DNA of 64,000 nucleotides from an uncultured Gemmatimonadaceae bacterium. GTDB taxonomy: Bacteria; Gemmatimonadota; Gemmatimonadetes; Gemmatimonadales; Gemmatimonadaceae. This document shows, piece after piece, positions 1-64,000 of the stretch (position 1 is its first letter; each line of letters begins with the position of its first letter). A model generated the notes under the pieces. The model was given only the letters and a program-made list of their open reading frames with translations. It made no database searches and had not been told where the DNA came from. Both the position numbers and the translations under genes were made by a program. The stretch lies in NCBI GenBank assembly GCA_963761305.1, contig CAVXGK010000001.1:544001-608000 (forward strand). The letters run 5' to 3'.

Positions 1-2
1 AG

Positions 3-1787
3 CAAAATGGGCTCTTGAGCATCGTCGGCACGCCGCTCCACGGCTATCGCGCCTGGACGCCCGGCTACACGTGGGAGGAATTGCTCGCCCAGAACGTGAA
101 CCGCACCATCCTCAGTTCCAACATCAATTGGCGGCCGACGAGCTGGCTGCAGACGCGCGCCAACATCGGCACGGACATGGCGGACCGCGTCGACGAAGAT
201 CTGAACATGAACGGCGAAGGCGCGCCGATCACGGCGACGCAGCGCGACGGATTCGCCGACAATGCGCGGACGAACATCGCCAATCTGTCCGCCGACCTTG
301 GTGCGACGGCCAACTACAATCCATCGCGTTATCGCTGGCTGGGCCTCAAGACCACGCTCGGCGCACAGTACGTGAACTCGCGTCAGGATCAGAACCTGGC
401 GGCGGGCACGACGCTCCCACCTGGGGCGCAGACGGCGGGCGCCGGCGCGACGGCGACCGCCACTGAGGCGACGACGCTCACGAAGACGTTGGGCGTTTTC
501 GTCGAAGAAGACGCGGCCATCCGTGACCGGTTGTTCTTGACCGGCGCCGTTCGAACGGACCAGAACAGCGCGTTCGGTACCAAGTTCCAGCGCGTGTACT
601 ACCCCAAGGGAAGCCTCTCGTGGGTCATGTCCGACGAAGACTTCTTCCCGCACGGCGGATTGTTCAGTCACGTCACCAGCTTCCGGCCGCGCCTGGCCTA
701 CGGCGCCTCGGGCGTGCAGCCGGGTTCCAACACCGCGGACCGGACGTTCCAGGCAGCGAAGTCCAACATCAAGGGTCTCGACCAGTCGTTCGAGGCGTTT
801 CAGACGATCGGCGACGACTCGTTGCGCCCCGAGCGATCGACGGAGTGGGAAACCGGATTCGATTCGCGGCTGTTCGGCAATCGGGTCCAGTTCGATCTCA
901 CGTATTTCTCGCGTCTCACGCACGACGCGTTGATCGCGGCGATCGTCGCTCCGTCGACGGGCATCGGCGGCACGAGCCAGCAGCAGAATCTCGGTTCCAT
1001 CAAGAACGCCGGCTGGGAAGCGACCTTCGGCGGAACGCTGATCGATACCCGGAACTTCGGGTTCGACTTCCAGCTCACCACGTCGTTGCTGGCGAACAAA
1101 GTCGTGAGCCTCGGGAACACCCAGACCCAGATCGGAACGACGAATTGGGTGGCGGCAGGCTACCCGATTCGCGGACTGTTCGCTCGGCCAATCCTCGGAT
1201 GGAACGACAAGAACCACGACGGAATCCTGACCTACAGCCCCGACAGCGCGCTCAACGAAGTGTTCGTCGGCAAGGACACGATTTTCCGAGGGTACGCGGA
1301 ACCTCGCTACCTGACGTCGCTCACGTCGGGACTCGAGCTGTTCCAGCGACATCTTCGCATCCAGAGCTTGTTCGACTGGCGCGGTGGAAACCTGTGGTAC
1401 AACAACACGGAGCGAATTCGCTGCGTGAGCCGCCAGAACTGCAACGGCCTCATGAATCCGAATGCGTCGTTCCAAGAGCAGGCGATGGTCGTCGCGACGC
1501 TCAACGATCCGTCGCACACGCTCGACGGGTTCCTGCAGCCGGGCGCGTTCGTGAAGTGGCGCGAAGCGTCGGCGACGCTGACACTGCCCAATCGCGCGGC
1601 GGAGATGCTCCGCGCCCGCACGGCGAGCTTCGTCTTCTCGGCGCGCAACCTCTACACGTGGACGAAGTACCGCGGCACCGATCCGGAGAGCGACTTCGCG
1701 GTCGGCGAGGGCGGCGATGCGCCGTCCGAGTTCCAGACGTTCGCGCAGCCTACGTACTTCATTTTCCGCCTCAACCTGGGCTTCTGA
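3..1787 (+). CDS. SusC/RagA-family TonB-dependent outer membrane receptor (5' truncated by window edge)
   Basis: Frame open from the window start; SusC-like motifs RDRLFLTGAVRTDQNSAFG, YYPKGSLSW, LRPERSTEWETGFD, NLGSIKNAGWE; C-terminal F; followed by a SusD-like gene. Confidence 0.9.
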   Translation, partial: QNGLLSIVGTPLHGYRAWTPGYTWEELLAQNVNRTILSSNINWRPTSWLQTRANIGTDMADRVDEDLNMNGEGAPITATQRDGFADNARTNIANLSADLGATANYNPSRYRWLGLKTTLGAQYVNSRQDQNLAAGTTLPPGAQTAGAGATATATEATTLTKTLGVFVEEDAAIRDRLFLTGAVRTDQNSAFGTKFQRVYYPKGSLSWVMSDEDFFPHGGLFSHVTSFRPRLAYGASGVQPGSNTADRTFQAAKSNIKGLDQSFEAFQTIGDDSLRPERSTEWETGFDSRLFGNRVQFDLTYFSRLTHDALIAAIVAPSTGIGGTSQQQNLGSIKNAGWEATFGGTLIDTRNFGFDFQLTTSLLANKVVSLGNTQTQIGTTNWVAAGYPIRGLFARPILGWNDKNHDGILTYSPDSALNEVFVGKDTIFRGYAEPRYLTSLTSGLELFQRHLRIQSLFDWRGGNLWYNNTERIRCVSRQNCNGLMNPNASFQEQAMVVATLNDPSHTLDGFLQPGAFVKWREASATLTLPNRAAEMLRARTASFVFSARNLYTWTKYRGTDPESDFAVGEGGDAPSEFQTFAQPTYFIFRLNLGF

Positions 1788-1790
1788 TCG

Positions 1791-3209
1791 ATGCCAAATA
1801 TTCGACACACCCTCAGAAGCCGCCGCGGCCTCCTGGCGGCGGCGGCGATCGCCGCCCTCGCGACTCTCGCGGCGTGCGATGCATGGAAGAACGATTTGTT
1901 GGAAGCGCCCGACCCCGACGTGATCGATCCGTCGAGTGTGCAGTCGGCGGCGGGGGCAACCTCGGTCCGCTTGGGTGCCTTGGCGCGGTTGCGACTGGCC
2001 ACCGTCGGATCCGGCAACGCAGGTTCCGAAGGCACGTGGCTGATGGGCGGCCTGTTGGCTGACGAGTGGTCGACGTCGTCCACGTTCGTGCAGAACGACG
2101 AAGTGGACGAACGACAGACGTCGCTGAGCAACAGCTCGGTCGACGGTTCGCTACGAGCCATCTATCGAGTGCGCACGTCGGCGAATCAGGCGATCGGGCT
2201 GTTGAACAAGTTCAAGGCGACGCCCGCTTCGGACATTGGCGAGATGTACTTCGCGCGTGGCTTTTCCGAGTTGCAGTTGGCGTTGGATTTCTGCAACGGT
2301 ATTCCGTTGAGCGACGCGGCCGGCGACAACGTGGTGCTCGGAAAGCCGTTGACCGTCGCCGAGGTGTTGAATGTCGCGGTGGCGTCGCTCGACTCGGCGA
2401 TCGCATTGTCATCGGCGACCGATACTGCCTCGGTGACCGTCAACCGGGCGGCGAAGGTCGCGCGCGGGCGCGCGTTGATGGCGCTGAACCGTCCGGCGGA
2501 CGCCGCCACGGCAGTGGCCGGGGTTCCGACGAGCTTCTCCTACGACGCGACATCGTCGACCACGAGCCAAAACGGTATTTGGAACCAAGGGCTCAGCCAA
2601 CGCCGGTACACCATCGGCGACAGCCTGGAAGGAAACGCCCACAACCTGCTGGTCAAGAACGCCATTCCTTTCTACTCATTGCACGACCCAAGGCTGCCGG
2701 CGAGCTATACGATCAGCGCAAAGGGAGACACGACGAAGTCGCAGGACGGACTCACGTACTCCCGCACGACGACACTCTACAACCAGACGACGTCGATTTC
2801 GGTTGTGAACGGCATCGACGCCCGGCTCCTCGAGGCGGAAGCGGCTCTCCGCAACAACGATGCGGCGACGATGATTTCGACCCTCAACGCGCTGCGGGCA
2901 GCTCCGCAGACGCTGGGGACTGTCACGACGTCGCCGTCGGCGTTGGCCCCCCTCACCGACCCGGGCACGGCCGACGGCCGACTCACTCTGCTGTTCCGGG
3001 AGAAGGCGCTTTGGACCTTCAGTCGTGGCCAGCGGCTTGGCGACCTGCGGCGACTGATCCGGCAGTACAACAAGACGGCGGACCAGGTGTTTCCGATCGG
3101 CACGCACTATCGGGGAACGACATACGGCGCGGACGTGAACCTGCCGATCACCACCGGCGAGTCGAACGGCAATCCAAACTTTACGGCGTGTCTCGATCGA
3201 AACGCGTAA
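1791..3209 (+). CDS. SusD/RagB-like surface lipoprotein
   Basis: Lipobox LAAC; SusD-like C-terminal motifs RLLEAEAAL and GQRLGDLRR; starts 3 nt after susC-like stop. Confidence 0.85.
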   Translation: MPNIRHTLRSRRGLLAAAAIAALATLAACDAWKNDLLEAPDPDVIDPSSVQSAAGATSVRLGALARLRLATVGSGNAGSEGTWLMGGLLADEWSTSSTFVQNDEVDERQTSLSNSSVDGSLRAIYRVRTSANQAIGLLNKFKATPASDIGEMYFARGFSELQLALDFCNGIPLSDAAGDNVVLGKPLTVAEVLNVAVASLDSAIALSSATDTASVTVNRAAKVARGRALMALNRPADAATAVAGVPTSFSYDATSSTTSQNGIWNQGLSQRRYTIGDSLEGNAHNLLVKNAIPFYSLHDPRLPASYTISAKGDTTKSQDGLTYSRTTTLYNQTTSISVVNGIDARLLEAEAALRNNDAATMISTLNALRAAPQTLGTVTTSPSALAPLTDPGTADGRLTLLFREKALWTFSRGQRLGDLRRLIRQYNKTADQVFPIGTHYRGTTYGADVNLPITTGESNGNPNFTACLDRNA

Positions 3210-3210
3210 A

Positions 3211-3343
3211 ACCGGTGGACCGGTGGACCGGTAAGAGCAAAAGGCGAAGGAAAAAGCGAACAGCGGGGGGTGACCAAACCTCCCGCTGTTCGTTTTTCCT
3301 GCCCGTTTCCTCTCGTCCCACCTGTCCACCTGTCCACCCGTCC
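3211..3343. repeat. Palindromic intergenic element, family A copy 1 (8-bp GGTGGACC/GGTGGACA arms around a hairpin)
   Basis: ACCGGTGGACCGGTGGACCGGT left; CCACCTGTCCACCTGTCCACCCGTCC right (inverted); related to 6748-6860. Confidence 0.7.
3248..3300 (+). terminator. Intrinsic terminator after susCD (possibly bidirectional)
   Basis: Stem AGGAAAAAGCGAACAGCGGGGG / CCTCCCGCTGTTCGTTTTTCCT with A and T tracts. Confidence 0.75.
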
Positions 3344-3351
3344 GCCACCCC

Positions 3352-3366
3352 TGGCAGGGGGCATGC
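3352..3366 (+). promoter_or_regulatory. Possible sigma54 (-24/-12) promoter
   Basis: TGGCAGGGGGCATGC has GG-N10-GC spacing; lies about 230 nt upstream of the Omp85-like gene. Confidence 0.3.
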
Positions 3367-3593
3367 TCTATTTACGTGTCATTTCTTTCGGCGGGGAACG
3401 TCGCGGTCGCTGGTAGGTTTGGTTCGGGCAACTCGGGTCAGCACCGCCGAGCAGACCCATCGGCATCTTGACGCACGTACTGGGTAGCGTAGTCCTTTCA
3501 CGGTGGTACTTCCCGGAGGCTGTCTCCGGGAAAACAGGGGTCGTTCGTCGCTGGGAACGACCTCCTTCTGCGGCTCGGTCCGCGGGACTTTCA

Positions 3594-6500
3594 ATGGCTC
3601 GATTTCGTTTGGGCTGGTCGGCTGTCGTTACGCCGATGTTGCTACTCGCCACCACGGCCCCGGCGAGAGCCCAGGACTACTTCGGCCGCAACAAAGTCCA
3701 GTATGAATCGTTCGACTGGCGCATCCTCAAGTCGGACCACTTCGACAACTTTTTCTACCCGCCTGAATCGACGATCGTCCACGACGCGGCGCGCATGGCC
3801 GAGCGCTGGTACTCGCGCCATTCGGACACGTTCCGACACGCGTTCGACCGCAAGTCGCTGATTTTCTACGCCGACCAGCCCGACTTCGAGCAGACGAACG
3901 TCGTCAGCGAGCAGATCGAAGAAGGCACGGGCGGCGTCACCGAGTCGAACCGCACGCGCGTCATCATGCCGTTCGACGGCATCTACGCCGACAACGAACA
4001 CGTGCTGGGCCACGAGCTCGTGCACGTCTTCCAGTACAACATCGCCGAGGGCACGCCGGGCGGCGGTTTGATGCGCCTCGACGCGCTGCCCCTCTGGCTC
4101 ATCGAAGGCATGGCCGAGTACTTCTCGCTCGGCCGAGAGGATCCGCTGACCGCGATGTGGATGCGCGATGCCGTGCAGCGGAACAAGTTCCCGACGATCA
4201 AGCAGCTCACGACCGATCCGCGCTTCTTCCCGTATCGCTACGGTCAGGCGCTTTGGGCGTACGTCGGCGGACGCTGGGGTGACCGCGCGATCGTCGAGGT
4301 CTACCGCACCGCCCTCCGTCTTGGCTGGGACGCCGCGCTCGTGCGCGTGCTGGGCGAGAGCCAGGATTCGCTGTCGAAGGACTGGGCCGCCGCGAACCGC
4401 GCCATGTTCCTGCCGCAGATCGCCGGACGCACGCATCCCGACAGCGTAGCGACCAAGCTCGTGGGACTCGCGCGGAGCAGCGACTACAACCTCGCGCCGA
4501 CGATCAGCCCGGATGGCAAGCTGTTCGCCTTCTTCTCGAGCCGGAATCTGTTCACGATCGACCTGTTCATGGGCGATGCGCAGACCGGCAAGATCATCAA
4601 GAAGCTCGGCGGACAGGAGAGCGATCCGCACTTCGACGCGATCAGTTTCGTGAACTCGGCGGGCGACTGGTCGCCCGACGACAGCAAGTTCGCGTTCATC
4701 GTCTACGCCGACGGCAATCAGGAAATCGCGATCCTCAACACGAAAACGACGAACGTCGAACGGCGCATCAAGCTGCCGGGCATCGGCGCCGTGAGTTCCG
4801 TGTCGTGGTCGCCCGACGGCCGCACGCTGGCGTTCTCCGGCCAGGCCGGCGGCATCAGCGATCTCTATTTGCTCGATCTCGAGAAGGGCACGATCAAGCA
4901 GCTCACCAACGACCGCTACGCCGACATCCAGCCGACGTGGTCGCCGGACGGCAAGACCATCGCCTTCTCGACCGACCGCGGACCGCAGACCGACTTTAAC
5001 AAGTTGACGTTCTCGCCGCTGCAGCTGGCGACGTACGACCTCGAGACAGGACGGATCAGCGTCTTCTCGCCGTTCGCGCACGGGAAGCACATCAACCCGC
5101 AGTTCTCGCCGGACGGAAAGGACATCTTCTTCGTCTCGGACCAGGACGGGTTCCCCGACATCTATCGGTTGAGTCTCGCGTCCGGCCAGGTGTTCCGAGT
5201 GACGCACGTGTCGACCGGCGTGAGCGGTATCACGGCGACCTCGCCGGCGATCTCCATCTCGCGCAAGACCGGCCGCCTGTTGTTCAACACGTTCTACGAC
5301 CAGGGCCACGAGATCCGGTCGATGTCGCTCGAGGATGCGCAGGGCACGCCAATGACCCCGGCGGCGTTCGCCGAGGGCGCGCAGCTGCCGCCGCCTCAGG
5401 TCACCAAGAGCCTCGTGCAGACCTATCTCGCCGACGCGACATCGGGGCTGCCGACCGGCAGCGAGTTCCAGTTCGTGCCCTATCACTCGTCGTTCTCGCT
5501 CGACGCCATCGGCCAGCCGAGCGTCGGCGCCGTCGCGGGCGGGCCGTTCGGTCCGGGCATTGTCGGCGGCGTGTCGATGTTGTTCGGCGACCAACTCAGT
5601 GACCGCCAGATCTTCACGGCCATTCAAGCCAACGGCACGGTGAAGGACATCGGCGGCGCGGTGCAGTACTACAACATGAAAAACCGCTGGAACTGGGGCG
5701 CGGGAATTCAACACATCCCGTATCTCACGGGCGGCGTGTTCCTCGACACGGCGGCGGCCGGCGGACCCGGCGGCTACAGCATCGATCAGCTCTTACAGCG
5801 CATCTACATCGATCAGGCGTCGGCGTTCACGCAGTACCCGTTCTCGTCGACTCGACGTCTCGAGATCTCCGGCAACATCACGCACTACGGGTTCGACACG
5901 CAGCTCTTTCGGACAATCTTCGACGGCGTCGGCGACATCGTCGACGAGGAGGAGTCGACGTTCAACACCGGGTTCCACCCCGTGTGGTTCGCCGAACCGT
6001 CGATCGCCCTCGTGACCGACAATTCGTTCGACGCGTTCACGTCGCCGGTCGAAGGCGCGCGGTCGCGAGTCCAGTACACGCTCACGACCGGCTCAGTCAC
6101 GTACAGCACCGGCCTCGTCGATCTGCGCAAATATTTCTTCATGCGTCCGTTCACGCTTGCGCTGCGCGGACTGTCGCTGGGCCGCTACGGCAAGGGCTCC
6201 GAGGACATGAACACGACGTGGCCGATCTATCTAGGCGACGAGACACTGATTCGCGGCTACGGCTACAACTCGTTCAACAGCACCGAATGCGTTGTGCAGA
6301 ACGCGTCGCCTCAAGCGCAAGCCGCGGGCTGCCCGGTGTTCGACCGTCTGTTCGGCAGCAAGGTGGGCGTGGTGAATGCCGAGTTCCGCATTCCGCTGTT
6401 CGGTGTGGAGGGATTCGGGCTGGTCAACTTTCCCTTCCTGCCAACCGAAGTCTCGCCGTTCTTCGACGCGGGCGTGTCGTACACGAACTCACAGTCGCCG

Positions 6501-6743
6501 GATTGGCGCCTCACGACGACGGCGAACAACGTTCCCGCCTGCGCGTCGTCGACCAGCGTGCTCGCGGCCGATGCGTCGCAATCGCTGTATCCGTGCGCCG
6601 ATCGCATCCCGGTCTTCAGCACGGGCGTTTCGTTCCGCTTCAACCTGATGGGGTACGCGATCCTCGAAGCGTACCTGGCGCACCCGTTCCAGCGTCCGGA
6701 TCGGTCGTGGATCTGGGGCTTCCAGTTGGCGCCGGGATGGTAA
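3594..6743 (+). CDS. Secreted fusion: gluzincin/MA-like metallopeptidase + TolB/PD40 beta-propeller + Omp85 (BamA/TamA-like) beta-barrel
   Basis: Signal peptide ending ARA-QD; HELVH plus WLIEGMAEY; repeated WSPDG/FSPDG; barrel motifs IRGYG, NAEFRIP, FFDAG; C-terminal W. Start moved to ATG 3594. Confidence 0.85.
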   Translation: MARFRLGWSAVVTPMLLLATTAPARAQDYFGRNKVQYESFDWRILKSDHFDNFFYPPESTIVHDAARMAERWYSRHSDTFRHAFDRKSLIFYADQPDFEQTNVVSEQIEEGTGGVTESNRTRVIMPFDGIYADNEHVLGHELVHVFQYNIAEGTPGGGLMRLDALPLWLIEGMAEYFSLGREDPLTAMWMRDAVQRNKFPTIKQLTTDPRFFPYRYGQALWAYVGGRWGDRAIVEVYRTALRLGWDAALVRVLGESQDSLSKDWAAANRAMFLPQIAGRTHPDSVATKLVGLARSSDYNLAPTISPDGKLFAFFSSRNLFTIDLFMGDAQTGKIIKKLGGQESDPHFDAISFVNSAGDWSPDDSKFAFIVYADGNQEIAILNTKTTNVERRIKLPGIGAVSSVSWSPDGRTLAFSGQAGGISDLYLLDLEKGTIKQLTNDRYADIQPTWSPDGKTIAFSTDRGPQTDFNKLTFSPLQLATYDLETGRISVFSPFAHGKHINPQFSPDGKDIFFVSDQDGFPDIYRLSLASGQVFRVTHVSTGVSGITATSPAISISRKTGRLLFNTFYDQGHEIRSMSLEDAQGTPMTPAAFAEGAQLPPPQVTKSLVQTYLADATSGLPTGSEFQFVPYHSSFSLDAIGQPSVGAVAGGPFGPGIVGGVSMLFGDQLSDRQIFTAIQANGTVKDIGGAVQYYNMKNRWNWGAGIQHIPYLTGGVFLDTAAAGGPGGYSIDQLLQRIYIDQASAFTQYPFSSTRRLEISGNITHYGFDTQLFRTIFDGVGDIVDEEESTFNTGFHPVWFAEPSIALVTDNSFDAFTSPVEGARSRVQYTLTTGSVTYSTGLVDLRKYFFMRPFTLALRGLSLGRYGKGSEDMNTTWPIYLGDETLIRGYGYNSFNSTECVVQNASPQAQAAGCPVFDRLFGSKVGVVNAEFRIPLFGVEGFGLVNFPFLPTEVSPFFDAGVSYTNSQSPDWRLTTTANNVPACASSTSVLAADASQSLYPCADRIPVFSTGVSFRFNLMGYAILEAYLAHPFQRPDRSWIWGFQLAPGW

Positions 6744-6747
6744 GAGA

Positions 6748-6860
6748 GGTGGGTAGACAGGTAGACGGTAAGGACTTAGGCGAAGGGGAAGAATGAACAG
6801 CGGGCGGCCAATCACAGGCCGCCCGCTGTTTGGTTCCCGGTCCACCGGTCCACCGGTCTA
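6748..6860. repeat. Palindromic intergenic element, family A copy 2
   Basis: GGTAGACAGGTAGACGGT left; CCGGTCCACCGGTCCACCGGTCTA right; shares GGTAAG..AGGCGAAGG..GAACAGCGGG core with 3211-3343. Confidence 0.7.
6796..6830. terminator. Hairpin terminator between convergent genes
   Basis: Perfect 14-bp stem AACAGCGGGCGGCC-aatcaca-GGCCGCCCGCTGTT. Confidence 0.7.
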
Positions 6861-7349
6861 CGGCTTCTTCAACCCGGTTCGAAACGACCTTTTCGAAGCG
6901 CGCGACTGCATCTTCTGCACGTTCGCGTCGAACTTCGGCTGGTTCTGAGAGCTCAGCGCGCCGCGCAGGTCACTCCGCTCGGCCTGCATCATCTGCGTGC
7001 GCTGCGCGACGATGTTGGAGCGGATCGAGCGGAGTGTGGCCGTGTCGCCGCGCTGTCGAGCCGCCTTCGCGTTCTGCGCCTCGGTGCGCATCTGCGTGCC
7101 GAGCGACTGCATCTGAGACGCGTACTTCGCGTGCACGGCCTGCACGTTCGCCTTCTCGGCGTCGCTGAGCGTGATGCCGCGGAATAGGGCCTGATCGAAT
7201 TGTTTGCGTCCGCCGCGCCCGAACTTGCGGGCGTGAACGCCCGGAGTCGGAGTTGGAGTTGGAGTCGGAGTTGGCTGCTGGGCCGGAGCGATCGCGGCCG
7301 CACTCACGAGGACCGAGGCGGTCGCGACCAGGGAGCGCATGAACTTCAC
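6858..7349 (-). CDS. Spy/CpxP-like periplasmic protein
   Basis: GGAGG RBS, signal peptide, (PT)n linker, LTXXQ-like motifs LSDAEK and LSSQNQ, helical Q/R-rich body. Confidence 0.7.
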   Translation of the reverse strand: MKFMRSLVATASVLVSAAAIAPAQQPTPTPTPTPTPGVHARKFGRGGRKQFDQALFRGITLSDAEKANVQAVHAKYASQMQSLGTQMRTEAQNAKAARQRGDTATLRSIRSNIVAQRTQMMQAERSDLRGALSSQNQPKFDANVQKMQSRASKRSFRTGLKKP

Positions 7350-7435
7350 GGTGAACCTCCACCAAACGGGTACGGCGGGCGCACGAACGCGCCCGTCCTC
7401 CCGGTAGACGTTTGCAGGTTTCGCGCGTTAATGCG

Positions 7436-7840
7436 TCAAGATGCGGCCCCAACGAAGGCCACGGCGCTCATCTCGACCAGTATTCCGCGCAGATTAGCAC
7501 CCAATGCAGTTCGGGTCGGATACGGTTGCGGCATCAACGTCTTATATGCCTCGTTGAAGCGACCCCAGTCGTCGATGTCGGCGAGGTAGACGATGACCGA
7601 CACGACGTCGCTCAGATCGGCCCCGGCCGCGCGCAAGGCGCGCTGCACGTTGGCGACGACCTGCTTCGTTTGCCCCTCGACGTCGTCGCCCGCCAGCTTG
7701 CCGGTCACCGGATCGCGCGGTACCTGTCCCGACACGAACACGAATCCGCCCGCCTTCGCCGCCGGCGAGTAGGCGCCCACCGGCGCCGGAACGTCGTCGC
7801 CCAGTCGCACCGGTTGCCACTGTCGTTCGCGCTGTATCAT
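7436..7840 (-). CDS. RidA/YjgF family enamine deaminase
   Basis: PAPVGAYSPA, VFVSGQVP, FNEAY, PYPTRT, LVEMSAVA motifs. Confidence 0.9.
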   Translation of the reverse strand: MIQRERQWQPVRLGDDVPAPVGAYSPAAKAGGFVFVSGQVPRDPVTGKLAGDDVEGQTKQVVANVQRALRAAGADLSDVVSVIVYLADIDDWGRFNEAYKTLMPQPYPTRTALGANLRGILVEMSAVAFVGAAS

Positions 7841-7856
7841 TCATTTTCTCCGTGGG

Positions 7857-9002
7857 TTGACCGACATCACCGCGCGCACATCGATCGTGACGATTCCCCT
7901 CTCCGAACTCGAAACACCCGTTCCGGTCGTGGACCTCGACCGGCTCGGCCGAAATCTCGACCGGGCGGCCGAGTACGCAACCCGGCACGGACTCGCGCTC
8001 CGACCGCACATCAAGACCCACAAGTCGCCGCGCATCGCGCGCGAACAGTTGGCGCGCGGCGCCGTCGGCCTCACGTGCGCCACGCCGTTCGAGGCGGAGG
8101 TGATGAGCGGCGTCTGTCACGACCTGCTCGTCGCGTTCCCGCCGGTCGGCCAGGCGCGCGCGAACCGCATCGCCGCGTTGCCCGACACCGTGGATGTCAC
8201 CGTCGCGCTGGATTCGCTGGCGTCGGTGAAGCTGATCGCCGAAGCGGCGCGCGCCGCCGACCGCCGCATCGGCGTCTACGTGGAGCTGGATCTCGGGATG
8301 CACCGCGTCGGCGTGCCGGTGGTGGACGACGCAATCGCGATCGCGCGCGCCGTGTGCGCGCTGCCGCCGCTCGAGTTCAGCGGAATCGCGTTTTATCCGG
8401 GACACGTGCGTGAGCCGGTGGGAGCGGCACAAACGGCGAAACTCGAGTCGCTCGCCAAATCAGTGAGCGACGTGATCGCCGCGTTCGATCGCGCCGGCGT
8501 TCGCCCGCGCGTCGTGAGCGGCGGTTCGACGCCAACGCTCTGGAATACCCACGAGATCACCGGCGTCACCGAGTTTCGTCCGGGCACGTACGTCTACAAC
8601 GACCGTACGACGGCGGAGATCGGCGCATGCGGCTGGGACGATTGCGCGTTCACGGTGCTCGCGACGGTGGTCAGCACCGCTGTACCGAATCAGGCCGTGA
8701 TCGACGCCGGCAGCAAGGCGCTCGGCCGGGAGCCGATGCGCGGCGCGGACGCCAAGGACGGATTCGGCGCCCTACTCGACAGGCCTGAAGTCACCGTCGC
8801 CTCGATGTCCGAGGAGCACGGGATTCTGGATCTCTCGAAGACGGCGTGGCGCCCGCAGGTGGGCGAGCGCGTGCGCGTCGTACCGAATCACGTCTGCGTC
8901 GTCGTACACTTGAACGACGTGATCGCCGGCGCGCGGGGCGACGCCGTCGAGACGACGTGGCCCGTCGCCGCGCGCGGGCGCGGCTACACGATCGACGTGT
9001 AG
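7857..9002 (+). CDS. D-threonine aldolase / DSD1-family PLP-dependent enzyme (alanine racemase fold)
   Basis: LRPHIKTHK PLP-lysine motif, SGGSTP, EFRPGTYVY, SEEHG, VPNHVC; true start may be GTG 7887. Confidence 0.88.
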   Translation: MTDITARTSIVTIPLSELETPVPVVDLDRLGRNLDRAAEYATRHGLALRPHIKTHKSPRIAREQLARGAVGLTCATPFEAEVMSGVCHDLLVAFPPVGQARANRIAALPDTVDVTVALDSLASVKLIAEAARAADRRIGVYVELDLGMHRVGVPVVDDAIAIARAVCALPPLEFSGIAFYPGHVREPVGAAQTAKLESLAKSVSDVIAAFDRAGVRPRVVSGGSTPTLWNTHEITGVTEFRPGTYVYNDRTTAEIGACGWDDCAFTVLATVVSTAVPNQAVIDAGSKALGREPMRGADAKDGFGALLDRPEVTVASMSEEHGILDLSKTAWRPQVGERVRVVPNHVCVVVHLNDVIAGARGDAVETTWPVAARGRGYTIDV

Positions 9003-9006
9003 CCGG

Positions 9007-10146
9007 CTAGCACTTCCCCGGCTGCGCTTTCGTGTCGACGTGAACGTCGACCGACATGCCGGGGCGCAACGGACGATCGGGTCCAAGGCCTTGCGTGATG
9101 TGGAAGCGCACGGGAATGCGCTGAACGACCTTGGTGAAATTCCCGGTCGCGTTGTCGGGCGGCAGCAGCGCGAACTTCGAGCCCGTCGCCGCGCTCACAC
9201 TCTCGACGCATCCCTTCGCGACGGCGCCGTCGTATGCGTCGACCTGGATCTCCGCCGGCAGTCCGATGCGAAGGTCGCCCAGCTGCGTCTCCTTGAAGTT
9301 CGCCGTGACGAAGATTCCCGTGTCGGCCACGAGCGTGAGGAGGGGCTGTCCTGCTTCGATGAGCTGCCCCGGCTCGACCTGCTTGCGCGACACGATGCCC
9401 GACTCGGGCGAACGCACGCGGGTGTACGTGAGCTGCAGCGCCGCGTTGTCGCGCGCCGCCTGGGCGGCTTGCAGTCGCGCGTCGGCGAGCCGGACGCCGG
9501 CTTCGGCACCGGCGATCGAGCTTCCGGCGGCGGCCGTCTGCTGCTGAAGCGCTTCGACGTTGGCGGTCGCGGACTGCGCGGCGGCGCGGGCGCCGTCGAG
9601 CTGCATCTTCGACACGACCTGCTTGGCGGCAAGATCCTCCGTACGGGCAAGGTCCTGCTTCGCCTGAGTCTCCTTGGCCTTCGCCGCTTGGATCTGCGCG
9701 TCGAGCGACCCACGTTCCCCGGTCGCCTGCTCGACGAGGGAGCGCGCCTGGCCCCCCGACGTCCTGCCGCCCGCCGTCGCGCGCGCCGCTGCGAGATCCG
9801 CATCGGCCTGCGCGAGCTTGACCCGATACTCCTGCGGATCGATCTGCACGAGCAACGAGTCGACTTTGACGTGGTCGTTGTCGCCGGCGTTCACGGCCTC
9901 CACGAAGCCGCTGACTTTCGCCAACACGGGCACGAGATGCCCGTCGACGGCGGCATCGTCGGTGGATTGGTGGGCGCGCCCATAACTCCACTGGCGATAG
10001 CCCCACGTCGCGCCGACGGCGACGAGCGCCAGCACGATGACGAGCAGAATCCAGCGGCGGCTACCGCCCGCTTCCTCGATCTCGGCCATCGGTTCGGAGT
10101 TCGGAGCGCGCTGCTGCGTTGTGTTTTCCTTGACTGCAGTTGCCAT
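9007..10146 (-). CDS. EmrA/HlyD-family efflux periplasmic adaptor
   Basis: STDDA, ANFKETQL, ATGSKFALLPPDNATGNFTKVVQRIPV, LRPGMS. Confidence 0.93.
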   Translation of the reverse strand: MATAVKENTTQQRAPNSEPMAEIEEAGGSRRWILLVIVLALVAVGATWGYRQWSYGRAHQSTDDAAVDGHLVPVLAKVSGFVEAVNAGDNDHVKVDSLLVQIDPQEYRVKLAQADADLAAARATAGGRTSGGQARSLVEQATGERGSLDAQIQAAKAKETQAKQDLARTEDLAAKQVVSKMQLDGARAAAQSATANVEALQQQTAAAGSSIAGAEAGVRLADARLQAAQAARDNAALQLTYTRVRSPESGIVSRKQVEPGQLIEAGQPLLTLVADTGIFVTANFKETQLGDLRIGLPAEIQVDAYDGAVAKGCVESVSAATGSKFALLPPDNATGNFTKVVQRIPVRFHITQGLGPDRPLRPGMSVDVHVDTKAQPGKC

Positions 10147-10167
10147 GGTCGGTCCGTGAAAGATCGG

Positions 10168-11580
10168 TCAGCGAAGTTGAGAAACGATGCCTTGCGCCCG
10201 CGCGAGCGATATGTGCGCGTTTTGGTAGGCTGTGAGCGCATCGATCAGGCCGGTGCGCGCTTGGTTCAACGTGAAAGACGCGGTCACGACGTCGGCGTTA
10301 CCGGACACGCCGGCGCGAAATCGCTCCTGCGCCTGCGCGACCTCCTGCTGAGCGAGGCGTCGATTCTCCCGCGCGGCGTCGATCTGCTCGCGGGCCGACC
10401 CAAGGTCGAGGAGCGCCCCGCGGACGTCGGCGTCGATCTGCTGGCGAAGGTCTCGGCGACGGTTGTCGATTTCGCGAATCGTCGCCGTCTGTTCAGCCTG
10501 TTCGGCATCGCGGTGACCACCCTCGAAGGCGGGCCACGTGAGCTGAACCCCGTACGAATAGGTATTGAGCAGGTGGTTCATTGTCAGCCCGTTGTACCCG
10601 TCGTGGCCGAACACGCCGATCGTGGGCAGACGCCCGGCGTGAATTGCGGCCAGCTGCTGCTCGGCGGCGGCGTACTGGAGATCGAGCGCGCGCACGTCGG
10701 GGCGCATCTTCATCGCGACGTCAGCGGCGGCGGTTTCGTTCTCGACCGCCTCCGTCTCCGGAACTTCGAGCGAGTCGGTGAGCTGGAGCGGACTGTCGAG
10801 GTTGATGTTGAGCGATCGGCGCAGGTCGAGCAGCGCACGGTCGCGGTCGTTGCGCGCCACGATCAGCTGGGCGCGGGACGACGCGAGTTGGGTCTGGGCG
10901 CGCGTCACGTCGAGGGCGACGCCGACGCCGGCCGACAGTTGGTCGCGAGCGATCGACACGAGGTCGGACGCGAGCACCGAATCGGCGGCCCTCGCGCCGA
11001 CGACCGCCTCGGTCCGCAAGGCATGGACGTACATCGCCGCGGCGACCGAAGCAGCCTGCTCCATCGCCGCCGAGACGTCGCCGCCCGCGGCGGTCACGCT
11101 GGACTGCGCCGCCGTGACGCGCGCCTTCGTTCCGGGATCGTATAGCGTTTGCGTAACGCCGCCGCGGAAGTCGAACAGGTTGATCGGTCCGATGATCGAT
11201 CCGTTGGGATCGAAGAGCGGCGCTTGGCCGGGCTCGGTCGGGAAGTGGATGCCGAAGCTGGCGCTGTTGATCGTGACCGACGACCAGTTTGGAACCAGAC
11301 TGACCTGCGGCAGAAGCGCGGAATGCGTCTCGTTCACGCGCGCCCTGGCTTCGTCCACACGATAGCGAGCCGACTGCACGGCCGCGACCTGCGACGCGGC
11401 GAGCCGGGCGGCTTCGCCGATGGAGAGCCGCCGCGGGGTCGGCGCCTGCGGCGGCGGCGTCTGCGGCGATTGCGCGTTCGACACGCGGACCGCGAAGGCG
11501 ACGAGCGCGGTGATCAGCGACAGCACCGCTCCGATCCGGATGGCTTTTGGAGTAGAAGGAAGAGGACTCACGTTCATCAA
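10168..11580 (-). CDS. TolC-family outer membrane efflux protein
   Basis: Signal peptide; OEP repeats ending RFRAGVSGNADV and LARAQG; located between tetR and emrA. Confidence 0.88.
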   Translation of the reverse strand: MMNVSPLPSTPKAIRIGAVLSLITALVAFAVRVSNAQSPQTPPPQAPTPRRLSIGEAARLAASQVAAVQSARYRVDEARARVNETHSALLPQVSLVPNWSSVTINSASFGIHFPTEPGQAPLFDPNGSIIGPINLFDFRGGVTQTLYDPGTKARVTAAQSSVTAAGGDVSAAMEQAASVAAAMYVHALRTEAVVGARAADSVLASDLVSIARDQLSAGVGVALDVTRAQTQLASSRAQLIVARNDRDRALLDLRRSLNINLDSPLQLTDSLEVPETEAVENETAAADVAMKMRPDVRALDLQYAAAEQQLAAIHAGRLPTIGVFGHDGYNGLTMNHLLNTYSYGVQLTWPAFEGGHRDAEQAEQTATIREIDNRRRDLRQQIDADVRGALLDLGSAREQIDAARENRRLAQQEVAQAQERFRAGVSGNADVVTASFTLNQARTGLIDALTAYQNAHISLARAQGIVSQLR

Positions 11581-11590
11581 TTCGTATGAA

Positions 11591-12265
11591 TCACGTTGAG
11601 GCGGACACCGCGTCGCCCGGCAGCGGACGAATCGCGTGGAGGTAGAATGTCGTCAGCTCGTCGAGAATTTCGTCGTCCGACTTGGACGCCACCGACGAGA
11701 ACAGGTCGCGGTGCGTGCACCACAGCCCGTGGATGACGAACGGCGCGGCGATCATGCGCGCGGCGATGAGTGGATCGACGCGGCGAAACTCGCCGGATTC
11801 GACGCCGCGTTCGATGATCGATGCGATCAACCGGAGACGGCGCGAGACGACTTCCTCGGCGTAGAAGCGCGCGAGGTCGGGAAAGTTCTGGATTTCGGCG
11901 TGGATCAGGCGAAAGAGCGGGCCGAACTTCGCCGACCGGATGAAGATCCAGTAGGCGCGCAGCGAACGTTTCAGCGCGTCGCTGGCCGAGCCGGCCATGG
12001 CGCTGATTTCCTGCTCGCTCGTCTCGATGTTGCTCACCACCGTATTTCGCACGACTTCGCGAAACAGCTCTTCCTTGTTGGGGAAGTAGAGATAGATGGT
12101 GCCCTTGGAGAGTCCGGCGCGCTTGGCAATGTCGTCGAGCCGGGAGACGGCCAGCCCGCGCTCTCCAAACACCTCGAGAGCAGCCTCGAGGATCTGCTTG
12201 GGGCGCTCTTCGGGGAGCCGCCGCCAGCGTGGCTCCTGATGAGGAATAGCGCGAGATGCTTCCAC
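11591..12265 (-). CDS. TetR/AcrR-family transcriptional regulator
   Basis: N-terminal HTH IAKRAGLSKGTIYLYFPNKEELF. Confidence 0.93.
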   Translation of the reverse strand: MEASRAIPHQEPRWRRLPEERPKQILEAALEVFGERGLAVSRLDDIAKRAGLSKGTIYLYFPNKEELFREVVRNTVVSNIETSEQEISAMAGSASDALKRSLRAYWIFIRSAKFGPLFRLIHAEIQNFPDLARFYAEEVVSRRLRLIASIIERGVESGEFRRVDPLIAARMIAAPFVIHGLWCTHRDLFSSVASKSDDEILDELTTFYLHAIRPLPGDAVSAST

Positions 12266-12326
12266 GTCGGGTATCGCCCTACAGAGCTAAGCTCTTGTAT
12301 TCAATGGAGTTGGAAAAATCGCTATA

Positions 12327-12370
12327 TAACTGACCCGTCAGTAATATAGTCGGTCAGTTACTCGACACAA
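12327..12370 (-). promoter_or_regulatory. Promoter with overlapping palindromic TetR operator(s)
   Basis: Minus strand TTGTGT-N16-TATATT; near-palindrome TAACTGAC-CC-GTCAGTAA (12327-12344) and a second half-site GGTCAGTTA (12352-12360). Confidence 0.7.
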
Positions 12371-12390
12371 GCGGGGCTCGGTTCCCCTCC

Positions 12391-13800
12391 CTACGGTTCG
12401 CGGACGAATTCGATTCCGCGCGCCCGGCCGTTGTCGAGCGTGAACGACGGCACCGCACCCGGCGAACCAAACCGCAGCGAATAGCCGCGCGTCCGGAACA
12501 CCTCGGGCTGCGTCGCGCGCAGCGTATCGACCTCGCCGCGCGGCCGGTGCACGATCAGCTCGCTCGGCGACGCGACGACATCGTACGTCGCGTTCAACTC
12601 GGCGGAGCGATATCGCCCGGCGAGCGACGCGAGGTCCCGTGCGGGCACGGAGAACGAAGCACCCGCTTGTTGCGCCGCCGACGCGCGCGCCACAGCCGGC
12701 ACGGGCTTCGTGAATCGAGTCGCCAGCACGATGTCCGCCACGCGGTGCGACAGTCCGCCCGCGTCGGCCGTCGTCGCGTTGCAGAGCGTCACCATCGTCG
12801 TGTGCTCGCCAGGAAACCGGAGGATGTCAGTCCGGTAGCCGCCGGTCGAGCCGGTGTGGTCGACCGTCGGCACGCCGCGGTATTCGCCAATCTCCAGGCC
12901 GAACGCGTAGGCGAGCGTCGTGCCGTCGGCGAGCTTGCCGCGCGTGAGCTGGCGCGCCAGGAACGACGGTCCGCCGACGCGCCCCGTATAAAAATTCTCA
13001 TCCCACTTCTGCAAGTCCTCGACCGTCGTCATCACGCCGCCCTGACCGACGATGTCGTTGTTCCAGACGTCGATGCGCCACGCGTCCGGCCTGCCGGCGG
13101 CCGGCGTGTACGCCATCGCGCGCCCCCGCACCGGCTCATTGTGGTCGTCGTGATAGTGCGAATCCGACATGCCGAGCGGCGTGAAAATCTCCTTCGCGGC
13201 GAACTGCCGCAGCGTCATGCCCGTCACCCGCTGCACGACCACGCCCAGCAGGACATAGCCCGTGTTGCTGTAGTTGTATTCCGTGCCCGGCGTGAAGTTG
13301 AGGTGGCGCTGCCGCGCCGCGAGCGTGACGACGTCGGCCACCGTGTAGCCGTCGTCGAACCGCATGCCGGCCGCGTCGACGAGCGCCCAGAAGTCCCGAA
13401 CGCCGCTCGTGTGATGCACCAGCTCGTCGATCGTCACCCGCTGGCCGTAGTCCGGCAACTCCGTCACGTACTTCCGAACGTCGTCGTCGAGCGAGACCCT
13501 GCCGCGCTCCACGAGCAACGCAATCGCCGCCGCCGTGAACTGCTTGGATACCGAGCCCATGATGAACGGCGTGCGCGGCGTGATCGGAATTCCGTATTCC
13601 ATGTTCGCCGAGCCGTAGCCGTGCTCGTACGCGATGTGCCCGTTCTGGAAGACGCCGAGCGCGCAACCGGGTCCGTCGGTCTTGAATCGCGAAAACACCG
13701 AGTCGACGCGCCGCGCCGTCGCGTCGGAAATCGTCTGGGCCACCGACGACGACACGGCAACGAACGCGAGGGAAAGCGCGAGGGCGATTCGTTTCGTCAT
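12391..13800 (-). CDS. Serine hydrolase, beta-lactamase class C/AmpC-like family, secreted
   Basis: SxxK (GSVSKQF), YxN (YNYSNTGY), HTG motif; signal peptide from MTKRIAL. Confidence 0.88.
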   Translation of the reverse strand: MTKRIALALSLAFVAVSSSVAQTISDATARRVDSVFSRFKTDGPGCALGVFQNGHIAYEHGYGSANMEYGIPITPRTPFIMGSVSKQFTAAAIALLVERGRVSLDDDVRKYVTELPDYGQRVTIDELVHHTSGVRDFWALVDAAGMRFDDGYTVADVVTLAARQRHLNFTPGTEYNYSNTGYVLLGVVVQRVTGMTLRQFAAKEIFTPLGMSDSHYHDDHNEPVRGRAMAYTPAAGRPDAWRIDVWNNDIVGQGGVMTTVEDLQKWDENFYTGRVGGPSFLARQLTRGKLADGTTLAYAFGLEIGEYRGVPTVDHTGSTGGYRTDILRFPGEHTTMVTLCNATTADAGGLSHRVADIVLATRFTKPVPAVARASAAQQAGASFSVPARDLASLAGRYRSAELNATYDVVASPSELIVHRPRGEVDTLRATQPEVFRTRGYSLRFGSPGAVPSFTLDNGRARGIEFVREP

Positions 13801-13825
13801 GCGACCGCTCCGCACAGGGGAGCCG

Positions 13826-14467
13826 CTAGTCGGCCGGTTTGGCCGGATTCAACCAATCGTAAGCCGACGACACGTCGGCCCGCGTGAGCGCGTGTCCCGC
13901 CGGTTGCCAGTTGAGCGTCACGTCCGCGCCAAGCACGCGCAGCATCTCGGCGAGCCGCTCCGGATGCAGCCGCGACACGATCGGGTCCGATTCGCCGGCG
14001 CCGATGTACACGCGGTGTCCCTCGAGCGACGCCGGCGACTGCGGCACGAACGGGACCATGGGCCGGAACAGCACGGCGCTGTTCAGCGTCTTCGGCGACG
14101 AGAGGAGCACGCTCCCCGCGATGTTCGCGCCGTTCGAGAAACCCACGGCGACGACGAGCGACGGGTCGAAGTGGTACTGCCCGGCCGCTCCCTCGACGAA
14201 CGCGACGAGATCCTTCGTGCGGCCGTGCAAATCGTCGATGTCGAAGACGCCCTCGGCCAGCCGCTTGAAGAAGCGCGCGGCGCCGTTCTCGTTCACGGTG
14301 CCGCGAGGACTGAGAATGCCCGCGTCGGGCGCGAGCATCTGGCCGAGTGGGATCAGGTCGTTCTCGTCGCCGCCCGTGCCGTGCAGCAAAAGCAGCGTGC
14401 GCGGATCGTCGCCGCTCGGCGGCAAATAGCGGTGCACGTAACCGAAGGCCTGCGCGCTAGTATTCAT
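13826..14467 (-). CDS. Alpha/beta hydrolase (phospholipase/carboxylesterase, MhqD-like)
   Basis: LLLLHGTGGDE, GFSNGA nucleophile elbow, GHAL; start set at MNTSAQ. Confidence 0.88.
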   Translation of the reverse strand: MNTSAQAFGYVHRYLPPSGDDPRTLLLLHGTGGDENDLIPLGQMLAPDAGILSPRGTVNENGAARFFKRLAEGVFDIDDLHGRTKDLVAFVEGAAGQYHFDPSLVVAVGFSNGANIAGSVLLSSPKTLNSAVLFRPMVPFVPQSPASLEGHRVYIGAGESDPIVSRLHPERLAEMLRVLGADVTLNWQPAGHALTRADVSSAYDWLNPAKPAD

Positions 14468-14494
14468 CAACGGATAAATGTAGCCCCGACGATC

Positions 14495-14893
14495 ATGGCC
14501 GACGACTCCAACTCCGTCCGCGTCGACAAATGGCTCTGGGCGGCGCGGTTCTTCAAGACCCGCTCCCTGGCGACGGAGGCCGTCGCCGGCGGCAAGGTCG
14601 AGGTGAACGGCGACCGGGCCAAACCCGCCAAGACCGTGAAGCCGGGCGACGAGATCCGCGTGCGGCTCGCGCCGTATGAGCATGTTCTCATCGTACGCGC
14701 GCTCGGCGAGCGGCGCGGCCCGGCATCGGTGGCGCAGACGCTGTATGAGGAGACGGCGGAGAGCGCCGCCGAACGCCAGCGGCTGGCCGAACAACTTCGC
14801 CTGGCGCCGGCGGCGTTCGTGTACGAGGAACGCGGACGGCCCACCAAGAAGGACCGGCGCGATCTGTCGAAGTTCAGGGAGCGCAAACGCTGA
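14495..14893 (+). CDS. hslR: Ribosome-associated heat shock protein Hsp15 (S4 domain)
   Basis: VRVDKWLWAARFFKTRSLA, RRGPA..A..LYEET, GRPTKKDRR; 3' part of ORF 13634..14893. Confidence 0.92.
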   Translation: MADDSNSVRVDKWLWAARFFKTRSLATEAVAGGKVEVNGDRAKPAKTVKPGDEIRVRLAPYEHVLIVRALGERRGPASVAQTLYEETAESAAERQRLAEQLRLAPAAFVYEERGRPTKKDRRDLSKFRERKR

Positions 14894-14903
14894 TCCGTCG
14901 CGC

Positions 14904-15593
14904 TCAGGCGCCCGCCAACTGACGGAGCGTCGCGCGGCTCACCGCGTGTCCGCCCTCGAACCGCACGACCGAAGCCGTGATTCCGGCGCGGGCCAGTCGC
15001 GCGACGTCTGCCTCCAGCGCGGCGTCGGACACGTAGTGGTCGCGTGATCCGATCACGAACGTCAGCGGCACGCCTCGCAACGAGAGCGGGCCGCGCGACA
15101 GGTCGGCGTCCGGCGGCACGAGTCCGCCCCAGAGAATGAGCCGCGTCGCGGGGACGCGGCCGTGCGCCAGCCATCGCGAGGCCGTCGCCGCCCCCTGCGA
15201 GAAGCCGACGACGTTGATGCGCGCGCCCGGCGGCATGCTGCCGCCGTTCACCGCGTCGAACACGCTGTCGAGGTACGCGACGTAGTCGGCGACCTCCGAG
15301 GCGCGGTCCTCGCGCGTCATCCACGTGGCGCCGACGGGCCGGTCACGCGACGGCGCGACATCGGCGCTCACCGAATAGAACCGGTTCATCGCCTCCGGCG
15401 CGACGACCAGCGTGTCGTCCGAGGCGAGATCGGCGAAATAGCGAATGAAGTCGCCGGCGAGCTGGCCGTAGCCGTGGAGCACGAACCACAGCGACGTCGG
15501 CGCAACGTCGGGGCGTCCGCCGAGCGTGTAGTAGCGCGCGGTGCGCTGGACGCGAATGTGGTGAGCGTGAGGCGCCGGAGGTCGATCCGTCAC
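14904..15593 (-). CDS. Alpha/beta hydrolase (predicted esterase)
   Basis: LHGYGQ, VGATWMTREDR, GFSQG, FEGGH. Confidence 0.85.
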   Translation of the reverse strand: MTDRPPAPHAHHIRVQRTARYYTLGGRPDVAPTSLWFVLHGYGQLAGDFIRYFADLASDDTLVVAPEAMNRFYSVSADVAPSRDRPVGATWMTREDRASEVADYVAYLDSVFDAVNGGSMPPGARINVVGFSQGAATASRWLAHGRVPATRLILWGGLVPPDADLSRGPLSLRGVPLTFVIGSRDHYVSDAALEADVARLARAGITASVVRFEGGHAVSRATLRQLAGA

Positions 15594-15648
15594 GCCTCCA
15601 AGCTACAGCGGTCGGCGGTCCCACAAGCGGACCGCCGACCGGGCGAGC

Positions 15649-17229
15649 CTACTTGCCCGCGGCCGACGACGCACCCGCGGCGAGGAGCTGCGCCTGCGTC
15701 GCGTTGTGCTCGAGCAGCTCGATCGCCTTTGACAACTGGTGATCTTCGCCGACGTTGCGCGCCTTTGCCGCCGCGTCGCCGAATGTCAGGCGCTCGACGC
15801 GATTCGCGAGGTCGCGCGTGAGGTACGTCCGCTCGGCCGTTTGATACTTCGGCTCGAGCTTCACGTTCGCCGCGTTCAAGCGCGTCATCAGCTGTGTGCT
15901 CCACGCGGCGGGAACCGTGAAGTCCTTCGCGACGCTTCCTTTCAGCTCGAGGGCGTAGCTCAGCAGCACCGAGTTGATCGCCTGGCGTTGCGGCGTCGCG
16001 GCGCGAATGAAGTCGCGCTCGTCCGTGGTGAGCGTGTCGTCCGCCACCAGGACGTCGGGACGGATGCCGCCGCCACCGTACACGACGCGCCCGCCGTCCG
16101 ACTTGAACATGGGCCGCTTGGTCGTGTCGGCGCCGAGCGAATCCGGATGCACCTCGACCAGCGTCCCGTTCGCGAGCAGCTCGCGGTCGCGATGGATGGA
16201 GCGGCCGCTCGGCGTGTACCACTTGCCGGTGGTGATCTTGAGATGGTAGCCGCCGTTCAGCTGATACACCGACTGCACGAGTCCTTTGCCGAACGACGTC
16301 GCGCCGACGACGAGCGCGCGGTCGTGATCCTGGAGCGCGCCGGCGACGATTTCCGTCGCCGAGGCCGAGCCTTCGTCCACCAGCACGATGAGCGGCACGG
16401 TGAGGGCGAGATGCCGGCCGCCTGATTTCAGGACTTCGGTCGCCTGGTTGCGCGAATGCACGCTGGCGATCTCCTGGCCGTCGCGCAGGAAGAGACTCGC
16501 CGTCTTGAGCGCCTGGTCGACGATGCCGCCGCCGTTGTCGCGCATGTCGAGCACGATGCCCTTGGCGCCCTGGTCGACGAGGTGGGTGATCGCGTCGGCG
16601 GCTTCGTCGGCCGCGTTTTCGTTGAACGTCTGCAGCGGGATGTAGCCGATGTGGTCACCGAGAATTCCGCTGTACGCGACCGCGGGCACGTGCACGACGC
16701 GCCGCGTGAAGCGGAGCTTGATCGGCTCGGCCACGCCGGGGCGCGTGTAGGTCACCGACACCTGTGAACCCGGCTCGCCGCGGAGCAGCGGAGAAACCTT
16801 TGTGACGTCGACGTTCGTGGTCGATACGGAATCGACGGCGATGACGCGATCGCCTTCACGCACACCCGCCTCTTCGGCCGGCGTGTTCGGGAACACCCGG
16901 TCCACGATGATGACGCCGCGCCCCTGATCGGTGAGGAGCATTCCGGTGCCGCCATAGCGTCCACCGGTCGAGCGCTCGAACGACTCGGATTCCTGGGGGG
17001 AAAGGAGCTCGCTGTATGGATCGTTCAGCTCTTTCACCAGGCCGCGCGCCGCCTTCTCGTAGCTCGCGCCGACGGGGATCGAATCGACGTACTGATTTCG
17101 CACCAGCGTCATGACCTGGTCGAACAGGGCGGCGTTGGCCCGCGTCGGCGATTCCTGCAAGAAAAATCCGCCGGCGACGACGGGGATGACGAGCAGCGTA
17201 GCCGCGGCCGCGGTGCGAAAACGTGGCAT
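15649..17229 (-). CDS. S41A carboxy-terminal processing protease (CtpA/Prc-like) with PDZ domain
   Basis: LNDPYS, DMRDNGGG, SASATEIVAGALQDHDRA, SFGKGLVQ, KWYTPSGRSI. Confidence 0.93.
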   Translation of the reverse strand: MPRFRTAAAATLLVIPVVAGGFFLQESPTRANAALFDQVMTLVRNQYVDSIPVGASYEKAARGLVKELNDPYSELLSPQESESFERSTGGRYGGTGMLLTDQGRGVIIVDRVFPNTPAEEAGVREGDRVIAVDSVSTTNVDVTKVSPLLRGEPGSQVSVTYTRPGVAEPIKLRFTRRVVHVPAVAYSGILGDHIGYIPLQTFNENAADEAADAITHLVDQGAKGIVLDMRDNGGGIVDQALKTASLFLRDGQEIASVHSRNQATEVLKSGGRHLALTVPLIVLVDEGSASATEIVAGALQDHDRALVVGATSFGKGLVQSVYQLNGGYHLKITTGKWYTPSGRSIHRDRELLANGTLVEVHPDSLGADTTKRPMFKSDGGRVVYGGGGIRPDVLVADDTLTTDERDFIRAATPQRQAINSVLLSYALELKGSVAKDFTVPAAWSTQLMTRLNAANVKLEPKYQTAERTYLTRDLANRVERLTFGDAAAKARNVGEDHQLSKAIELLEHNATQAQLLAAGASSAAGK

Positions 17230-17292
17230 CAAGAAAACCTACAAAAAAAGGGACTTCGGGGAGAGGCGGAGGCGGGACTTACGAGTACCGGC

Positions 17293-17667
17293 TTACGAGT
17301 TCGGCGTGTTGCTATTACCCCGGGCCGACGCAACATGGTCCGAGCACTGGCGGCGAATTTTCTTCGTCGACGCAGGTGCTTTCGGCGCGTGACCCGTGGC
17401 GTAGAGCACGCGACCTCGCTCGGCTCGGACGTCGTGGTGCTGTTCGAGCAGTGAATCGAGACGGTTCGGCGTGCTCGAGGCGATCGAGGACGAACTGGGT
17501 ACGGGCAGCACACCCGCGTACCGATTGGTCGACGCGGTGCCCCCCGGCCCGCCGCCGCCCGCTTTGCGCATCGGATCAGTCGGGTGCACGCTGCCGATGA
17601 GCAGCGCCAAGGGCATCACCGACGCAACGGAGAGTCGCCGTCTGAGCCGCTCGATCGACCACATCAT
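17293..17667 (-). CDS. Hypothetical small protein
   Basis: Part of ORF 17293..17730 with a hydrophobic N-terminal stretch; fills the gap; no family recognised and strand uncertain. Confidence 0.3.
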   Translation of the reverse strand: MMWSIERLRRRLSVASVMPLALLIGSVHPTDPMRKAGGGGPGGTASTNRYAGVLPVPSSSSIASSTPNRLDSLLEQHHDVRAERGRVLYATGHAPKAPASTKKIRRQCSDHVASARGNSNTPNS

Positions 17668-17836
17668 CAGCCACACTCCGCGAGAGATTCCTGCCCTATT
17701 GAGAGTAAGATTCGTCGACGAGAATGTCAACGAATTCAGCCGCGATCCGACACTCCTTTGACACGGCGTAAGCGATTGGCGTCGCGTCCCTTACGAATCG
17801 CGAACAACTCCCGTAAACAGAGCCGGCAAGCTCGGC

Positions 17837-19132
17837 CTAACGGCCCACGGCGCCCAGTTTCCAGATCCCGTTCAGCATGTCGGAGGCGTATACGACGCCG
17901 CCCTGGAACTGTACGCCCCATACGTATACGGGCTTGTTCTGATTCAAGAGACCGACGGCCATTTCGCGGCCCATCAGCCTGAGGTCGCAGCGCGTGATCT
18001 GCGGACCCGCGGTCGTGAGCGTCTGATTCGCCGGGCAGGTTCCGAGGTCCCCGCGAACGTCGAGCGCCCTGACGCCGGCGTTGTAGTAGGCGGCGTACAG
18101 GATCCCGTTCGCCTCGTCGACCGAGAAGTTGTGCGTTCCCGCGCCGTCGACGTGATAGAACGCGACCTCTTTCGGCTGCGACGGATCGCTCACGTCGACG
18201 ACGTGAATGTCGCCGGACGATGAGCTGCCGACCGCCCCCGGCCCTTCCTGCCCGACGAACGCGAAGTGCTTTCCGCCATTCGGGTCGTGGTACCACCAGA
18301 CGTTGTGCACTTCCCCACCGACCGTCTTGACGCCACCGAGCACCACCGGACTGCTCGGCGACGCACCGGTGCCGCAGCCGCCGATGTCCCAGATCTCGAG
18401 TCCATCATCCCACAGGGCAACGAACAGCAAACCGTCGCGGACGAACGTGTCGTGGACGTACGGGTTGCCGGTGACCTTGGTGTACACCTCGCGCGGCGAC
18501 GCCGGGGTGCTGAGATCCACGATGACCAGCCGCGCCGGCGTCGAGTTGATCGGATCGATCGACAGGAAGCCATAGAGCACTCCGTTGACGCGCCCGATTT
18601 CGGCCGTGTGCACTCCGGGATCCGTGTCGGCGTTGTGAAAGCGCGAGATCTGCGTCGGGTGTTTCGGGTCGGACAGATCGAAGATCACGATCGCTCCGCC
18701 CGTGCGTTCAGTCGCGACGACCAGCAGTGAACCGTCGTCCGACACCGCGACGTCGCCGAGCGTGGAGGCGCCGTCAACGGTGATGGTGTCGATCAGTTGC
18801 GGGACGTTGCCGCTCACGTCCCACACATTGATCCGGTTGCCCGCGTTGGCGCCGCGAAAGCTCCACGTCGTCGTGTACGCGATCGTGCCGCGTGCGGTGA
18901 CCTCGGCCTGGTAGCGGGCGGTGTCCACGCCCGCGCCGAGGACGGGCATCGTCTTCAACTGGGGAATCGAGAGCGAGAGCGGCGCGGGCGCCGGCCCGAC
19001 GTCGATGCCGGGGCAGGACGTGGGATTGTGCGGCGTCACCACCGCCTGCACGGAATCGCTGCCGCACGCCACGACCTGCAACGCGAGCAGCGCGGCGCCG
19101 GCCACGGCCAGCGCGCGCGTCACGGTTGGCAT
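17837..19132 (-). CDS. LVIVD-repeat beta-propeller lipoprotein
   Basis: Lipobox VVAC; repeats IVIFDLSDPKHP, LVIVDLSTPASP, IHVVDVSDPSQP; start MPTVTR overlaps the upstream gene end. Confidence 0.8.
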   Translation of the reverse strand: MPTVTRALAVAGAALLALQVVACGSDSVQAVVTPHNPTSCPGIDVGPAPAPLSLSIPQLKTMPVLGAGVDTARYQAEVTARGTIAYTTTWSFRGANAGNRINVWDVSGNVPQLIDTITVDGASTLGDVAVSDDGSLLVVATERTGGAIVIFDLSDPKHPTQISRFHNADTDPGVHTAEIGRVNGVLYGFLSIDPINSTPARLVIVDLSTPASPREVYTKVTGNPYVHDTFVRDGLLFVALWDDGLEIWDIGGCGTGASPSSPVVLGGVKTVGGEVHNVWWYHDPNGGKHFAFVGQEGPGAVGSSSSGDIHVVDVSDPSQPKEVAFYHVDGAGTHNFSVDEANGILYAAYYNAGVRALDVRGDLGTCPANQTLTTAGPQITRCDLRLMGREMAVGLLNQNKPVYVWGVQFQGGVVYASDMLNGIWKLGAVGR

Positions 19133-20451
19133 CGGGTGCTCATGTGCATGGATTTCATCGTCGTGGAGGGAGCGGGCGCCGGCATCCCCGGCATGTCGGG
19201 CATGCTCGGCATCGATCCACTCGATGGGCTCGCGGTTCCCACAGCGTCGGGCAGCGCGGCGCCGTAGCGGCCCATGCGGCCGTGCATCATGCCGGCGTGG
19301 AGGCGAACGCCGGCTGAAAACATCCAGAGCCAACTCGTGCCGTAGCGAAGGTCGGCGCTGAAGATGCCGGGCGGATTGCCGGGCGTCACGTGAAGTCGCG
19401 CGACTTCGACGAACGGCCGTCCGCTGATGATGCCCGTCTTGAGCGCGGGACTCGCCACGCCGAACGTGAGCGTGGTCCATCGGGAGATGCCGAGGCTCGA
19501 CAGGTCGAGCGGGGGACGCGGCGTGCGAAACGGATCGGTGGTTGGTTCTTCCTCCGCGCGGTCCGTGCGCTCGAGCCGCGCCCCCACGATGACGTCGGCG
19601 CGACACACGGCCGCTTCTCCGAGCAGGCTGTAGAGCGAGTTGATCGTCGTCCCGCCGTCCAACTCGTCGGTGTGCTCCCACTCGACGAGCGCGTACTGCC
19701 GCGAGCCGTTGTCGTGATTGAAATCGTAGCGTGCGTAGAGGCTCGACTTCTGCTGATCGAGCCCATGGCCGGCGCGGATCTCCGGCGACGTGACGTGCGC
19801 GACGCTTCCGGCGACTTCGGTGTGCGCCAGCGGCAGGACGGTGAGGCGGCCCGACCAGGAATCGCCGAACCGGCCCCAGTTCGGCATCGAGGCGGGACTG
19901 ACCGGTTCGTCGCCGTTGAACGTGCCGACTTCTCCAATGAGAGGACCGTAACGCACCGCCGCGATCGCGACCAGACGCTCGAGAATCTGCGCGAGGTGGT
20001 GATTGACCGGATACTTCTCGAACGGACGCACCATCGGGTCGTCGCTGCCGAACGGCGCGAATCCGCGGCCGGCGTAGAACGACACATCGAAGGGCGGTTT
20101 CTTGTCCGTCCCCTCGCGCGGGTGCTCGACGCCGCCCATCAACTCGTGGACGTAGGAGTGCGGATGGCGCCGGTCGACGAACCCTTCACCCGAGGCGCCC
20201 GTCACCAGCTCGCCCCGCGCCATGGTGAGCCCCTCGAAGTCGAAGGTGGCGATGCCGCGCAGCGGTCCGTGGTTCGCGTGCGCCATCAACAGCGGCATCG
20301 TGATGTAGCCTTCGGTGAGATTCGCGCGGATCGCCGTCGGGTCGGCACGAGTGACGACGGGAATCGCCATTGCGCCAAACTCCACATCTTGAGCCAAGGA
20401 GTCGCGCGCAAGCAGTGCCGTCGCTAGCGTGACGAGATGGAAAATCCGCAT
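19120..20451 (-). CDS. Secreted/outer-membrane hypothetical protein with His motifs and Met-rich tail
   Basis: Signal peptide from MRIFHL; FVDRRHPHSYVHELM, VNHHLAQ; alternating beta-strands; tail SMPSMPDMPGM..MKSMHMS. Confidence 0.7.
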   Translation of the reverse strand: MRIFHLVTLATALLARDSLAQDVEFGAMAIPVVTRADPTAIRANLTEGYITMPLLMAHANHGPLRGIATFDFEGLTMARGELVTGASGEGFVDRRHPHSYVHELMGGVEHPREGTDKKPPFDVSFYAGRGFAPFGSDDPMVRPFEKYPVNHHLAQILERLVAIAAVRYGPLIGEVGTFNGDEPVSPASMPNWGRFGDSWSGRLTVLPLAHTEVAGSVAHVTSPEIRAGHGLDQQKSSLYARYDFNHDNGSRQYALVEWEHTDELDGGTTINSLYSLLGEAAVCRADVIVGARLERTDRAEEEPTTDPFRTPRPPLDLSSLGISRWTTLTFGVASPALKTGIISGRPFVEVARLHVTPGNPPGIFSADLRYGTSWLWMFSAGVRLHAGMMHGRMGRYGAALPDAVGTASPSSGSMPSMPDMPGMPAPAPSTTMKSMHMSTRCQP

Positions 20452-21804
20452 TCGGCGAAAGGTAGTGTTGGCGCCGATGAACTGCGGGCCACCGTGGCCC
20501 TCGCGATTCCGGTCGTGCTGGTGCAACTCGGCTTCATGGCGATGGGCGTCGTCGATACGCTCATGGTGGGCCAGGTGTCGGCGCGCGTCCTCGCCGCGGT
20601 CGCGTTGGGAAATCTTTACTTCTTCAACGTGACGATTCTCGCGACGGGCAGCCTGATGGCGCTCGATCCGATCGTCGCACAGGCGGCCGGCGCCGGCGAA
20701 ACCGAGTCGATCGCGCGCGCACTGCAGCGCGGCGTGATCATCGCGCTGGGATTCACCGTCGCGTGCGCGCTCCTCATCGCGCCGGCGCCGGCCGTGTTGT
20801 CCGCGTTGCACCAGCCTCCCGAGATCGTGGGCGACGCGAGCGCGTACTTGCGGATCTCGCTCGCCGGGATCCTGCCGTATCTCGTGTTCGTCGTACTGCG
20901 GCAAAGCCTCCAGGCCATGCACCGCGTCGCGCCCATCGTGTGGACGGTGATCGTGGCGAATTTGTCGAACGCGGGATTCAACTGGGTCTTCGTCTACGGG
21001 CACCTGGGCAGCCGGGCGCTCGGCGTGTCGGGGAGCGCGATCGCGACGTCGATCAGCCGCTGGCTCATGCTGCTGCTCTTGCTCGCCGGCGCCTGGCGCG
21101 AGCTCAGGCCGTTGATGCTGCCCGTTCGCGACAGAATCGGCGCGTTGGGGCCGCTGGCGCAGATGCTCCGCGTCGGGCTGCCGATCGGCGGCCAGCAAGG
21201 TCTCGAGGCAGGCGCGTTCGGCGCGATCGGGTTGCTGATGGGCGTCCTCGGCACGACAGAGATGGCGGCGCACCAGGTCGCGATCACGCTCGCGGCGTTC
21301 ACGTTCATGGTGCCGCTCGGCGTCGGGTCGGCAACGGCGGTTCGCGTGGGCCGGGCGATCGGCGCGGGCGACATGCCGCGCGCGCGTGCCGCCATCCGCG
21401 CGTCGTACGTGTGCGGCGTCGGATTCATGGCGCTCACCGCGGTCGCGTTCATCGCCGTGCCCCACCTGTTCGCCGCGGCCTTCACGCGCGACACGCGGGT
21501 CATCGCGCTCGCGTCGACGCTCATTCCGATCGCCGGGGTGTTTCAGGTGTTCGACGGCGGACAAGCGGTTGGCGCAGGCGTGCTGCGCGGTGCCGGCGAC
21601 ACGAAGGCGCCGCTCGTCACCATGCTCACCAGTTACTGGCTGGTCGGTGTGCCGGTGAGCGCGTATCTCGGATTCCGCACCTCGCTCGGCGCTGCCGGGC
21701 TGTGGTGGGGATTCGTCGTGTCGTTGGCCGGCGTGGCGATTTTTCTATTCTTGCGAATCCGTGTCGTCTTCGCGCAGAGCGTGGGACGGCTTCGCGAGGC
21801 ATAG
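20437..21804 (+). CDS. MATE-family (NorM-like) efflux transporter
   Basis: MGVVDTLMVG, AAHQVA, FQVFDGGQ, LRGAGDT; about 12 TM helices. Confidence 0.93.
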   Translation: MENPHSAKGSVGADELRATVALAIPVVLVQLGFMAMGVVDTLMVGQVSARVLAAVALGNLYFFNVTILATGSLMALDPIVAQAAGAGETESIARALQRGVIIALGFTVACALLIAPAPAVLSALHQPPEIVGDASAYLRISLAGILPYLVFVVLRQSLQAMHRVAPIVWTVIVANLSNAGFNWVFVYGHLGSRALGVSGSAIATSISRWLMLLLLLAGAWRELRPLMLPVRDRIGALGPLAQMLRVGLPIGGQQGLEAGAFGAIGLLMGVLGTTEMAAHQVAITLAAFTFMVPLGVGSATAVRVGRAIGAGDMPRARAAIRASYVCGVGFMALTAVAFIAVPHLFAAAFTRDTRVIALASTLIPIAGVFQVFDGGQAVGAGVLRGAGDTKAPLVTMLTSYWLVGVPVSAYLGFRTSLGAAGLWWGFVVSLAGVAIFLFLRIRVVFAQSVGRLREA

Positions 21805-22314
21805 GGCGTCGACGGCCGCGATCGCGCGCGCGAGCCGCTGCGAGCGATCGCCGGTGATCACCGCGACCGCGGCGCCCGACGCGCTCACTGCGTCGCGGAA
21901 GAGCTGCTGCATCGCGTCGCGCATGTGGCCGCGGTCGCGGACACCGTCGGCCACCCAGGGGACGTCGATCTCGCAGAGCAGGTAGAGATCCGGCGCCCGG
22001 TCGCGCGCGGCCTCGGCGATCCACGCGGGGCACTTCCCGAAATAGTGCTCGCAGTAGACGACGGTACTCAGGAGATCGGTGTCCTGCACGACGATCGCGT
22101 TTCCGCACGCGATGGCCGCGTCCTCGAGCGCCATCTGGCCGCGCGCGATCGGCCCGTGATCGGAGAACTCGATGACTCCGCGCCGCGCCTCCGCATACTC
22201 GCGGACGAATTCCGGCACGAGCTCGGCCCGGTAGTGCCGCGCCAACTGCTCGGCGAGCGTCGATTTCCCCGTCGATTCCGATCCGGTGACGACAATGCGA
22301 GCCGAGTCAGTCAC
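21745..22314 (-). CDS. NadR-type kinase/AAA_28 domain protein (nicotinamide riboside kinase-like)
   Basis: P-loop GSESTGKST, VPEFVREY, DTDLLST, PWVADGVR; downstream of pnuC; start set to GTG 22314. Confidence 0.82.
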   Translation of the reverse strand: MTDSARIVVTGSESTGKSTLAEQLARHYRAELVPEFVREYAEARRGVIEFSDHGPIARGQMALEDAAIACGNAIVVQDTDLLSTVVYCEHYFGKCPAWIAEAARDRAPDLYLLCEIDVPWVADGVRDRGHMRDAMQQLFRDAVSASGAAVAVITGDRSQRLARAIAAVDALCLAKPSHALREDDTDSQE

Positions 22315-22339
22315 TACCGCGGGCAGGAAAGGGGGAACA

Positions 22340-22447
22340 ACGATGCCGCGGATGCACGCCGATTGACGCAGATTCAACTTCAAAGAGCTCGATCATTGGT
22401 TTGAATCAGCGTCAATCGCAGTTCAAATCTGCGGCAATCTGTGTTCA
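22340..22447. repeat. Palindromic intergenic element, family B copy 1 (about 9-bp CGCAGATT-like units)
   Basis: GATTGACGCAGATTCAA (22361-22377) inverts TTGAATCAGCGTCAATC (22401-22417) at 16/17; extra ATCTGCGGCAATCTGTG units. Confidence 0.65.
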
Positions 22448-23083
22448 TGCTGTTGCCGTTTCGGAGCTCGGAATCGCAACGGCGCGGCCGGCGCTGGCGA
22501 GGGATTTCTTCCACGCGATGTGCCCCATCACGGCGAGCAGGAGGTAGATCGCGTAGTTGCCCGCGGTGAGATAAAGGCCTTTGGAGATGAACATGCCGAC
22601 GTACACGACGTCGACTGCAATCCAGAGCGCCCAGTTCTCGAGCAGTTTGCGGGTCATCATGTATTGCGCGACGAGACTGATCGTCGTCGTCGCGGCGTCG
22701 ACGTACGGCAGCGCGACGCCCGGCATGTGCGACGTCAACCGCCCGAGCGTCGCCCAGACCACCACCCCGATGCCCGCGAGAATCATCCACAGCCTGCCCG
22801 GCGTGCGCGACACGGTGAGCGCGGTGCGCCCCTTGCCGCCGTACAGCCACTCGTACCACCCGTAGAGCGACAGGACGAAGTACACGACCTGGAGCCCCAT
22901 GTCCGAGTAGAGGCCCGACACGCGGAACAGCGCAAAGTAGAGCGCGACGTTCACGAGCGCCGTGGGCCAGCTCCAGATGTTCTCCTTCACGCTGAGCAGC
23001 ACGCTCACGACGCCGAAGATGACCGCGACAAGCTCGAGGCAACTCGAGCCGTGGGCCGCGAGCCACGCGCACAAGATGCCCAC
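22445..23083 (-). CDS. pnuC: PnuC-family vitamin/nicotinamide riboside transporter
   Basis: ENIWSWP, LYSDMGLQ, YGWYEW, PYVDA, RKLLENWALW. Confidence 0.9.
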   Translation of the reverse strand: MGILCAWLAAHGSSCLELVAVIFGVVSVLLSVKENIWSWPTALVNVALYFALFRVSGLYSDMGLQVVYFVLSLYGWYEWLYGGKGRTALTVSRTPGRLWMILAGIGVVVWATLGRLTSHMPGVALPYVDAATTTISLVAQYMMTRKLLENWALWIAVDVVYVGMFISKGLYLTAGNYAIYLLLAVMGHIAWKKSLASAGRAVAIPSSETATA

Positions 23084-23084
23084 G

Positions 23085-24841
23085 TCAGGGACTCAGCGCG
23101 GCGAGACGATCGGCGCCGGCCTTGGCGACGCGCTGCGCCGCCGCGTCGATGGACGCGTTCGTTTCCGGTGACGATCCGCCGACCTCGATGTCGGTCATCT
23201 TGTGGATCGAGGCGACGTAGTAGTCCGTCCACGTGCGCAGGATGTCTTCCTCCTTCGCCTGCGGACCGCCGGCGGCGATCGCCTGTTTGCTCAGCGCGAG
23301 CTCGGTGTCGAACCGGTGCACGGCGGCGCGCTCGATCTCGCCGACCAGGTCGCGCGTCGTCGCGCCGTCGGCCGACGTCAGCGTGAGCGCCGACATGAGT
23401 GCGGCGATTCCGACTGTTGACCAGCTCCTGTTGCGACACCTTGTCGAGCCGGTCGCCGTCCGTGTGGTAGTAGACATCCGTGAAGTGCCAGAACAGCGCG
23501 CCCGGCTTCTTGAAGTCGAGGAACGGTGTGTGGTCGCTGCCGCCCTCGAATGGATTCGTGCGCACGACCCATCCGGTGCCCGCGGCCTGATCGAGCGCAG
23601 CGCGCGAGGAGATAGTCGTTGAAGTAGTGCGGCACGAGGTCGGCCTTCGTGAGCGGACGGCCGCCCCACTCCGTGTGATGATCGTCGCCACGCGTCCAGA
23701 TCGCCGACGGGTCGGGCATCTTCTCGATGAGGAACGTGCCGCCGGTCTTCTTCGTGTCTTCGCCCGTCATGTCCAGGCTCAGACCCCACTTCACGCCCCG
23801 CGTGCGCACGGAATCGTCGGCGAGGAAATTGCGCGTCTGCGCGATCTCGAGGCCGAACAGCATCGTGATCGTTCGCTTCGGGCGAACGGCGTTCGTCCGC
23901 ACCAACTCGCCCAGCACGCGCGCCATCTCGCTCAGGTCGCCGACGCCGGTCGCGTTGTCGTTCGTGCCCGGCTCCTGCACATGCGCGCTTAGCACGAACC
24001 GCTCCGTCGGCGCCACGCTGCCGTGCACCTCGGCGACGATCGTCATCTCGTCGGACGGATAGCTCTTGACCGCGGTGCGGACGCGCACCATCGCGCCGCT
24101 CTTGGCGGCCGCGCGCAGTCGATCGACGGCGTCGCGCGACAGCAGGATCCCCCAGGCGCGGTGCGTCGTGTCGTAGGCGATGGAGCCGAATTGAATCGAC
24201 GTGCGGTGAATTTCAGGCTGCGTATACGCCGGCATTCGATACGCCAGCACGCCGAGCGCGCCGCGCTTCACGACGGCTTCGGTGTACACGCCGCCGACAG
24301 ACCCGTCGGCCAGCACGATCTTGCCGGCGACGGGCTGTCGAGCGTAGTCGGCGGCCGTCCCCGCGCCGACGTCGACCAGCGGCGCGACGACGCCGGTGTC
24401 CGCGGTCGAATACGAGTTGATCGCCAGCATGTTCCGGTTCGTCTCCAGGCGCAGCACGGGGGGCGATTGGCCGACGACCGTCACGCTCGCGTCGACCGGC
24501 TCCCACGCCGGCGTCCGCATGGCGCGGTGTTCGATGCGATACGTGAGCGGCGCACCGGCCGGCGCCGATTGCTCCTCGACGTACCCGGCGTTCTTTAGAA
24601 CTCCCTCAACGCGTTTCAGGCTGGCGTTGAAGCCGGTGTTGCCCGGCCAGCGGAAATACTGGTCCATGAACGCGACCTGGTCGTACGCGTTCTTGCCCGA
24701 GAAGAGCGGGCGGACGAGCTCGAAATAGTGCTTGACGGCGGGCGGCGTCTCCGGACGCTGCGCGATCGCGGGCGACGCCGCGGCCAGCGTTGTGGCGAGC
24801 GCGACCAACGTCGCGGCGGCGCGACGGGAAATCGTCATCAT
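23085..24841 (-). pseudogene. M28-family (PA-domain) aminopeptidase interrupted by two +1 frameshifts
   Basis: SAHVQEPGTNDNATG in frame 1; FEGGSDHTPF and YYHTDGD in frame 2; C-terminal helical part in frame 3; single extra bases near 23596 and 23415. Confidence 0.85.
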
Positions 24842-27800
24842 GGCTTGACCCCGACCTTGTCCAACAGCGCCTTCACCGCGGCGTCCAATTGCGAATCGCG
24901 CCCGGCGTAACTCTCCCCGACCGGCCGTTGCACCAGCACATCCACCGGCCGCGGGTGCAGCTCCATGTCCTTCCCGTTGGCGTCGGTGATACGCTCGAAG
25001 GGCACGCGGACGACGGACGACCCGTCGAGCAGACCGACGTTCGACGTGAAGACGATCCATCCCGCCGTCGGTTCGCCCACCACGGGACCGAGCTTGAGCG
25101 ACCGATACCCTTCCGTGAAGTCTTCGGCGTCGGACAACGAATGCATGTTCGTCACCAGCACGGTGGGGCGCTCGAGCGAGCGCTGGCCGACCACCGATCT
25201 CCCCGGCGCGGTTCCGAAATCGCGCGGTGTGAACTGCAGGTAGCCGCGCCGAGCGAGCACGTCGATCGCGTACGGATTCACGAAGCCGCCGTTGTTGCTG
25301 CGAATGTCGACGACGACGCCTTCCTTGCCGCGATTCTGCGTGTCGAGATCGAGGTAGAGTTGCTGCAGCGAGCCGGCGCCCATGTCCTGCATGTGCACGT
25401 AGCCCAGCTTGCCGCCGCTCACCTTGTCGACGTACGCGCGACGGCTCTCGACCCAGTCGCGGTACACGAGACCGCGCTCGGTGCCGACGCTGATCGGACG
25501 AATGGCGAGCGTGCGCGCGCCGGCGCCATCGGCGGTGCGCCCAACCGATACCTCGACGCGCCGGCTCGTCTTGTACATGAGCAGCGAGTCGAGATTGACG
25601 TGGCCGTCAATGCGCGCGCCATCGACCGCGAGGACGTAGTCCCCGGGTTTGATGCCGGCGAGCGCCGCGGGGCTCAGGTCGAGCACCTCCTCGACCTTGA
25701 GCCTGCCCTGCTGTTCGTATTCAGCGCGATCGAAGCGAACCCCTAGCCGGCCGACGTTGGGCTGCGGCGAAAAGCTCGGACCGTTGAAGCCCGAGTGCGA
25801 CGAATTCAGCTCGCCGATCATGAGCTTCATCAGACGGCGCAGCTCTTCGGTCGTCTGCGCGCCGGCGACGTACGGCTCGTACTGGCGCTCGAGCGCCGGC
25901 CAGTCGGCGCCGTTCATGTGCGCGTCGAAGAAGTTGTCGGCGAGGATGCCCCACGCCTGGTGAAACACGGCCAACTTCTCGCGCGCGAAATCGACATCCA
26001 CCTCGGCCGTCACGTTGATCGGCCGGGCGACGCGCGACTCGACGTTGATCGCGGTGATGCGGCCGTTCTGGAGGAAGTAGACCTCGCGGCCGTCGGGACT
26101 GAACTGCGCGTCCTGCTTTCCACCCGGCGTCGACGTGAGTTGCCGGGCAATGGGCGGCTCGGACGAAAGCTCGTCGAGCGGGAACGTGTAGAGGTTCGAC
26201 TGCCCCGCGGCGGCGGCGTTGAAGAGCGCCGTCTTGCCGTCCGGGCTGATGACCACGCTGCGGACGTCGACGCCGACGGGAAGAAAGCTGACGCGACGGC
26301 GGATGTCGTCGAACACGATTTCCGTTCCCTTCTTCGTCGCGGACCGCGCCGAGTCGGCGCGGACGGTCGCCGTGTCGCGCTGGGGCGGCAGTTGTTGCGG
26401 CGCGGGCTGCATCGGCGTGCCGGGGCGCGTCGGCGTCGGCGTGAACAGCTCGCGGAACTGGTCCTCGCGGAACCGCGGCGTGCGAGGGACCAAGTCGACA
26501 CGCGCGACGAGCGCCTGTTCCGTCCGCTGCGACGTGTCGAACAACAGGTACGTCCCGTCCGGGCTCCAAGCCAGCGAATTCCCGAACGCGTCCGGAATGT
26601 AGGCGACCGGCTTTCCGCCGACGCCGTTCGCGGAAACGATATAAGGATTCTGGAATTGACTGGCGTCGGTGTTCAGGTAGGCGATCCACTGGCCGTCGGG
26701 CGACCAGACCAGCGCGCGTTCGGTGAGGAACGGCGGACGATCGAGTTGGCCGGTGGCGACGACGCGCTCCTGTTTCGTCGCCACGTCGGCGACGCGCAGT
26801 TCTTTCGCCGCACGCGCGAAGGCGATCGATTTGCCGTCCGGCGACCACGTCGGGCCGACGTCGCTGGCCCGTCCGTCGGTTAGTTTCGTTTCGGTGCGCG
26901 TGCTGAAATCGTAGACGAAGATGTGAGCGGGCCCGTCGCGGCTCGAGACGTACGCGAGGCGGTGGTTGTCCGGCGCCCAGGCAAGCTGCGCCTCGGCTTC
27001 CGGCGTGTCCGTCACGCGCATCGCGTCGCCGCCGTCGCGCGCCGACACCGCGAACACATCGCCGTGGGCGACGAACGCGAGCTTCTTGCCGTCGGGCGAG
27101 AGCACCAGCGACTGGAAGCCCTGCGACAGCGACTGGTGCTCCACACCGGGCGTCGCCGCGGCGCCGCGCAGCGTAATCGGCACGTGCGTCGAGCGACCGC
27201 TGGCGACGTCGAGCGACCACACGCCCAGATCGCGCTCGAAGACGATCGTCTTGCCGTCGTATGAGATCGTCGGCCAGAGGAGCCGGCCGTTCGTGAACGA
27301 CGTGACGGCTTTCGGCGCGCCGCCGCTCGGCGTCGTGGTCCAGATGTTCTCGGCGCCGCTCTTGTCGGAGACGTAGAAGAGCGACTTGGCGTCGCCGCTC
27401 CACATCGGCCAGGCGTCCTTGGCGTCGTCCTTCGTCACCGCTTCGTAGCGCGGCGACTCGCCGCCGAAATGCAGCAGCCAGATCTGGCTCTCGTCGATGT
27501 GCGCGTGACCCTTCCGCCACCACTGGTCTTCGGTGAGGCCCGTCGCCGTGAAGGCGATCGTGTTCGGATCCGCCGGCGAGGGCGCCGCCCAGTATTCCTG
27601 CGTGAAGCGATCGGCGCTCACCGCGAGCGGAGTTCCGCCGCTCGAGCTCACGCGGAAGATGTCGTCCATCCCGTTCACGTCCTGGCTGCCCGACGAGAAG
27701 TAGATCCACTTCCCGTCGCGAGACCACGCGTCCAACTGCTCGGGCACGTCGTCGAACGTGATGCGATCCAACCGCCCGCTGGCGAGCGTCATGACGTAGA

Positions 27801-28113
27801 TGTCGCCGTTGCCCGTGCGCGTCGACATGAACGCCAGCTTCGTTCCGTCGGGCGAGTAGAGCGGCCGCGAATCGTACGCGGGGTGCGACACGAGCAGCCG
27901 CGCCTCGCCGCCGGCGACTGGCACCGTCCAGATGTCACCGCCGGATACGAACGCGATCTCGCGTCCGTCGGGCGACAGCGACGGCTCGGACATCGCCGCT
28001 TTCGGTACGACCGGCGCCGCGCGTTCGGACGGTGAGTGTGCGGAGGGGAACGCCGCGAGTAGAACTCCGGCGCTCAACAGCGCGTGCATCGACGCAGACA
28101 GAGAGGAGGCCAT
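24838..28113 (-). CDS. Tricorn-like S41 protease (PD40 propellers, PDZ, S41 catalytic domain)
   Basis: Many SPDG repeats, GELNSSH, GYVHMQDM, DIRSNNGG, SLSDAEDF, GEPTAG. Confidence 0.92.
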   Translation of the reverse strand: MASSLSASMHALLSAGVLLAAFPSAHSPSERAAPVVPKAAMSEPSLSPDGREIAFVSGGDIWTVPVAGGEARLLVSHPAYDSRPLYSPDGTKLAFMSTRTGNGDIYVMTLASGRLDRITFDDVPEQLDAWSRDGKWIYFSSGSQDVNGMDDIFRVSSSGGTPLAVSADRFTQEYWAAPSPADPNTIAFTATGLTEDQWWRKGHAHIDESQIWLLHFGGESPRYEAVTKDDAKDAWPMWSGDAKSLFYVSDKSGAENIWTTTPSGGAPKAVTSFTNGRLLWPTISYDGKTIVFERDLGVWSLDVASGRSTHVPITLRGAAATPGVEHQSLSQGFQSLVLSPDGKKLAFVAHGDVFAVSARDGGDAMRVTDTPEAEAQLAWAPDNHRLAYVSSRDGPAHIFVYDFSTRTETKLTDGRASDVGPTWSPDGKSIAFARAAKELRVADVATKQERVVATGQLDRPPFLTERALVWSPDGQWIAYLNTDASQFQNPYIVSANGVGGKPVAYIPDAFGNSLAWSPDGTYLLFDTSQRTEQALVARVDLVPRTPRFREDQFRELFTPTPTRPGTPMQPAPQQLPPQRDTATVRADSARSATKKGTEIVFDDIRRRVSFLPVGVDVRSVVISPDGKTALFNAAAAGQSNLYTFPLDELSSEPPIARQLTSTPGGKQDAQFSPDGREVYFLQNGRITAINVESRVARPINVTAEVDVDFAREKLAVFHQAWGILADNFFDAHMNGADWPALERQYEPYVAGAQTTEELRRLMKLMIGELNSSHSGFNGPSFSPQPNVGRLGVRFDRAEYEQQGRLKVEEVLDLSPAALAGIKPGDYVLAVDGARIDGHVNLDSLLMYKTSRRVEVSVGRTADGAGARTLAIRPISVGTERGLVYRDWVESRRAYVDKVSGGKLGYVHMQDMGAGSLQQLYLDLDTQNRGKEGVVVDIRSNNGGFVNPYAIDVLARRGYLQFTPRDFGTAPGRSVVGQRSLERPTVLVTNMHSLSDAEDFTEGYRSLKLGPVVGEPTAGWIVFTSNVGLLDGSSVVRVPFERITDANGKDMELHPRPVDVLVQRPVGESYAGRDSQLDAAVKALLDKVGVKP

Positions 28114-28206
28114 CGCACGAGCTCTGTAAGGGGGGATAGGATGGTGCCTCCAACTTACTGCTCGTTACGGCGGCGCGCGGAAGGGCGGGGCTAGTTTTCT
28201 GTTCGC

Positions 28207-29217
28207 ATGTTGCAGCGAATCGACCCGCTCCGCCCCGACGAAGCGATCATCGCGCGCGCGGCGGAGATTCTTCGCCGCGGCGGTCTGGTCGCCTTTCCGA
28301 CGGAGACCGTCTACGGCCTCGGCGCCAACGCCCTCGACCCCGCGGCCGTCGAGCGGATCTACGCGGCCAAGGGACGGCCGGCGTACAACCCGCTGATCGT
28401 CCACGTCGCCGACGCCACGGATGTGTTCGAGGTGGCGCGCGAGTGGCCCGACAAGGCGGCACGGTTGGCCCGCGCGTTCTGGCCTGGGCCGCTGACGCTC
28501 GTCGTGCCCAAGCGCGCCGAGGTGCCGCCTGGCGTTACAGCGGGACTCGACACCGTTGCCGTTCGCGTTCCGTCGCACCCGGTCGCGCGCGCGCTGCTCG
28601 CCGCCGCTCGCCTTCCCATCGCCGCGCCGAGCGCGAATCGCTCGATGGAAGTCTCGCCCACGACCGGATCGCACGTCGAGAAGTCGCTCGGCGCGGCCGT
28701 CGATCTGATTCTCGACGCGGGCCCGACTCAGGTTGGAATCGAATCGACGGTCGTCGACGTCAGCGTCGACCCGCCCGTCGTGCTCCGCCCTGGAATGATC
28801 GCGCGCGAGGACGTGGCTCGCGTCGTCGGCGCGCTGAGCGACTCGCAACGAGCCGATGGGAACGAAGCCCGCCGGTCGCCCGGCATGCTCGATCGTCACT
28901 ACGCGCCGCAAGCGGCACTGCTGCTGGTCGACGCCGGGCGCGCTCGCGACGTGTTCGAACAGATGCACCTCGCGGGAAAGCGAACAGGCGCCATTCTCCG
29001 CGGCTCGACCATTCAATCGGCTCGGCGAGATCTGATCGTGGAATTGCCCGACGATTCAGCCCGCTTCGCCGCCGGTCTCTACGCCGCGCTCCATCGGCTC
29101 GACGACGCAGGGGCGGAGGTCATCATCGTCGAACGCCCACCAGATCGACCGGAATGGCGCGCGGTGCTCGACCGGCTCGAGCGCGCGGCTCAGAAGGAGC
29201 GCCCGCGCGATGCATGA
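28207..29217 (+). CDS. sua5: L-threonylcarbamoyladenylate synthase (Sua5 type)
   Basis: VAFPTETVYGLGA, KGRPAYNPLIVH, FWPGPLT, AAPSAN, SPGM..HYAP and C-terminal SUA5 domain. Confidence 0.95.
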   Translation: MLQRIDPLRPDEAIIARAAEILRRGGLVAFPTETVYGLGANALDPAAVERIYAAKGRPAYNPLIVHVADATDVFEVAREWPDKAARLARAFWPGPLTLVVPKRAEVPPGVTAGLDTVAVRVPSHPVARALLAAARLPIAAPSANRSMEVSPTTGSHVEKSLGAAVDLILDAGPTQVGIESTVVDVSVDPPVVLRPGMIAREDVARVVGALSDSQRADGNEARRSPGMLDRHYAPQAALLLVDAGRARDVFEQMHLAGKRTGAILRGSTIQSARRDLIVELPDDSARFAAGLYAALHRLDDAGAEVIIVERPPDRPEWRAVLDRLERAAQKERPRDA

Positions 29218-29239
29218 GGTCGGTCGCAACCCGGCTCGA

Positions 29240-29461
29240 TTATGACTTGTGGCGGAAGATGATTCGGCCGCGCGTCAGATCGTACGGCGAGACTTCGATC
29301 GTGACGCGATCACCCTGCAAGACGCGAATGCGAAACCGGCGCATGTTGCCGCCGAGTGTGGCCAGCACGTTGTGACCGTTGGTCAACTCAACACGGAACG
29401 TCGCGTTCGGTAGGACCTCCGTGACCTGCCCTTCGAGCTGTATCGGCTCTTCCTTGGCCAT
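29240..29461 (-). CDS. infA: Translation initiation factor IF-1
   Basis: [39 protein letters not shown] and GAGG upstream. Confidence 0.97.
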
Positions 29462-29537
29462 GAAACCTCGACGATGTGGGGCGCCGCGGACGGCCTGAAT
29501 TATAGGGGGGTCCGAGTCACCCTGTAAGACGAGGCCG

Positions 29538-30020
29538 TCACGGCTTTTTCTTCGTCTTGTCGACGTTGTTGCCGATCACGGCGCCGACGATCCCACCGAC
29601 GGCCGCGCCCATCAGTCCGCCCTTGACCTTGTTGCGACTGGCGACCGCGCCGATCACCGCACCCGTCGCGGCACCGATGGCCGCGTCGCGCTGTGTGTGC
29701 TTCTCGACCGGCTCGCCGGGGCGAGGCGCCGTCGCCCTCGTGCTCACTTCGCCCGCCGCGGTCGCGCTCGACGCGCTGGACGGATGCGACGCATACGGAC
29801 GCGGATCGTCATCCGCCCGGTACACGTGCTTCGGGCGCGATGCGACGCGCTGGCTCTCGACGGCGGAGACGCTGTCGAGCGAATCGCGCTGATGTGCGGC
29901 GAGCGAAAGATCTCGCACGAGCGACGAATCCGCCGACGCGCTTCGGCCGCCCCCGCAAGCGACGGCGGCGATCGACAGCACGAGTGCTGACATCGTCAGT
30001 ATCGGGGTCATGCGTTTCAT
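29538..30020 (-). CDS. Glycine-zipper (YMGG-like) lipoprotein
   Basis: AAGGAG RBS, lipobox [18 protein letters not shown] and [13 protein letters not shown]. Confidence 0.8.
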
Positions 30021-30057
30021 GGCATTCTCCTTTCTTAGTGCACTCGCGTCTGCTAAA

Positions 30058-30073
30058 GGCAGGGCATGTGCCA
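30058..30073 (-). promoter_or_regulatory. Probable sigma54 promoter of the glycine-zipper gene
   Basis: Minus strand TGGCACATGCCCTGC matches TGGCAC-N5-(T/C)TGC, about 38 nt before the ATG. Confidence 0.55.
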
Positions 30074-30147
30074 ATCAGGCGATCTCGGCGGAGGGCGAGC
30101 GTGACGCCGATCACCCGCATTCCAGACGCGCCGATTAGGTTTGGACG

Positions 30148-30232
30148 CTGACCGGGGTGCCTGCCCACCAAGGGCGCAGGCTGAGAGAGACCCGTAGAAC
30201 CTGATCCGGTTCGTACCGGCGTAGGGAGTCAC
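30148..30232 (+). ncRNA. TPP (THI-box) riboswitch
   Basis: GGGGTGCC, GCTGAGA, ACCC, GAACCTGATC, GCGTAGGGA conserved blocks in correct order. Confidence 0.95.
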
Positions 30233-30234
30233 TG

Positions 30235-32328
30235 ATGATCATGCATGCTCGCGCGACGCATCGGCGTCGCCTCGGGGCGGCCGCACTGGCGCTCACCGTT
30301 CTGTTCGTCCCCAGCCTGCTCGTGTCACAGGCGACGTCTCAGTCCGACACGACGCGTCGCGATTCGACGCGCGTCCGACATCTCGAGCGCATCATGATCT
30401 CCGCGCTGCGAGGCACCGGCGCCGCGCTGATCTCGCAGAAGACGCTCACCGCCAGCGATCTCGCGCCGCGCTACTTCGGGCAGGACGTGCCGCTCTTGCT
30501 CCAGGGCGCGGCGCCGTCGCTCACGTCGTACGCCGAGACGGGGAACTACTGGGGCTACAGTTACATCAGGCTGCGGGGCATCGATCAGTCGCGCATCAAC
30601 CTCTCGATCGACGGCATTCCGCTGAATGATCCCGAGGATCAAGTCCTCTACTTCGCCGACTTTCCGGATTTGGCGAACAGCCTCGGGTCCGTGCAGGTGC
30701 AGCGAGGCGTGGGGACGAGCAGCAACGGCACGGCGGCGTACGCGGGGTCGATCAACATGGAGACGCTTCCGCTCTCCGGCGGCCAACGCTCGACCGATTT
30801 TCAGCTGGAAGGCGGATCGTTCGGCTCGCGGCGTGGGAGCTTCGACTATCGCAGCGGACTCACGTCCGACCGGCTCGCGATCGACGTCCGTCTCTCCGAT
30901 CTCCACACGGACGGGTATCGCTATCACTCGGGCGTCGACGGGAAATCCGCTTTCCTGAGCGCCGGCTACTTCGGCGATCGCAACATCCTGAAATTCACGG
31001 CGACGACCGGCACGATGAAGGACACGATGGCGTACCTCGCCGTGCCCGTCACCGAGCTCGATACCAACCGCCGCATCAATCCGTTGACGCCGCAGGAGCG
31101 CGACGGATTCACCGAGCGAATCGCCGCGATGTCGTACACGAGGCTCATCAACGGTTCCTCATCATGGTCGACGACCGCGTACCGGATTTCCGCGGACGGC
31201 GACTACGACGTGCAGCTCGACCCGCTCACGCAGTTCAACCTCGACTTCGTCTGGTACGGCGTGACGAGCGATTGGAGCGTGCGGCGCAACGGCCTGAGCC
31301 TGGACGTCGGCGCGAACGCGAACACGTACGCGCGCGATCATTTCGCGTTCCAGCATCCGGACCTCACGAACCCGATCTACTTCAACACCGGCCACAAGGG
31401 CGACGTGAGCGGCTTCACCAAGCTCGCGTACACGGCCGGAGCGACGACGTTCTTCGGCGATCTTCAGGCGCGGCACGCCGAGTTTCGCTATCTGCCGGAT
31501 GCGCACGCCGACATCGCGCCCGAATCGATCGCGTGGACGTTCGTGAATCCCAAGATCGGCGTCACGCGCGTCGTCAACCGCGCGACGTCGCTCTACGTGT
31601 CGTACGGCGCCAACACGCGTGAACCGGCGCGCAACGACATGCTCGGCGGATTCGACAACCTCGACACGTCGAACGTGGCGTTCGTCGGCGATCTCCATCG
31701 AGTGAAGCCGGAGACGGTGCATGACCTCGAGCTGGGCACGACGTACCGCACACGCAACGTCGAAGCCCAAGCCGACCTCTACTCGATGACGTTCCGCAAC
31801 GAGATCGCGCCGATCGGGCAGCTCAGCTACCTCGGGAATCCGCTGCGCGAGAACGTCGCGTCGAGCTACCGGCGCGGCATCGAGGGCGACATCACGTATC
31901 GCGGCATTCCTCGCTGGCTGCTGACGGCGAACGCCACCGCGAGCATGAACCAGATCCGCGACTACACCGATTCGACGGGCGACGTCCCCGTGACGTACCA
32001 CGACGTCCAGCCGCTGCTCACGCCGCGCTTCATGACCTACGGTCGCGCCGCGTTCGCGGCGACGCCGAACACGTGGCTCGCGCTGGAGACGCGCTACACC
32101 AGCAAGTCGTTCCTCGACAACACCGACGATCCGCGCTACGTGCTGCCCGCGTCGCTCGACGTCGATGTCAGCGCGTCGTGGCACGTGAAGGGCTACGAGA
32201 TCGTCGGCCGGATCAACAACCTGCTCGACAGGAACAACTACGGCAGCGGCTACGCAGGCGACGGCGTTCCGGATTACTACGTCGTTCCGCCGCGCAACTT
32301 CTTCGTCACGCTCAAGCTCGGGTTCTAG
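30235..32328 (+). CDS. TonB-dependent receptor, probably for thiamine or a precursor
   Basis: Plug motifs GYSYIRLRG, DGIPLNDPE, VQVQRGVGTSSNG..A..GSIN; C-terminal F; directly under a TPP riboswitch. Confidence 0.88.
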   Translation: MIMHARATHRRRLGAAALALTVLFVPSLLVSQATSQSDTTRRDSTRVRHLERIMISALRGTGAALISQKTLTASDLAPRYFGQDVPLLLQGAAPSLTSYAETGNYWGYSYIRLRGIDQSRINLSIDGIPLNDPEDQVLYFADFPDLANSLGSVQVQRGVGTSSNGTAAYAGSINMETLPLSGGQRSTDFQLEGGSFGSRRGSFDYRSGLTSDRLAIDVRLSDLHTDGYRYHSGVDGKSAFLSAGYFGDRNILKFTATTGTMKDTMAYLAVPVTELDTNRRINPLTPQERDGFTERIAAMSYTRLINGSSSWSTTAYRISADGDYDVQLDPLTQFNLDFVWYGVTSDWSVRRNGLSLDVGANANTYARDHFAFQHPDLTNPIYFNTGHKGDVSGFTKLAYTAGATTFFGDLQARHAEFRYLPDAHADIAPESIAWTFVNPKIGVTRVVNRATSLYVSYGANTREPARNDMLGGFDNLDTSNVAFVGDLHRVKPETVHDLELGTTYRTRNVEAQADLYSMTFRNEIAPIGQLSYLGNPLRENVASSYRRGIEGDITYRGIPRWLLTANATASMNQIRDYTDSTGDVPVTYHDVQPLLTPRFMTYGRAAFAATPNTWLALETRYTSKSFLDNTDDPRYVLPASLDVDVSASWHVKGYEIVGRINNLLDRNNYGSGYAGDGVPDYYVVPPRNFFVTLKLGF

Positions 32329-32406
32329 GCTCTTTGCGGATGCAAGGCGTTCGACACGTACTCGATCGGAGCCTTTCAACCGGGATGCATCTATCCGCGC
32401 CGCGGG

Positions 32407-32525
32407 GAGCCGCGGAATAGACAGACACAGACGGATTCAACGGACACAAACGGGGAACCCAAAGACATGGTTGTTCGTCCGTTGGTTCCAGTTCACTCCG
32501 TCGGTGTCGGTTTTCCCCGCGGCTC
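32407..32525. repeat. Long imperfect palindrome, family B-like copy 2, between convergent genes
   Basis: Nested IRs GAGCCGCGG/CCGCGGCTC, GACACAGACGGA/TCCGTCGGTGTC, CAACGGAC/GTCCGTTG; ACGGA units at about 9-bp spacing. Confidence 0.65.
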
Positions 32526-32563
32526 TCAACTGAGCAAGAGGAGGCATCCCGGCAGACGAACTC

Positions 32564-33553
32564 CTAGGCCACACGCAGCACGACTTTGCCAAACGTGCCG
32601 TTGCCGCCGAGGCGTTCGTGCGCTTCGGCGACGTCGGCGAGATCGAAGACGCTGTCGATCGTCGGGCGCAGCGCGCCCGAGGCGAGCAGCGGCACGATGT
32701 CGTGCGTGAACGCGGCGGTCACGGCGCGTTTCTCTTCCACCGAACGTGAGCGCAGCATCGTGCCGCGAAGCGTGAGACGCTTGCCAAGGACCATGCCGAC
32801 TGAAATCGTGGCGCTGCGGCCGGCGACCGTGCCGATGACCATGATGCGCCCTCGCGGGGCCGCGGCGCGGATGTTCACGTCGACGTAGGCGCCGCCCACG
32901 AGGTCGAGGACGATCGGGACGCCCTTCCCCTCCGTCCACCGCTCGACTTCCGGTACGATCGCCTCCGGATCGCCGGTCACCGCGACGCCGTCCTCGAGGC
33001 CGAACGCGCGCGCGCGATCGATCTTGTCGGAGGTGCGCGCCGTGCCGAATGGAATCGCCTGCCACGCGCGCGCGACCTGCGTCGCCGCGAGTCCGACGCC
33101 GCTCCCCACGGCATGAATCAACACGCGCTCGCCGCTCGCGACCTGCGCTTGTGTCACCAACGCGTCGTGCGCGGTCATGAAGGCCTCGGGGATCGCGCCC
33201 GCGTCGGTCCACGCGAGTCGCTCGGGCACCGCCGCCGCGCAGCCGGCGTCCACCGTGAGAAACTCGGCGTGCCCCCCACCGGCGGTGATGCCGAACACTC
33301 GCGCACCGATCGCCCACTCGTTCACGCCGTCGCCGAGCGCCGCCACCTCGCCGGCGAACTCCAGGCCGGGGATGTCCGCCGGTGCGCCGGGCGGTGCCGG
33401 ATACCGCCCTTCGCGCTGCAGGAGATCGGCGCGGTTGAGCGCCGACGCGTGCACGCGCACGAGGACTTGGCCGCGCTCCGGCCGTGGCGTCGGACGCTCC
33501 TGCACCTCGAGCACCTCGGGACCGCCGGGGCGCGTGACGACCACGGCGCGCAT
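32564..33553 (-). CDS. NAD(P)H:quinone oxidoreductase (PIG3/zeta-crystallin MDR family)
   Basis: ALNRADLLQREGRYP, PGLEFAG, IPEAFMTA, HAVGSGVG, GKVVL. Confidence 0.92.
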   Translation of the reverse strand: MRAVVVTRPGGPEVLEVQERPTPRPERGQVLVRVHASALNRADLLQREGRYPAPPGAPADIPGLEFAGEVAALGDGVNEWAIGARVFGITAGGGHAEFLTVDAGCAAAVPERLAWTDAGAIPEAFMTAHDALVTQAQVASGERVLIHAVGSGVGLAATQVARAWQAIPFGTARTSDKIDRARAFGLEDGVAVTGDPEAIVPEVERWTEGKGVPIVLDLVGGAYVDVNIRAAAPRGRIMVIGTVAGRSATISVGMVLGKRLTLRGTMLRSRSVEEKRAVTAAFTHDIVPLLASGALRPTIDSVFDLADVAEAHERLGGNGTFGKVVLRVA

Positions 33554-33695
33554 CGTCCGCGGAACGGACGCGCCGCTCACGGAACGAGCACCGGGCGAGG
33601 ACCGCCGAATCGGCAAGACATGGGAGAGTTTGTTTCAGTTGTTGAATTGACGACTTGTATCGACCGTCTCTACCGACAGCTCCTATCGGTAACTT

Positions 33696-35342
33696 CTATC
33701 GACGCCGGCCCGTGCGCGATCGGGGTGCCGGCGCCGTGGCCACCGGCGGCCACGCCACGATCGCCGGCTCACTCTCGACACCGGTGGCGCTCACGGCGGT
33801 CACCGCCACCTCGTCGGGATTCGTCGCATCCATCGACTCGACGGCAAGCTGCGCCGTGCCGCCCGGCTGGATCTTCGTCGTCCAGGCGCCGCCCGCGCTC
33901 CGTACCTGAATGAGCCACCACCGCGGCGGTGCATCGTCGCCCGAGAGCATGCTCAGTGTCGTTGAGGTTGGCGTCGTGGCGATCGAAGGCGCGGGCGGCG
34001 GCGATGGACCGAGCCAGGTGAACGCCGGCACGAGCGCGCGCTGCGCGTATTCTCCGGCGAGGCTTCGCGCCACCCGCTCGTTGTCGGCGAGCAGTGCGCT
34101 CAACCGAAAGTGCACATGCCCCGGCGCGTCGGAGCCTGAGCGCGCATCGCGTATCGTCGCGATCTGCGTCTGGATCTCGTCCGTCGGCCACGAGTCGTGT
34201 CCGCCGAACACGCGCGACGTGTAGAGACCCGGCCAGACGAAGCGCCGCATCGGATTCTCCGTCAGCCACCACGAGTCGAGCGCGCGAAAGCGATCCTGCA
34301 CGCCGTCGACCTGCCAGTAGAGCTGCGGCGCGAGGTAGTCCACCCATCCCTGCTGCAGCCATCGGCGCGAATCGGCGTAGATCTCGCTGAATGAGTCGAG
34401 ACCGGTGATGCCGCTCGGCGATCCCGGCCGCCAGATGCCGAACGGGCTGATGCCGACGATCATCGTCGGCTTGATCGCTTTCACGCCCGCGTACAGCGAT
34501 TGGACGAAGTCGTCGATGTTGGCGCGGCGCCAGGCGTCGCGGTCGGTGAACCCGCGACCCGAGCCGTAGCGCTTCCACGAGCGTCCGTCGGCGAATGAAA
34601 TCTCCTCGGTGACGCGCACGCGCTTCTTCTTCACGCGCCGCGTGTAGCTGCGGCTCTCGCGATATGGATAGAAGTAGTCGTCGAGATGAATGCCGTCGAC
34701 GTCGTAGCGCCGAGCGACGTCGAGAATCGTCTCGAGCACGTACTTTCTCGCCGCGGGATTGCCCGGATCGATCCACGTTTGCGTCCCGTACTTCACGACC
34801 CAATCGGGATGTTGGCGAATGACGTGCGTCGACGCCGCTCTTCCCGGAACGCCGGGCAGCGCGGCGCGGAACGGGTTGAACCAGGCGTGGAGTTGAAGCC
34901 CGCGCGCGTGTGCCGCCTGGACTGCGAACGCCAGCGGATCGTACGACGGTCCGACGCCCGATTGTCCCGAGAGCAGCACGGACCACGGCGCGTATTTGGT
35001 CGGATAGAACGCGTCGCCGGCGACGCGCACGTGAAGGATGACCGCGTTCAGTCCGATCGCCGCCGCGTCGTCGAGCAGTTTGGTCATCTCGGCGCGCTGC
35101 TGATCGGGCGACAAGCTCGGCGCCGATGGCCAATCGCGAAAGCCGCGATCGTAAATCGGCGAGACCCACGCGGCGCGGAACTCGCGCGGCACTGCGGGCG
35201 GCGCCGCGAGCGGTGCCGGCTCCGAGGCGAGTGGTGGCGCGCCCGCGGGCGCGACCTGTGCCCCGGCGAACGACGCGATGAGCAACGTCGCGAGCGACGC
35301 GGACACAACCGCGCGAGCGATGACGGACGACCGTTTGAGCAT
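33696..35342 (-). CDS. Glycoside hydrolase-like family 10 (GHL10/DUF187, YddW/DigH-like)
   Basis: REFRAAWV, YDPL, LHAWFNPFR, RRYDVDGIHLDDYFYPY, GISPFGIW, DYLAPQLYW; start at 35342 (alternative 35354). Confidence 0.9.
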   Translation of the reverse strand: MLKRSSVIARAVVSASLATLLIASFAGAQVAPAGAPPLASEPAPLAAPPAVPREFRAAWVSPIYDRGFRDWPSAPSLSPDQQRAEMTKLLDDAAAIGLNAVILHVRVAGDAFYPTKYAPWSVLLSGQSGVGPSYDPLAFAVQAAHARGLQLHAWFNPFRAALPGVPGRAASTHVIRQHPDWVVKYGTQTWIDPGNPAARKYVLETILDVARRYDVDGIHLDDYFYPYRESRSYTRRVKKKRVRVTEEISFADGRSWKRYGSGRGFTDRDAWRRANIDDFVQSLYAGVKAIKPTMIVGISPFGIWRPGSPSGITGLDSFSEIYADSRRWLQQGWVDYLAPQLYWQVDGVQDRFRALDSWWLTENPMRRFVWPGLYTSRVFGGHDSWPTDEIQTQIATIRDARSGSDAPGHVHFRLSALLADNERVARSLAGEYAQRALVPAFTWLGPSPPPAPSIATTPTSTTLSMLSGDDAPPRWWLIQVRSAGGAWTTKIQPGGTAQLAVESMDATNPDEVAVTAVSATGVESEPAIVAWPPVATAPAPRSRTGRRR

Positions 35343-35487
35343 CGCGTGCAACATAAGCAAGGATCGCCGCTCTAGCGGAGCGATGGCACGAACAGTGCTC
35401 TGGTTAACCACCGGCGATACCGCGAGAGGGAGACCGCGCGAGCGGCTGAAGGTGGGGCGCGGATCGTCACGGTAGGGGAGAGCAGGA

Positions 35488-35525
35488 TGCGCGGGGAGCG
35501 AGGCCCATTGTGGCCGCTCCCCGTG
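35488..35525 (-). terminator. Hairpin after the amidase gene
   Basis: GCGGGGAGCG.GGCC / GGCCGCTCCCCGT stem just 3' of the amidase stop; weak U tract. Confidence 0.45.
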
Positions 35526-35536
35526 CTGCTTTTCCG

Positions 35537-37123
35537 CTATCGTCCGCCGCTGCCCGTCGATCCGTTGAGCGGCGGCGTCGACGACGGCTCGCGCCGCCAC
35601 TTGGTCGTTTGCTCGTAGTCGTACACCAGCTTGATCAATCGTTCCTCGTCGAACGCTCTTCCGAAGAACGTCATGCCGGCCGGAAGCGTGTTGTCGCGCG
35701 TGTAGCCCATGGGAACGGTGATCGCCGGATTGCCGGTCGTCGGCGAGAAGACTTGGCTGTTGTCGCCGGCCGGCGTGTTGAGATCGCCGATCAATCGCGG
35801 CGGGTTGCTCCACGTCGGATAGACGAGCGCGTCGAGGTGCAGACGATCCATCGTGCGTTGAACGGCCTCGCGAAGACCGTCGCGCACGCGCTGGCGCCCC
35901 TGACATGCCGGAACGGAATCAGGCGGCAGCTTGATCGAGTCGGCGGCGACGAGCCGCATCTCGACCGACGGATGATACCGCCGGCTGCGCACGATCTCGT
36001 CGAGGTCGTGCACGGGAGCCTTGCCACCCTGCTCGGCCAGCCACGCGTTGAACTCGAACTTGAACGGGTTGCAGTTGCCGCGGTTCGATCGGCGAATCGA
36101 ATCCAGCTCGACGATCATGACGGTGTCCAACACGGTCGCGCCGGCGGTCCGCAGGTCGCGCACGGCTCGATCGAACACCGCTCGCACTTCCGGGTCGACC
36201 GTCGGTCCTTCGAATGCCTGGCGCAGAACGCCGATTCGCGCGCCGCGCAGTCCACCTCGCACCAACGCCGCCGCGTAGTTCGGCACCGGTTTTCCCTTCA
36301 CCGCTTCGGTGGCGGGATCGTCGGCGTCGTAGCCGGCGACGACCTGGAACACGGACACCGCGTCGGCCACCGTGCGCGCCATCGGTCCGGCGATGTCGGC
36401 GAACAGGCTCAACGGCGCGATGCCGGCGCGACTGGTGAGCCCCATCGTCGAGCGAATGCCGACGAGTGCCTGGTGCGAGCTCGGCCCGCGAATCGAGTTG
36501 CCCGTGTCGGTGCCGAGGCCGACCTCGCCGAGATCGGCGGCGACGGCCGCGGCGGTGCCGCCCGACGATCCGGCGGTGACACGGTCGAGGGCGAACGGAT
36601 TCCGCGTGTATCCCGGAAGGACCGAATTCACCGTCTCGACGGGACTGAAGGCGAATTCCGCCATGTTAGACTTTGCTAACACGATCGCGCCCGCCTCTTT
36701 GATGCGCTTGACCTCGAACGCGTCCTTGGACGGCGTGTAGCCCTTGAGCGCGAGATTGCCCGCCGCGGTTTGCAGCCCGATCGTCTGGAAGTTGTCCTTC
36801 ACGATCATCGGCACGCAGTGGAGCGGGCCGACGAGCTGCCGGGTCGCGGCGAACCGGCGGTCGAGCGAGTCGGCAGTCGCCAACGCATCGGGATTCACGA
36901 CGGTGATGGCGTTGATCGCCGGCCCCTGCTTGTCGTATGCGGCGATGCGATCCAGGTACGCTTGTACGAGCGCGTGGCAGGTGAGTGCTCCGCTCCGGAT
37001 CGCGGCGTGGACGTCGGCGATCGTGGTCTCGTCGACACGAAAGGCGCGCTGCCCCTGCGACGAACTCGGAACGATCGCCGCGGCGATCGACAGCGCGCAC
37101 GATACCAGTCGGCGACTACGCAT
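35537..37123 (-). CDS. Amidase signature family protein, secreted
   Basis: VKDN, GSSGGTAAAVAA, GTDTGNSIRGPS; signal peptide from MRSRRL. Confidence 0.92.
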   Translation of the reverse strand: MRSRRLVSCALSIAAAIVPSSSQGQRAFRVDETTIADVHAAIRSGALTCHALVQAYLDRIAAYDKQGPAINAITVVNPDALATADSLDRRFAATRQLVGPLHCVPMIVKDNFQTIGLQTAAGNLALKGYTPSKDAFEVKRIKEAGAIVLAKSNMAEFAFSPVETVNSVLPGYTRNPFALDRVTAGSSGGTAAAVAADLGEVGLGTDTGNSIRGPSSHQALVGIRSTMGLTSRAGIAPLSLFADIAGPMARTVADAVSVFQVVAGYDADDPATEAVKGKPVPNYAAALVRGGLRGARIGVLRQAFEGPTVDPEVRAVFDRAVRDLRTAGATVLDTVMIVELDSIRRSNRGNCNPFKFEFNAWLAEQGGKAPVHDLDEIVRSRRYHPSVEMRLVAADSIKLPPDSVPACQGRQRVRDGLREAVQRTMDRLHLDALVYPTWSNPPRLIGDLNTPAGDNSQVFSPTTGNPAITVPMGYTRDNTLPAGMTFFGRAFDEERLIKLVYDYEQTTKWRREPSSTPPLNGSTGSGGR

Positions 37124-37266
37124 ATGCACCAGGTCCTTTGGGTTATTGGCTGGCGGACATTGTACGCGGTGCGAGCCGCCCCGCAAAGCCTTGCTGCGTC
37201 ACGAACGCGGCTTGCGGCCCGCGCCGGGCCCCAGTCATCCTCCTAGCGCCCACTCCGGAGATCAAA

Positions 37267-37890
37267 ATGCTTCGCCTCGTCGGACGTGCCGCGGCGCTCG
37301 CGGCGCTCGGATCGGTCGTGCACGCCCAGCAACCGGCGGCGCCCCCGCCCCCGCCCCTGCGCATGGCGCCCAGCAGCTTTGCCAGCGTCGAAGTGCATCT
37401 CAACTCACGGCCGATCGGCGGCGAGTGGTACGCCGAAGACGCCTCGTTCACCGGTCCGGCGCGCATCGCCATCACGTACGGACAGCCGCACGCGCGCGGC
37501 CGAAAGATCATCGGCGGGCTGATCCCGAACGACACCGTGTGGCGATTCGGCGCGAACGCGGCGACCGCGCTCCACACCGATCTCGACATCTCGATCGGAT
37601 CGCTGAACGTCCCTCGAGGCGACTACACGCTGTTCCTCCTCCACGCGGGTACGGCGTGGGATCTGATCGTCAATTCGCAGACGTCGATGTGGGGCACGGA
37701 CCGCGACGCGTCGAAGGACATCGGCCGCGTGCGCATGACCGCGCGCACGCTCACCGACAACGAGGACGCGCTGTCCGTTTACCTCATTCCTGATTCCACG
37801 AATCCCCAGCGGGGCGCAAACCCCAACGGCGTGCTCCGCATCAAGTGGGGAACGGTCGAGCTCTCGGCACCCTGGAAGGTCAAGACGTGA
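37267..37890 (+). CDS. DUF2911 domain protein
   Basis: GGAG RBS; signal peptide; ITYGQPHARGRKI, VWRFGANAAT, GDYTLF, WG motif. Confidence 0.82.
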   Translation: MLRLVGRAAALAALGSVVHAQQPAAPPPPPLRMAPSSFASVEVHLNSRPIGGEWYAEDASFTGPARIAITYGQPHARGRKIIGGLIPNDTVWRFGANAATALHTDLDISIGSLNVPRGDYTLFLLHAGTAWDLIVNSQTSMWGTDRDASKDIGRVRMTARTLTDNEDALSVYLIPDSTNPQRGANPNGVLRIKWGTVELSAPWKVKT

Positions 37891-38063
37891 CCAATGGCGA
37901 CGCGATCGCTCGGCTCGGGTTATTGTTGCTCATCGCGACGCCGGTCGCCCGTGTGGCATTCACGCTGGTGGCGTTCGCGTTGCAGCGCGATCGGACCTAG
38001 GTCGTCGTCACGATGATCGTTCTGGCGGTGCTGGTGTATGCGTTGGCATTCGGCAAAGGATGA
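37887..38063 (+). pseudogene. DUF1634-family membrane protein remnant (C-terminal half, in-frame TAG)
   Basis: GTG 37887 reads ..AIARLGLLLLIATPVARVAFTLVAFALQRDRT*VVVTMIVLAVLVYAL; TAG at 37998; not in the ORF track. Confidence 0.75.
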
Positions 38064-38794
38064 TGAAGCGTCATCACGCGGTCGTCCGCATCACGCATTG
38101 GGTCAACGTCGTCGCGCTCACGATCATGGTCGCGAGCGGACTGCAGATTTTCGACGCGTACCCGGCCTTCGCGCGCCGCGGTGAGACCTTCTGCTGTTAT
38201 CCGTTCGCGCACGACCGGATCCCGGCGAGTCTCACGTTCGGCGGGTGGCTGGCCGGCGCGCGCAACTGGCACTTCGCGATGATGTGGGTGCTCGTCGTGA
38301 ACGGGCTCGTCTACCTCGGCTTCATCTACACCCACGGCGAGTGGCGCGACCTCGTTCCCCGGCGCGGCCTGGCGCGCGACGCGTGGGAGATGGTGCGCTT
38401 CTATCTCACGATTCGCAAAGACCACCCGCGCCAAGGCAAGCACAACGCGCTCCAGCGTCTCACGTACTTCTCGTTCCCGGTCGTGGGCGCGATCGCCGTG
38501 ATCACCGGAATCGCCATCTGGAAACCGGTGCAGCTCGCATTTCTCACGCACCTCCTCGGCGGGTACGTGTGGGCGAGATACTGGCATTTTCTCGCCATGG
38601 TGCTGCTCGTGGCCCTCTCGTTCGCGCACATCTTTATGGTGTTCGCGGTCGATCCCTACTCGATGGTGTCGATGGTGACCGGGAACTACAAAGAGCAGTG
38701 GTCGCCCGAAGAGCGAAACGCGCGTCCGTTCGTCCACCTGCTGCCGCAGCACGAGAACGCGGTGACGCCACCGCCCCCACCACCCGCCGCATGA
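38060..38794 (+). CDS. Cytochrome b/b6-domain membrane subunit (YdhU/PhsC-like)
   Basis: VRITHWVN, GGWLAGARNWHF, KHNALQRLTY, WKPVQL, ARYWHF, AHI. Confidence 0.88.
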   Translation: MMKRHHAVVRITHWVNVVALTIMVASGLQIFDAYPAFARRGETFCCYPFAHDRIPASLTFGGWLAGARNWHFAMMWVLVVNGLVYLGFIYTHGEWRDLVPRRGLARDAWEMVRFYLTIRKDHPRQGKHNALQRLTYFSFPVVGAIAVITGIAIWKPVQLAFLTHLLGGYVWARYWHFLAMVLLVALSFAHIFMVFAVDPYSMVSMVTGNYKEQWSPEERNARPFVHLLPQHENAVTPPPPPPAA

Positions 38795-39552
38795 ACGACG
38801 CGCCTGCACCGCGACGCGCGTCGCACATTGCCGAGCGAGTCGGCATCGACCGCCGGCGCTTTCTTCTCGCGACCGGCGGCGCGCTCGGCGCGGCGGTGCT
38901 GGCCGCCTGCGACTCGATGGGCCCCAAGTCGGCGACGGGACTGCTCAAGTTCGCCGAGCGAAAGAACGAATCACTCGAGCGCGTCCTGTTTCGCCACACG
39001 TCGATGGACGTGCCGTCGGCGAGCGCGAAGAATGCGGGATCGCATTTTCCGTCGTACTTCATCTCGAAGCAGGTGCCGGTGTGGGACGAATCGACGCGCG
39101 GCGTGTGGCGCCTTCAAGTCGGCGGCATGGTGAAGAATCCACTGAGTCTCTCGCTCGCCGACCTGGCCTCACTCCCGCGGACGGGCTACCGGCTCGACCA
39201 CTTCTGCGTCGAAGGCTGGACCGCCGTCGCGTTGCGCACCGGCGTGGCGCTCGCCGACCTCGCGCGGCTCGCCGGCGTGCAGCCGGGGGCGCAGTACGTC
39301 GACTTCCAGTCGTTCGACGACGACTATCACGAGAGCTGGGACATCGATAGCGCGATGCATCCGCAGACGCTCGTGGTGTACGCGCAGGACGGGCACTACC
39401 TGAACCCGTCGTGGGGCGCGCCGGCGCGGATCTACTCGCCGGTCAAGCTCGGGTACAAGAACACGAAGTACCTGACGCGCATCCTGTTCCTGCCGCGCCG
39501 AACGGGCGGCTATTGGAGCGACCAGGGCTACGAGTGGTACGGCGGCGTGTAG
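38791..39552 (+). CDS. Sulfite-oxidase-family molybdopterin oxidoreductase, Tat-exported
   Basis: DRRRFL Tat motif then LAAC; HFCVEGW Mo-Cys, HPQTL, GAPAR..P.KLGYKN.K, GGYWSDQGYEWYGG; ATGA overlap. Confidence 0.9.
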   Translation: MNDAPAPRRASHIAERVGIDRRRFLLATGGALGAAVLAACDSMGPKSATGLLKFAERKNESLERVLFRHTSMDVPSASAKNAGSHFPSYFISKQVPVWDESTRGVWRLQVGGMVKNPLSLSLADLASLPRTGYRLDHFCVEGWTAVALRTGVALADLARLAGVQPGAQYVDFQSFDDDYHESWDIDSAMHPQTLVVYAQDGHYLNPSWGAPARIYSPVKLGYKNTKYLTRILFLPRRTGGYWSDQGYEWYGGV

Positions 39553-39565
39553 GGACGGCCGCCGT

Positions 39566-40108
39566 CTACTGCTTGGTGAGCTTGTAGAGGTAGGTGATCT
39601 GCGGCGGCGACACGCCGGGTTCGATGAACGTAAGTTGGCCGCTCGCCCACGTGGCCTGGTCCTTCGTGCTGTCTGCGCTGTTCGTGAACTGGATCGTCGT
39701 GCTGCCCGAGGGCATGACCCATGTTCCACCCGTGCTGTCGCTGTACGTGTCGAGCACGCCCGGCAGTGTCTCGCGGTAATTGGTGATGATCGAATATTGC
39801 CCGGCGGTCGTGAGAGTGATCGTTCCCGACATGACCTCGAGCTTGAAGCCGCCCGTGTCGGAGAAGATCGCGGCGGGCAACGACGAGCCGTTGATCGTCG
39901 TGATCGCGTACGAACCGTCGGGCGTCTTCTGCGGGCCGGTCCCGTTCCCGGGGCCGGTCGTCGACGGCGAGTCGCTGCCGCAGGCGACGATCAGGATCGA
40001 CGCCGCGACCGCGCAGAAAACCGACACCGCGCGGCCTCGGCCGAGCGATGCCTTTCTTGCACGGTTTCTTGAACCATGATCGGAGCGTCCTGCTGACATA
40101 TGGCCCAT
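39566..40108 (-). CDS. Hypothetical lipoprotein
   Basis: Lipobox LIVAC then S/T/G/P linker and a beta-rich domain; start uncertain. Confidence 0.6.
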   Translation of the reverse strand: MGHMSAGRSDHGSRNRARKASLGRGRAVSVFCAVAASILIVACGSDSPSTTGPGNGTGPQKTPDGSYAITTINGSSLPAAIFSDTGGFKLEVMSGTITLTTAGQYSIITNYRETLPGVLDTYSDSTGGTWVMPSGSTTIQFTNSADSTKDQATWASGQLTFIEPGVSPPQITYLYKLTKQ

Positions 40109-40516
40109 AACGTTTCCTCGTTCCCTCGCGTCTACCGATTCGTGCGTCGCCATCGTCGTTTCGCCGCCGCGGCGGCCCCCGTTCGTTTCGCGCTGAGCGC
40201 GCTCGTCATCGCGTGCGCGACTTCACCGGATTCGAAGAGCTCCACCAATCAGACGTTCGACATCTTCACCGTTGGCGACGCCTTCAGTCCTGTCTTCGCA
40301 ACCGTGACGGCCGGCGACACCGTTCGATGGACCTTCACCGGCGGGTCGGACGGCCAAGGCCACAACGTTCGCTTCACTCCCGTGATCGCCGGATCACCGA
40401 CGGACATCAACGTTCTCAAAACCGGCACCGCGAGCCGCGTCTTTCCAACCCGCGGAACGTTCGACTACGTGTGCGACGTGCACCCCGGCATGGACGGCAG
40501 CATCACCGTGCAGTGA
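40100..40516 (+). CDS. Plastocyanin/azurin-family type-1 copper lipoprotein
   Basis: GDTVRW, GHNV, YVCDVHPGM copper ligands; lipobox LVIAC; start uncertain. Confidence 0.85.
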   Translation: MAHNVSSFPRVYRFVRRHRRFAAAAAPVRFALSALVIACATSPDSKSSTNQTFDIFTVGDAFSPVFATVTAGDTVRWTFTGGSDGQGHNVRFTPVIAGSPTDINVLKTGTASRVFPTRGTFDYVCDVHPGMDGSITVQ

Positions 40517-40546
40517 GCGCCACCGTCGTCGGGCGGGGGAACGAGC

Positions 40547-41860
40547 CTAGCGCGTGACGCCGAGCGGCGTCGGGGTCCACGACGGGAAGACGAAATCCAG
40601 GTTCGAGTTGCCCAGCCGCTTTTGCACGATCTCGGAGAGGATGTCGCGGTAGTCCACCGTCACCTGCAGATCCTGTCCGTCGGCCAGCTTCGCCGTGGCG
40701 AGCGTGGGCCAGTTCTTCGTCAACACGCGCCCGCCGGCGATGCCCTTGCCCATGGCGAACATCGTCGTGCCGCGGCCGTGATCCGTGCCGGCGCTGCCGT
40801 TCTCGCGCACGTTACGTCCGAATTCCGAGACGACGACGACGGTCACCGGGAATCCGGTCGCGATAACGTCGGCGTAGAACGCACCGAGCGAATTGGAGAA
40901 GTCGGCCATCGTCTTGGCCATCGAACCGGCGATCGGGTCCTGCGCGGAGTGAGTATCCCAGCCGCCGATGTCGATCTGTGCCGCTTCGATGCCGACGTTC
41001 GCCTTGATCAGCACGGCGGCTGAGCGAAGCGCTCTCCCGAACGAGCTGCCATTCGGGTAGACGGCGCCGTTGGCCGGCGTGTATCCGTTGAAGTTCACCG
41101 ATTTGAGCAGACCGATCGTGTTCGTGGCGTTGAGCGCCGACGGGCCGACCGGGTCGGGGACGCCGCTATAGTCGCCCTGCAGGAAGGCGACGCGCGCCGC
41201 CTGCGTGGCGCTTGATCCGCCGATCGAATAGTTCGTCGGGTCGGCGATGGGCAGCGTCAACGGGCCGCCGACGAGCGTCTGCTGCAGCCCGTTCGAGACG
41301 CCGATGGCGCGCAGCGGCGCCGTCGGATTGAGCGGCGGAATGCTGGCGAGATGGCGCCCGAGCCAACCCGTGATGATCGTCGGGTCGACCGGCTTGCCAA
41401 CTTCCATGTAGCGCTGGGCGTCGAAGTGCGAGCGAGACACGTTGAGCTGCCCGGTCGCGTGCACGACCAGGAGATCCTGGCCCTGAAACGCGGGCATGAG
41501 GCCGCCGGTTCCGGCCACCGTTCCCCCGGCCATCGCCTGCGGGAACATGAAGAAGCCGTCGAGATTCACGCCGCGCGTGGACGCGGTGGCATCCGGGCGC
41601 GGAATGCCGATCGTCGGACGCGCCGTGTAGTAGTTCGGGTCGGCGAACGGCACCGCGATACTCAGCCCGTCGGCGCCGCCGCGCTGGAAGATCGAGATGA
41701 TGATGTCGCGGCTGGACGAGAAGTCCTTCGCCATGACGATCTTCGGAAGCCACGCCGGGAACAACGCCGCCGCCGACACACCGGCGCCGGCCGCGATGAA
41801 CTGGCGGCGGGACAGCTCGTTGTATTCCTGGCAGCCGCAGTCGATGTCGTGTTCGGTCAT
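40547..41860 (-). CDS. DUF1501 family protein (Tat signal)
   Basis: LSRRQF, QRGGADGL, RSHFDAQ, GGWDTH, SEFGR, GTDHG. Confidence 0.9.
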   Translation of the reverse strand: MTEHDIDCGCQEYNELSRRQFIAAGAGVSAAALFPAWLPKIVMAKDFSSSRDIIISIFQRGGADGLSIAVPFADPNYYTARPTIGIPRPDATASTRGVNLDGFFMFPQAMAGGTVAGTGGLMPAFQGQDLLVVHATGQLNVSRSHFDAQRYMEVGKPVDPTIITGWLGRHLASIPPLNPTAPLRAIGVSNGLQQTLVGGPLTLPIADPTNYSIGGSSATQAARVAFLQGDYSGVPDPVGPSALNATNTIGLLKSVNFNGYTPANGAVYPNGSSFGRALRSAAVLIKANVGIEAAQIDIGGWDTHSAQDPIAGSMAKTMADFSNSLGAFYADVIATGFPVTVVVVSEFGRNVRENGSAGTDHGRGTTMFAMGKGIAGGRVLTKNWPTLATAKLADGQDLQVTVDYRDILSEIVQKRLGNSNLDFVFPSWTPTPLGVTR

Positions 41861-41873
41861 CGTGTGCTCCGGG

Positions 41874-43481
41874 TCAATACCACTGGAAGGCGTTGGCGCT
41901 CAGCGCGAGCTCGATCGTCTCGCGCATCCGAGCATCGTTGAACGTGCCGCCCTTGAGATAGCTCGTGAGCCCCGTCACAGTCGTCGACGGCATCTCGCCG
42001 CCGAAGAAGTTGGTGTTGATCAACTCGATCGCGGCATCGGCCGAGCCGGCGAGGTACGGCGTCGTGTCGAACTTGACGCTCGACGTGGAGGTCTGGGTGG
42101 CCAGCGAAACGCCGTATGTCCACCGCGGGACGATGTTGCCGGCCCAGTACTCGATCTTGTCGGGGTATCCGTCCGGCGTCTCCCACTGGAACAGCGGCTG
42201 GCCGAGGTTGCTGAGCTGGCTGTTGAAGAAGCTCGTCGTGGTCACCGTCGGATTCGCCGCGCGAATCGACGACACGAGATAGTGGAAGGGCCGCTTGTAC
42301 TTCATATCGGCGGTCGGCAGCCACACGTCGTTGAGGATCGCGCGCACCACCGCCTTGATGTCGCCGCCCGTCGCGCGGAAGACAGACGAGATCGCGGCGA
42401 TCTGCGCGTCCGTCGGCGTTTCGCTGATGAACCACTTGAGCAGCTTCGTCGAGATGAACGTCGCCGTGCTGGGGTGCGCGGCGAGGAAGTTCATCATCGT
42501 CTCGCCTTCCTTGATGCCGGCCTGCCCAAGCGAGGGCGAGCCGGCGGGAATCGTCACGCCGAGCACCGTCTTCTGGCCCCAATCGTGAATCGCCGGATTG
42601 AAGACGAAGTCTCCCTTCCCCGTCGTCGTCCAACCGGTGAGCACGCGAGACAGTTCGGCGACGTCGGTCTGCGTGTACGGTCCGTTCACGCTCAGCGTGT
42701 GGAGCTCCATCACCTCGCGCGCGTAGTTCTGGTTCGGCGCGCGGTTGTTGCTCGTGTTCTGGTCCAGGTACGTGCACATTGACGCGCTGTGCGCGCTCGC
42801 CTGAAGCAGATCCACGAACTTGCCCAGCGCATGGGTGCGAATCACGTCGCGCTGGTCGGCGACGAGCAGGTAACCGACCTTGTCGATCGCCTGATTGAAA
42901 TGGTCGGACCAGAACTCGACCATGCGCTGATAGAGCTGCCGCTGCGAGAACGCGGCGCGGTAGATCGTCGACTCGATGAGCTGATTCTGCACCGTGCCGG
43001 CGTCCGCGCTGAACAGGACGTCGGACGTCTGATTCGTCAGCGGATACCGCGTGGCGACGGCGGCTTCGAGCGCGCTGTCGTCGATGCGCTGATAGTTGAG
43101 CTGATAGTTCAGATAGCCCTGCCAGCCCATCGCGTTCGCGCGCTGCACTTCACCCGGCGTGATGCCGAGCGTGACGCGACGCACGAGGCGCGAAGTCGGG
43201 CTATCCCATTCGGTGAACGCGGAGAAGCTTTCCCGAGGAAGCACCTCGGCGAAGCCGTTCGACGGCCGCGTGTCGACGGGCCGCTTGGCCGGCTGGCGCG
43301 CTTGCGCTTTCGCGCGTTTGGGCAGGAGCGCCGCCGCGGCCAGCGCGCCGAAGAACACGAACGACCGCCGCGAGCGCGGCTCGCTGGTCGGTTCGGTGTC
43401 TTCCTGTGCAGCTTCCGTCAGCTGTGGGTCCGGAGCTTCCAGTTCAGGGGCCACGGACGTATCCGGGATCATCGTTCGCAT
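41874..43481 (-). CDS. DUF1800 family protein
   Basis: QLYQRMVEFWSDHFN, PNQNYAREVMELHTL, YTQTDV, HPSTATFI; paired with DUF1501. Confidence 0.9.
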   Translation of the reverse strand: MRTMIPDTSVAPELEAPDPQLTEAAQEDTEPTSEPRSRRSFVFFGALAAAALLPKRAKAQARQPAKRPVDTRPSNGFAEVLPRESFSAFTEWDSPTSRLVRRVTLGITPGEVQRANAMGWQGYLNYQLNYQRIDDSALEAAVATRYPLTNQTSDVLFSADAGTVQNQLIESTIYRAAFSQRQLYQRMVEFWSDHFNQAIDKVGYLLVADQRDVIRTHALGKFVDLLQASAHSASMCTYLDQNTSNNRAPNQNYAREVMELHTLSVNGPYTQTDVAELSRVLTGWTTTGKGDFVFNPAIHDWGQKTVLGVTIPAGSPSLGQAGIKEGETMMNFLAAHPSTATFISTKLLKWFISETPTDAQIAAISSVFRATGGDIKAVVRAILNDVWLPTADMKYKRPFHYLVSSIRAANPTVTTTSFFNSQLSNLGQPLFQWETPDGYPDKIEYWAGNIVPRWTYGVSLATQTSTSSVKFDTTPYLAGSADAAIELINTNFFGGEMPSTTVTGLTSYLKGGTFNDARMRETIELALSANAFQWY

Positions 43482-43792
43482 GCGGAGACCCTCGTCAGCG
43501 AGATCCGAATCAGGGTACGACGAGTACTTGCACCGCTACAGGGGACAGCGCGGAGACGACAACCCGGCCTCGTTCCGCGACGACACGCGACATCCTTCGT
43601 TGAGACGAAGTGCGTGAAGCTTTGTTAAGGAAGATCGACGCGCGCGCTCTCCGATCCTTCCTCGGGGAAGACGATCGTAAAACGCCCGCGTCCCATCCGC
43701 AGAGCCGAGGCCGCCAGACACAAAACTGTTGCGCCTGTTGCATTGCGTTCCATTACCGGCGAACGGCGTCCGGCGTCTGTGGTACTCGCAGC

Positions 43793-44167
43793 CTACGCGG
43801 TTCGGCGAATCTCCAAGCGACCCTTCGGCGACGCGCCGTCGTGAATACAACACTCTCGGACGGATTCGCCTGTGACGCCGGCCACAAGTTCGCCGATCGC
43901 GTGACACACCGACGGATCTGCGCGGACCGCGTCGGAGAGCGGACACGCGTGGCCCTGCAGCGTGAAACCGTCGCCGTCTCGCGCCACGTCCAACTCGGCG
44001 CCGAGACTCGCGAGCAACGCGGCCGCACCGCGCACGCGCGTCTCGAATCCGCGCGCGCCGCTCGCGCCATGGTTGGCCGCCAGGCGTCAGCCGGTGTCGC
44101 GGTATAGCGCATCGAGCTCGCGGCGCGACAGCTGGTAGTTGAGCGTCGAGACGAGCGCTGTCAGCAG
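43793..44167 (-). pseudogene. Remnant of an ArsR-like/COG2345 HTH regulator (C-terminal Cys domain), in-frame TGA, no N-terminal HTH
   Basis: LLTALVSTL..ELDALYRDTG*RLAA..RVRGAAALLASLG..GHACPL..HAIGELV..VRECC; TGA at 44087-44089. Confidence 0.65.
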
Positions 44168-44309
44168 ACGCCGTAATCGGCCCGACGCGACGAAGGGTCA
44201 CGCCTCGGCCGCGCCGCCGAGTCCGGATCAACGGACTCGGCGGCGCGGTCTCTTGTGTGAACCAAACCCGAGCCGTATTCTAGGTTCGGCTTTTATTCGG
44301 GTACTGGCG

Positions 44310-44744
44310 TTGAAGAAAGTTTGGCTGGCGACGGACGGACGACCGCACGATTCGGTGCTCGCGATCTTCTCCACCAAGGAGGGCGCGCAGCGCTACTGCG
44401 CCACGCTGGTCGAGCGCTATGCGCTCGGCGAGAGTCTGTCGCTCATGGGACGGCGCCTTGCCGACTCGGCCGACGCGTGGCGGCTCGGACTTGGACCATC
44501 GGTGGCGGAAGCGTCGCTCGACGAGCGAATCGAGTTCCTGCGCGGCGCGTGGGTGGTGAAGGTGGACGAAAGCTGCCGCATGATCGCCTGCGAGTTCAGC
44601 ACGCAACTCAAGCCGACGCAATCGCCGGCGACGTATCGCGTCGGCATTCACCGCGTGTGCCAGGCGCACGGCATGACGCCGCACGCCGCGCTCGACGCCG
44701 CGCGCAAGGCGATGGTCGCGCATCTCGGCCGCACACGCACCTGA
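44310..44744 (+). CDS. Hypothetical protein
   Basis: 3' part of ORF 44139..44744 with GC-rich third positions; no family recognised. Confidence 0.4.
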   Translation: MKKVWLATDGRPHDSVLAIFSTKEGAQRYCATLVERYALGESLSLMGRRLADSADAWRLGLGPSVAEASLDERIEFLRGAWVVKVDESCRMIACEFSTQLKPTQSPATYRVGIHRVCQAHGMTPHAALDAARKAMVAHLGRTRT

Positions 44745-44929
44745 TCGATCGTCGGTGGCGCAGGCCGCGACGTGACTCGACGCACAGTTCAGCCGCATCC
44801 ATTTGACGCACTCATGGCCGCGCGCAGCGTCGCGAATGTGATCCAGGCTGCTGCGCCGTTCGCCCCTGGACGCCGACGTTGCACGGCAGCGGTCCGAGCA
44901 GTCCCCACCATGGACCTACTCACCCTCCA

Positions 44930-47188
44930 ATGACGAATCCTTTTCGGATCGCGGGTCGACTGCGCTCGATGCCGCTGGTCGTGCTCGCCGTCCTGATCTC
45001 GCGGGCAGCGAGTGCGCAGACAGGTACCGGCATCATCATCGTGCGCGTCACGACGGACAGCATTCCTGTCCCCGGAGCAGCGATCGTAACCGGGGCCGCC
45101 AATGGTGTGACCGATCAATCCGGTCTGGCGGCGTTCAAGGTTCCGATCGGCCGGCATACGTTCCGCGTGACGCCGACCGGATTTCGTCCGGAGAGCCTGG
45201 CGGTGTTCGTCGGAGTGGGGACGACGAAGGTGACTGTCCCCGTGCACCGTGCAGCCGCCGTCAAGGCGGCCGCTCCGCCTGCCGCCGCTGCAGCCCCTGC
45301 CGCCCCTGCCGCCCCTGCCGCCCCTGTCGCTGTCGCCGCCAAGCGGGACGAGCACACGACGTCCGACGTCCCGACGCACATCGAGGTCGCCGACCACGAT
45401 GCGGTCGAAGAGCAACTCGATCGCGCGCCCGGCAACATCGCCGATCTGATCGGCGGATTGGACGGCGTGCGCGTGCAGCCGTTGTCGGCCGGCTCTGGTG
45501 GAGTCGGCATTCGGATTCGCGGCATGCCCGCGCGCTACACCAAGATTCTCTACGACGGCCTGCCGCTGTTGGGCGCCACGCCCGAGGGCCAGGATCCGCT
45601 CCAGCTGTCGGCGCTCGACGTCCAGCGCGTCGAGGTCATCCCCGGCGTCACTTCGGCGCTCTACGGACCGACATCGCTCAGCGGCAGCGTCAACGTGGTG
45701 TCCGCGCCGCCGACGTCTCCGTCGCAAGTGGTCGTCAACGGCACGTCGGGCGAAGCGTCGGACGTGAGCGTCTTTCAAACCGCCACATTCTCGCCGCAAT
45801 TGTCCGCGTCGCTCCTGGCCGGGCGGCACTATCAGAACCCGGGTGATCCGGACGGCGACGGATGGGCCGAGATCGACGGCTACAAGCGAGTCGTCGTTCG
45901 GCCGCGCGTCTACTGGTTGCGGTCGCCGACGAGCTCCTGGTTCATGACCGGCGGCTGGACGTCCGAGAACCGGCGGAGCGGAACGTTCGCCGACGAACGA
46001 CTGCCGGACTTCAATCGATACAGTGATGACGCGGACACGCGTCGCGCGGACGCCGGCACGGTCGGGCGGATTCAGCTCGACACGAACACGCTGGTAACCG
46101 TTCGCGCCTCGATCACGCGAGAGTGGCGGACGCGCTGGTACGGAGACGACCGCGAGCGCGATCGGCGTAACGAGGTCTTCGGCGACGTTTCCATGACGAA
46201 GACGCTCGACGACAATGTCTTGACCGGCGGCGTCGCGATCGACCGAGACCAGTACGCGGCGCTCGACACGCGCGTGGATGGATACCGCTACACGACGCCC
46301 GCGTTGTACGCCGAGCACACATGGACGCCCGATCCGCGGTTCGCGATCACGTCGAGCGCGCGTCTCGATCTACAGAGTGAATTCGGTGACTTCGTCAGCC
46401 CGCGCGTATCGGTCGTCGTGCGTCCGACCGAGGCATGGCAGCTGCGGCTCTCGAGGGCGAACGGCGTGTACGCGCCGACGCCCATCACCGACGAGACCGA
46501 GGCGTTCGGGCTCTCGCACCTCGATCGAACGAATTTCCAGGCGGAGCACGCGCTCGGCTGGTCGTTCGACGTCGATCACACGAACGGTGCGCTCGATCTC
46601 GGCGGTTCCGCGTATCGGACCGTGGTCAACCATCCGCTGATCGTGCGCATACCGCCCGGCTCCGCGGAGGGCTTCCAGCTCGTGAACTCCGACCAGCCCA
46701 CGCGCACAGAAGGCATCGATGTGTATGCGCGATACCGCCTGCAGCCGTTTCGGTTCACGGCCGCGTACTCGTACATCGATGCGAACCGGCCGGAGATCGC
46801 GGGAATTTTTGGAGACGACTTCGAGGTCGACACGACGCTGACGCGCACGGTGCCGTACAACCCGCGGCACGCGGTCAACCTCGACGCGACGTATGAGCGC
46901 GAACATGACCGGGTCGTCGGAATCGCGGTGCACTTTGTCGGCCGCCAGGTGCTCGCCGACTCGTCGTTCGGGGTCAGCCAGCCGTACGTGACGATCGACG
47001 CGCGCGTCGAAAAGAACGTGCGCAGAGCGATCATCTTCGCGACCGTCAAGGATTTGACGGGCGTGTATCAGTTGCAGTTCGGTCCCGTGCTGCGGAGCGC
47101 GTCGGGCGCCGCGGGACAGTGGGCCGACAACGCGTGGGCCCCGCTCGAGGGGCGCGTGATCAACGCCGGCATTCGAGTGTCGTACTGA
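44930..47188 (+). CDS. TonB-dependent receptor with N-terminal carboxypeptidase-regulatory-like domain
   Basis: Signal peptide; plug motifs IRIRGM..RYTKILYDGLP, VEVIPG..SALYG; barrel ending GRVINAGIRVSY. Confidence 0.85.
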   Translation: MTNPFRIAGRLRSMPLVVLAVLISRAASAQTGTGIIIVRVTTDSIPVPGAAIVTGAANGVTDQSGLAAFKVPIGRHTFRVTPTGFRPESLAVFVGVGTTKVTVPVHRAAAVKAAAPPAAAAAPAAPAAPAAPVAVAAKRDEHTTSDVPTHIEVADHDAVEEQLDRAPGNIADLIGGLDGVRVQPLSAGSGGVGIRIRGMPARYTKILYDGLPLLGATPEGQDPLQLSALDVQRVEVIPGVTSALYGPTSLSGSVNVVSAPPTSPSQVVVNGTSGEASDVSVFQTATFSPQLSASLLAGRHYQNPGDPDGDGWAEIDGYKRVVVRPRVYWLRSPTSSWFMTGGWTSENRRSGTFADERLPDFNRYSDDADTRRADAGTVGRIQLDTNTLVTVRASITREWRTRWYGDDRERDRRNEVFGDVSMTKTLDDNVLTGGVAIDRDQYAALDTRVDGYRYTTPALYAEHTWTPDPRFAITSSARLDLQSEFGDFVSPRVSVVVRPTEAWQLRLSRANGVYAPTPITDETEAFGLSHLDRTNFQAEHALGWSFDVDHTNGALDLGGSAYRTVVNHPLIVRIPPGSAEGFQLVNSDQPTRTEGIDVYARYRLQPFRFTAAYSYIDANRPEIAGIFGDDFEVDTTLTRTVPYNPRHAVNLDATYEREHDRVVGIAVHFVGRQVLADSSFGVSQPYVTIDARVEKNVRRAIIFATVKDLTGVYQLQFGPVLRSASGAAGQWADNAWAPLEGRVINAGIRVSY
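45282..45330 (+). repeat. 9-bp in-frame tandem repeat (GCCCCTGCC) encoding an Ala/Pro linker
   Basis: GCAGCCCCTGCCGCCCCTGCCGCCCCTGCCGCCCCTGTC, translated AAPAAPAAPAAPV. Confidence 0.7.
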
Positions 47189-47202
47189 CGCGACGCCGCG
47201 CG

Positions 47203-48966
47203 TCAGGGCGGGAGGACGCGCGGCTGGATTCTCCGTTCCCACGGCGTGGCGCTCGACGGCACCACATTCTGCTGCGGCTGCGTGGGCACGACGTACGGAT
47301 CGGCGGCGAGCGGGTTTACCGTGTAGCCGAGATCGGCGAGACTGCCGACGGTGATCGCGCTGAACGGCATTCCACCGAAGTTCACGAAGCCGGTCATCAG
47401 CTCCGATCCGAAGGTCGATTCTCGCCAGTGCGAGTCGGCGGTGCCCGGGACCCCGTCGTTTTCGACGGGCACCGTGTTCGCGCAAACGGCCGCACCGCCG
47501 TCGCCGACGCAACCGGTCCGCGCCTGAACGCCGCCGAACGCCGAGTTCAGCGTGCCGCCGGCCAGCAATAGGCCTTTCAGATCCCAGATCGTGCCGAATC
47601 CCACGCTGTGCAGCATCTCGTGGGTGATCACGTCCTGGAGAATTCCCTTCGCGTCTATGCTCGCCAGGTCGTCGGAGTCGAAGAGCATGACGGCGACCGA
47701 CGGAAAGAATCCTCCGCCGTTGCGCAGCATGCATGGACCGGATTCGGCGAGGATGCCGCTGGGCCCGTCGATCGATTGCACGGACGCGTAAATGACGATG
47801 CTGTGAATCGTCTCGTCGAGCGTGGGCAATCCGCTGACGCCGCACGCGGCCGACACGGGCAGCCCACTATAGCTGACGTCGGGAATCGACCCGACGATGA
47901 CCGCGCTGATCCGAGCCGCGGCGTTGGTGAACAACGCTTTTTGCGCGTCGGTCATGTCCGGACCGAAGAAGCGAACGTCGATGTGGAAGTCGGTCTGCAC
48001 GACCGCGGTGACGTCTGCGCTCAGCGTCGCCGACGTCGCGTGGACGACCTGCGGCAGCGCGGTGCGGCCGAGCGTCCAGCCGGAGAGGACGACGATTCCG
48101 GTCGCGTCGCTCACCGCAGTCGTCGTGGCCAGCGATCCGCCGCCGCCGGTCACCCAGAGTGAAATCGACTGCATGCCGACGGAGTTTCCAAACTTGTCCG
48201 ACAGCCGCAAGCGCACCGGCGGCAGCATGGCCCCCGCGAGCGCCGATGCCGTCGTCGTGTCAGCGGGTGTGAGACGCGCCGGATCGCCGGGCAGCACGTT
48301 GGCGATGAACGAGAGCGACGCGGCGCCGGAACGAAGCGTGAGCGCGCTCTGGCCGGCGACCGTGCCGAGGGTCCATCCCGTGATCGTGACCGCGCCCGTG
48401 CTGTCGGCCGTCGCGGTCGCGGGTGCGGAGCCCGCCGTAGTTGTGAGTGCGATCGCCGCACCGGCGAGCGGATTGTCGAACGCGTCGGTCACGCGCGCGC
48501 TGACCGGAGTCGCCACCACCTCGGCGACACGTCCGCTCACAGTGATCGGTGTGATCGGCAGAAAATGCGCCGCCGCGCCGGCGAGGCCGGTTGCCGAAAT
48601 CGTGAGCGGCGCGACGCCGGACACGGATACGGTGATCGTGTTGGCACCGGCGTGCGGCCCGAGGGTCCATTCACCGATGGTCGTCGACGGGCTCGAGGTT
48701 CGTCCCGGCGTGTTGGCGAGCTTTCCTCCGCCCAACCCGATGCTGACCGTGAACTTGACGTCGGGAATCGCCGCGCCGTTTGCGTCGAACACCACGAACT
48801 GCGGCGCCGCGGCGAGCGTCGTGCCCGCGGGGGCGGCTTGGGCATCGCCCGAAACGAGACGGATTCCGGCCGGCTTGACCGCGGGACCGGTGGAGTCGTG
48901 ACACGCGGCGGACCACGCGGCGAGCAGCGCGACGGCGACGGCGCGCGACCTACGAACGAACTTCAC
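47203..48966 (-). CDS. Lipoprotein with Ig-like repeats and C-terminal leishmanolysin (M8)-like zinc metalloprotease
   Basis: Lipobox SAAC; three WTLG-ending repeats; HEMLHSVGFG, SHWRES, SELMTG. Confidence 0.82.
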   Translation of the reverse strand: MKFVRRSRAVAVALLAAWSAACHDSTGPAVKPAGIRLVSGDAQAAPAGTTLAAAPQFVVFDANGAAIPDVKFTVSIGLGGGKLANTPGRTSSPSTTIGEWTLGPHAGANTITVSVSGVAPLTISATGLAGAAAHFLPITPITVSGRVAEVVATPVSARVTDAFDNPLAGAAIALTTTAGSAPATATADSTGAVTITGWTLGTVAGQSALTLRSGAASLSFIANVLPGDPARLTPADTTTASALAGAMLPPVRLRLSDKFGNSVGMQSISLWVTGGGGSLATTTAVSDATGIVVLSGWTLGRTALPQVVHATSATLSADVTAVVQTDFHIDVRFFGPDMTDAQKALFTNAAARISAVIVGSIPDVSYSGLPVSAACGVSGLPTLDETIHSIVIYASVQSIDGPSGILAESGPCMLRNGGGFFPSVAVMLFDSDDLASIDAKGILQDVITHEMLHSVGFGTIWDLKGLLLAGGTLNSAFGGVQARTGCVGDGGAAVCANTVPVENDGVPGTADSHWRESTFGSELMTGFVNFGGMPFSAITVGSLADLGYTVNPLAADPYVVPTQPQQNVVPSSATPWERRIQPRVLPP

Positions 48967-49006
48967 GCAAAGACCTCGAGAGACGACTGGAGTGGCGACG
49001 CTGGAT

Positions 49007-49816
49007 TTACGACGACCGCGATGGCTCTTGGGCAAGGCCTCGCAGCGTCTCCTCGAGGCTCCGCAACCGTTCCCTGCTCACCGGCACGCGTTCACCCGTC
49101 GAGAGCAGCGCCGAGAATGAGTACGGCGACTCGGGGCGCAGTTCGCGAATGAGATCGACGCGCACGATGGCCGAGCGATGCGCCCGACGAAACCTGGCGG
49201 GATCGAGCACCGATTCGAGTCGCGACAGACGATCGCGGAGAAGTCGCACGCGGCCGTTCGCATGTACGCGCACATAGTACGTGTCGCCCTCGAACCACTC
49301 GACCTCCTCGATCGGAACCACGACTCGTTTTCCCCGCTCGGGGATTACGACGTATCGAAGATAGGCTGCGGAGTCGACCGGTGCGTCGTCGGAGCGGTCG
49401 AGCTCGCCTCGATGCGCGCGTTTTTCGGCGATGCGCCGAGCCGCCCGTTCGACCGCGGCTCGCAACCGGTCGTCGCTCACGGGCTTCACGAGGAAATCGG
49501 TAGCCTCGGTCTCGAAGGCGCGCACGGCATATTCATCGTATGCCGTCACGAAGACCACGGCGGGCGGCGTCGCTTCGGGCTCCAGCTGCTCGAGCATCGC
49601 GAAGCCGTCGAGCACGGGCATCGAGATGTCGAGAAAGAGGAGGTCTGGACAGTCGCGCCGAATGCCGTCGAGCGCCACGACGCCGTTCGCGTAGCGAGCG
49701 ACGACGTCGACCGAAGCGTCGAGGCGCGCGAGCGCGGCGGCGAGTCCTTCGCGAGCCAGCGGCTCGTCGTCGACGATGGCGGCGCGAAGTCGCGGGTCGG
49801 GGCGCATTGTCGTCAC
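49007..49816 (-). CDS. LytTR-family response regulator
   Basis: IVDDEPLAR, FLDISMP, FVTAYDEYAVRAFE, FRRAHRSAIV. Confidence 0.93.
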   Translation of the reverse strand: MTTMRPDPRLRAAIVDDEPLAREGLAAALARLDASVDVVARYANGVVALDGIRRDCPDLLFLDISMPVLDGFAMLEQLEPEATPPAVVFVTAYDEYAVRAFETEATDFLVKPVSDDRLRAAVERAARRIAEKRAHRGELDRSDDAPVDSAAYLRYVVIPERGKRVVVPIEEVEWFEGDTYYVRVHANGRVRLLRDRLSRLESVLDPARFRRAHRSAIVRVDLIRELRPESPYSFSALLSTGERVPVSRERLRSLEETLRGLAQEPSRSS

Positions 49817-51267
49817 GCGGACTTCGCCATTTCCGCGATCGGCAGCCGCAGCACGACGCGCGTCCCCGAGTCCGGGGCGGAACGTGCTTCGATGCTTAGC
49901 GACGCGCGGTCGCCGAAGAGTCGCACGAGGCGCTCGCGCGTAGTCGTCAAGCCGACACCGCCGCGGAGACCCTGGGTTCCGGGCGCGGGTCCATCGTTCT
50001 CGACGATCACGCGAAGTGAATCCTCGTCGCGGAGCGCTGTCACTCTCACCATACCCCCCTCCAGCATGCGCGCGATTCCGTGCTCGACCGCGTTCTCGAC
50101 GATCGGCTGGAGCACGAGTTGCGGAACCGCGAGCGACTCGACCTCCGGGCCGACGTGCACGTCCGCTCGCAGCCGATCGCCGAAGCGCGCCTGCTGAACG
50201 GAGAGATAACGGCGAACGAAGTCCAACTCCTCTGACAATGGCACCGTGTCACGCCGCTCGTCGAGGACATAGCGCAACAACGACGAAATCCCGCCGAGAA
50301 GGAGGCTCGTGTCGTCGGCACGGCCGGAGCGCGCGAGGACGTCCACGCTGTTCAGCGCGTTGAAGAGAAAGTGCGGGTTCAAGCGCGCCCGCAGCGCCGA
50401 CAGCCGGCTCTCGATCGCCTCGGCGTGCAACGCCGCCTCGCGCTGCGCGGCCGCCCGTCGCTGCCGTTCCACGTCGGACACGTAGCCGAGCGCGAGAATC
50501 GACAAATAGGCCGCCGCGTCGAGCGGCAGATACGCCCCGAATGCCGCGCGCGCCATCTCCGGCCACCCGGGCCGGATGGGAATGAGAAGCATCGCCGTAG
50601 CGACGGTGATGGCCGCCGCGTGCAGCGTACACAGCGCGAGGACGATCGCGACGTGCATGGTGACGGCGGGCACGGTGATGCCGAGTGTGACCTCGTCGTT
50701 CACCGTTCGCGCGCGTTCGCGCAGGATGACCGGCGCGAGCGCCGTCCATCCCACGAGCGTCATCATCTCCCACACCAGCATGACGAATCCCGCGACCGGA
50801 TGTCCGATCGCGAGGAGCGCCGCGCGCACGGGCCACATGCCCGCGGCGGCGAGGGCGACCAGGACCGAGCCGAGAACGGATCGCAGCGAGAGCGGCCGCT
50901 CGTACCACGCCGCCTCCGTCCGCGGGTGCGCGTCGACCAGATGCGCCGAGGCGTCGTCGAGGAAACGTCCGACGAGTTTGCCTCCGCCGCCGCCGATGAG
51001 CGCCGGAATGACGGCGGCCAGCGTCCCCGGAACGAATGCGTGGAGGTGAAACGCATAGAGCAGCGGGAGCCCGACGGCCGAGGCGATTGCTGCGGGCACC
51101 ACCGGCGCGCGCCCGGCGAGAGTCAGCGCGAAGTTCAACAGCATGAGCAGGAGCACGGGCCCCTGCACGTCGCGCGCGCTCGTGTCGGCCCAGGCGACGA
51201 CCAGGCCGCCCGCGACCGCGATGGCGCACCAGAGCAACGTGTCGAGGAGCGATCGCCGCGCCGTCAT
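49813..51267 (-). CDS. LytS/YehU-type sensor histidine kinase with a large membrane region
   Basis: LNPHFLFNALN, LSEELDF, LQPIVENAVEHG, GVGL; many N-terminal TM helices. Confidence 0.9.
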   Translation of the reverse strand: MTARRSLLDTLLWCAIAVAGGLVVAWADTSARDVQGPVLLLMLLNFALTLAGRAPVVPAAIASAVGLPLLYAFHLHAFVPGTLAAVIPALIGGGGGKLVGRFLDDASAHLVDAHPRTEAAWYERPLSLRSVLGSVLVALAAAGMWPVRAALLAIGHPVAGFVMLVWEMMTLVGWTALAPVILRERARTVNDEVTLGITVPAVTMHVAIVLALCTLHAAAITVATAMLLIPIRPGWPEMARAAFGAYLPLDAAAYLSILALGYVSDVERQRRAAAQREAALHAEAIESRLSALRARLNPHFLFNALNSVDVLARSGRADDTSLLLGGISSLLRYVLDERRDTVPLSEELDFVRRYLSVQQARFGDRLRADVHVGPEVESLAVPQLVLQPIVENAVEHGIARMLEGGMVRVTALRDEDSLRVIVENDGPAPGTQGLRGGVGLTTTRERLVRLFGDRASLSIEARSAPDSGTRVVLRLPIAEMAKSA

Positions 51268-51307
51268 GCTCGGAGCGTAGCGCGCGCGCACGCCGCCGAC
51301 AGGGTGC

Positions 51308-51340
51308 GTGCGACGAACGCCCATGGCGGTGCAACGAACG
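51308..51340 (-). promoter_or_regulatory. LytTR-type direct-repeat operator upstream of the kinase gene
   Basis: GTGCGACGAACG (51308) and GTGCAACGAACG (51329), 21-bp period; -10 TACGCT at 51279-51274. Confidence 0.7.
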
Positions 51341-51354
51341 GCCGTCCCGCGCGG

Positions 51355-51408
51355 CTACAAGAGCGCGCCGCGCTACAAGAGCGTGCCGCGCTACAAGAGC
51401 GTGCCGCG
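51355..51408. repeat. 18-bp tandem triplication of the mgtE 3' end including its stop codon
   Basis: CTACAAGAGCGYGCCGCG x3 at 51355, 51373, 51391. Confidence 0.9.
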
Positions 51409-52767
51409 CAACACGACCATGGCGACGCTGAAATAGATCACGAGGCCCGTGACGTCGACGAGCGTGGCGACGAACGGCGCCGACGCGCTGGCGGGATCGA
51501 AACCGAGTCGCCGAAGAATGAACGGCAGCATCGACCCGGCCAGCGATCCGAAGCTGACGATGCCCACCAGCGCCAGCGCCACCGTGAGGGCGACGAGCGC
51601 GTGGTGCGGCCCGTAGTCGAAGATGCCCAGCAGCTGCCAGGCCGAGATGCGCGCGAAGCCGATGATGCCGAGAATGACGCCGAGCAGCAGACCCGTCGGC
51701 AGCTCGCGCACCGCGATGCGCCACCAGTCGCGCAGCCGGATTTCGCCGAGCGCCATCGCGCGAATGATGAGCGACGTCGCCTGCGAGCCGGAGTTGCCGC
51801 CCGAGCTCATGACGAGCGGAATGAACATCGCGAGAAGCGCCGCGCGCTCGATCTCGCTCTGGAATCCCTGCATCGCCGTCGCGGTGAGCATCTCCGACAG
51901 AAAGAGCGCGCACAACCACGGTGCGCGCTTCCGGATCATCTGGAAGAAACCGATGTCCATGTACGGCGCGTCGAGCGGGCGGGTACCGCCGAACTTCTGG
52001 GCGTCCTCCGTCTGCTCCCGCACGATCGCGTCGATGACGTCGTCCACCGTCACGATGCCGAGCACATGGTCGCCCTCGTCGATGACCGGCACGGCGAGCA
52101 GGTTGTACTTCGCGATCACTCGCGCGACTTCCTCACGGTCCGTCCGAGGCGTCACCGTGATCGTCGCGCGGCGCTCGCTCACATCGAGGATCCTTGCCGA
52201 GGGATCGGCCACAATCAACTGTCGCAGTGACGCGACGCCGACGAGACGCTCCTCGTGGTCCAGGATGTACGCCACATAGACCGTCTCCTTGGCCATCGCG
52301 ACCTTTCTGACGTACTCGAGCGTTTGCGACACGCTCCAATCGGAGGGCACCGTCATGACTTCGGTGGTCATGATCCCGCCGGCGGAATCCGCCGGATACT
52401 CGAGCAGCAGCTTGAGCGTGTGACGCGTGTCAGGGTCGAGCTTCTCGAGCAGCGGCTGTCGCGCGGCCGGCGCGAGGCCGCGCACGAGATCCGCCTGCTG
52501 GTCGGCCGACATTCCTTCGACGAGCGCCGCCGCGGCACCCGAGTCCATCGTCTGCATGATCTGGTAGCGGCGATCGAACTCCGGCTCGTCGAACACCCGC
52601 ACGGCGAGATCGAACGGCAGCACCGCCAGCAGCTTCGCCGCTCCGGCCGGCGGGAGCTGGCCGAGCGCGTCCGCGATGTCGGCCGGACGCATGCCCTTCA
52701 GCGCCTCGGCCAATTCAGTCGGGTCGCCGTGCAGGAGATAGAGCAGGTCGGCGTTAGGGACGGGCAT
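51391..52767 (-). CDS. mgtE: Magnesium transporter MgtE
   Basis: YPADSAGGIMT, CBS pair, KRAPWL, SGGNSGSQA, DPASASAPFVATLVDV. Confidence 0.95.
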   Translation of the reverse strand: MPVPNADLLYLLHGDPTELAEALKGMRPADIADALGQLPPAGAAKLLAVLPFDLAVRVFDEPEFDRRYQIMQTMDSGAAAALVEGMSADQQADLVRGLAPAARQPLLEKLDPDTRHTLKLLLEYPADSAGGIMTTEVMTVPSDWSVSQTLEYVRKVAMAKETVYVAYILDHEERLVGVASLRQLIVADPSARILDVSERRATITVTPRTDREEVARVIAKYNLLAVPVIDEGDHVLGIVTVDDVIDAIVREQTEDAQKFGGTRPLDAPYMDIGFFQMIRKRAPWLCALFLSEMLTATAMQGFQSEIERAALLAMFIPLVMSSGGNSGSQATSLIIRAMALGEIRLRDWWRIAVRELPTGLLLGVILGIIGFARISAWQLLGIFDYGPHHALVALTVALALVGIVSFGSLAGSMLPFILRRLGFDPASASAPFVATLVDVTGLVIYFSVAMVVLRGTLL

Positions 52768-52822
52768 AGCAGTGGCCGGAGCTTGGGGGGAGCCTGACGT
52801 CGGGAGGTGATTTAAAGAATGT

Positions 52823-53605
52823 CTATGCGGCGGCCGCGCCGGGCTTCGGCGACTGCAGCGCGAACGATCCGCCTTGCGGGTCGCGGGCCATCGCGATCCA
52901 ATCGCCGTTCGGTACTTCCATCGGACCGTTCACGATCGCGCCGCCGAGTCGGCGCACCGCATCGGCGGCCGGAGTCACGTCGGTGACGCCGATGTACGAG
53001 AGCCACCGCGGCGCGGTGGCGTCGCCCGGGCGATTGAACATGCCGCCGTACGCCTGTCCATGCTGGCCGAACATGCAGTACGGGCCCATCGTCCCCATGT
53101 CGACCTCGCTCGTCTGTTCCCAACCGAACAGCGATTGATAGAACGCGAATGCGGCCTTGTAGTCGGTCGTCGCCAATTCGTGCCACGAGAACTCGCCGCG
53201 CCGGGGCGCGGCGCCCGGCGCGCCGCTCGGCCGATCGGGCTCGTAGATCCCCATCGTCGCGCCCTGCAGATCGGCGATGAGCGCCCAGCACCCGACGCCG
53301 GGCACTTCGGCGGGGCCGGCCAGCACCTTGCCGCCGAGTGTCGCCGTCTGCCGTGCCGAGGCGTCCACGTCGTAGACGTAGACGTACGGAGTCCAGTGCG
53401 GCTCGCCGCGGCGGTCGGCGGCGGCGGGATCGATCGCGACGATGCCCGCCATCGGCGCACCCGAAGCCTCGATCATCCGATACGAATCAGATAACTGTGA
53501 TGATCGTACGGACCACGGCGCCACCTGCGTGTAGAACGATTCGGCGGCGGCGGGATCGCTCGTCGCCAGCTCGTGCCAGACGAACCAGCCTTGGGCGTTC
53601 GACAT
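52823..53605 (-). CDS. Two-domain VOC/glyoxalase family protein
   Basis: Duplicated WHELAT motif, W..Y..V.DV, DPQG. Confidence 0.88.
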   Translation of the reverse strand: MSNAQGWFVWHELATSDPAAAESFYTQVAPWSVRSSQLSDSYRMIEASGAPMAGIVAIDPAAADRRGEPHWTPYVYVYDVDASARQTATLGGKVLAGPAEVPGVGCWALIADLQGATMGIYEPDRPSGAPGAAPRRGEFSWHELATTDYKAAFAFYQSLFGWEQTSEVDMGTMGPYCMFGQHGQAYGGMFNRPGDATAPRWLSYIGVTDVTPAADAVRRLGGAIVNGPMEVPNGDWIAMARDPQGGSFALQSPKPGAAAA

Positions 53606-53635
53606 CGTCGTCTCGGGTGAGGGGGCGGCGCCGCG

Positions 53636-54469
53636 CTAAGCGTCGAACCAGGCGCGGGCCGCGGCAAACTTGGTGTGCAGCTCGCCGGCGTCGGCGCGCG
53701 ACAGAACGCGCCTGAAGCTTGCCACCTCCTGTTCCGCAGCCGCAAGCGCGGCGTCGATCGCGGCCGCGTTCTCGGCGGCGATCGCCGACCACATCTCAGG
53801 CGAGCTGCCGGCGAGGCGCGTGATGTCGCGTCCACCCGGGCCGAGGGCGTCGCGGCCGACGCCCGCGCGACCGAGCGCGAGCGCCAGCGCCGCCGACAAG
53901 ACGTGCGGCAGATGGCTCGTCCAGGCGAGCGTATCGTCGTGCGCGGCCGCGTCGATCGACACGGGATGCGCGTCGAGGCTGCGCCAGAACTGGTCGGCGC
54001 GGGCGACGAGCTCGGCCGACGCGCCGAACGGCGCGCACAGATATACACGAGCGCCGGCGAAGAGTCCGCGCCGCGACGCCGCCCAACCAGATCGATGATC
54101 GCCGGCCATCGGATGCGATCCGACGAACCGCTGCGCGAGCCCGAGCGACTCGGCCTCGGCGACGATTCGACCCTTCGTGCTGCCGACGTCGGTGATCATC
54201 GCGGTGCCGTGATTCGCGGCGGCGAGCGTGCGCAAGACGTCGATCGCGGTGTCCACCGGCGTCGCGATGACGACGACGTCGGAACGAAGCGCGGCCAGCG
54301 ACGCGTCCAGCTTGCACGACACGACGCCGCTGTTCACCGCGTCGTCGAGCGCCGCGTCGTCCGCATCATAGGCCTCGATCTCCACGCCGCGCGCCGCGAG
54401 GTCTTTCGCGATCGAGCCACCGATCAGTCCGAGTCCGACGATCGCCGCGCGTTTGATCGAACCGCTCAC
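53636..54469 (-). CDS. tyrA: Prephenate/arogenate dehydrogenase
   Basis: GLGLIGGS, TDVGSTK, FVGSHPMAG, HD..A.TSHLPH, RLAGSSPEMW. Confidence 0.92.
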   Translation of the reverse strand: MSGSIKRAAIVGLGLIGGSIAKDLAARGVEIEAYDADDAALDDAVNSGVVSCKLDASLAALRSDVVVIATPVDTAIDVLRTLAAANHGTAMITDVGSTKGRIVAEAESLGLAQRFVGSHPMAGDHRSGWAASRRGLFAGARVYLCAPFGASAELVARADQFWRSLDAHPVSIDAAAHDDTLAWTSHLPHVLSAALALALGRAGVGRDALGPGGRDITRLAGSSPEMWSAIAAENAAAIDAALAAAEQEVASFRRVLSRADAGELHTKFAAARAWFDA

Positions 54470-54798
54470 GTGTGCTCCGGTTTCGACGACGCGCGCGCGC
54501 GGGCCTCGCTTTCCTCTTGCGCGCGCCGCGACATGCCGACGATCTGCCAGAACACCTCTCGCACCGGCTCGGTGGGCAGCCCCGCTTCGCGGGCGACGGT
54601 GGTCACGCGGCGGATCACCGCGGCCTCGCGCGTCGGATCGAGGATCGGCAGCTCGGCGATGCGCTTCAGTTCGGCGATGCGATGGCCCAGCCTCAGACGT
54701 CGCGCGAGCAGCTCGACCAGATCATTGTCGATCGACTCGATCTCCTGGCGGGCTTGCGACAATTTCTGGAGCGCCAGCGCCTTGGAGGGTTCGCTCAT
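54466..54798 (-). CDS. Chorismate mutase (AroQ type)
   Basis: [15 protein letters not shown]....PILDPTRE; 4-nt overlaps with both neighbours. Confidence 0.9.
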
Positions 54799-55850
54799 GC
54801 GACGGCCCGTCCTGGTATCGTGGTCTCGAGGCGCCGGCCCGCCGCCGACGCGAACGCGGCGAGCGATCGCATCATCTGGGCGAACGCCGGCGGCGCGAGC
54901 GACTGATCGCCGTCGGACAGCGCGTGTTCTGGATCCGGGTGCACCTCGACGATCAGTCCGTCGGCGCCGGCGGCGATCGCCGCGAAGGCGAGCGGTGCAA
55001 CGAGCGCCGCGTCGCCGCCCGCGTGGCTCGGATCGACGATCACCGGCAGGTGCGACTCGCGCTTCAGCACCGGGATGGCGGCGATGTCGAGGGTGTTGCG
55101 TGTCGCCGTCTCGTACGTGCGAATGCCGCGCTCGCACAGCACGACGTCGTGGTTGCCGTTGGCCATGATGTACTCGGCGGCCATCAAGAGTTCTTTGATC
55201 GTCGCCGAGAGGCCGCGCTTGAGCAGCACCGGCCGCCGCACGCGTCCGAGCTCGGCGAGGAGCGCGAAGTTCTGCATGTTGCGCGCGCCGACCTGCAGCA
55301 TGTCGGCGTGTTCGGCGACGAGATCCACCTGGCGCGTGTCCATCACTTCCGTCACCACGGGCAATCCGGTCTCGGCGCGCACTTCGGCGAGCAGCCGCAG
55401 CGCCTCGACACCGAGTCCCTGAAAGGCGTAGGGCGACGTGCGCGGCTTGTAGGCGCCGCCGCGGAGCATCGTCGCGCCGGCTCTCGACACCGTGTGCGCC
55501 GTGGCGACGAGCATCTCGCGGCTCTCGACCGAACACGGCCCGGCGATGACGGTGAGCGCGTTGCCGCCGAAGCTGGCGTGCGCCTCGCGGCCGCCGACGT
55601 GCACGACGGTGCGCTCGACCGCGAATTCGCGCGACGCGAGCTTGTACGGCTTGAGCACCGGCGTGACCGATTCGACGCCGGGGAGCGAACGCAGCGGCAG
55701 CTCGGCCAGGAGCGACTCGTCGCCGATGCATCCGATGATCGTGCGCTGCTCGCCGCGGGAGAGATGCGTGCGCATCCCGGCGGCTTCGATGCGCTCGCGG
55801 ATATGGTCGATCTCGGCGTCGGTGACGTTGGCTTTCGTGACGATGATCAT
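54795..55850 (-). CDS. aroF: DAHP synthase type I-beta with N-terminal regulatory domain
   Basis: [49 protein letters not shown]. Confidence 0.95.
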
Positions 55851-55881
55851 TGGCGTTTCACGTGGAGCGGTTGAGGTCCGG

Positions 55882-55919
55882 AAAAACAAAAAAGCGACCC
55901 GTGTGGTTCACGGGTCGCT
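55882..55919 (-). terminator. Attenuator terminator (3:4 stem) upstream of aroF
   Basis: AGCGACCCGTG-aacca-CACGGGTCGCT followed by TTTTTGTTTTT on the minus strand. Confidence 0.92.
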
Positions 55920-55947
55920 GGGGTAGGTGCGCGGCGTTGTTGATCGG

Positions 55948-56025
55948 CTAGCGCGTACGGCTCCGCCCACGGCCCGTTCGGGTCGCGTAATAATAGGAGT
56001 AAACGTAGGCCGCAGCGCGGATCAT
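55948..56025 (-). CDS. Tyr-rich attenuator leader peptide MIRAAAYVYSYYYATRTGRGRSRTR
   Basis: 25-aa ORF with 5 Tyr codons in 7 positions, between promoter and terminator; alternative ATG at 56031; not in the ORF track. Confidence 0.9.
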   Translation of the reverse strand: MIRAAAYVYSYYYATRTGRGRSRTR

Positions 56026-56031
56026 GCGCAT

Positions 56032-56060
56032 ACGGTACGGACGGGAGCGCGGAGTGTCAA
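56032..56060 (-). promoter_or_regulatory. Sigma70 promoter of the aroF-CM-tyrA operon
   Basis: TTGACA (56060-56055)-N17-TACCGT (56037-56032); leader ATG 7 nt downstream. Confidence 0.82.
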
Positions 56061-56066
56061 GCCGGG

Positions 56067-57542
56067 TCAGCGCAGGCGCTCCTCGGCCAACTCGTGTTTC
56101 GCCGCGAAATCGTAGAGTGTCGCGCGACGCAGGTGGTAATAGGCATTCCAGTAGTTTCGCAGGGCTTCGACGTGCGCGATGAGCGAATTGTCTTTGTCGC
56201 TCTGGGCGTTGTACAAGTCGGTGTTGCTGATCTTGCCCGTCGTGTAGCGGTTTCGGGCGACCTCGAACTGTTTGACCGACACCGTGTCGGCCTTGGCCGC
56301 CAGGGTCACGTTGCGTTGAGCCTGCTCCAACTGGAGCACGGAGAACCGCGCGTCCTCGGCGATCTGATCGCGGCGCGTCTTGTTGTTGGTCACGGCCCGC
56401 CGGTCATCCGCCTTGGCGGCCTCGACGTCGGAGTGGCCGGCGCCCCACTGGACCATCGGCAGCGTGACGCCGAGCGTGAGCGATTGCCGCCCCATCGGAC
56501 TCTGGTACGCGGCACCGAAGCCGCCCGCGGTCTGGTTGAACCCGACCGTCGCCGCCACCTGCGCGTTGAATCCGTTGTTGAGCTTCGCCTGTGTGATCTC
56601 GTGGTGCACGTTCACTTCGTCCAGACTCGACTGCTCAATGAGGCTGGCGTTCTTCAGTGCTTCCTTCACGGCGACGTCCGGATCGGAATCAACGGTCGGA
56701 ATCGAATCGGGCGGAACGATGGCGAGCGATTGGTCGGCCGGGTAGTTGAGCATGCGGCGCAGCGCGGCCTCGGCCCGATCGCGCGCGAGCTTGGCGTCGT
56801 CGACCGACGCGCGAGCCCGCAACAACGCGAGCTCGCTCTTGAGCAAGTCGTTCTCGCCGATCTTGCCGACTTCGTAACGGCCCTTGTTGAGCGTGTAGAG
56901 CGTGTCGTTCACCGCGACGTTGGCCGTGGCGTTGGCGAGCGTCATCTGTTGCTCGTAGAGATTGAAGAACGCGTCGGCTGTGCCGCCGGCGACGTCTTCG
57001 CGCGCTTCGAGATACGATCGTTCGGCCACGCTCGCGCTGAGCGACTGGATTCGCTCCTGCCAGACGACTTCGCGCGGCTGGAACAGGTTCTGTTGCAGCG
57101 TGAGGACCACGGGCGACGTCTGCCAATACTTGTTGTACGTGGTGCCGAATTCATCGATGCGGCTGACGGCCGAGCCGACCGTGATCGTGCCGCCGGTGAG
57201 CGGGATCGCCTGGCTGAATCCCAACTGCATCGTCGACTGATTCTGCGACTGCCCGACGAACGCCGTCGAGCCGTCGGGCGCGGTGATCGGGTTGATGCCG
57301 TGATTCAGGTTCGCCGCGTTGCCGCTCAGAAAGAGCTGCGGCCGGAGCCGCGCGTTGAACGCGTCGTTGTGATAGCGGGCCGCGTCTCGCGTCGCGCGCG
57401 CGCCTTCTGCCAGATCGCCGCGCGTCTGCGCCATCGCGATGGCGTCGGCGAGCGTGAGCGACTTGCCGGAGGCGCGCGCGGAGTCCTGAGCAACCGCGGC
57501 CGGCGCGAGGGCCGCGAGCAAGAACAACGTCGAGAGTCGCAT
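56067..57542 (-). CDS. TolC-family outer membrane protein
   Basis: Signal peptide from MRLSTL; OEP repeats GRYEVGKI, NRYTTGKIS, LRRATLYDF. Confidence 0.88.
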   Translation of the reverse strand: MRLSTLFLLAALAPAAVAQDSARASGKSLTLADAIAMAQTRGDLAEGARATRDAARYHNDAFNARLRPQLFLSGNAANLNHGINPITAPDGSTAFVGQSQNQSTMQLGFSQAIPLTGGTITVGSAVSRIDEFGTTYNKYWQTSPVVLTLQQNLFQPREVVWQERIQSLSASVAERSYLEAREDVAGGTADAFFNLYEQQMTLANATANVAVNDTLYTLNKGRYEVGKIGENDLLKSELALLRARASVDDAKLARDRAEAALRRMLNYPADQSLAIVPPDSIPTVDSDPDVAVKEALKNASLIEQSSLDEVNVHHEITQAKLNNGFNAQVAATVGFNQTAGGFGAAYQSPMGRQSLTLGVTLPMVQWGAGHSDVEAAKADDRRAVTNNKTRRDQIAEDARFSVLQLEQAQRNVTLAAKADTVSVKQFEVARNRYTTGKISNTDLYNAQSDKDNSLIAHVEALRNYWNAYYHLRRATLYDFAAKHELAEERLR

Positions 57543-57583
57543 GAGTGGGGGCAACTGGGGGCGGGGGCGGGGGCGGGCTCGTA

Positions 57584-59011
57584 TCACTCGTAGCGGAGGC
57601 ACACGATCGGATCCTGTTTCGCGGCGCGCGACGCGGGCACGATGCCGAACAGCACGCCCACCGCCGCCGATACGCCGAACGCGACGACGACGGACATCGG
57701 CGAAACGATCGTGTGGATCTTGGCGATGCGTTCGATGGCGGTCGCGAGCCCGACGCCGAGCAGAATGCCGGCGAGGCCGCCGGCGAGGCTGATCATCACC
57801 GCCTCGCTCAGGAATTGCGCGCCGATCTCGTTGCGCGTCGCGCCGACGGCGCGCCGCACGCCGATCTCCTTGATGCGCTCGAGGATCGACGCGAGCATGA
57901 TGTTCATGATGCCGATCCCACCCACGATGAGCGAGATCGACGCGATCGCGCCGAGCACGATGTTGAAGATCGTCTTCGTGTGCTGCTCCTGTTGCAGCAA
58001 CAGCTCGGGCACCGTGATCTCGAAATCGGTGACGTCGTTGTGCCGGCGCTGGAGCATGCGGCGCGAGAGATCGGCGACGGCGGTGACGGCGTCCGACTTG
58101 TCGACCTGCACGATCACCTTGTCGAGCTGGTTGTAGTTCCGCTTCTCGGCGCGTTGGTCGTCGGTCTCGCTCGAGTCCGCGTTCGAGCCGCCGCTGTTGG
58201 CGTCCTGGGCCGCAAGCTCCATTTCCTGTTGCGTCACCTCGGCCCGATTCCGATAGCGCAGCAACATGGTCGGCAGCGGGACGTAGACGTCCATGTTGGC
58301 GTCGCGAATGCCGAGCTTCGACGCGATGTCGGCCGAGAACTTCCGGTCCTCGAGCACGCCGACCACGGTGAGCCATCCGTTGCCGACCTTGATCGGCTTG
58401 CCGATCGGATTTTCCGTCGTGAAGAAGCGCGCCTTCACGCCCTGCCCGATGATCGTCACCGGCGCCGAGCTCGAATACTGCATCTGCCCGAACGGGGCGC
58501 CCTGATCGATCCGGAGATTCATGATGCGGAAGTAGGTCGAGTCGACGCCGACGATCTTGCCCGAGCGATGTTGGCCCTCGCGCGTGATGACGCTGTTGAC
58601 GACGACCTCGCTGCTGGTCCCCATCACGTCCGGCACGACACGCCGAATGGCCTCCGCGTCGAGGTACGACAGGCCCGGCGTGAAGCGCTTGCTGTCTTTC
58701 TTCGCCGTCGGGTCGTTGTCGACCTTGCCTTCCTTCTGCTCGACGATTGGCGTGATGACGATGTTGTTCGCGCCGAGGAGCTTCATCTCCTCGAGGATCG
58801 CCTGCTCGGCGCCGCTGCCGATGGCGAGCATCGCGATCACCGACGCGACGCCGAAGAGGATGCCGAGCGACGTGAGACCCGCCCGCAGCTTGTTGTGGGC
58901 GAGCGCTTCAGCAGCGGTCCCGGCGCTGAAGCCGAGTTGCGCGATGAACGCCTGCAGTCGCGACGCCGGAGGTGTTGGCGTCGCGGCCGATTCCGCGGCG
59001 AAGGTCGCCAC
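57584..59011 (-). CDS. MacB-like ABC transporter permease (no fused ATPase)
   Basis: HNKLRAGLTSLGILFGVASVIAM, ISLIVGGIGIMNIM, ERIKEIGVRRAVGA, DPI..LRYE. Confidence 0.92.
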   Translation of the reverse strand: MATFAAESAATPTPPASRLQAFIAQLGFSAGTAAEALAHNKLRAGLTSLGILFGVASVIAMLAIGSGAEQAILEEMKLLGANNIVITPIVEQKEGKVDNDPTAKKDSKRFTPGLSYLDAEAIRRVVPDVMGTSSEVVVNSVITREGQHRSGKIVGVDSTYFRIMNLRIDQGAPFGQMQYSSSAPVTIIGQGVKARFFTTENPIGKPIKVGNGWLTVVGVLEDRKFSADIASKLGIRDANMDVYVPLPTMLLRYRNRAEVTQQEMELAAQDANSGGSNADSSETDDQRAEKRNYNQLDKVIVQVDKSDAVTAVADLSRRMLQRRHNDVTDFEITVPELLLQQEQHTKTIFNIVLGAIASISLIVGGIGIMNIMLASILERIKEIGVRRAVGATRNEIGAQFLSEAVMISLAGGLAGILLGVGLATAIERIAKIHTIVSPMSVVVAFGVSAAVGVLFGIVPASRAAKQDPIVCLRYE

Positions 59012-59014
59012 GCG

Positions 59015-60409
59015 TCAGCCCTTTAGCTTCGTCGCGGGGGCGGCGCTCGTTGGCGCGGGCTTCACGGCGCCTTTCGCGCTGTCGGACTTCGCGGGAAGCG
59101 TCACCGATTTGGCGGTGTCGCCACCGCTGCCCGGCGGCGCGGTCGGCTGCAGGCCGGGAATGATCTCCGTCTTGACGGTGGCCTTGTCCGCCGGCGGCGT
59201 CAGGAAGACGCGATCCTCTTCGGTCAGCCCCTTCTTCACGACGATTTCGTTGTCGTTCGTCTCGCCGGTCTCGATCATCTGCTTCACGACGCCGCGGCCG
59301 CTCTTCTTGAACGCGTACGAGTAGCCGCCTTCGGACGCGACCGCCTCGAGCGGGATCGAGAGGACTTTCGGCACTGACGCGACCTCGATGGCGTTCGCCG
59401 TCGTCATGCCGGGTCGCAGCGTCGTGTCCGCCTTTTCGACCTCGATCTTCACCTCGAACACCTTCGAGTCCTGGTTCGGCCGCTGCTCGCCGACGTTCGC
59501 GATCGCCGTCACCTTCCCGGTGAGCTTTTTCGTCGGGTCGGCGTCGAGCGAGATCGACACGGGCTGCCCGACGAGCAGCTTCCGCACGTCGACCTCGTTC
59601 ACGTACGTCTGCGACTCCATCTGCGTGAGGTCGGGCAGCGTCGCCACGGTCGGATCCCACGTGTTCCACTGCGACCCGACGCCCTTTTTCTTTCCGTTCC
59701 ATTCGCGAACGTAGATGACCATGCCGGGCGACGGCGCGTTGATCGTGAAACCGTTCAGCGCGTCTTGCACCATCTTGAGGTTCGCCTGCTGGCGACCCAA
59801 CTCGGCGGCCGCGACCGACATCTTCGCTTCGGCCTGCTTCGTCTTGGTATCGAGATTCTTCTTCGACTGATCGAGGGCGCGCTGCGCCTTCTCGTAGTCG
59901 ATCTCCGCCTGCCGCTTGATCGACGGCGCTTCGAACTGCGCCTGCTCCTTGGCGATTCGTTTTTCTTCGAGGCCGTACTCGGCCGTCTTCACGTCCTCGC
60001 GCGCCTGTGAAAGGTTGAGCGCGGAGTCCAGCGACACGTCGGTGAATTGCGCTTGGGCCTTCTGCAGATCGAGCGTCACGCTCTGTTGGCGCGTCGCGGC
60101 GGGCGCGCGATCCAGCTCGGCGATCTTGTCGCCTTCCTTGACGACCGTGCCTTCCGGGACGATCCAGGTGATCTTCGACTGATAGATCTGCGCTGGCTGC
60201 GAGTTCGGCCCCTGAATCTGCACGAACTTGCGAGCGCGGAGCTCGCCCGTGGTGGTCACGATGACCTTGAAGGTGCCCTTCTTGACCGGCGTGGTGAGCA
60301 CGGCATCGGCCCCCGACGCGGTCGTGGGCCATTTGTACCAAGCCACCGGCCCGCCAACGACGAGAACGGCGATCAGAATCGGGAGCCAGCGCGCACGCAG
60401 TTGACGCAT
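59015..60409 (-). CDS. MacA-like periplasmic adaptor subunit
   Basis: N-terminal TM, EGTVVKEGD, INAPSPG, VNEVDV, LRPGMT, IPLEAV. Confidence 0.9.
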   Translation of the reverse strand: MRQLRARWLPILIAVLVVGGPVAWYKWPTTASGADAVLTTPVKKGTFKVIVTTTGELRARKFVQIQGPNSQPAQIYQSKITWIVPEGTVVKEGDKIAELDRAPAATRQQSVTLDLQKAQAQFTDVSLDSALNLSQAREDVKTAEYGLEEKRIAKEQAQFEAPSIKRQAEIDYEKAQRALDQSKKNLDTKTKQAEAKMSVAAAELGRQQANLKMVQDALNGFTINAPSPGMVIYVREWNGKKKGVGSQWNTWDPTVATLPDLTQMESQTYVNEVDVRKLLVGQPVSISLDADPTKKLTGKVTAIANVGEQRPNQDSKVFEVKIEVEKADTTLRPGMTTANAIEVASVPKVLSIPLEAVASEGGYSYAFKKSGRGVVKQMIETGETNDNEIVVKKGLTEEDRVFLTPPADKATVKTEIIPGLQPTAPPGSGGDTAKSVTLPAKSDSAKGAVKPAPTSAAPATKLKG

Positions 60410-60699
60410 CTCGAGGGTCCTCGAGTCGGGTGGTCGGGCAACTGCCGATAGAACGCGACGCAAAACGGCGCCAAGCGGGTCGCGCCCGGATACTAGCGGC
60501 GGCGGGCCAACCCGGGCATGAACGGTTCATTAGCGTTCGATGAACGCCAGGATACCCTCACGCCGGGGCCCGGTTCCGTCGACGCCAGGCATTCGACACT
60601 ACGAGCCGGAGAAGCGTTTGCTTCAATCCGGCTGGGGCCGGTTGGCGGCGCCCCGGCCGAGAGCTGGGCCGGGGCATCGGTGGGCCGGGGACCGTCCCT

Positions 60700-62382
60700 C
60701 TAGAAAAGCCCGACGATCTCCCCGCTGGGGAGGCGAGCCATTCGCTCGGCGGCCGGCTCTTTCGGCAGGCCGGGCATTGTCATGATGTCGCCGCACTGAG
60801 CTACCACGAAGCCGGCTCCAGCGGACGGGCGCACCTCGTTCACCGTGATCCTGAACCCCCGGGGGCGACCCAGCTTCGTCGCGTCATCGGTGAGCGAGTA
60901 CTGCGTCTTGGCCATACACACCGGCGTGTTGCCCATGCCGATCGACTCCAAGTACGTGATCGCGCGATCCGCTTCGGGCGAGTAGTCGGCCCCGTCGCCT
61001 CCGTAGATCCGCCGAACGATCGTGTCGATCTTCTCCTTGATCGGCCGGTCCGTGGCGTAGAGCGGGCGATACTCCGCGCCCTTTTTGTCGAGCAACGTCA
61101 TCAGCTCGGTACCCAGCGCTTCGCCGCCTGCACCGCCCTTCTCCCACACTTCCGTCAGCGCCAGCGGCACGCCGAGCGATTTCGCGAAGTCGGCCACGAG
61201 CGCCAACTCCGCGTCACTGTCGGCTGAACGGCGGTTGAGCGCGACGACGCCCGGCACGCCGAAGTGCCGAACGTTCTCGACGTGCTTTTCGAGATTTGGC
61301 AAGCCGCGCTCGAGCGCACGCAGATCCTCGACACCCAGATTCTTCTTGTCGGCGCCGCCGTGCATCTTGAGCGACCGCACCGTCGCGACGATGACCGCCG
61401 CTTCGGGATTCAGGCCGCCCATGCGACACTTGATGTCGAAGAACTTCTCGGCGCCGAGGTCCGACCCGAATCCCGCCTCGGTGACGACGAGATCGGCGAG
61501 CGCGAGCGCCGAGCGCGTGGCGAGAATGCTGTTGCAGCCGTGGGCGATGTTGCCGAACGGACCCGCGTGCACGAAGGCAGGACCGCCCTCGAGCGTTTGC
61601 ACCAGGTTCGGTCGGATCGCGTCCTTGAGCAGCAGCGCCATTGCGCCGGCCGCGCGCAGCTCGCCGGCGGTGACCGGACGCTTCGACGCGCCGTAGGTCG
61701 CGCCGAGAATGATGCGAGCGAGCCGCTCTTCGAGATCCTGCACGCTCGTCGCCAGCGCGACGATGGCCATGATCTCGCTCGCCGGCACGATGATGAAATG
61801 CTCTTCACGCGGCACACCGTCGCCGACGCCGCCGAGGCCGACGATGACGTTGCGCAGCGCGCGGTCGTTCATGTCGATCGTGCGCGGCCAGGTAATGCGG
61901 CGCGGATCGATGCCGAGCGCGTTCCCCTGCTGCAGATGGTTGTCGAGCATCGCCGCGAGCAACGCGTGGGCGCTCGAGATCGCGTGGAAGTCGCCGGTGA
62001 AGTGCAGGTTGATGTCGTCCATCGGCACGACCTGCGCGAAGCCGCCGCCGGCGGCGCCGCCCTTCACGCCGAACACGGGTCCGAGGCTCGGCTCGCGAAT
62101 GCAGAGCGCGACCTTTTGCCCCATGCGTCGCAGCGCCTGCGCCAGTCCCACCGACACGGTGCTCTTCCCTTCGCCGGCGGGCGTGGGGTTCGTCGCCGTG
62201 ACGACGACCAGTCGGCCGCGAATCGGCCGCTGGGCGATGTCGAGCGGAATTTTCGCGATGTATTTGCCGTGGAGATCCAGCTCGTTGCGCTCGAGTCCGA
62301 GCTCCGCGGCGACGTCCTCGATGGGACGCATCTTGACGCGTTGGGCGATTTCGATATCCGACGGGACGACAGTCGTGCTCAC
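60700..62382 (-). CDS. fhs: Formate--tetrahydrofolate ligase
   Basis: TPAGEGKST, REPSLGPVFGVKGGAAGGG, INLHFTGD, TEAGFG.DLGAEKF, MTMPGLP. Confidence 0.97.
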   Translation of the reverse strand: MSTTVVPSDIEIAQRVKMRPIEDVAAELGLERNELDLHGKYIAKIPLDIAQRPIRGRLVVVTATNPTPAGEGKSTVSVGLAQALRRMGQKVALCIREPSLGPVFGVKGGAAGGGFAQVVPMDDINLHFTGDFHAISSAHALLAAMLDNHLQQGNALGIDPRRITWPRTIDMNDRALRNVIVGLGGVGDGVPREEHFIIVPASEIMAIVALATSVQDLEERLARIILGATYGASKRPVTAGELRAAGAMALLLKDAIRPNLVQTLEGGPAFVHAGPFGNIAHGCNSILATRSALALADLVVTEAGFGSDLGAEKFFDIKCRMGGLNPEAAVIVATVRSLKMHGGADKKNLGVEDLRALERGLPNLEKHVENVRHFGVPGVVALNRRSADSDAELALVADFAKSLGVPLALTEVWEKGGAGGEALGTELMTLLDKKGAEYRPLYATDRPIKEKIDTIVRRIYGGDGADYSPEADRAITYLESIGMGNTPVCMAKTQYSLTDDATKLGRPRGFRITVNEVRPSAGAGFVVAQCGDIMTMPGLPKEPAAERMARLPSGEIVGLF

Positions 62383-62386
62383 GGCG

Positions 62387-63235
62387 TTAGACCTCGAGTG
62401 ACAGCGGGTGGATGCGTTCAGGATGAGTGTAGACGTTCGCCGACTCGCCGCGCAGCAGACCGACCAGCGTCACGCCCGCGGCGTCGGCAAATCGAATCGC
62501 CAAACCGGTCGGCCGCGAGATGGCGGCGACGAGCTCCACGCCGCTCGCGGCCGCCTTCTGCACCATTTCGTAGCTCGCGCGGCTGGTGACGACGATGAAT
62601 CCGCTGGCGGCCGAAATCCCTCCGCGGCCGAGCGCGCCGAGCACTTTGTCGAGCGCGTTGTGGCGCCCGACGTCCTCGCGCGCGACCTGGAGCTCGCCGG
62701 CCGCCGTGGACCAGCCGGCGCCATGCACCGTGCTCGTGGCGTTGTTCACGGACTGCAGCCGTGATAGGTCCGCGCTCGCTGCCCAGAGCGCGGACCTGTC
62801 GACGCGCAGCGAGCGCCCGACTTCCGGCGGCATGCGCAGCGCGTCGCCGATCGTTCCGACGCCGCACAATCCGCAGCCCGTTCGCGACACGAGGCCGCGC
62901 ACGCGCCCGCCGAGGCGGTCGGCGTCGTCCGAAGAGATCCGGATCTGTAACTCGATGCCGTGGTTCACGCGCACCGCGTCGACGTGTTCGATGCGCGACG
63001 CGTCGGCGACGATGCCCTCGGTGATGCTGAATCCGACGGCGAGATCGTCGAGGTCGCTCGGCGTTCCCATCACGACCACGTACGACCGGCCGTTGTACAC
63101 GAACGCGATCGGCACTTCCTCGGCGACTTCGGCCGATGATTCCGACGACGAGTCGCCCGTCAGGCGGACGAAGGACCGTGCCGCCGACGCGCGCGCGTAG
63201 CCGAGCCCGGTGAGCGGATGGTCAGTGACGGCCAT
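62387..63235 (-). CDS. fdhD: Formate dehydrogenase accessory sulfurtransferase
   Basis: VAEEVP, CGLCG, REDVGRHNALDK, TSRASYEMVQK. Confidence 0.93.
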   Translation of the reverse strand: MAVTDHPLTGLGYARASAARSFVRLTGDSSSESSAEVAEEVPIAFVYNGRSYVVVMGTPSDLDDLAVGFSITEGIVADASRIEHVDAVRVNHGIELQIRISSDDADRLGGRVRGLVSRTGCGLCGVGTIGDALRMPPEVGRSLRVDRSALWAASADLSRLQSVNNATSTVHGAGWSTAAGELQVAREDVGRHNALDKVLGALGRGGISAASGFIVVTSRASYEMVQKAAASGVELVAAISRPTGLAIRFADAAGVTLVGLLRGESANVYTHPERIHPLSLEV

Positions 63236-64000
63236 TGCCTTCTCGCGCGGCGCCGTCGCGCGGCTGCACGAAGCGCCACCCGAACCGACCCTTGATGCAG
63301 AGATTGCCCTGCGTGATCGAATTCTCGAGCGGCGACGTCGCCTTGATGATCTCGCCGTCGTCGACGTGCAGGCGCAGCGTGCACCCGACGCCACAGTACG
63401 GACAGATGGTGTCCGTCGTCGTCATTCGTGACTCGTTCCACGTGCCGACGGCGCGGCGATCGTATTCGCTCTTCGCCATCAACGCACCCGTCGGGCAGAC
63501 CGCGATGCAGTTGCCGCAGTACACGCACGCCGACTCGGGCAGCGGAACCGCGAACTCCGTCGAGATGTGGGCGTCGAATCCTCGCCCGGCGACGGCGATC
63601 GCGAACGTGTTCTGATGGTCCGGCCCGCACGCTTCCACGCACTTGTAACAGAGAATGCACTTCGCGTAGTCGCGCACGTAGAGATCGTTGTCGACCTTCG
63701 TCGGCTCGGCCACCGTCGCGGCGAACGCAGGATCGGGCGGCGTGTGGTGTCCCGGGATCGATGCGTCGCGCGTTCCGGCGGGCGCCGGTGGCGCCTTCGG
63801 TCCGAAGCGCTCGGGCTTCGCGTCGTAGTCGTCGATCCAGCGCTCCACGTCGGAAGTCGTCGAGAGATCCACCGACGACGCGAGGAGCTCGAGCACGAGC
63901 TTGCGGCTGTGCTTCACGCGCGGCGAGTCGGTATGAACGACCATGCCTTCTTCGGCGGCGCGCGAGCACGAGGGCGCCAGCACGCGCGCGCCCTCGACCT
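63222..64000 (-). CDS. Fe-S subunit resembling the N-terminus of formate dehydrogenase alpha (5' truncated by window edge)
   Basis: CILCYKCVEAC, CVYCGNCIAVCP, TICPYCGVGC..LCIKGRFG, then stop. Confidence 0.85.
   Translation of the reverse strand, partial: VEGARVLAPSCSRAAEEGMVVHTDSPRVKHSRKLVLELLASSVDLSTTSDVERWIDDYDAKPERFGPKAPPAPAGTRDASIPGHHTPPDPAFAATVAEPTKVDNDLYVRDYAKCILCYKCVEACGPDHQNTFAIAVAGRGFDAHISTEFAVPLPESACVYCGNCIAVCPTGALMAKSEYDRRAVGTWNESRMTTTDTICPYCGVGCTLRLHVDDGEIIKATSPLENSITQGNLCIKGRFGWRFVQPRDGAAREGNGRH

Follow-up and report, generated by a model that had tools for sequence, protein, structure and literature searches.

What controls the tyrosine genes of this bacterium is the question raised by a short region on the minus strand of the window, the 64,000-nucleotide stretch of uncultured Gemmatimonadaceae DNA analysed here. 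The aroF-tyrA genes of E. coli are controlled by TyrR. For the window, an initial annotation proposed a switch read by a ribosome on a tyrosine-rich leader that precedes the following genes:

54795..55850, minus strand: aroF, DAHP synthase with an N-terminal ferredoxin-like domain, 351 aa (PRK08673 and TIGR01361, over cut-off)
54466..54798, minus strand: chorismate mutase (CM) type II, 110 aa (PF01817); its start overlaps the aroF stop (ATGA)
53636..54469, minus strand: tyrA, prephenate/arogenate dehydrogenase family, 277 aa (PF02153 and PF20463)

The assignment of an aroF-chorismate mutase-tyrA operon agrees with the profile matches (PRK08673; PF01817; PDH_N and PDH_C), with aroF reaching 495 bits against NCBIfam PRK08673 and tyrA scoring below the NCBIfam equivalog cut-offs. 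The start of tyrA overlaps the CM stop (GTGA), and the nearest named tyrA relatives are Gemmatimonadaceae. A 260-aa open reading frame (ORF) with a weak KbpA-like match (52823-53605, minus strand) begins 30 nt downstream of tyrA in the same orientation and is possibly part of the same transcript. Elsewhere in the window, a TPP riboswitch lies at 30143-30244 on the plus strand (72.5 bits). The window's genome (G000) is 93% complete and gave no match to the TyrR HTH model (TIGR04381; control matches only in E. coli); neither the genome nor the window matched the T-box model (RF00230; control matches in 5 of 14 genomes). No Rfam family reached the gathering level at the leader, where only an unrelated sRNA was reported (E 0.85), and the covariance models of the Trp, Phe, His, Leu and Thr leader families gave no match there.

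Direct reading of the minus strand from 56060 to 55882 recovered all the letters of the promoter, Tyr ORF and terminator region as first described, together with the gap of about 30 nt to aroF. The leader is made up as follows:

56055..56060, minus strand: -35 hexamer TTGACA of a predicted sigma-70-type promoter (TTGACA or TTGACG correctly spaced in 36 of 44 leaders)
56032..56037, minus strand: -10 hexamer TACCGT (TANNNT), 17-nt spacer from the -35 hexamer, 6 nt 5' of the leader ATG
55948..56025, minus strand: leader ORF of 25 codons plus TAG (MIRAAAYVYSYYYATRTGRGRSRTR); ATG at 56025, TAG ending at 55948
55987..56007, minus strand: Tyr control codons 7, 9, 11, 12 and 13 (TAC, TAC, TAT, TAT and TAC)
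56009..56018, minus strand: 5' strand of the outer 1:2 helix, predicted partner 55961-55951 (MFE of the ORF alone)
55980..55986, minus strand: inner part of segment 1, GCGACCC, adjoining the last Tyr codon; predicted partner is segment 2
55966..55977, minus strand: segment 2 (ACGGGCCG-UGGG), predicted antiterminator strand within the ORF and near copy of segment 4
55951..55961, minus strand: 3' strand of the outer 1:2 helix, predicted; in the antiterminator fold it partly re-pairs downstream
55909..55922, minus strand: segment 3 (CCCAGCGACCCGUG), terminator 5' arm and predicted partner of segment 2
55882..55919, minus strand: intrinsic terminator 3:4, 11-bp stem at 55919-55893, U tract to 55882

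The window's ORF has five Tyr in seven codons and no Phe, and at least four Tyr in seven codons occurs in just one of the 14,365 ATG ORFs of 14-45 aa in the 5.2-Mb genome, the window leader itself. Eight of the 11 terminator stem pairs are G-C, the loop is 5 nt, and the U tract ends 31 nt before the aroF ATG (55850), and the hairpin does not overlap the aroF start region; one terminator-like site in 1.1 kb against a shuffle mean of 0.9 is, alone, not above chance. The leader peptide matched nothing in Pfam or NCBIfam. Several features of a classical attenuator were found, namely clustered end-product codons, a 3:4 terminator, and control codons on which a stalled ribosome is predicted to leave segment 2 free. 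On sequence and folding models, we consider it very likely that the Tyr ORF and the terminator before aroF-CM-tyrA form a ribosome-mediated transcription attenuator that senses Tyr-tRNA.

A consensus promoter scan reported no promoter at the leader, because TACCGT matches just 3 of 6 positions, and the promoter call rests on conservation. In 40 of the 44 leaders, the ATG is preceded at a distance of 5-8 nt by a TANNNT box, and a Shine-Dalgarno (SD)-like word is found in one of the 44. Genome-wide, the gap between TANNNT and the first ATG of 1881 long ORFs peaks at 6 nt, with 65 cases compared with about 6 at other gaps and 1 for internal ATGs. For these three reasons, the leader ORF is probably translated leaderless from a transcript that begins at or next to ATG 56025. 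Another in-frame ATG, at 56031, was discarded as start codon because it abuts the -10 box and would lie upstream of a normal start site.

The Tyr-rich upstream ORF that the initial annotation expected before orthologous operons is widely present. A search of 41 genomes gave 22 orthologous aroF loci within the genus, including the window's own, and 21 of these have an intact leader with promoter, Tyr ORF (24-26 codons) and terminator; in the remaining one (L022) the Tyr run is frameshifted by a single base, and its aroF is broken too in that assembly. Among 37 tyrA loci from named genomes, several of which repeat genomes of that search, 28 have the leader, 4 end before its position, 2 have the operon but no leader (L060 and L061) and 3 have no operon, which leaves 28 of the 30 loci that have both the operon and upstream DNA. 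A draw of 151 genomes across the phylum yielded 92 with a tyrA match, and 60 of 94 places were examined; the leader was found in all eight loci with aroF and/or CM before tyrA, and no Tyr ORF with a terminator was found at the 52 tyrA homologues in other contexts. Copies thus reach other genera and a second family. They are kin, and the counts therefore overstate independence and are given without a p-value. A loose pattern search of six genomes gave as many control matches as real ones.

Leaving out duplicates and the frameshifted copy, 44 non-redundant intact leaders were compared. Tyr accounts for 197 of their 1114 codons (17.7%; 140 TAC and 57 TAT), compared with 2.5% in a rough proteome. 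Variation within the Tyr codons is confined to the third base and the frame is kept. Gene order around the leader varies: at L074 (G081) it lies directly before CM-tyrA with no aroF, and at L069/L131 (G135) about 3 kb, including an ORF that by eye resembles a tyrosyl-tRNA synthetase, is inserted between CM and tyrA.

Indirect evidence on which amino acid would be sensed came from a second gene. A covariance model built from 40 aligned leaders gave matches in 46 of 150 phylum genomes at E <=0.01, many of them weak, and the strong new matches precede phenylalanine hydroxylase (phhA) genes. Thirty phhA loci were examined, out of 49 genomes with a match, and the same Tyr leader precedes phhA in eight of them, seven found by script and one by the model (L180, L182, L185, L187, L188, L191, L216 and L221); the other 22 have no such leader within 560 nt. 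The phhA of L180 passes the NCBIfam PRK11913 cut-off, and genomes G070, G081 and G105 carry the leader at both aroF-type and phhA gene sets. In a phhA tree, 18 loci that have no Tyr leader group apart, at a fork that is weak (85/59) and with one row badly cut. Together, the eight phhA leaders contain 28 Tyr codons and no Phe codon. Phe is the substrate of phenylalanine hydroxylase, and Tyr is therefore the sole product that both gene sets share; we regard the codon content of the phhA leaders as the best indirect evidence for Tyr sensing. At L185, the leader follows the apparent 3' end of a tRNA gene in place of a promoter of its own. Overall, the interpretation given in the initial annotation is supported, and the probable leaderless start and the phhA leaders are features that it lacked.

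Leaders of the same kind with other codons were found across the phylum. Trp-rich leaderless leaders of the same layout precede an aroF paralogue heading trp genes, which were identified by eye from translations, at L023/L132 (G035) and L025/L133 (G028); a Phe leader precedes pheA at L174 (G016), leaders with both Phe and Tyr codons precede pheA-aroF-CM-tyrA at L043 and L050, and a His leader precedes hisG at L194. In these putative sister leaders, the codon content changes with the genes that come after. Of 12 pheA loci examined, from 26 matches, just one showed a Phe leader of its own ahead of pheA, and the trpE-like gene of the window's genome (C2:1762918) showed no Trp leader. Phe codons were also considered as a mark of pheA operons, which is true of L043 and L050 but fails for L012, L014, L049 and L068. 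The set comprising L174, L194, L200, L204, L190, L196 and L198 includes, besides the Phe/pheA leader and the His/hisG leaders, a Met/Cys ORF whose terminator lies ahead of a PAPS reductase gene, and mixed Trp/Tyr/Phe leaders upstream of aroF. The covariance model matched the His and Phe versions at E values of about 1e-5 to 1e-6, giving weak support to a common ancestry with the Tyr leader. It gave no match to the Asn or Met/Cys leaders of the window's genome described below, and common ancestry with these is not at all supported.

The alternative RNA structures were compared in an alignment of 40 of the 44 leaders, four longer ones being omitted. The terminator is paired in 93.6% of cells, with 5 of its 11 pairs changed on both sides and 36 both-side-changed cells, and none of 500 shuffles scored as high. 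The 2:3 core is paired in 86.6% of cells, compared with 26-40% in slid controls, and is near invariant, with both-side changes in 2 cells only. Of the covarying stems that the initial annotation proposed to look for, the terminator shows covariation and the antiterminator core little, and the 2:3 stem that the annotation drew is conserved in its complementarity but contains one C-A mismatch. Such a mismatch is found in the 2:3 core of 24 of the 40 rows, where segments 3 and 4 have changed together and segment 2 has not; in the divergent copies L131 and L174, a matching strand within the ORF differs along with the terminator. An antiterminator that excludes the terminator is suggested by conservation only, and the window's own antiterminator fold (-23 kcal/mol, z +0.44) is no better than those of shuffles. 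The segment 2 motif is read in three frames, in 34, 7 and 2 of the 44 copies respectively. As the core is conserved yet read in different frames, it is the RNA rather than the peptide that matters there.

The predicted 1:2 hairpin consists of an inner stem and an outer helix that pairs the opening codons with the last stretch of the ORF, and is 72% paired overall. The inner stem between segments 1 and 2 is paired in 73.9% of cells, with one column mostly mismatched, and the outer helix in 70.7%, with 5 of 9 pairs changed on both sides and a register that varies between copies. The 1:2 stem as first drawn contains one C-A mismatch and is only the inner part of a longer predicted hairpin. RNAalifold, run on a 21-row alignment, gave the terminator and a 5-6 bp 2:3 core only, with no full 1:2 helix. 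When the ORF was folded with no ribosome on it, the 1:2 fold freed segment 3 in only 18 of the 44 leaders, the window's included, which gives the role proposed for 1:2 partial support.

Ribosome positions were scanned on a transcript ending before segment 4, with a masked footprint extending 10 nt past the A site; this value is assumed, and 8 and 13 give the same medians. As the initial annotation had anticipated for a ribosome covering segment 1, 2:3 pairing is predicted to stay intact with the ribosome on any of the five Tyr codons of the window, and to be eroded from codon 14. Placing the A site on a middle Tyr codon gives, across the 44 copies, a median predicted probability of 0.87 that the ORF holds segment 3, compared with 0.49 when the ORFs are shuffled and 0.66 when they are recoded synonymously; all 44 leaders lie above their shuffled mean and 41 of them above their recoded mean, although it is fairly common for GC-rich shuffles to pair with segment 3 as well. 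In 4 of the 44 copies, a ribosome on the last Tyr codon would already cover segment 2, and the zero obtained at the stop codon in these scans is a consequence of masking that carries no evidential weight. In the full stalled transcript, the terminator (-37.6) is ahead of the antiterminator (-26.4) by about 11 kcal/mol. A working switch would therefore need to be kinetic, given that the terminator, once made, is the more stable fold.

A mechanism is proposed where transcription starts at or next to ATG 56025 and a ribosome loads without a Shine-Dalgarno sequence. When Tyr is plentiful, the ribosome would pass codon 13, cover segment 2 and reach the stop codon, allowing 3:4 to pair and RNA polymerase to terminate about 30 nt before aroF. 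At low levels of charged tRNA-Tyr, the ribosome is predicted to wait on codons 7-13 and cover segment 1; segment 2, left free, could then capture segment 3 before segment 4 is made, and the operon would be transcribed. In the case of no translation, folding of the ORF on itself (1:2) would make termination the default, although this prediction is weaker.

Other explanations of the same features have to be weighed. That the leader senses mainly Phe, or Phe and Tyr jointly, has a precedent in Corynebacterium glutamicum, where aroF is preceded by the leader peptide aroR (Phe-Tyr-Phe), whose response is reported to be to Phe but not to Tyr in the available text of the sources (Neshat et al. 2014, via PMC11802643; PMC4046766). 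The 44 aroF-type leaders contain 50 Phe codons, with at least one in 29 of the 44, and L012, L014, L049 and L068 have three or four with no pheA behind them. Set against this, the window leader has five Tyr and no Phe, 15 of the 44 leaders and all eight phhA leaders do without Phe, and a search of the window's 93%-complete genome for prephenate dehydratase found none. This enzyme is present in 18 of 24 same-genus genomes, and its absence possibly reflects Phe auxotrophy or an assembly gap; phenylalanine hydroxylase was not found in the window's genome either. Sensing mainly of Phe, or of Phe and Tyr jointly, appears very improbable for this leader, and mixed Phe/Tyr sensing is likely in some relatives. 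The leader might also be controlled independently of translation, by a protein (a TRAP-like RNA binder of the UAY repeats or a repressor that binds DNA) or by an undescribed tRNA- or ligand-binding RNA. The UAY repeats are indeed regular, and the whole ORF can be folded into a long hairpin. The ATG, frame and stop are nevertheless retained in all 44 copies, and indels in the ORF are multiples of three within the genus; with no TyrR HTH, T-box or Rfam family found at gathering level, we give such control very little credence.

The C-terminal half of the peptide (TGRGWSRTR-like) is well conserved within the genus, as might be expected if the nascent peptide were an arrest sequence sensing free tyrosine or another metabolite in the tunnel, the Tyr codons being incidental. 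TnaC is such a peptide, acting within the ribosome tunnel. In 9 of the 44 copies, the corresponding letters are translated in a different frame and hence give another peptide; with a ribosome stalled at the stop codon, segment 2 would be masked and termination favoured, and it is the Tyr run that tracks the downstream genes, all of which makes a TnaC-like reading highly unlikely. The least probable explanation is that the hairpin merely terminates an upstream efflux operon and that the ORF is a by-product. The tolC-like gene of that operon ends at 56067 on the same strand as the leader, a terminator scan found no other terminator in between, and a tolC homologue lies upstream in 17 of 21 same-genus leader loci and in 19 of all 44, all of them close relatives. 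In the 25 loci where the DNA examined has no tolC match, promoter, ORF and terminator still occur together, as they do before phhA, and the Tyr run would be left unexplained. The hairpin may nonetheless serve both the efflux operon and the attenuator.

Attenuation sensing Tyr-tRNA, the reading that we prefer, is in its mechanism textbook, and it is the Tyr version that is new as far as the literature searched goes. The enterobacterial attenuators trpL-trpEDCBA, pheL-pheA, hisL and leuL follow the Yanofsky model, according to the available text of PMC11802643, PMC2659441 and PMC9413887. The leader shares with them a short ORF with a run of end-product codons, predicted 2:3 and 3:4 alternatives with a putative 1:2 hairpin, and a terminator before the first gene, but differs in its Tyr codons, its probably leaderless start without SD, its occurrence in Gemmatimonadota and its lack of a match to any Rfam leader family. 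C. glutamicum aroR likewise places a run of aromatic codons in a leader peptide ahead of a DAHP synthase gene and includes a Tyr codon, whereas the window leader has five Tyr and no Phe, and its operon ends in tyrA. The element uORFC-13-1 of Acholeplasma was predicted by Brewer et al. (2021; PMC8632094) to combine an upstream ORF with an intrinsic terminator exclusively before aroF; the available text reads it as Phe-sensing with a ribosome-binding site (RBS), and reports it from Acholeplasma and environmental sequences only. By this description, it resembles the present leader in its upstream ORF and intrinsic terminator before aroF, and differs from it in its reading as Phe-sensing, its RBS and its range. 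In mycobacteria, polycysteine leaderless short ORFs form a Cys 'ribulon' at several loci (Canestrari et al., bioRxiv 10.1101/834739, available text). This is similar in its leaderless ORF, its run of one amino acid as sensor and its several loci, but there the stalled ribosome is described as freeing a ribosome-binding site and thus controlling translation, whereas the Tyr leader would sense Tyr and is predicted to block an intrinsic terminator, with no sequestering of a downstream RBS. The available text of PMC10783764 has nothing on leaderless mRNA in Gemmatimonadota.

In the open-access literature searched, neither a Tyr-only attenuator nor any phhA attenuator was described, and nor was attenuation in Gemmatimonadota, in line with the earlier remark that none was known in this lineage. 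Comparative surveys of attenuators have reportedly been made by the Gelfand and Lyubetsky groups, and a Tyr leader may be listed there.

Two further leaders lie in the window's genome but outside the window. At C1:276585-276811 (plus strand), one of two tRNA-Asn(GTT) genes is directly preceded by a leader that consists of a predicted promoter, a 21-codon leaderless ORF containing 5 Asn codons, and a terminator. Among loci L129 and L134-L163, this leader is complete in 22 of 25 from the genus, lacks an in-frame stop in L147 and is missing from L156 and L157, and it occurs in one of five loci from other families (L163). By its sequence, it looks like an attenuator that controls a tRNA gene, for which no description was found in the available text of the literature searched, and which would be more surprising than the Tyr attenuator itself. 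The genome also has a tRNA-SeC gene. At C2:2970802 (minus strand; L130), a leaderless 27-codon Met/Cys-rich ORF with a terminator precedes an ATP-grasp gene and an SfnG-like flavin monooxygenase gene (below cut-off), and is a candidate sulfur amino-acid attenuator.

We somewhat favour a joint reading of these leaders, in which much of the amino-acid control in Gemmatimonadota would rest on terminator switches that are leaderless, sensed by the ribosome and exchangeable in their sensor codons. The Tyr leader would then mark a Tyr-tRNA regulon over two unrelated routes to Tyr (aroF-CM-tyrA and phenylalanine hydroxylase), free of Phe codons where Phe is the substrate, with sister switches for Trp, Phe, His and Met/Cys, and with the Asn leader of the window's genome setting the output of a tRNA-Asn gene by how well Asn codons are read.

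Within the literature searched, Tyr is a gap among the amino acids with a described leader-peptide attenuator. If confirmed, the leader would fill that gap and show classical terminator attenuation on a leaderless ORF, and the 140-nt element could find use as a Tyr-tRNA biosensor. Its position before phhA suggests that phenylalanine hydroxylase in Gemmatimonadota serves Tyr supply and not catabolism, and confirmation would offer a first regulatory logic by which a soil phylum that is common but little studied controls its amino-acid synthesis.
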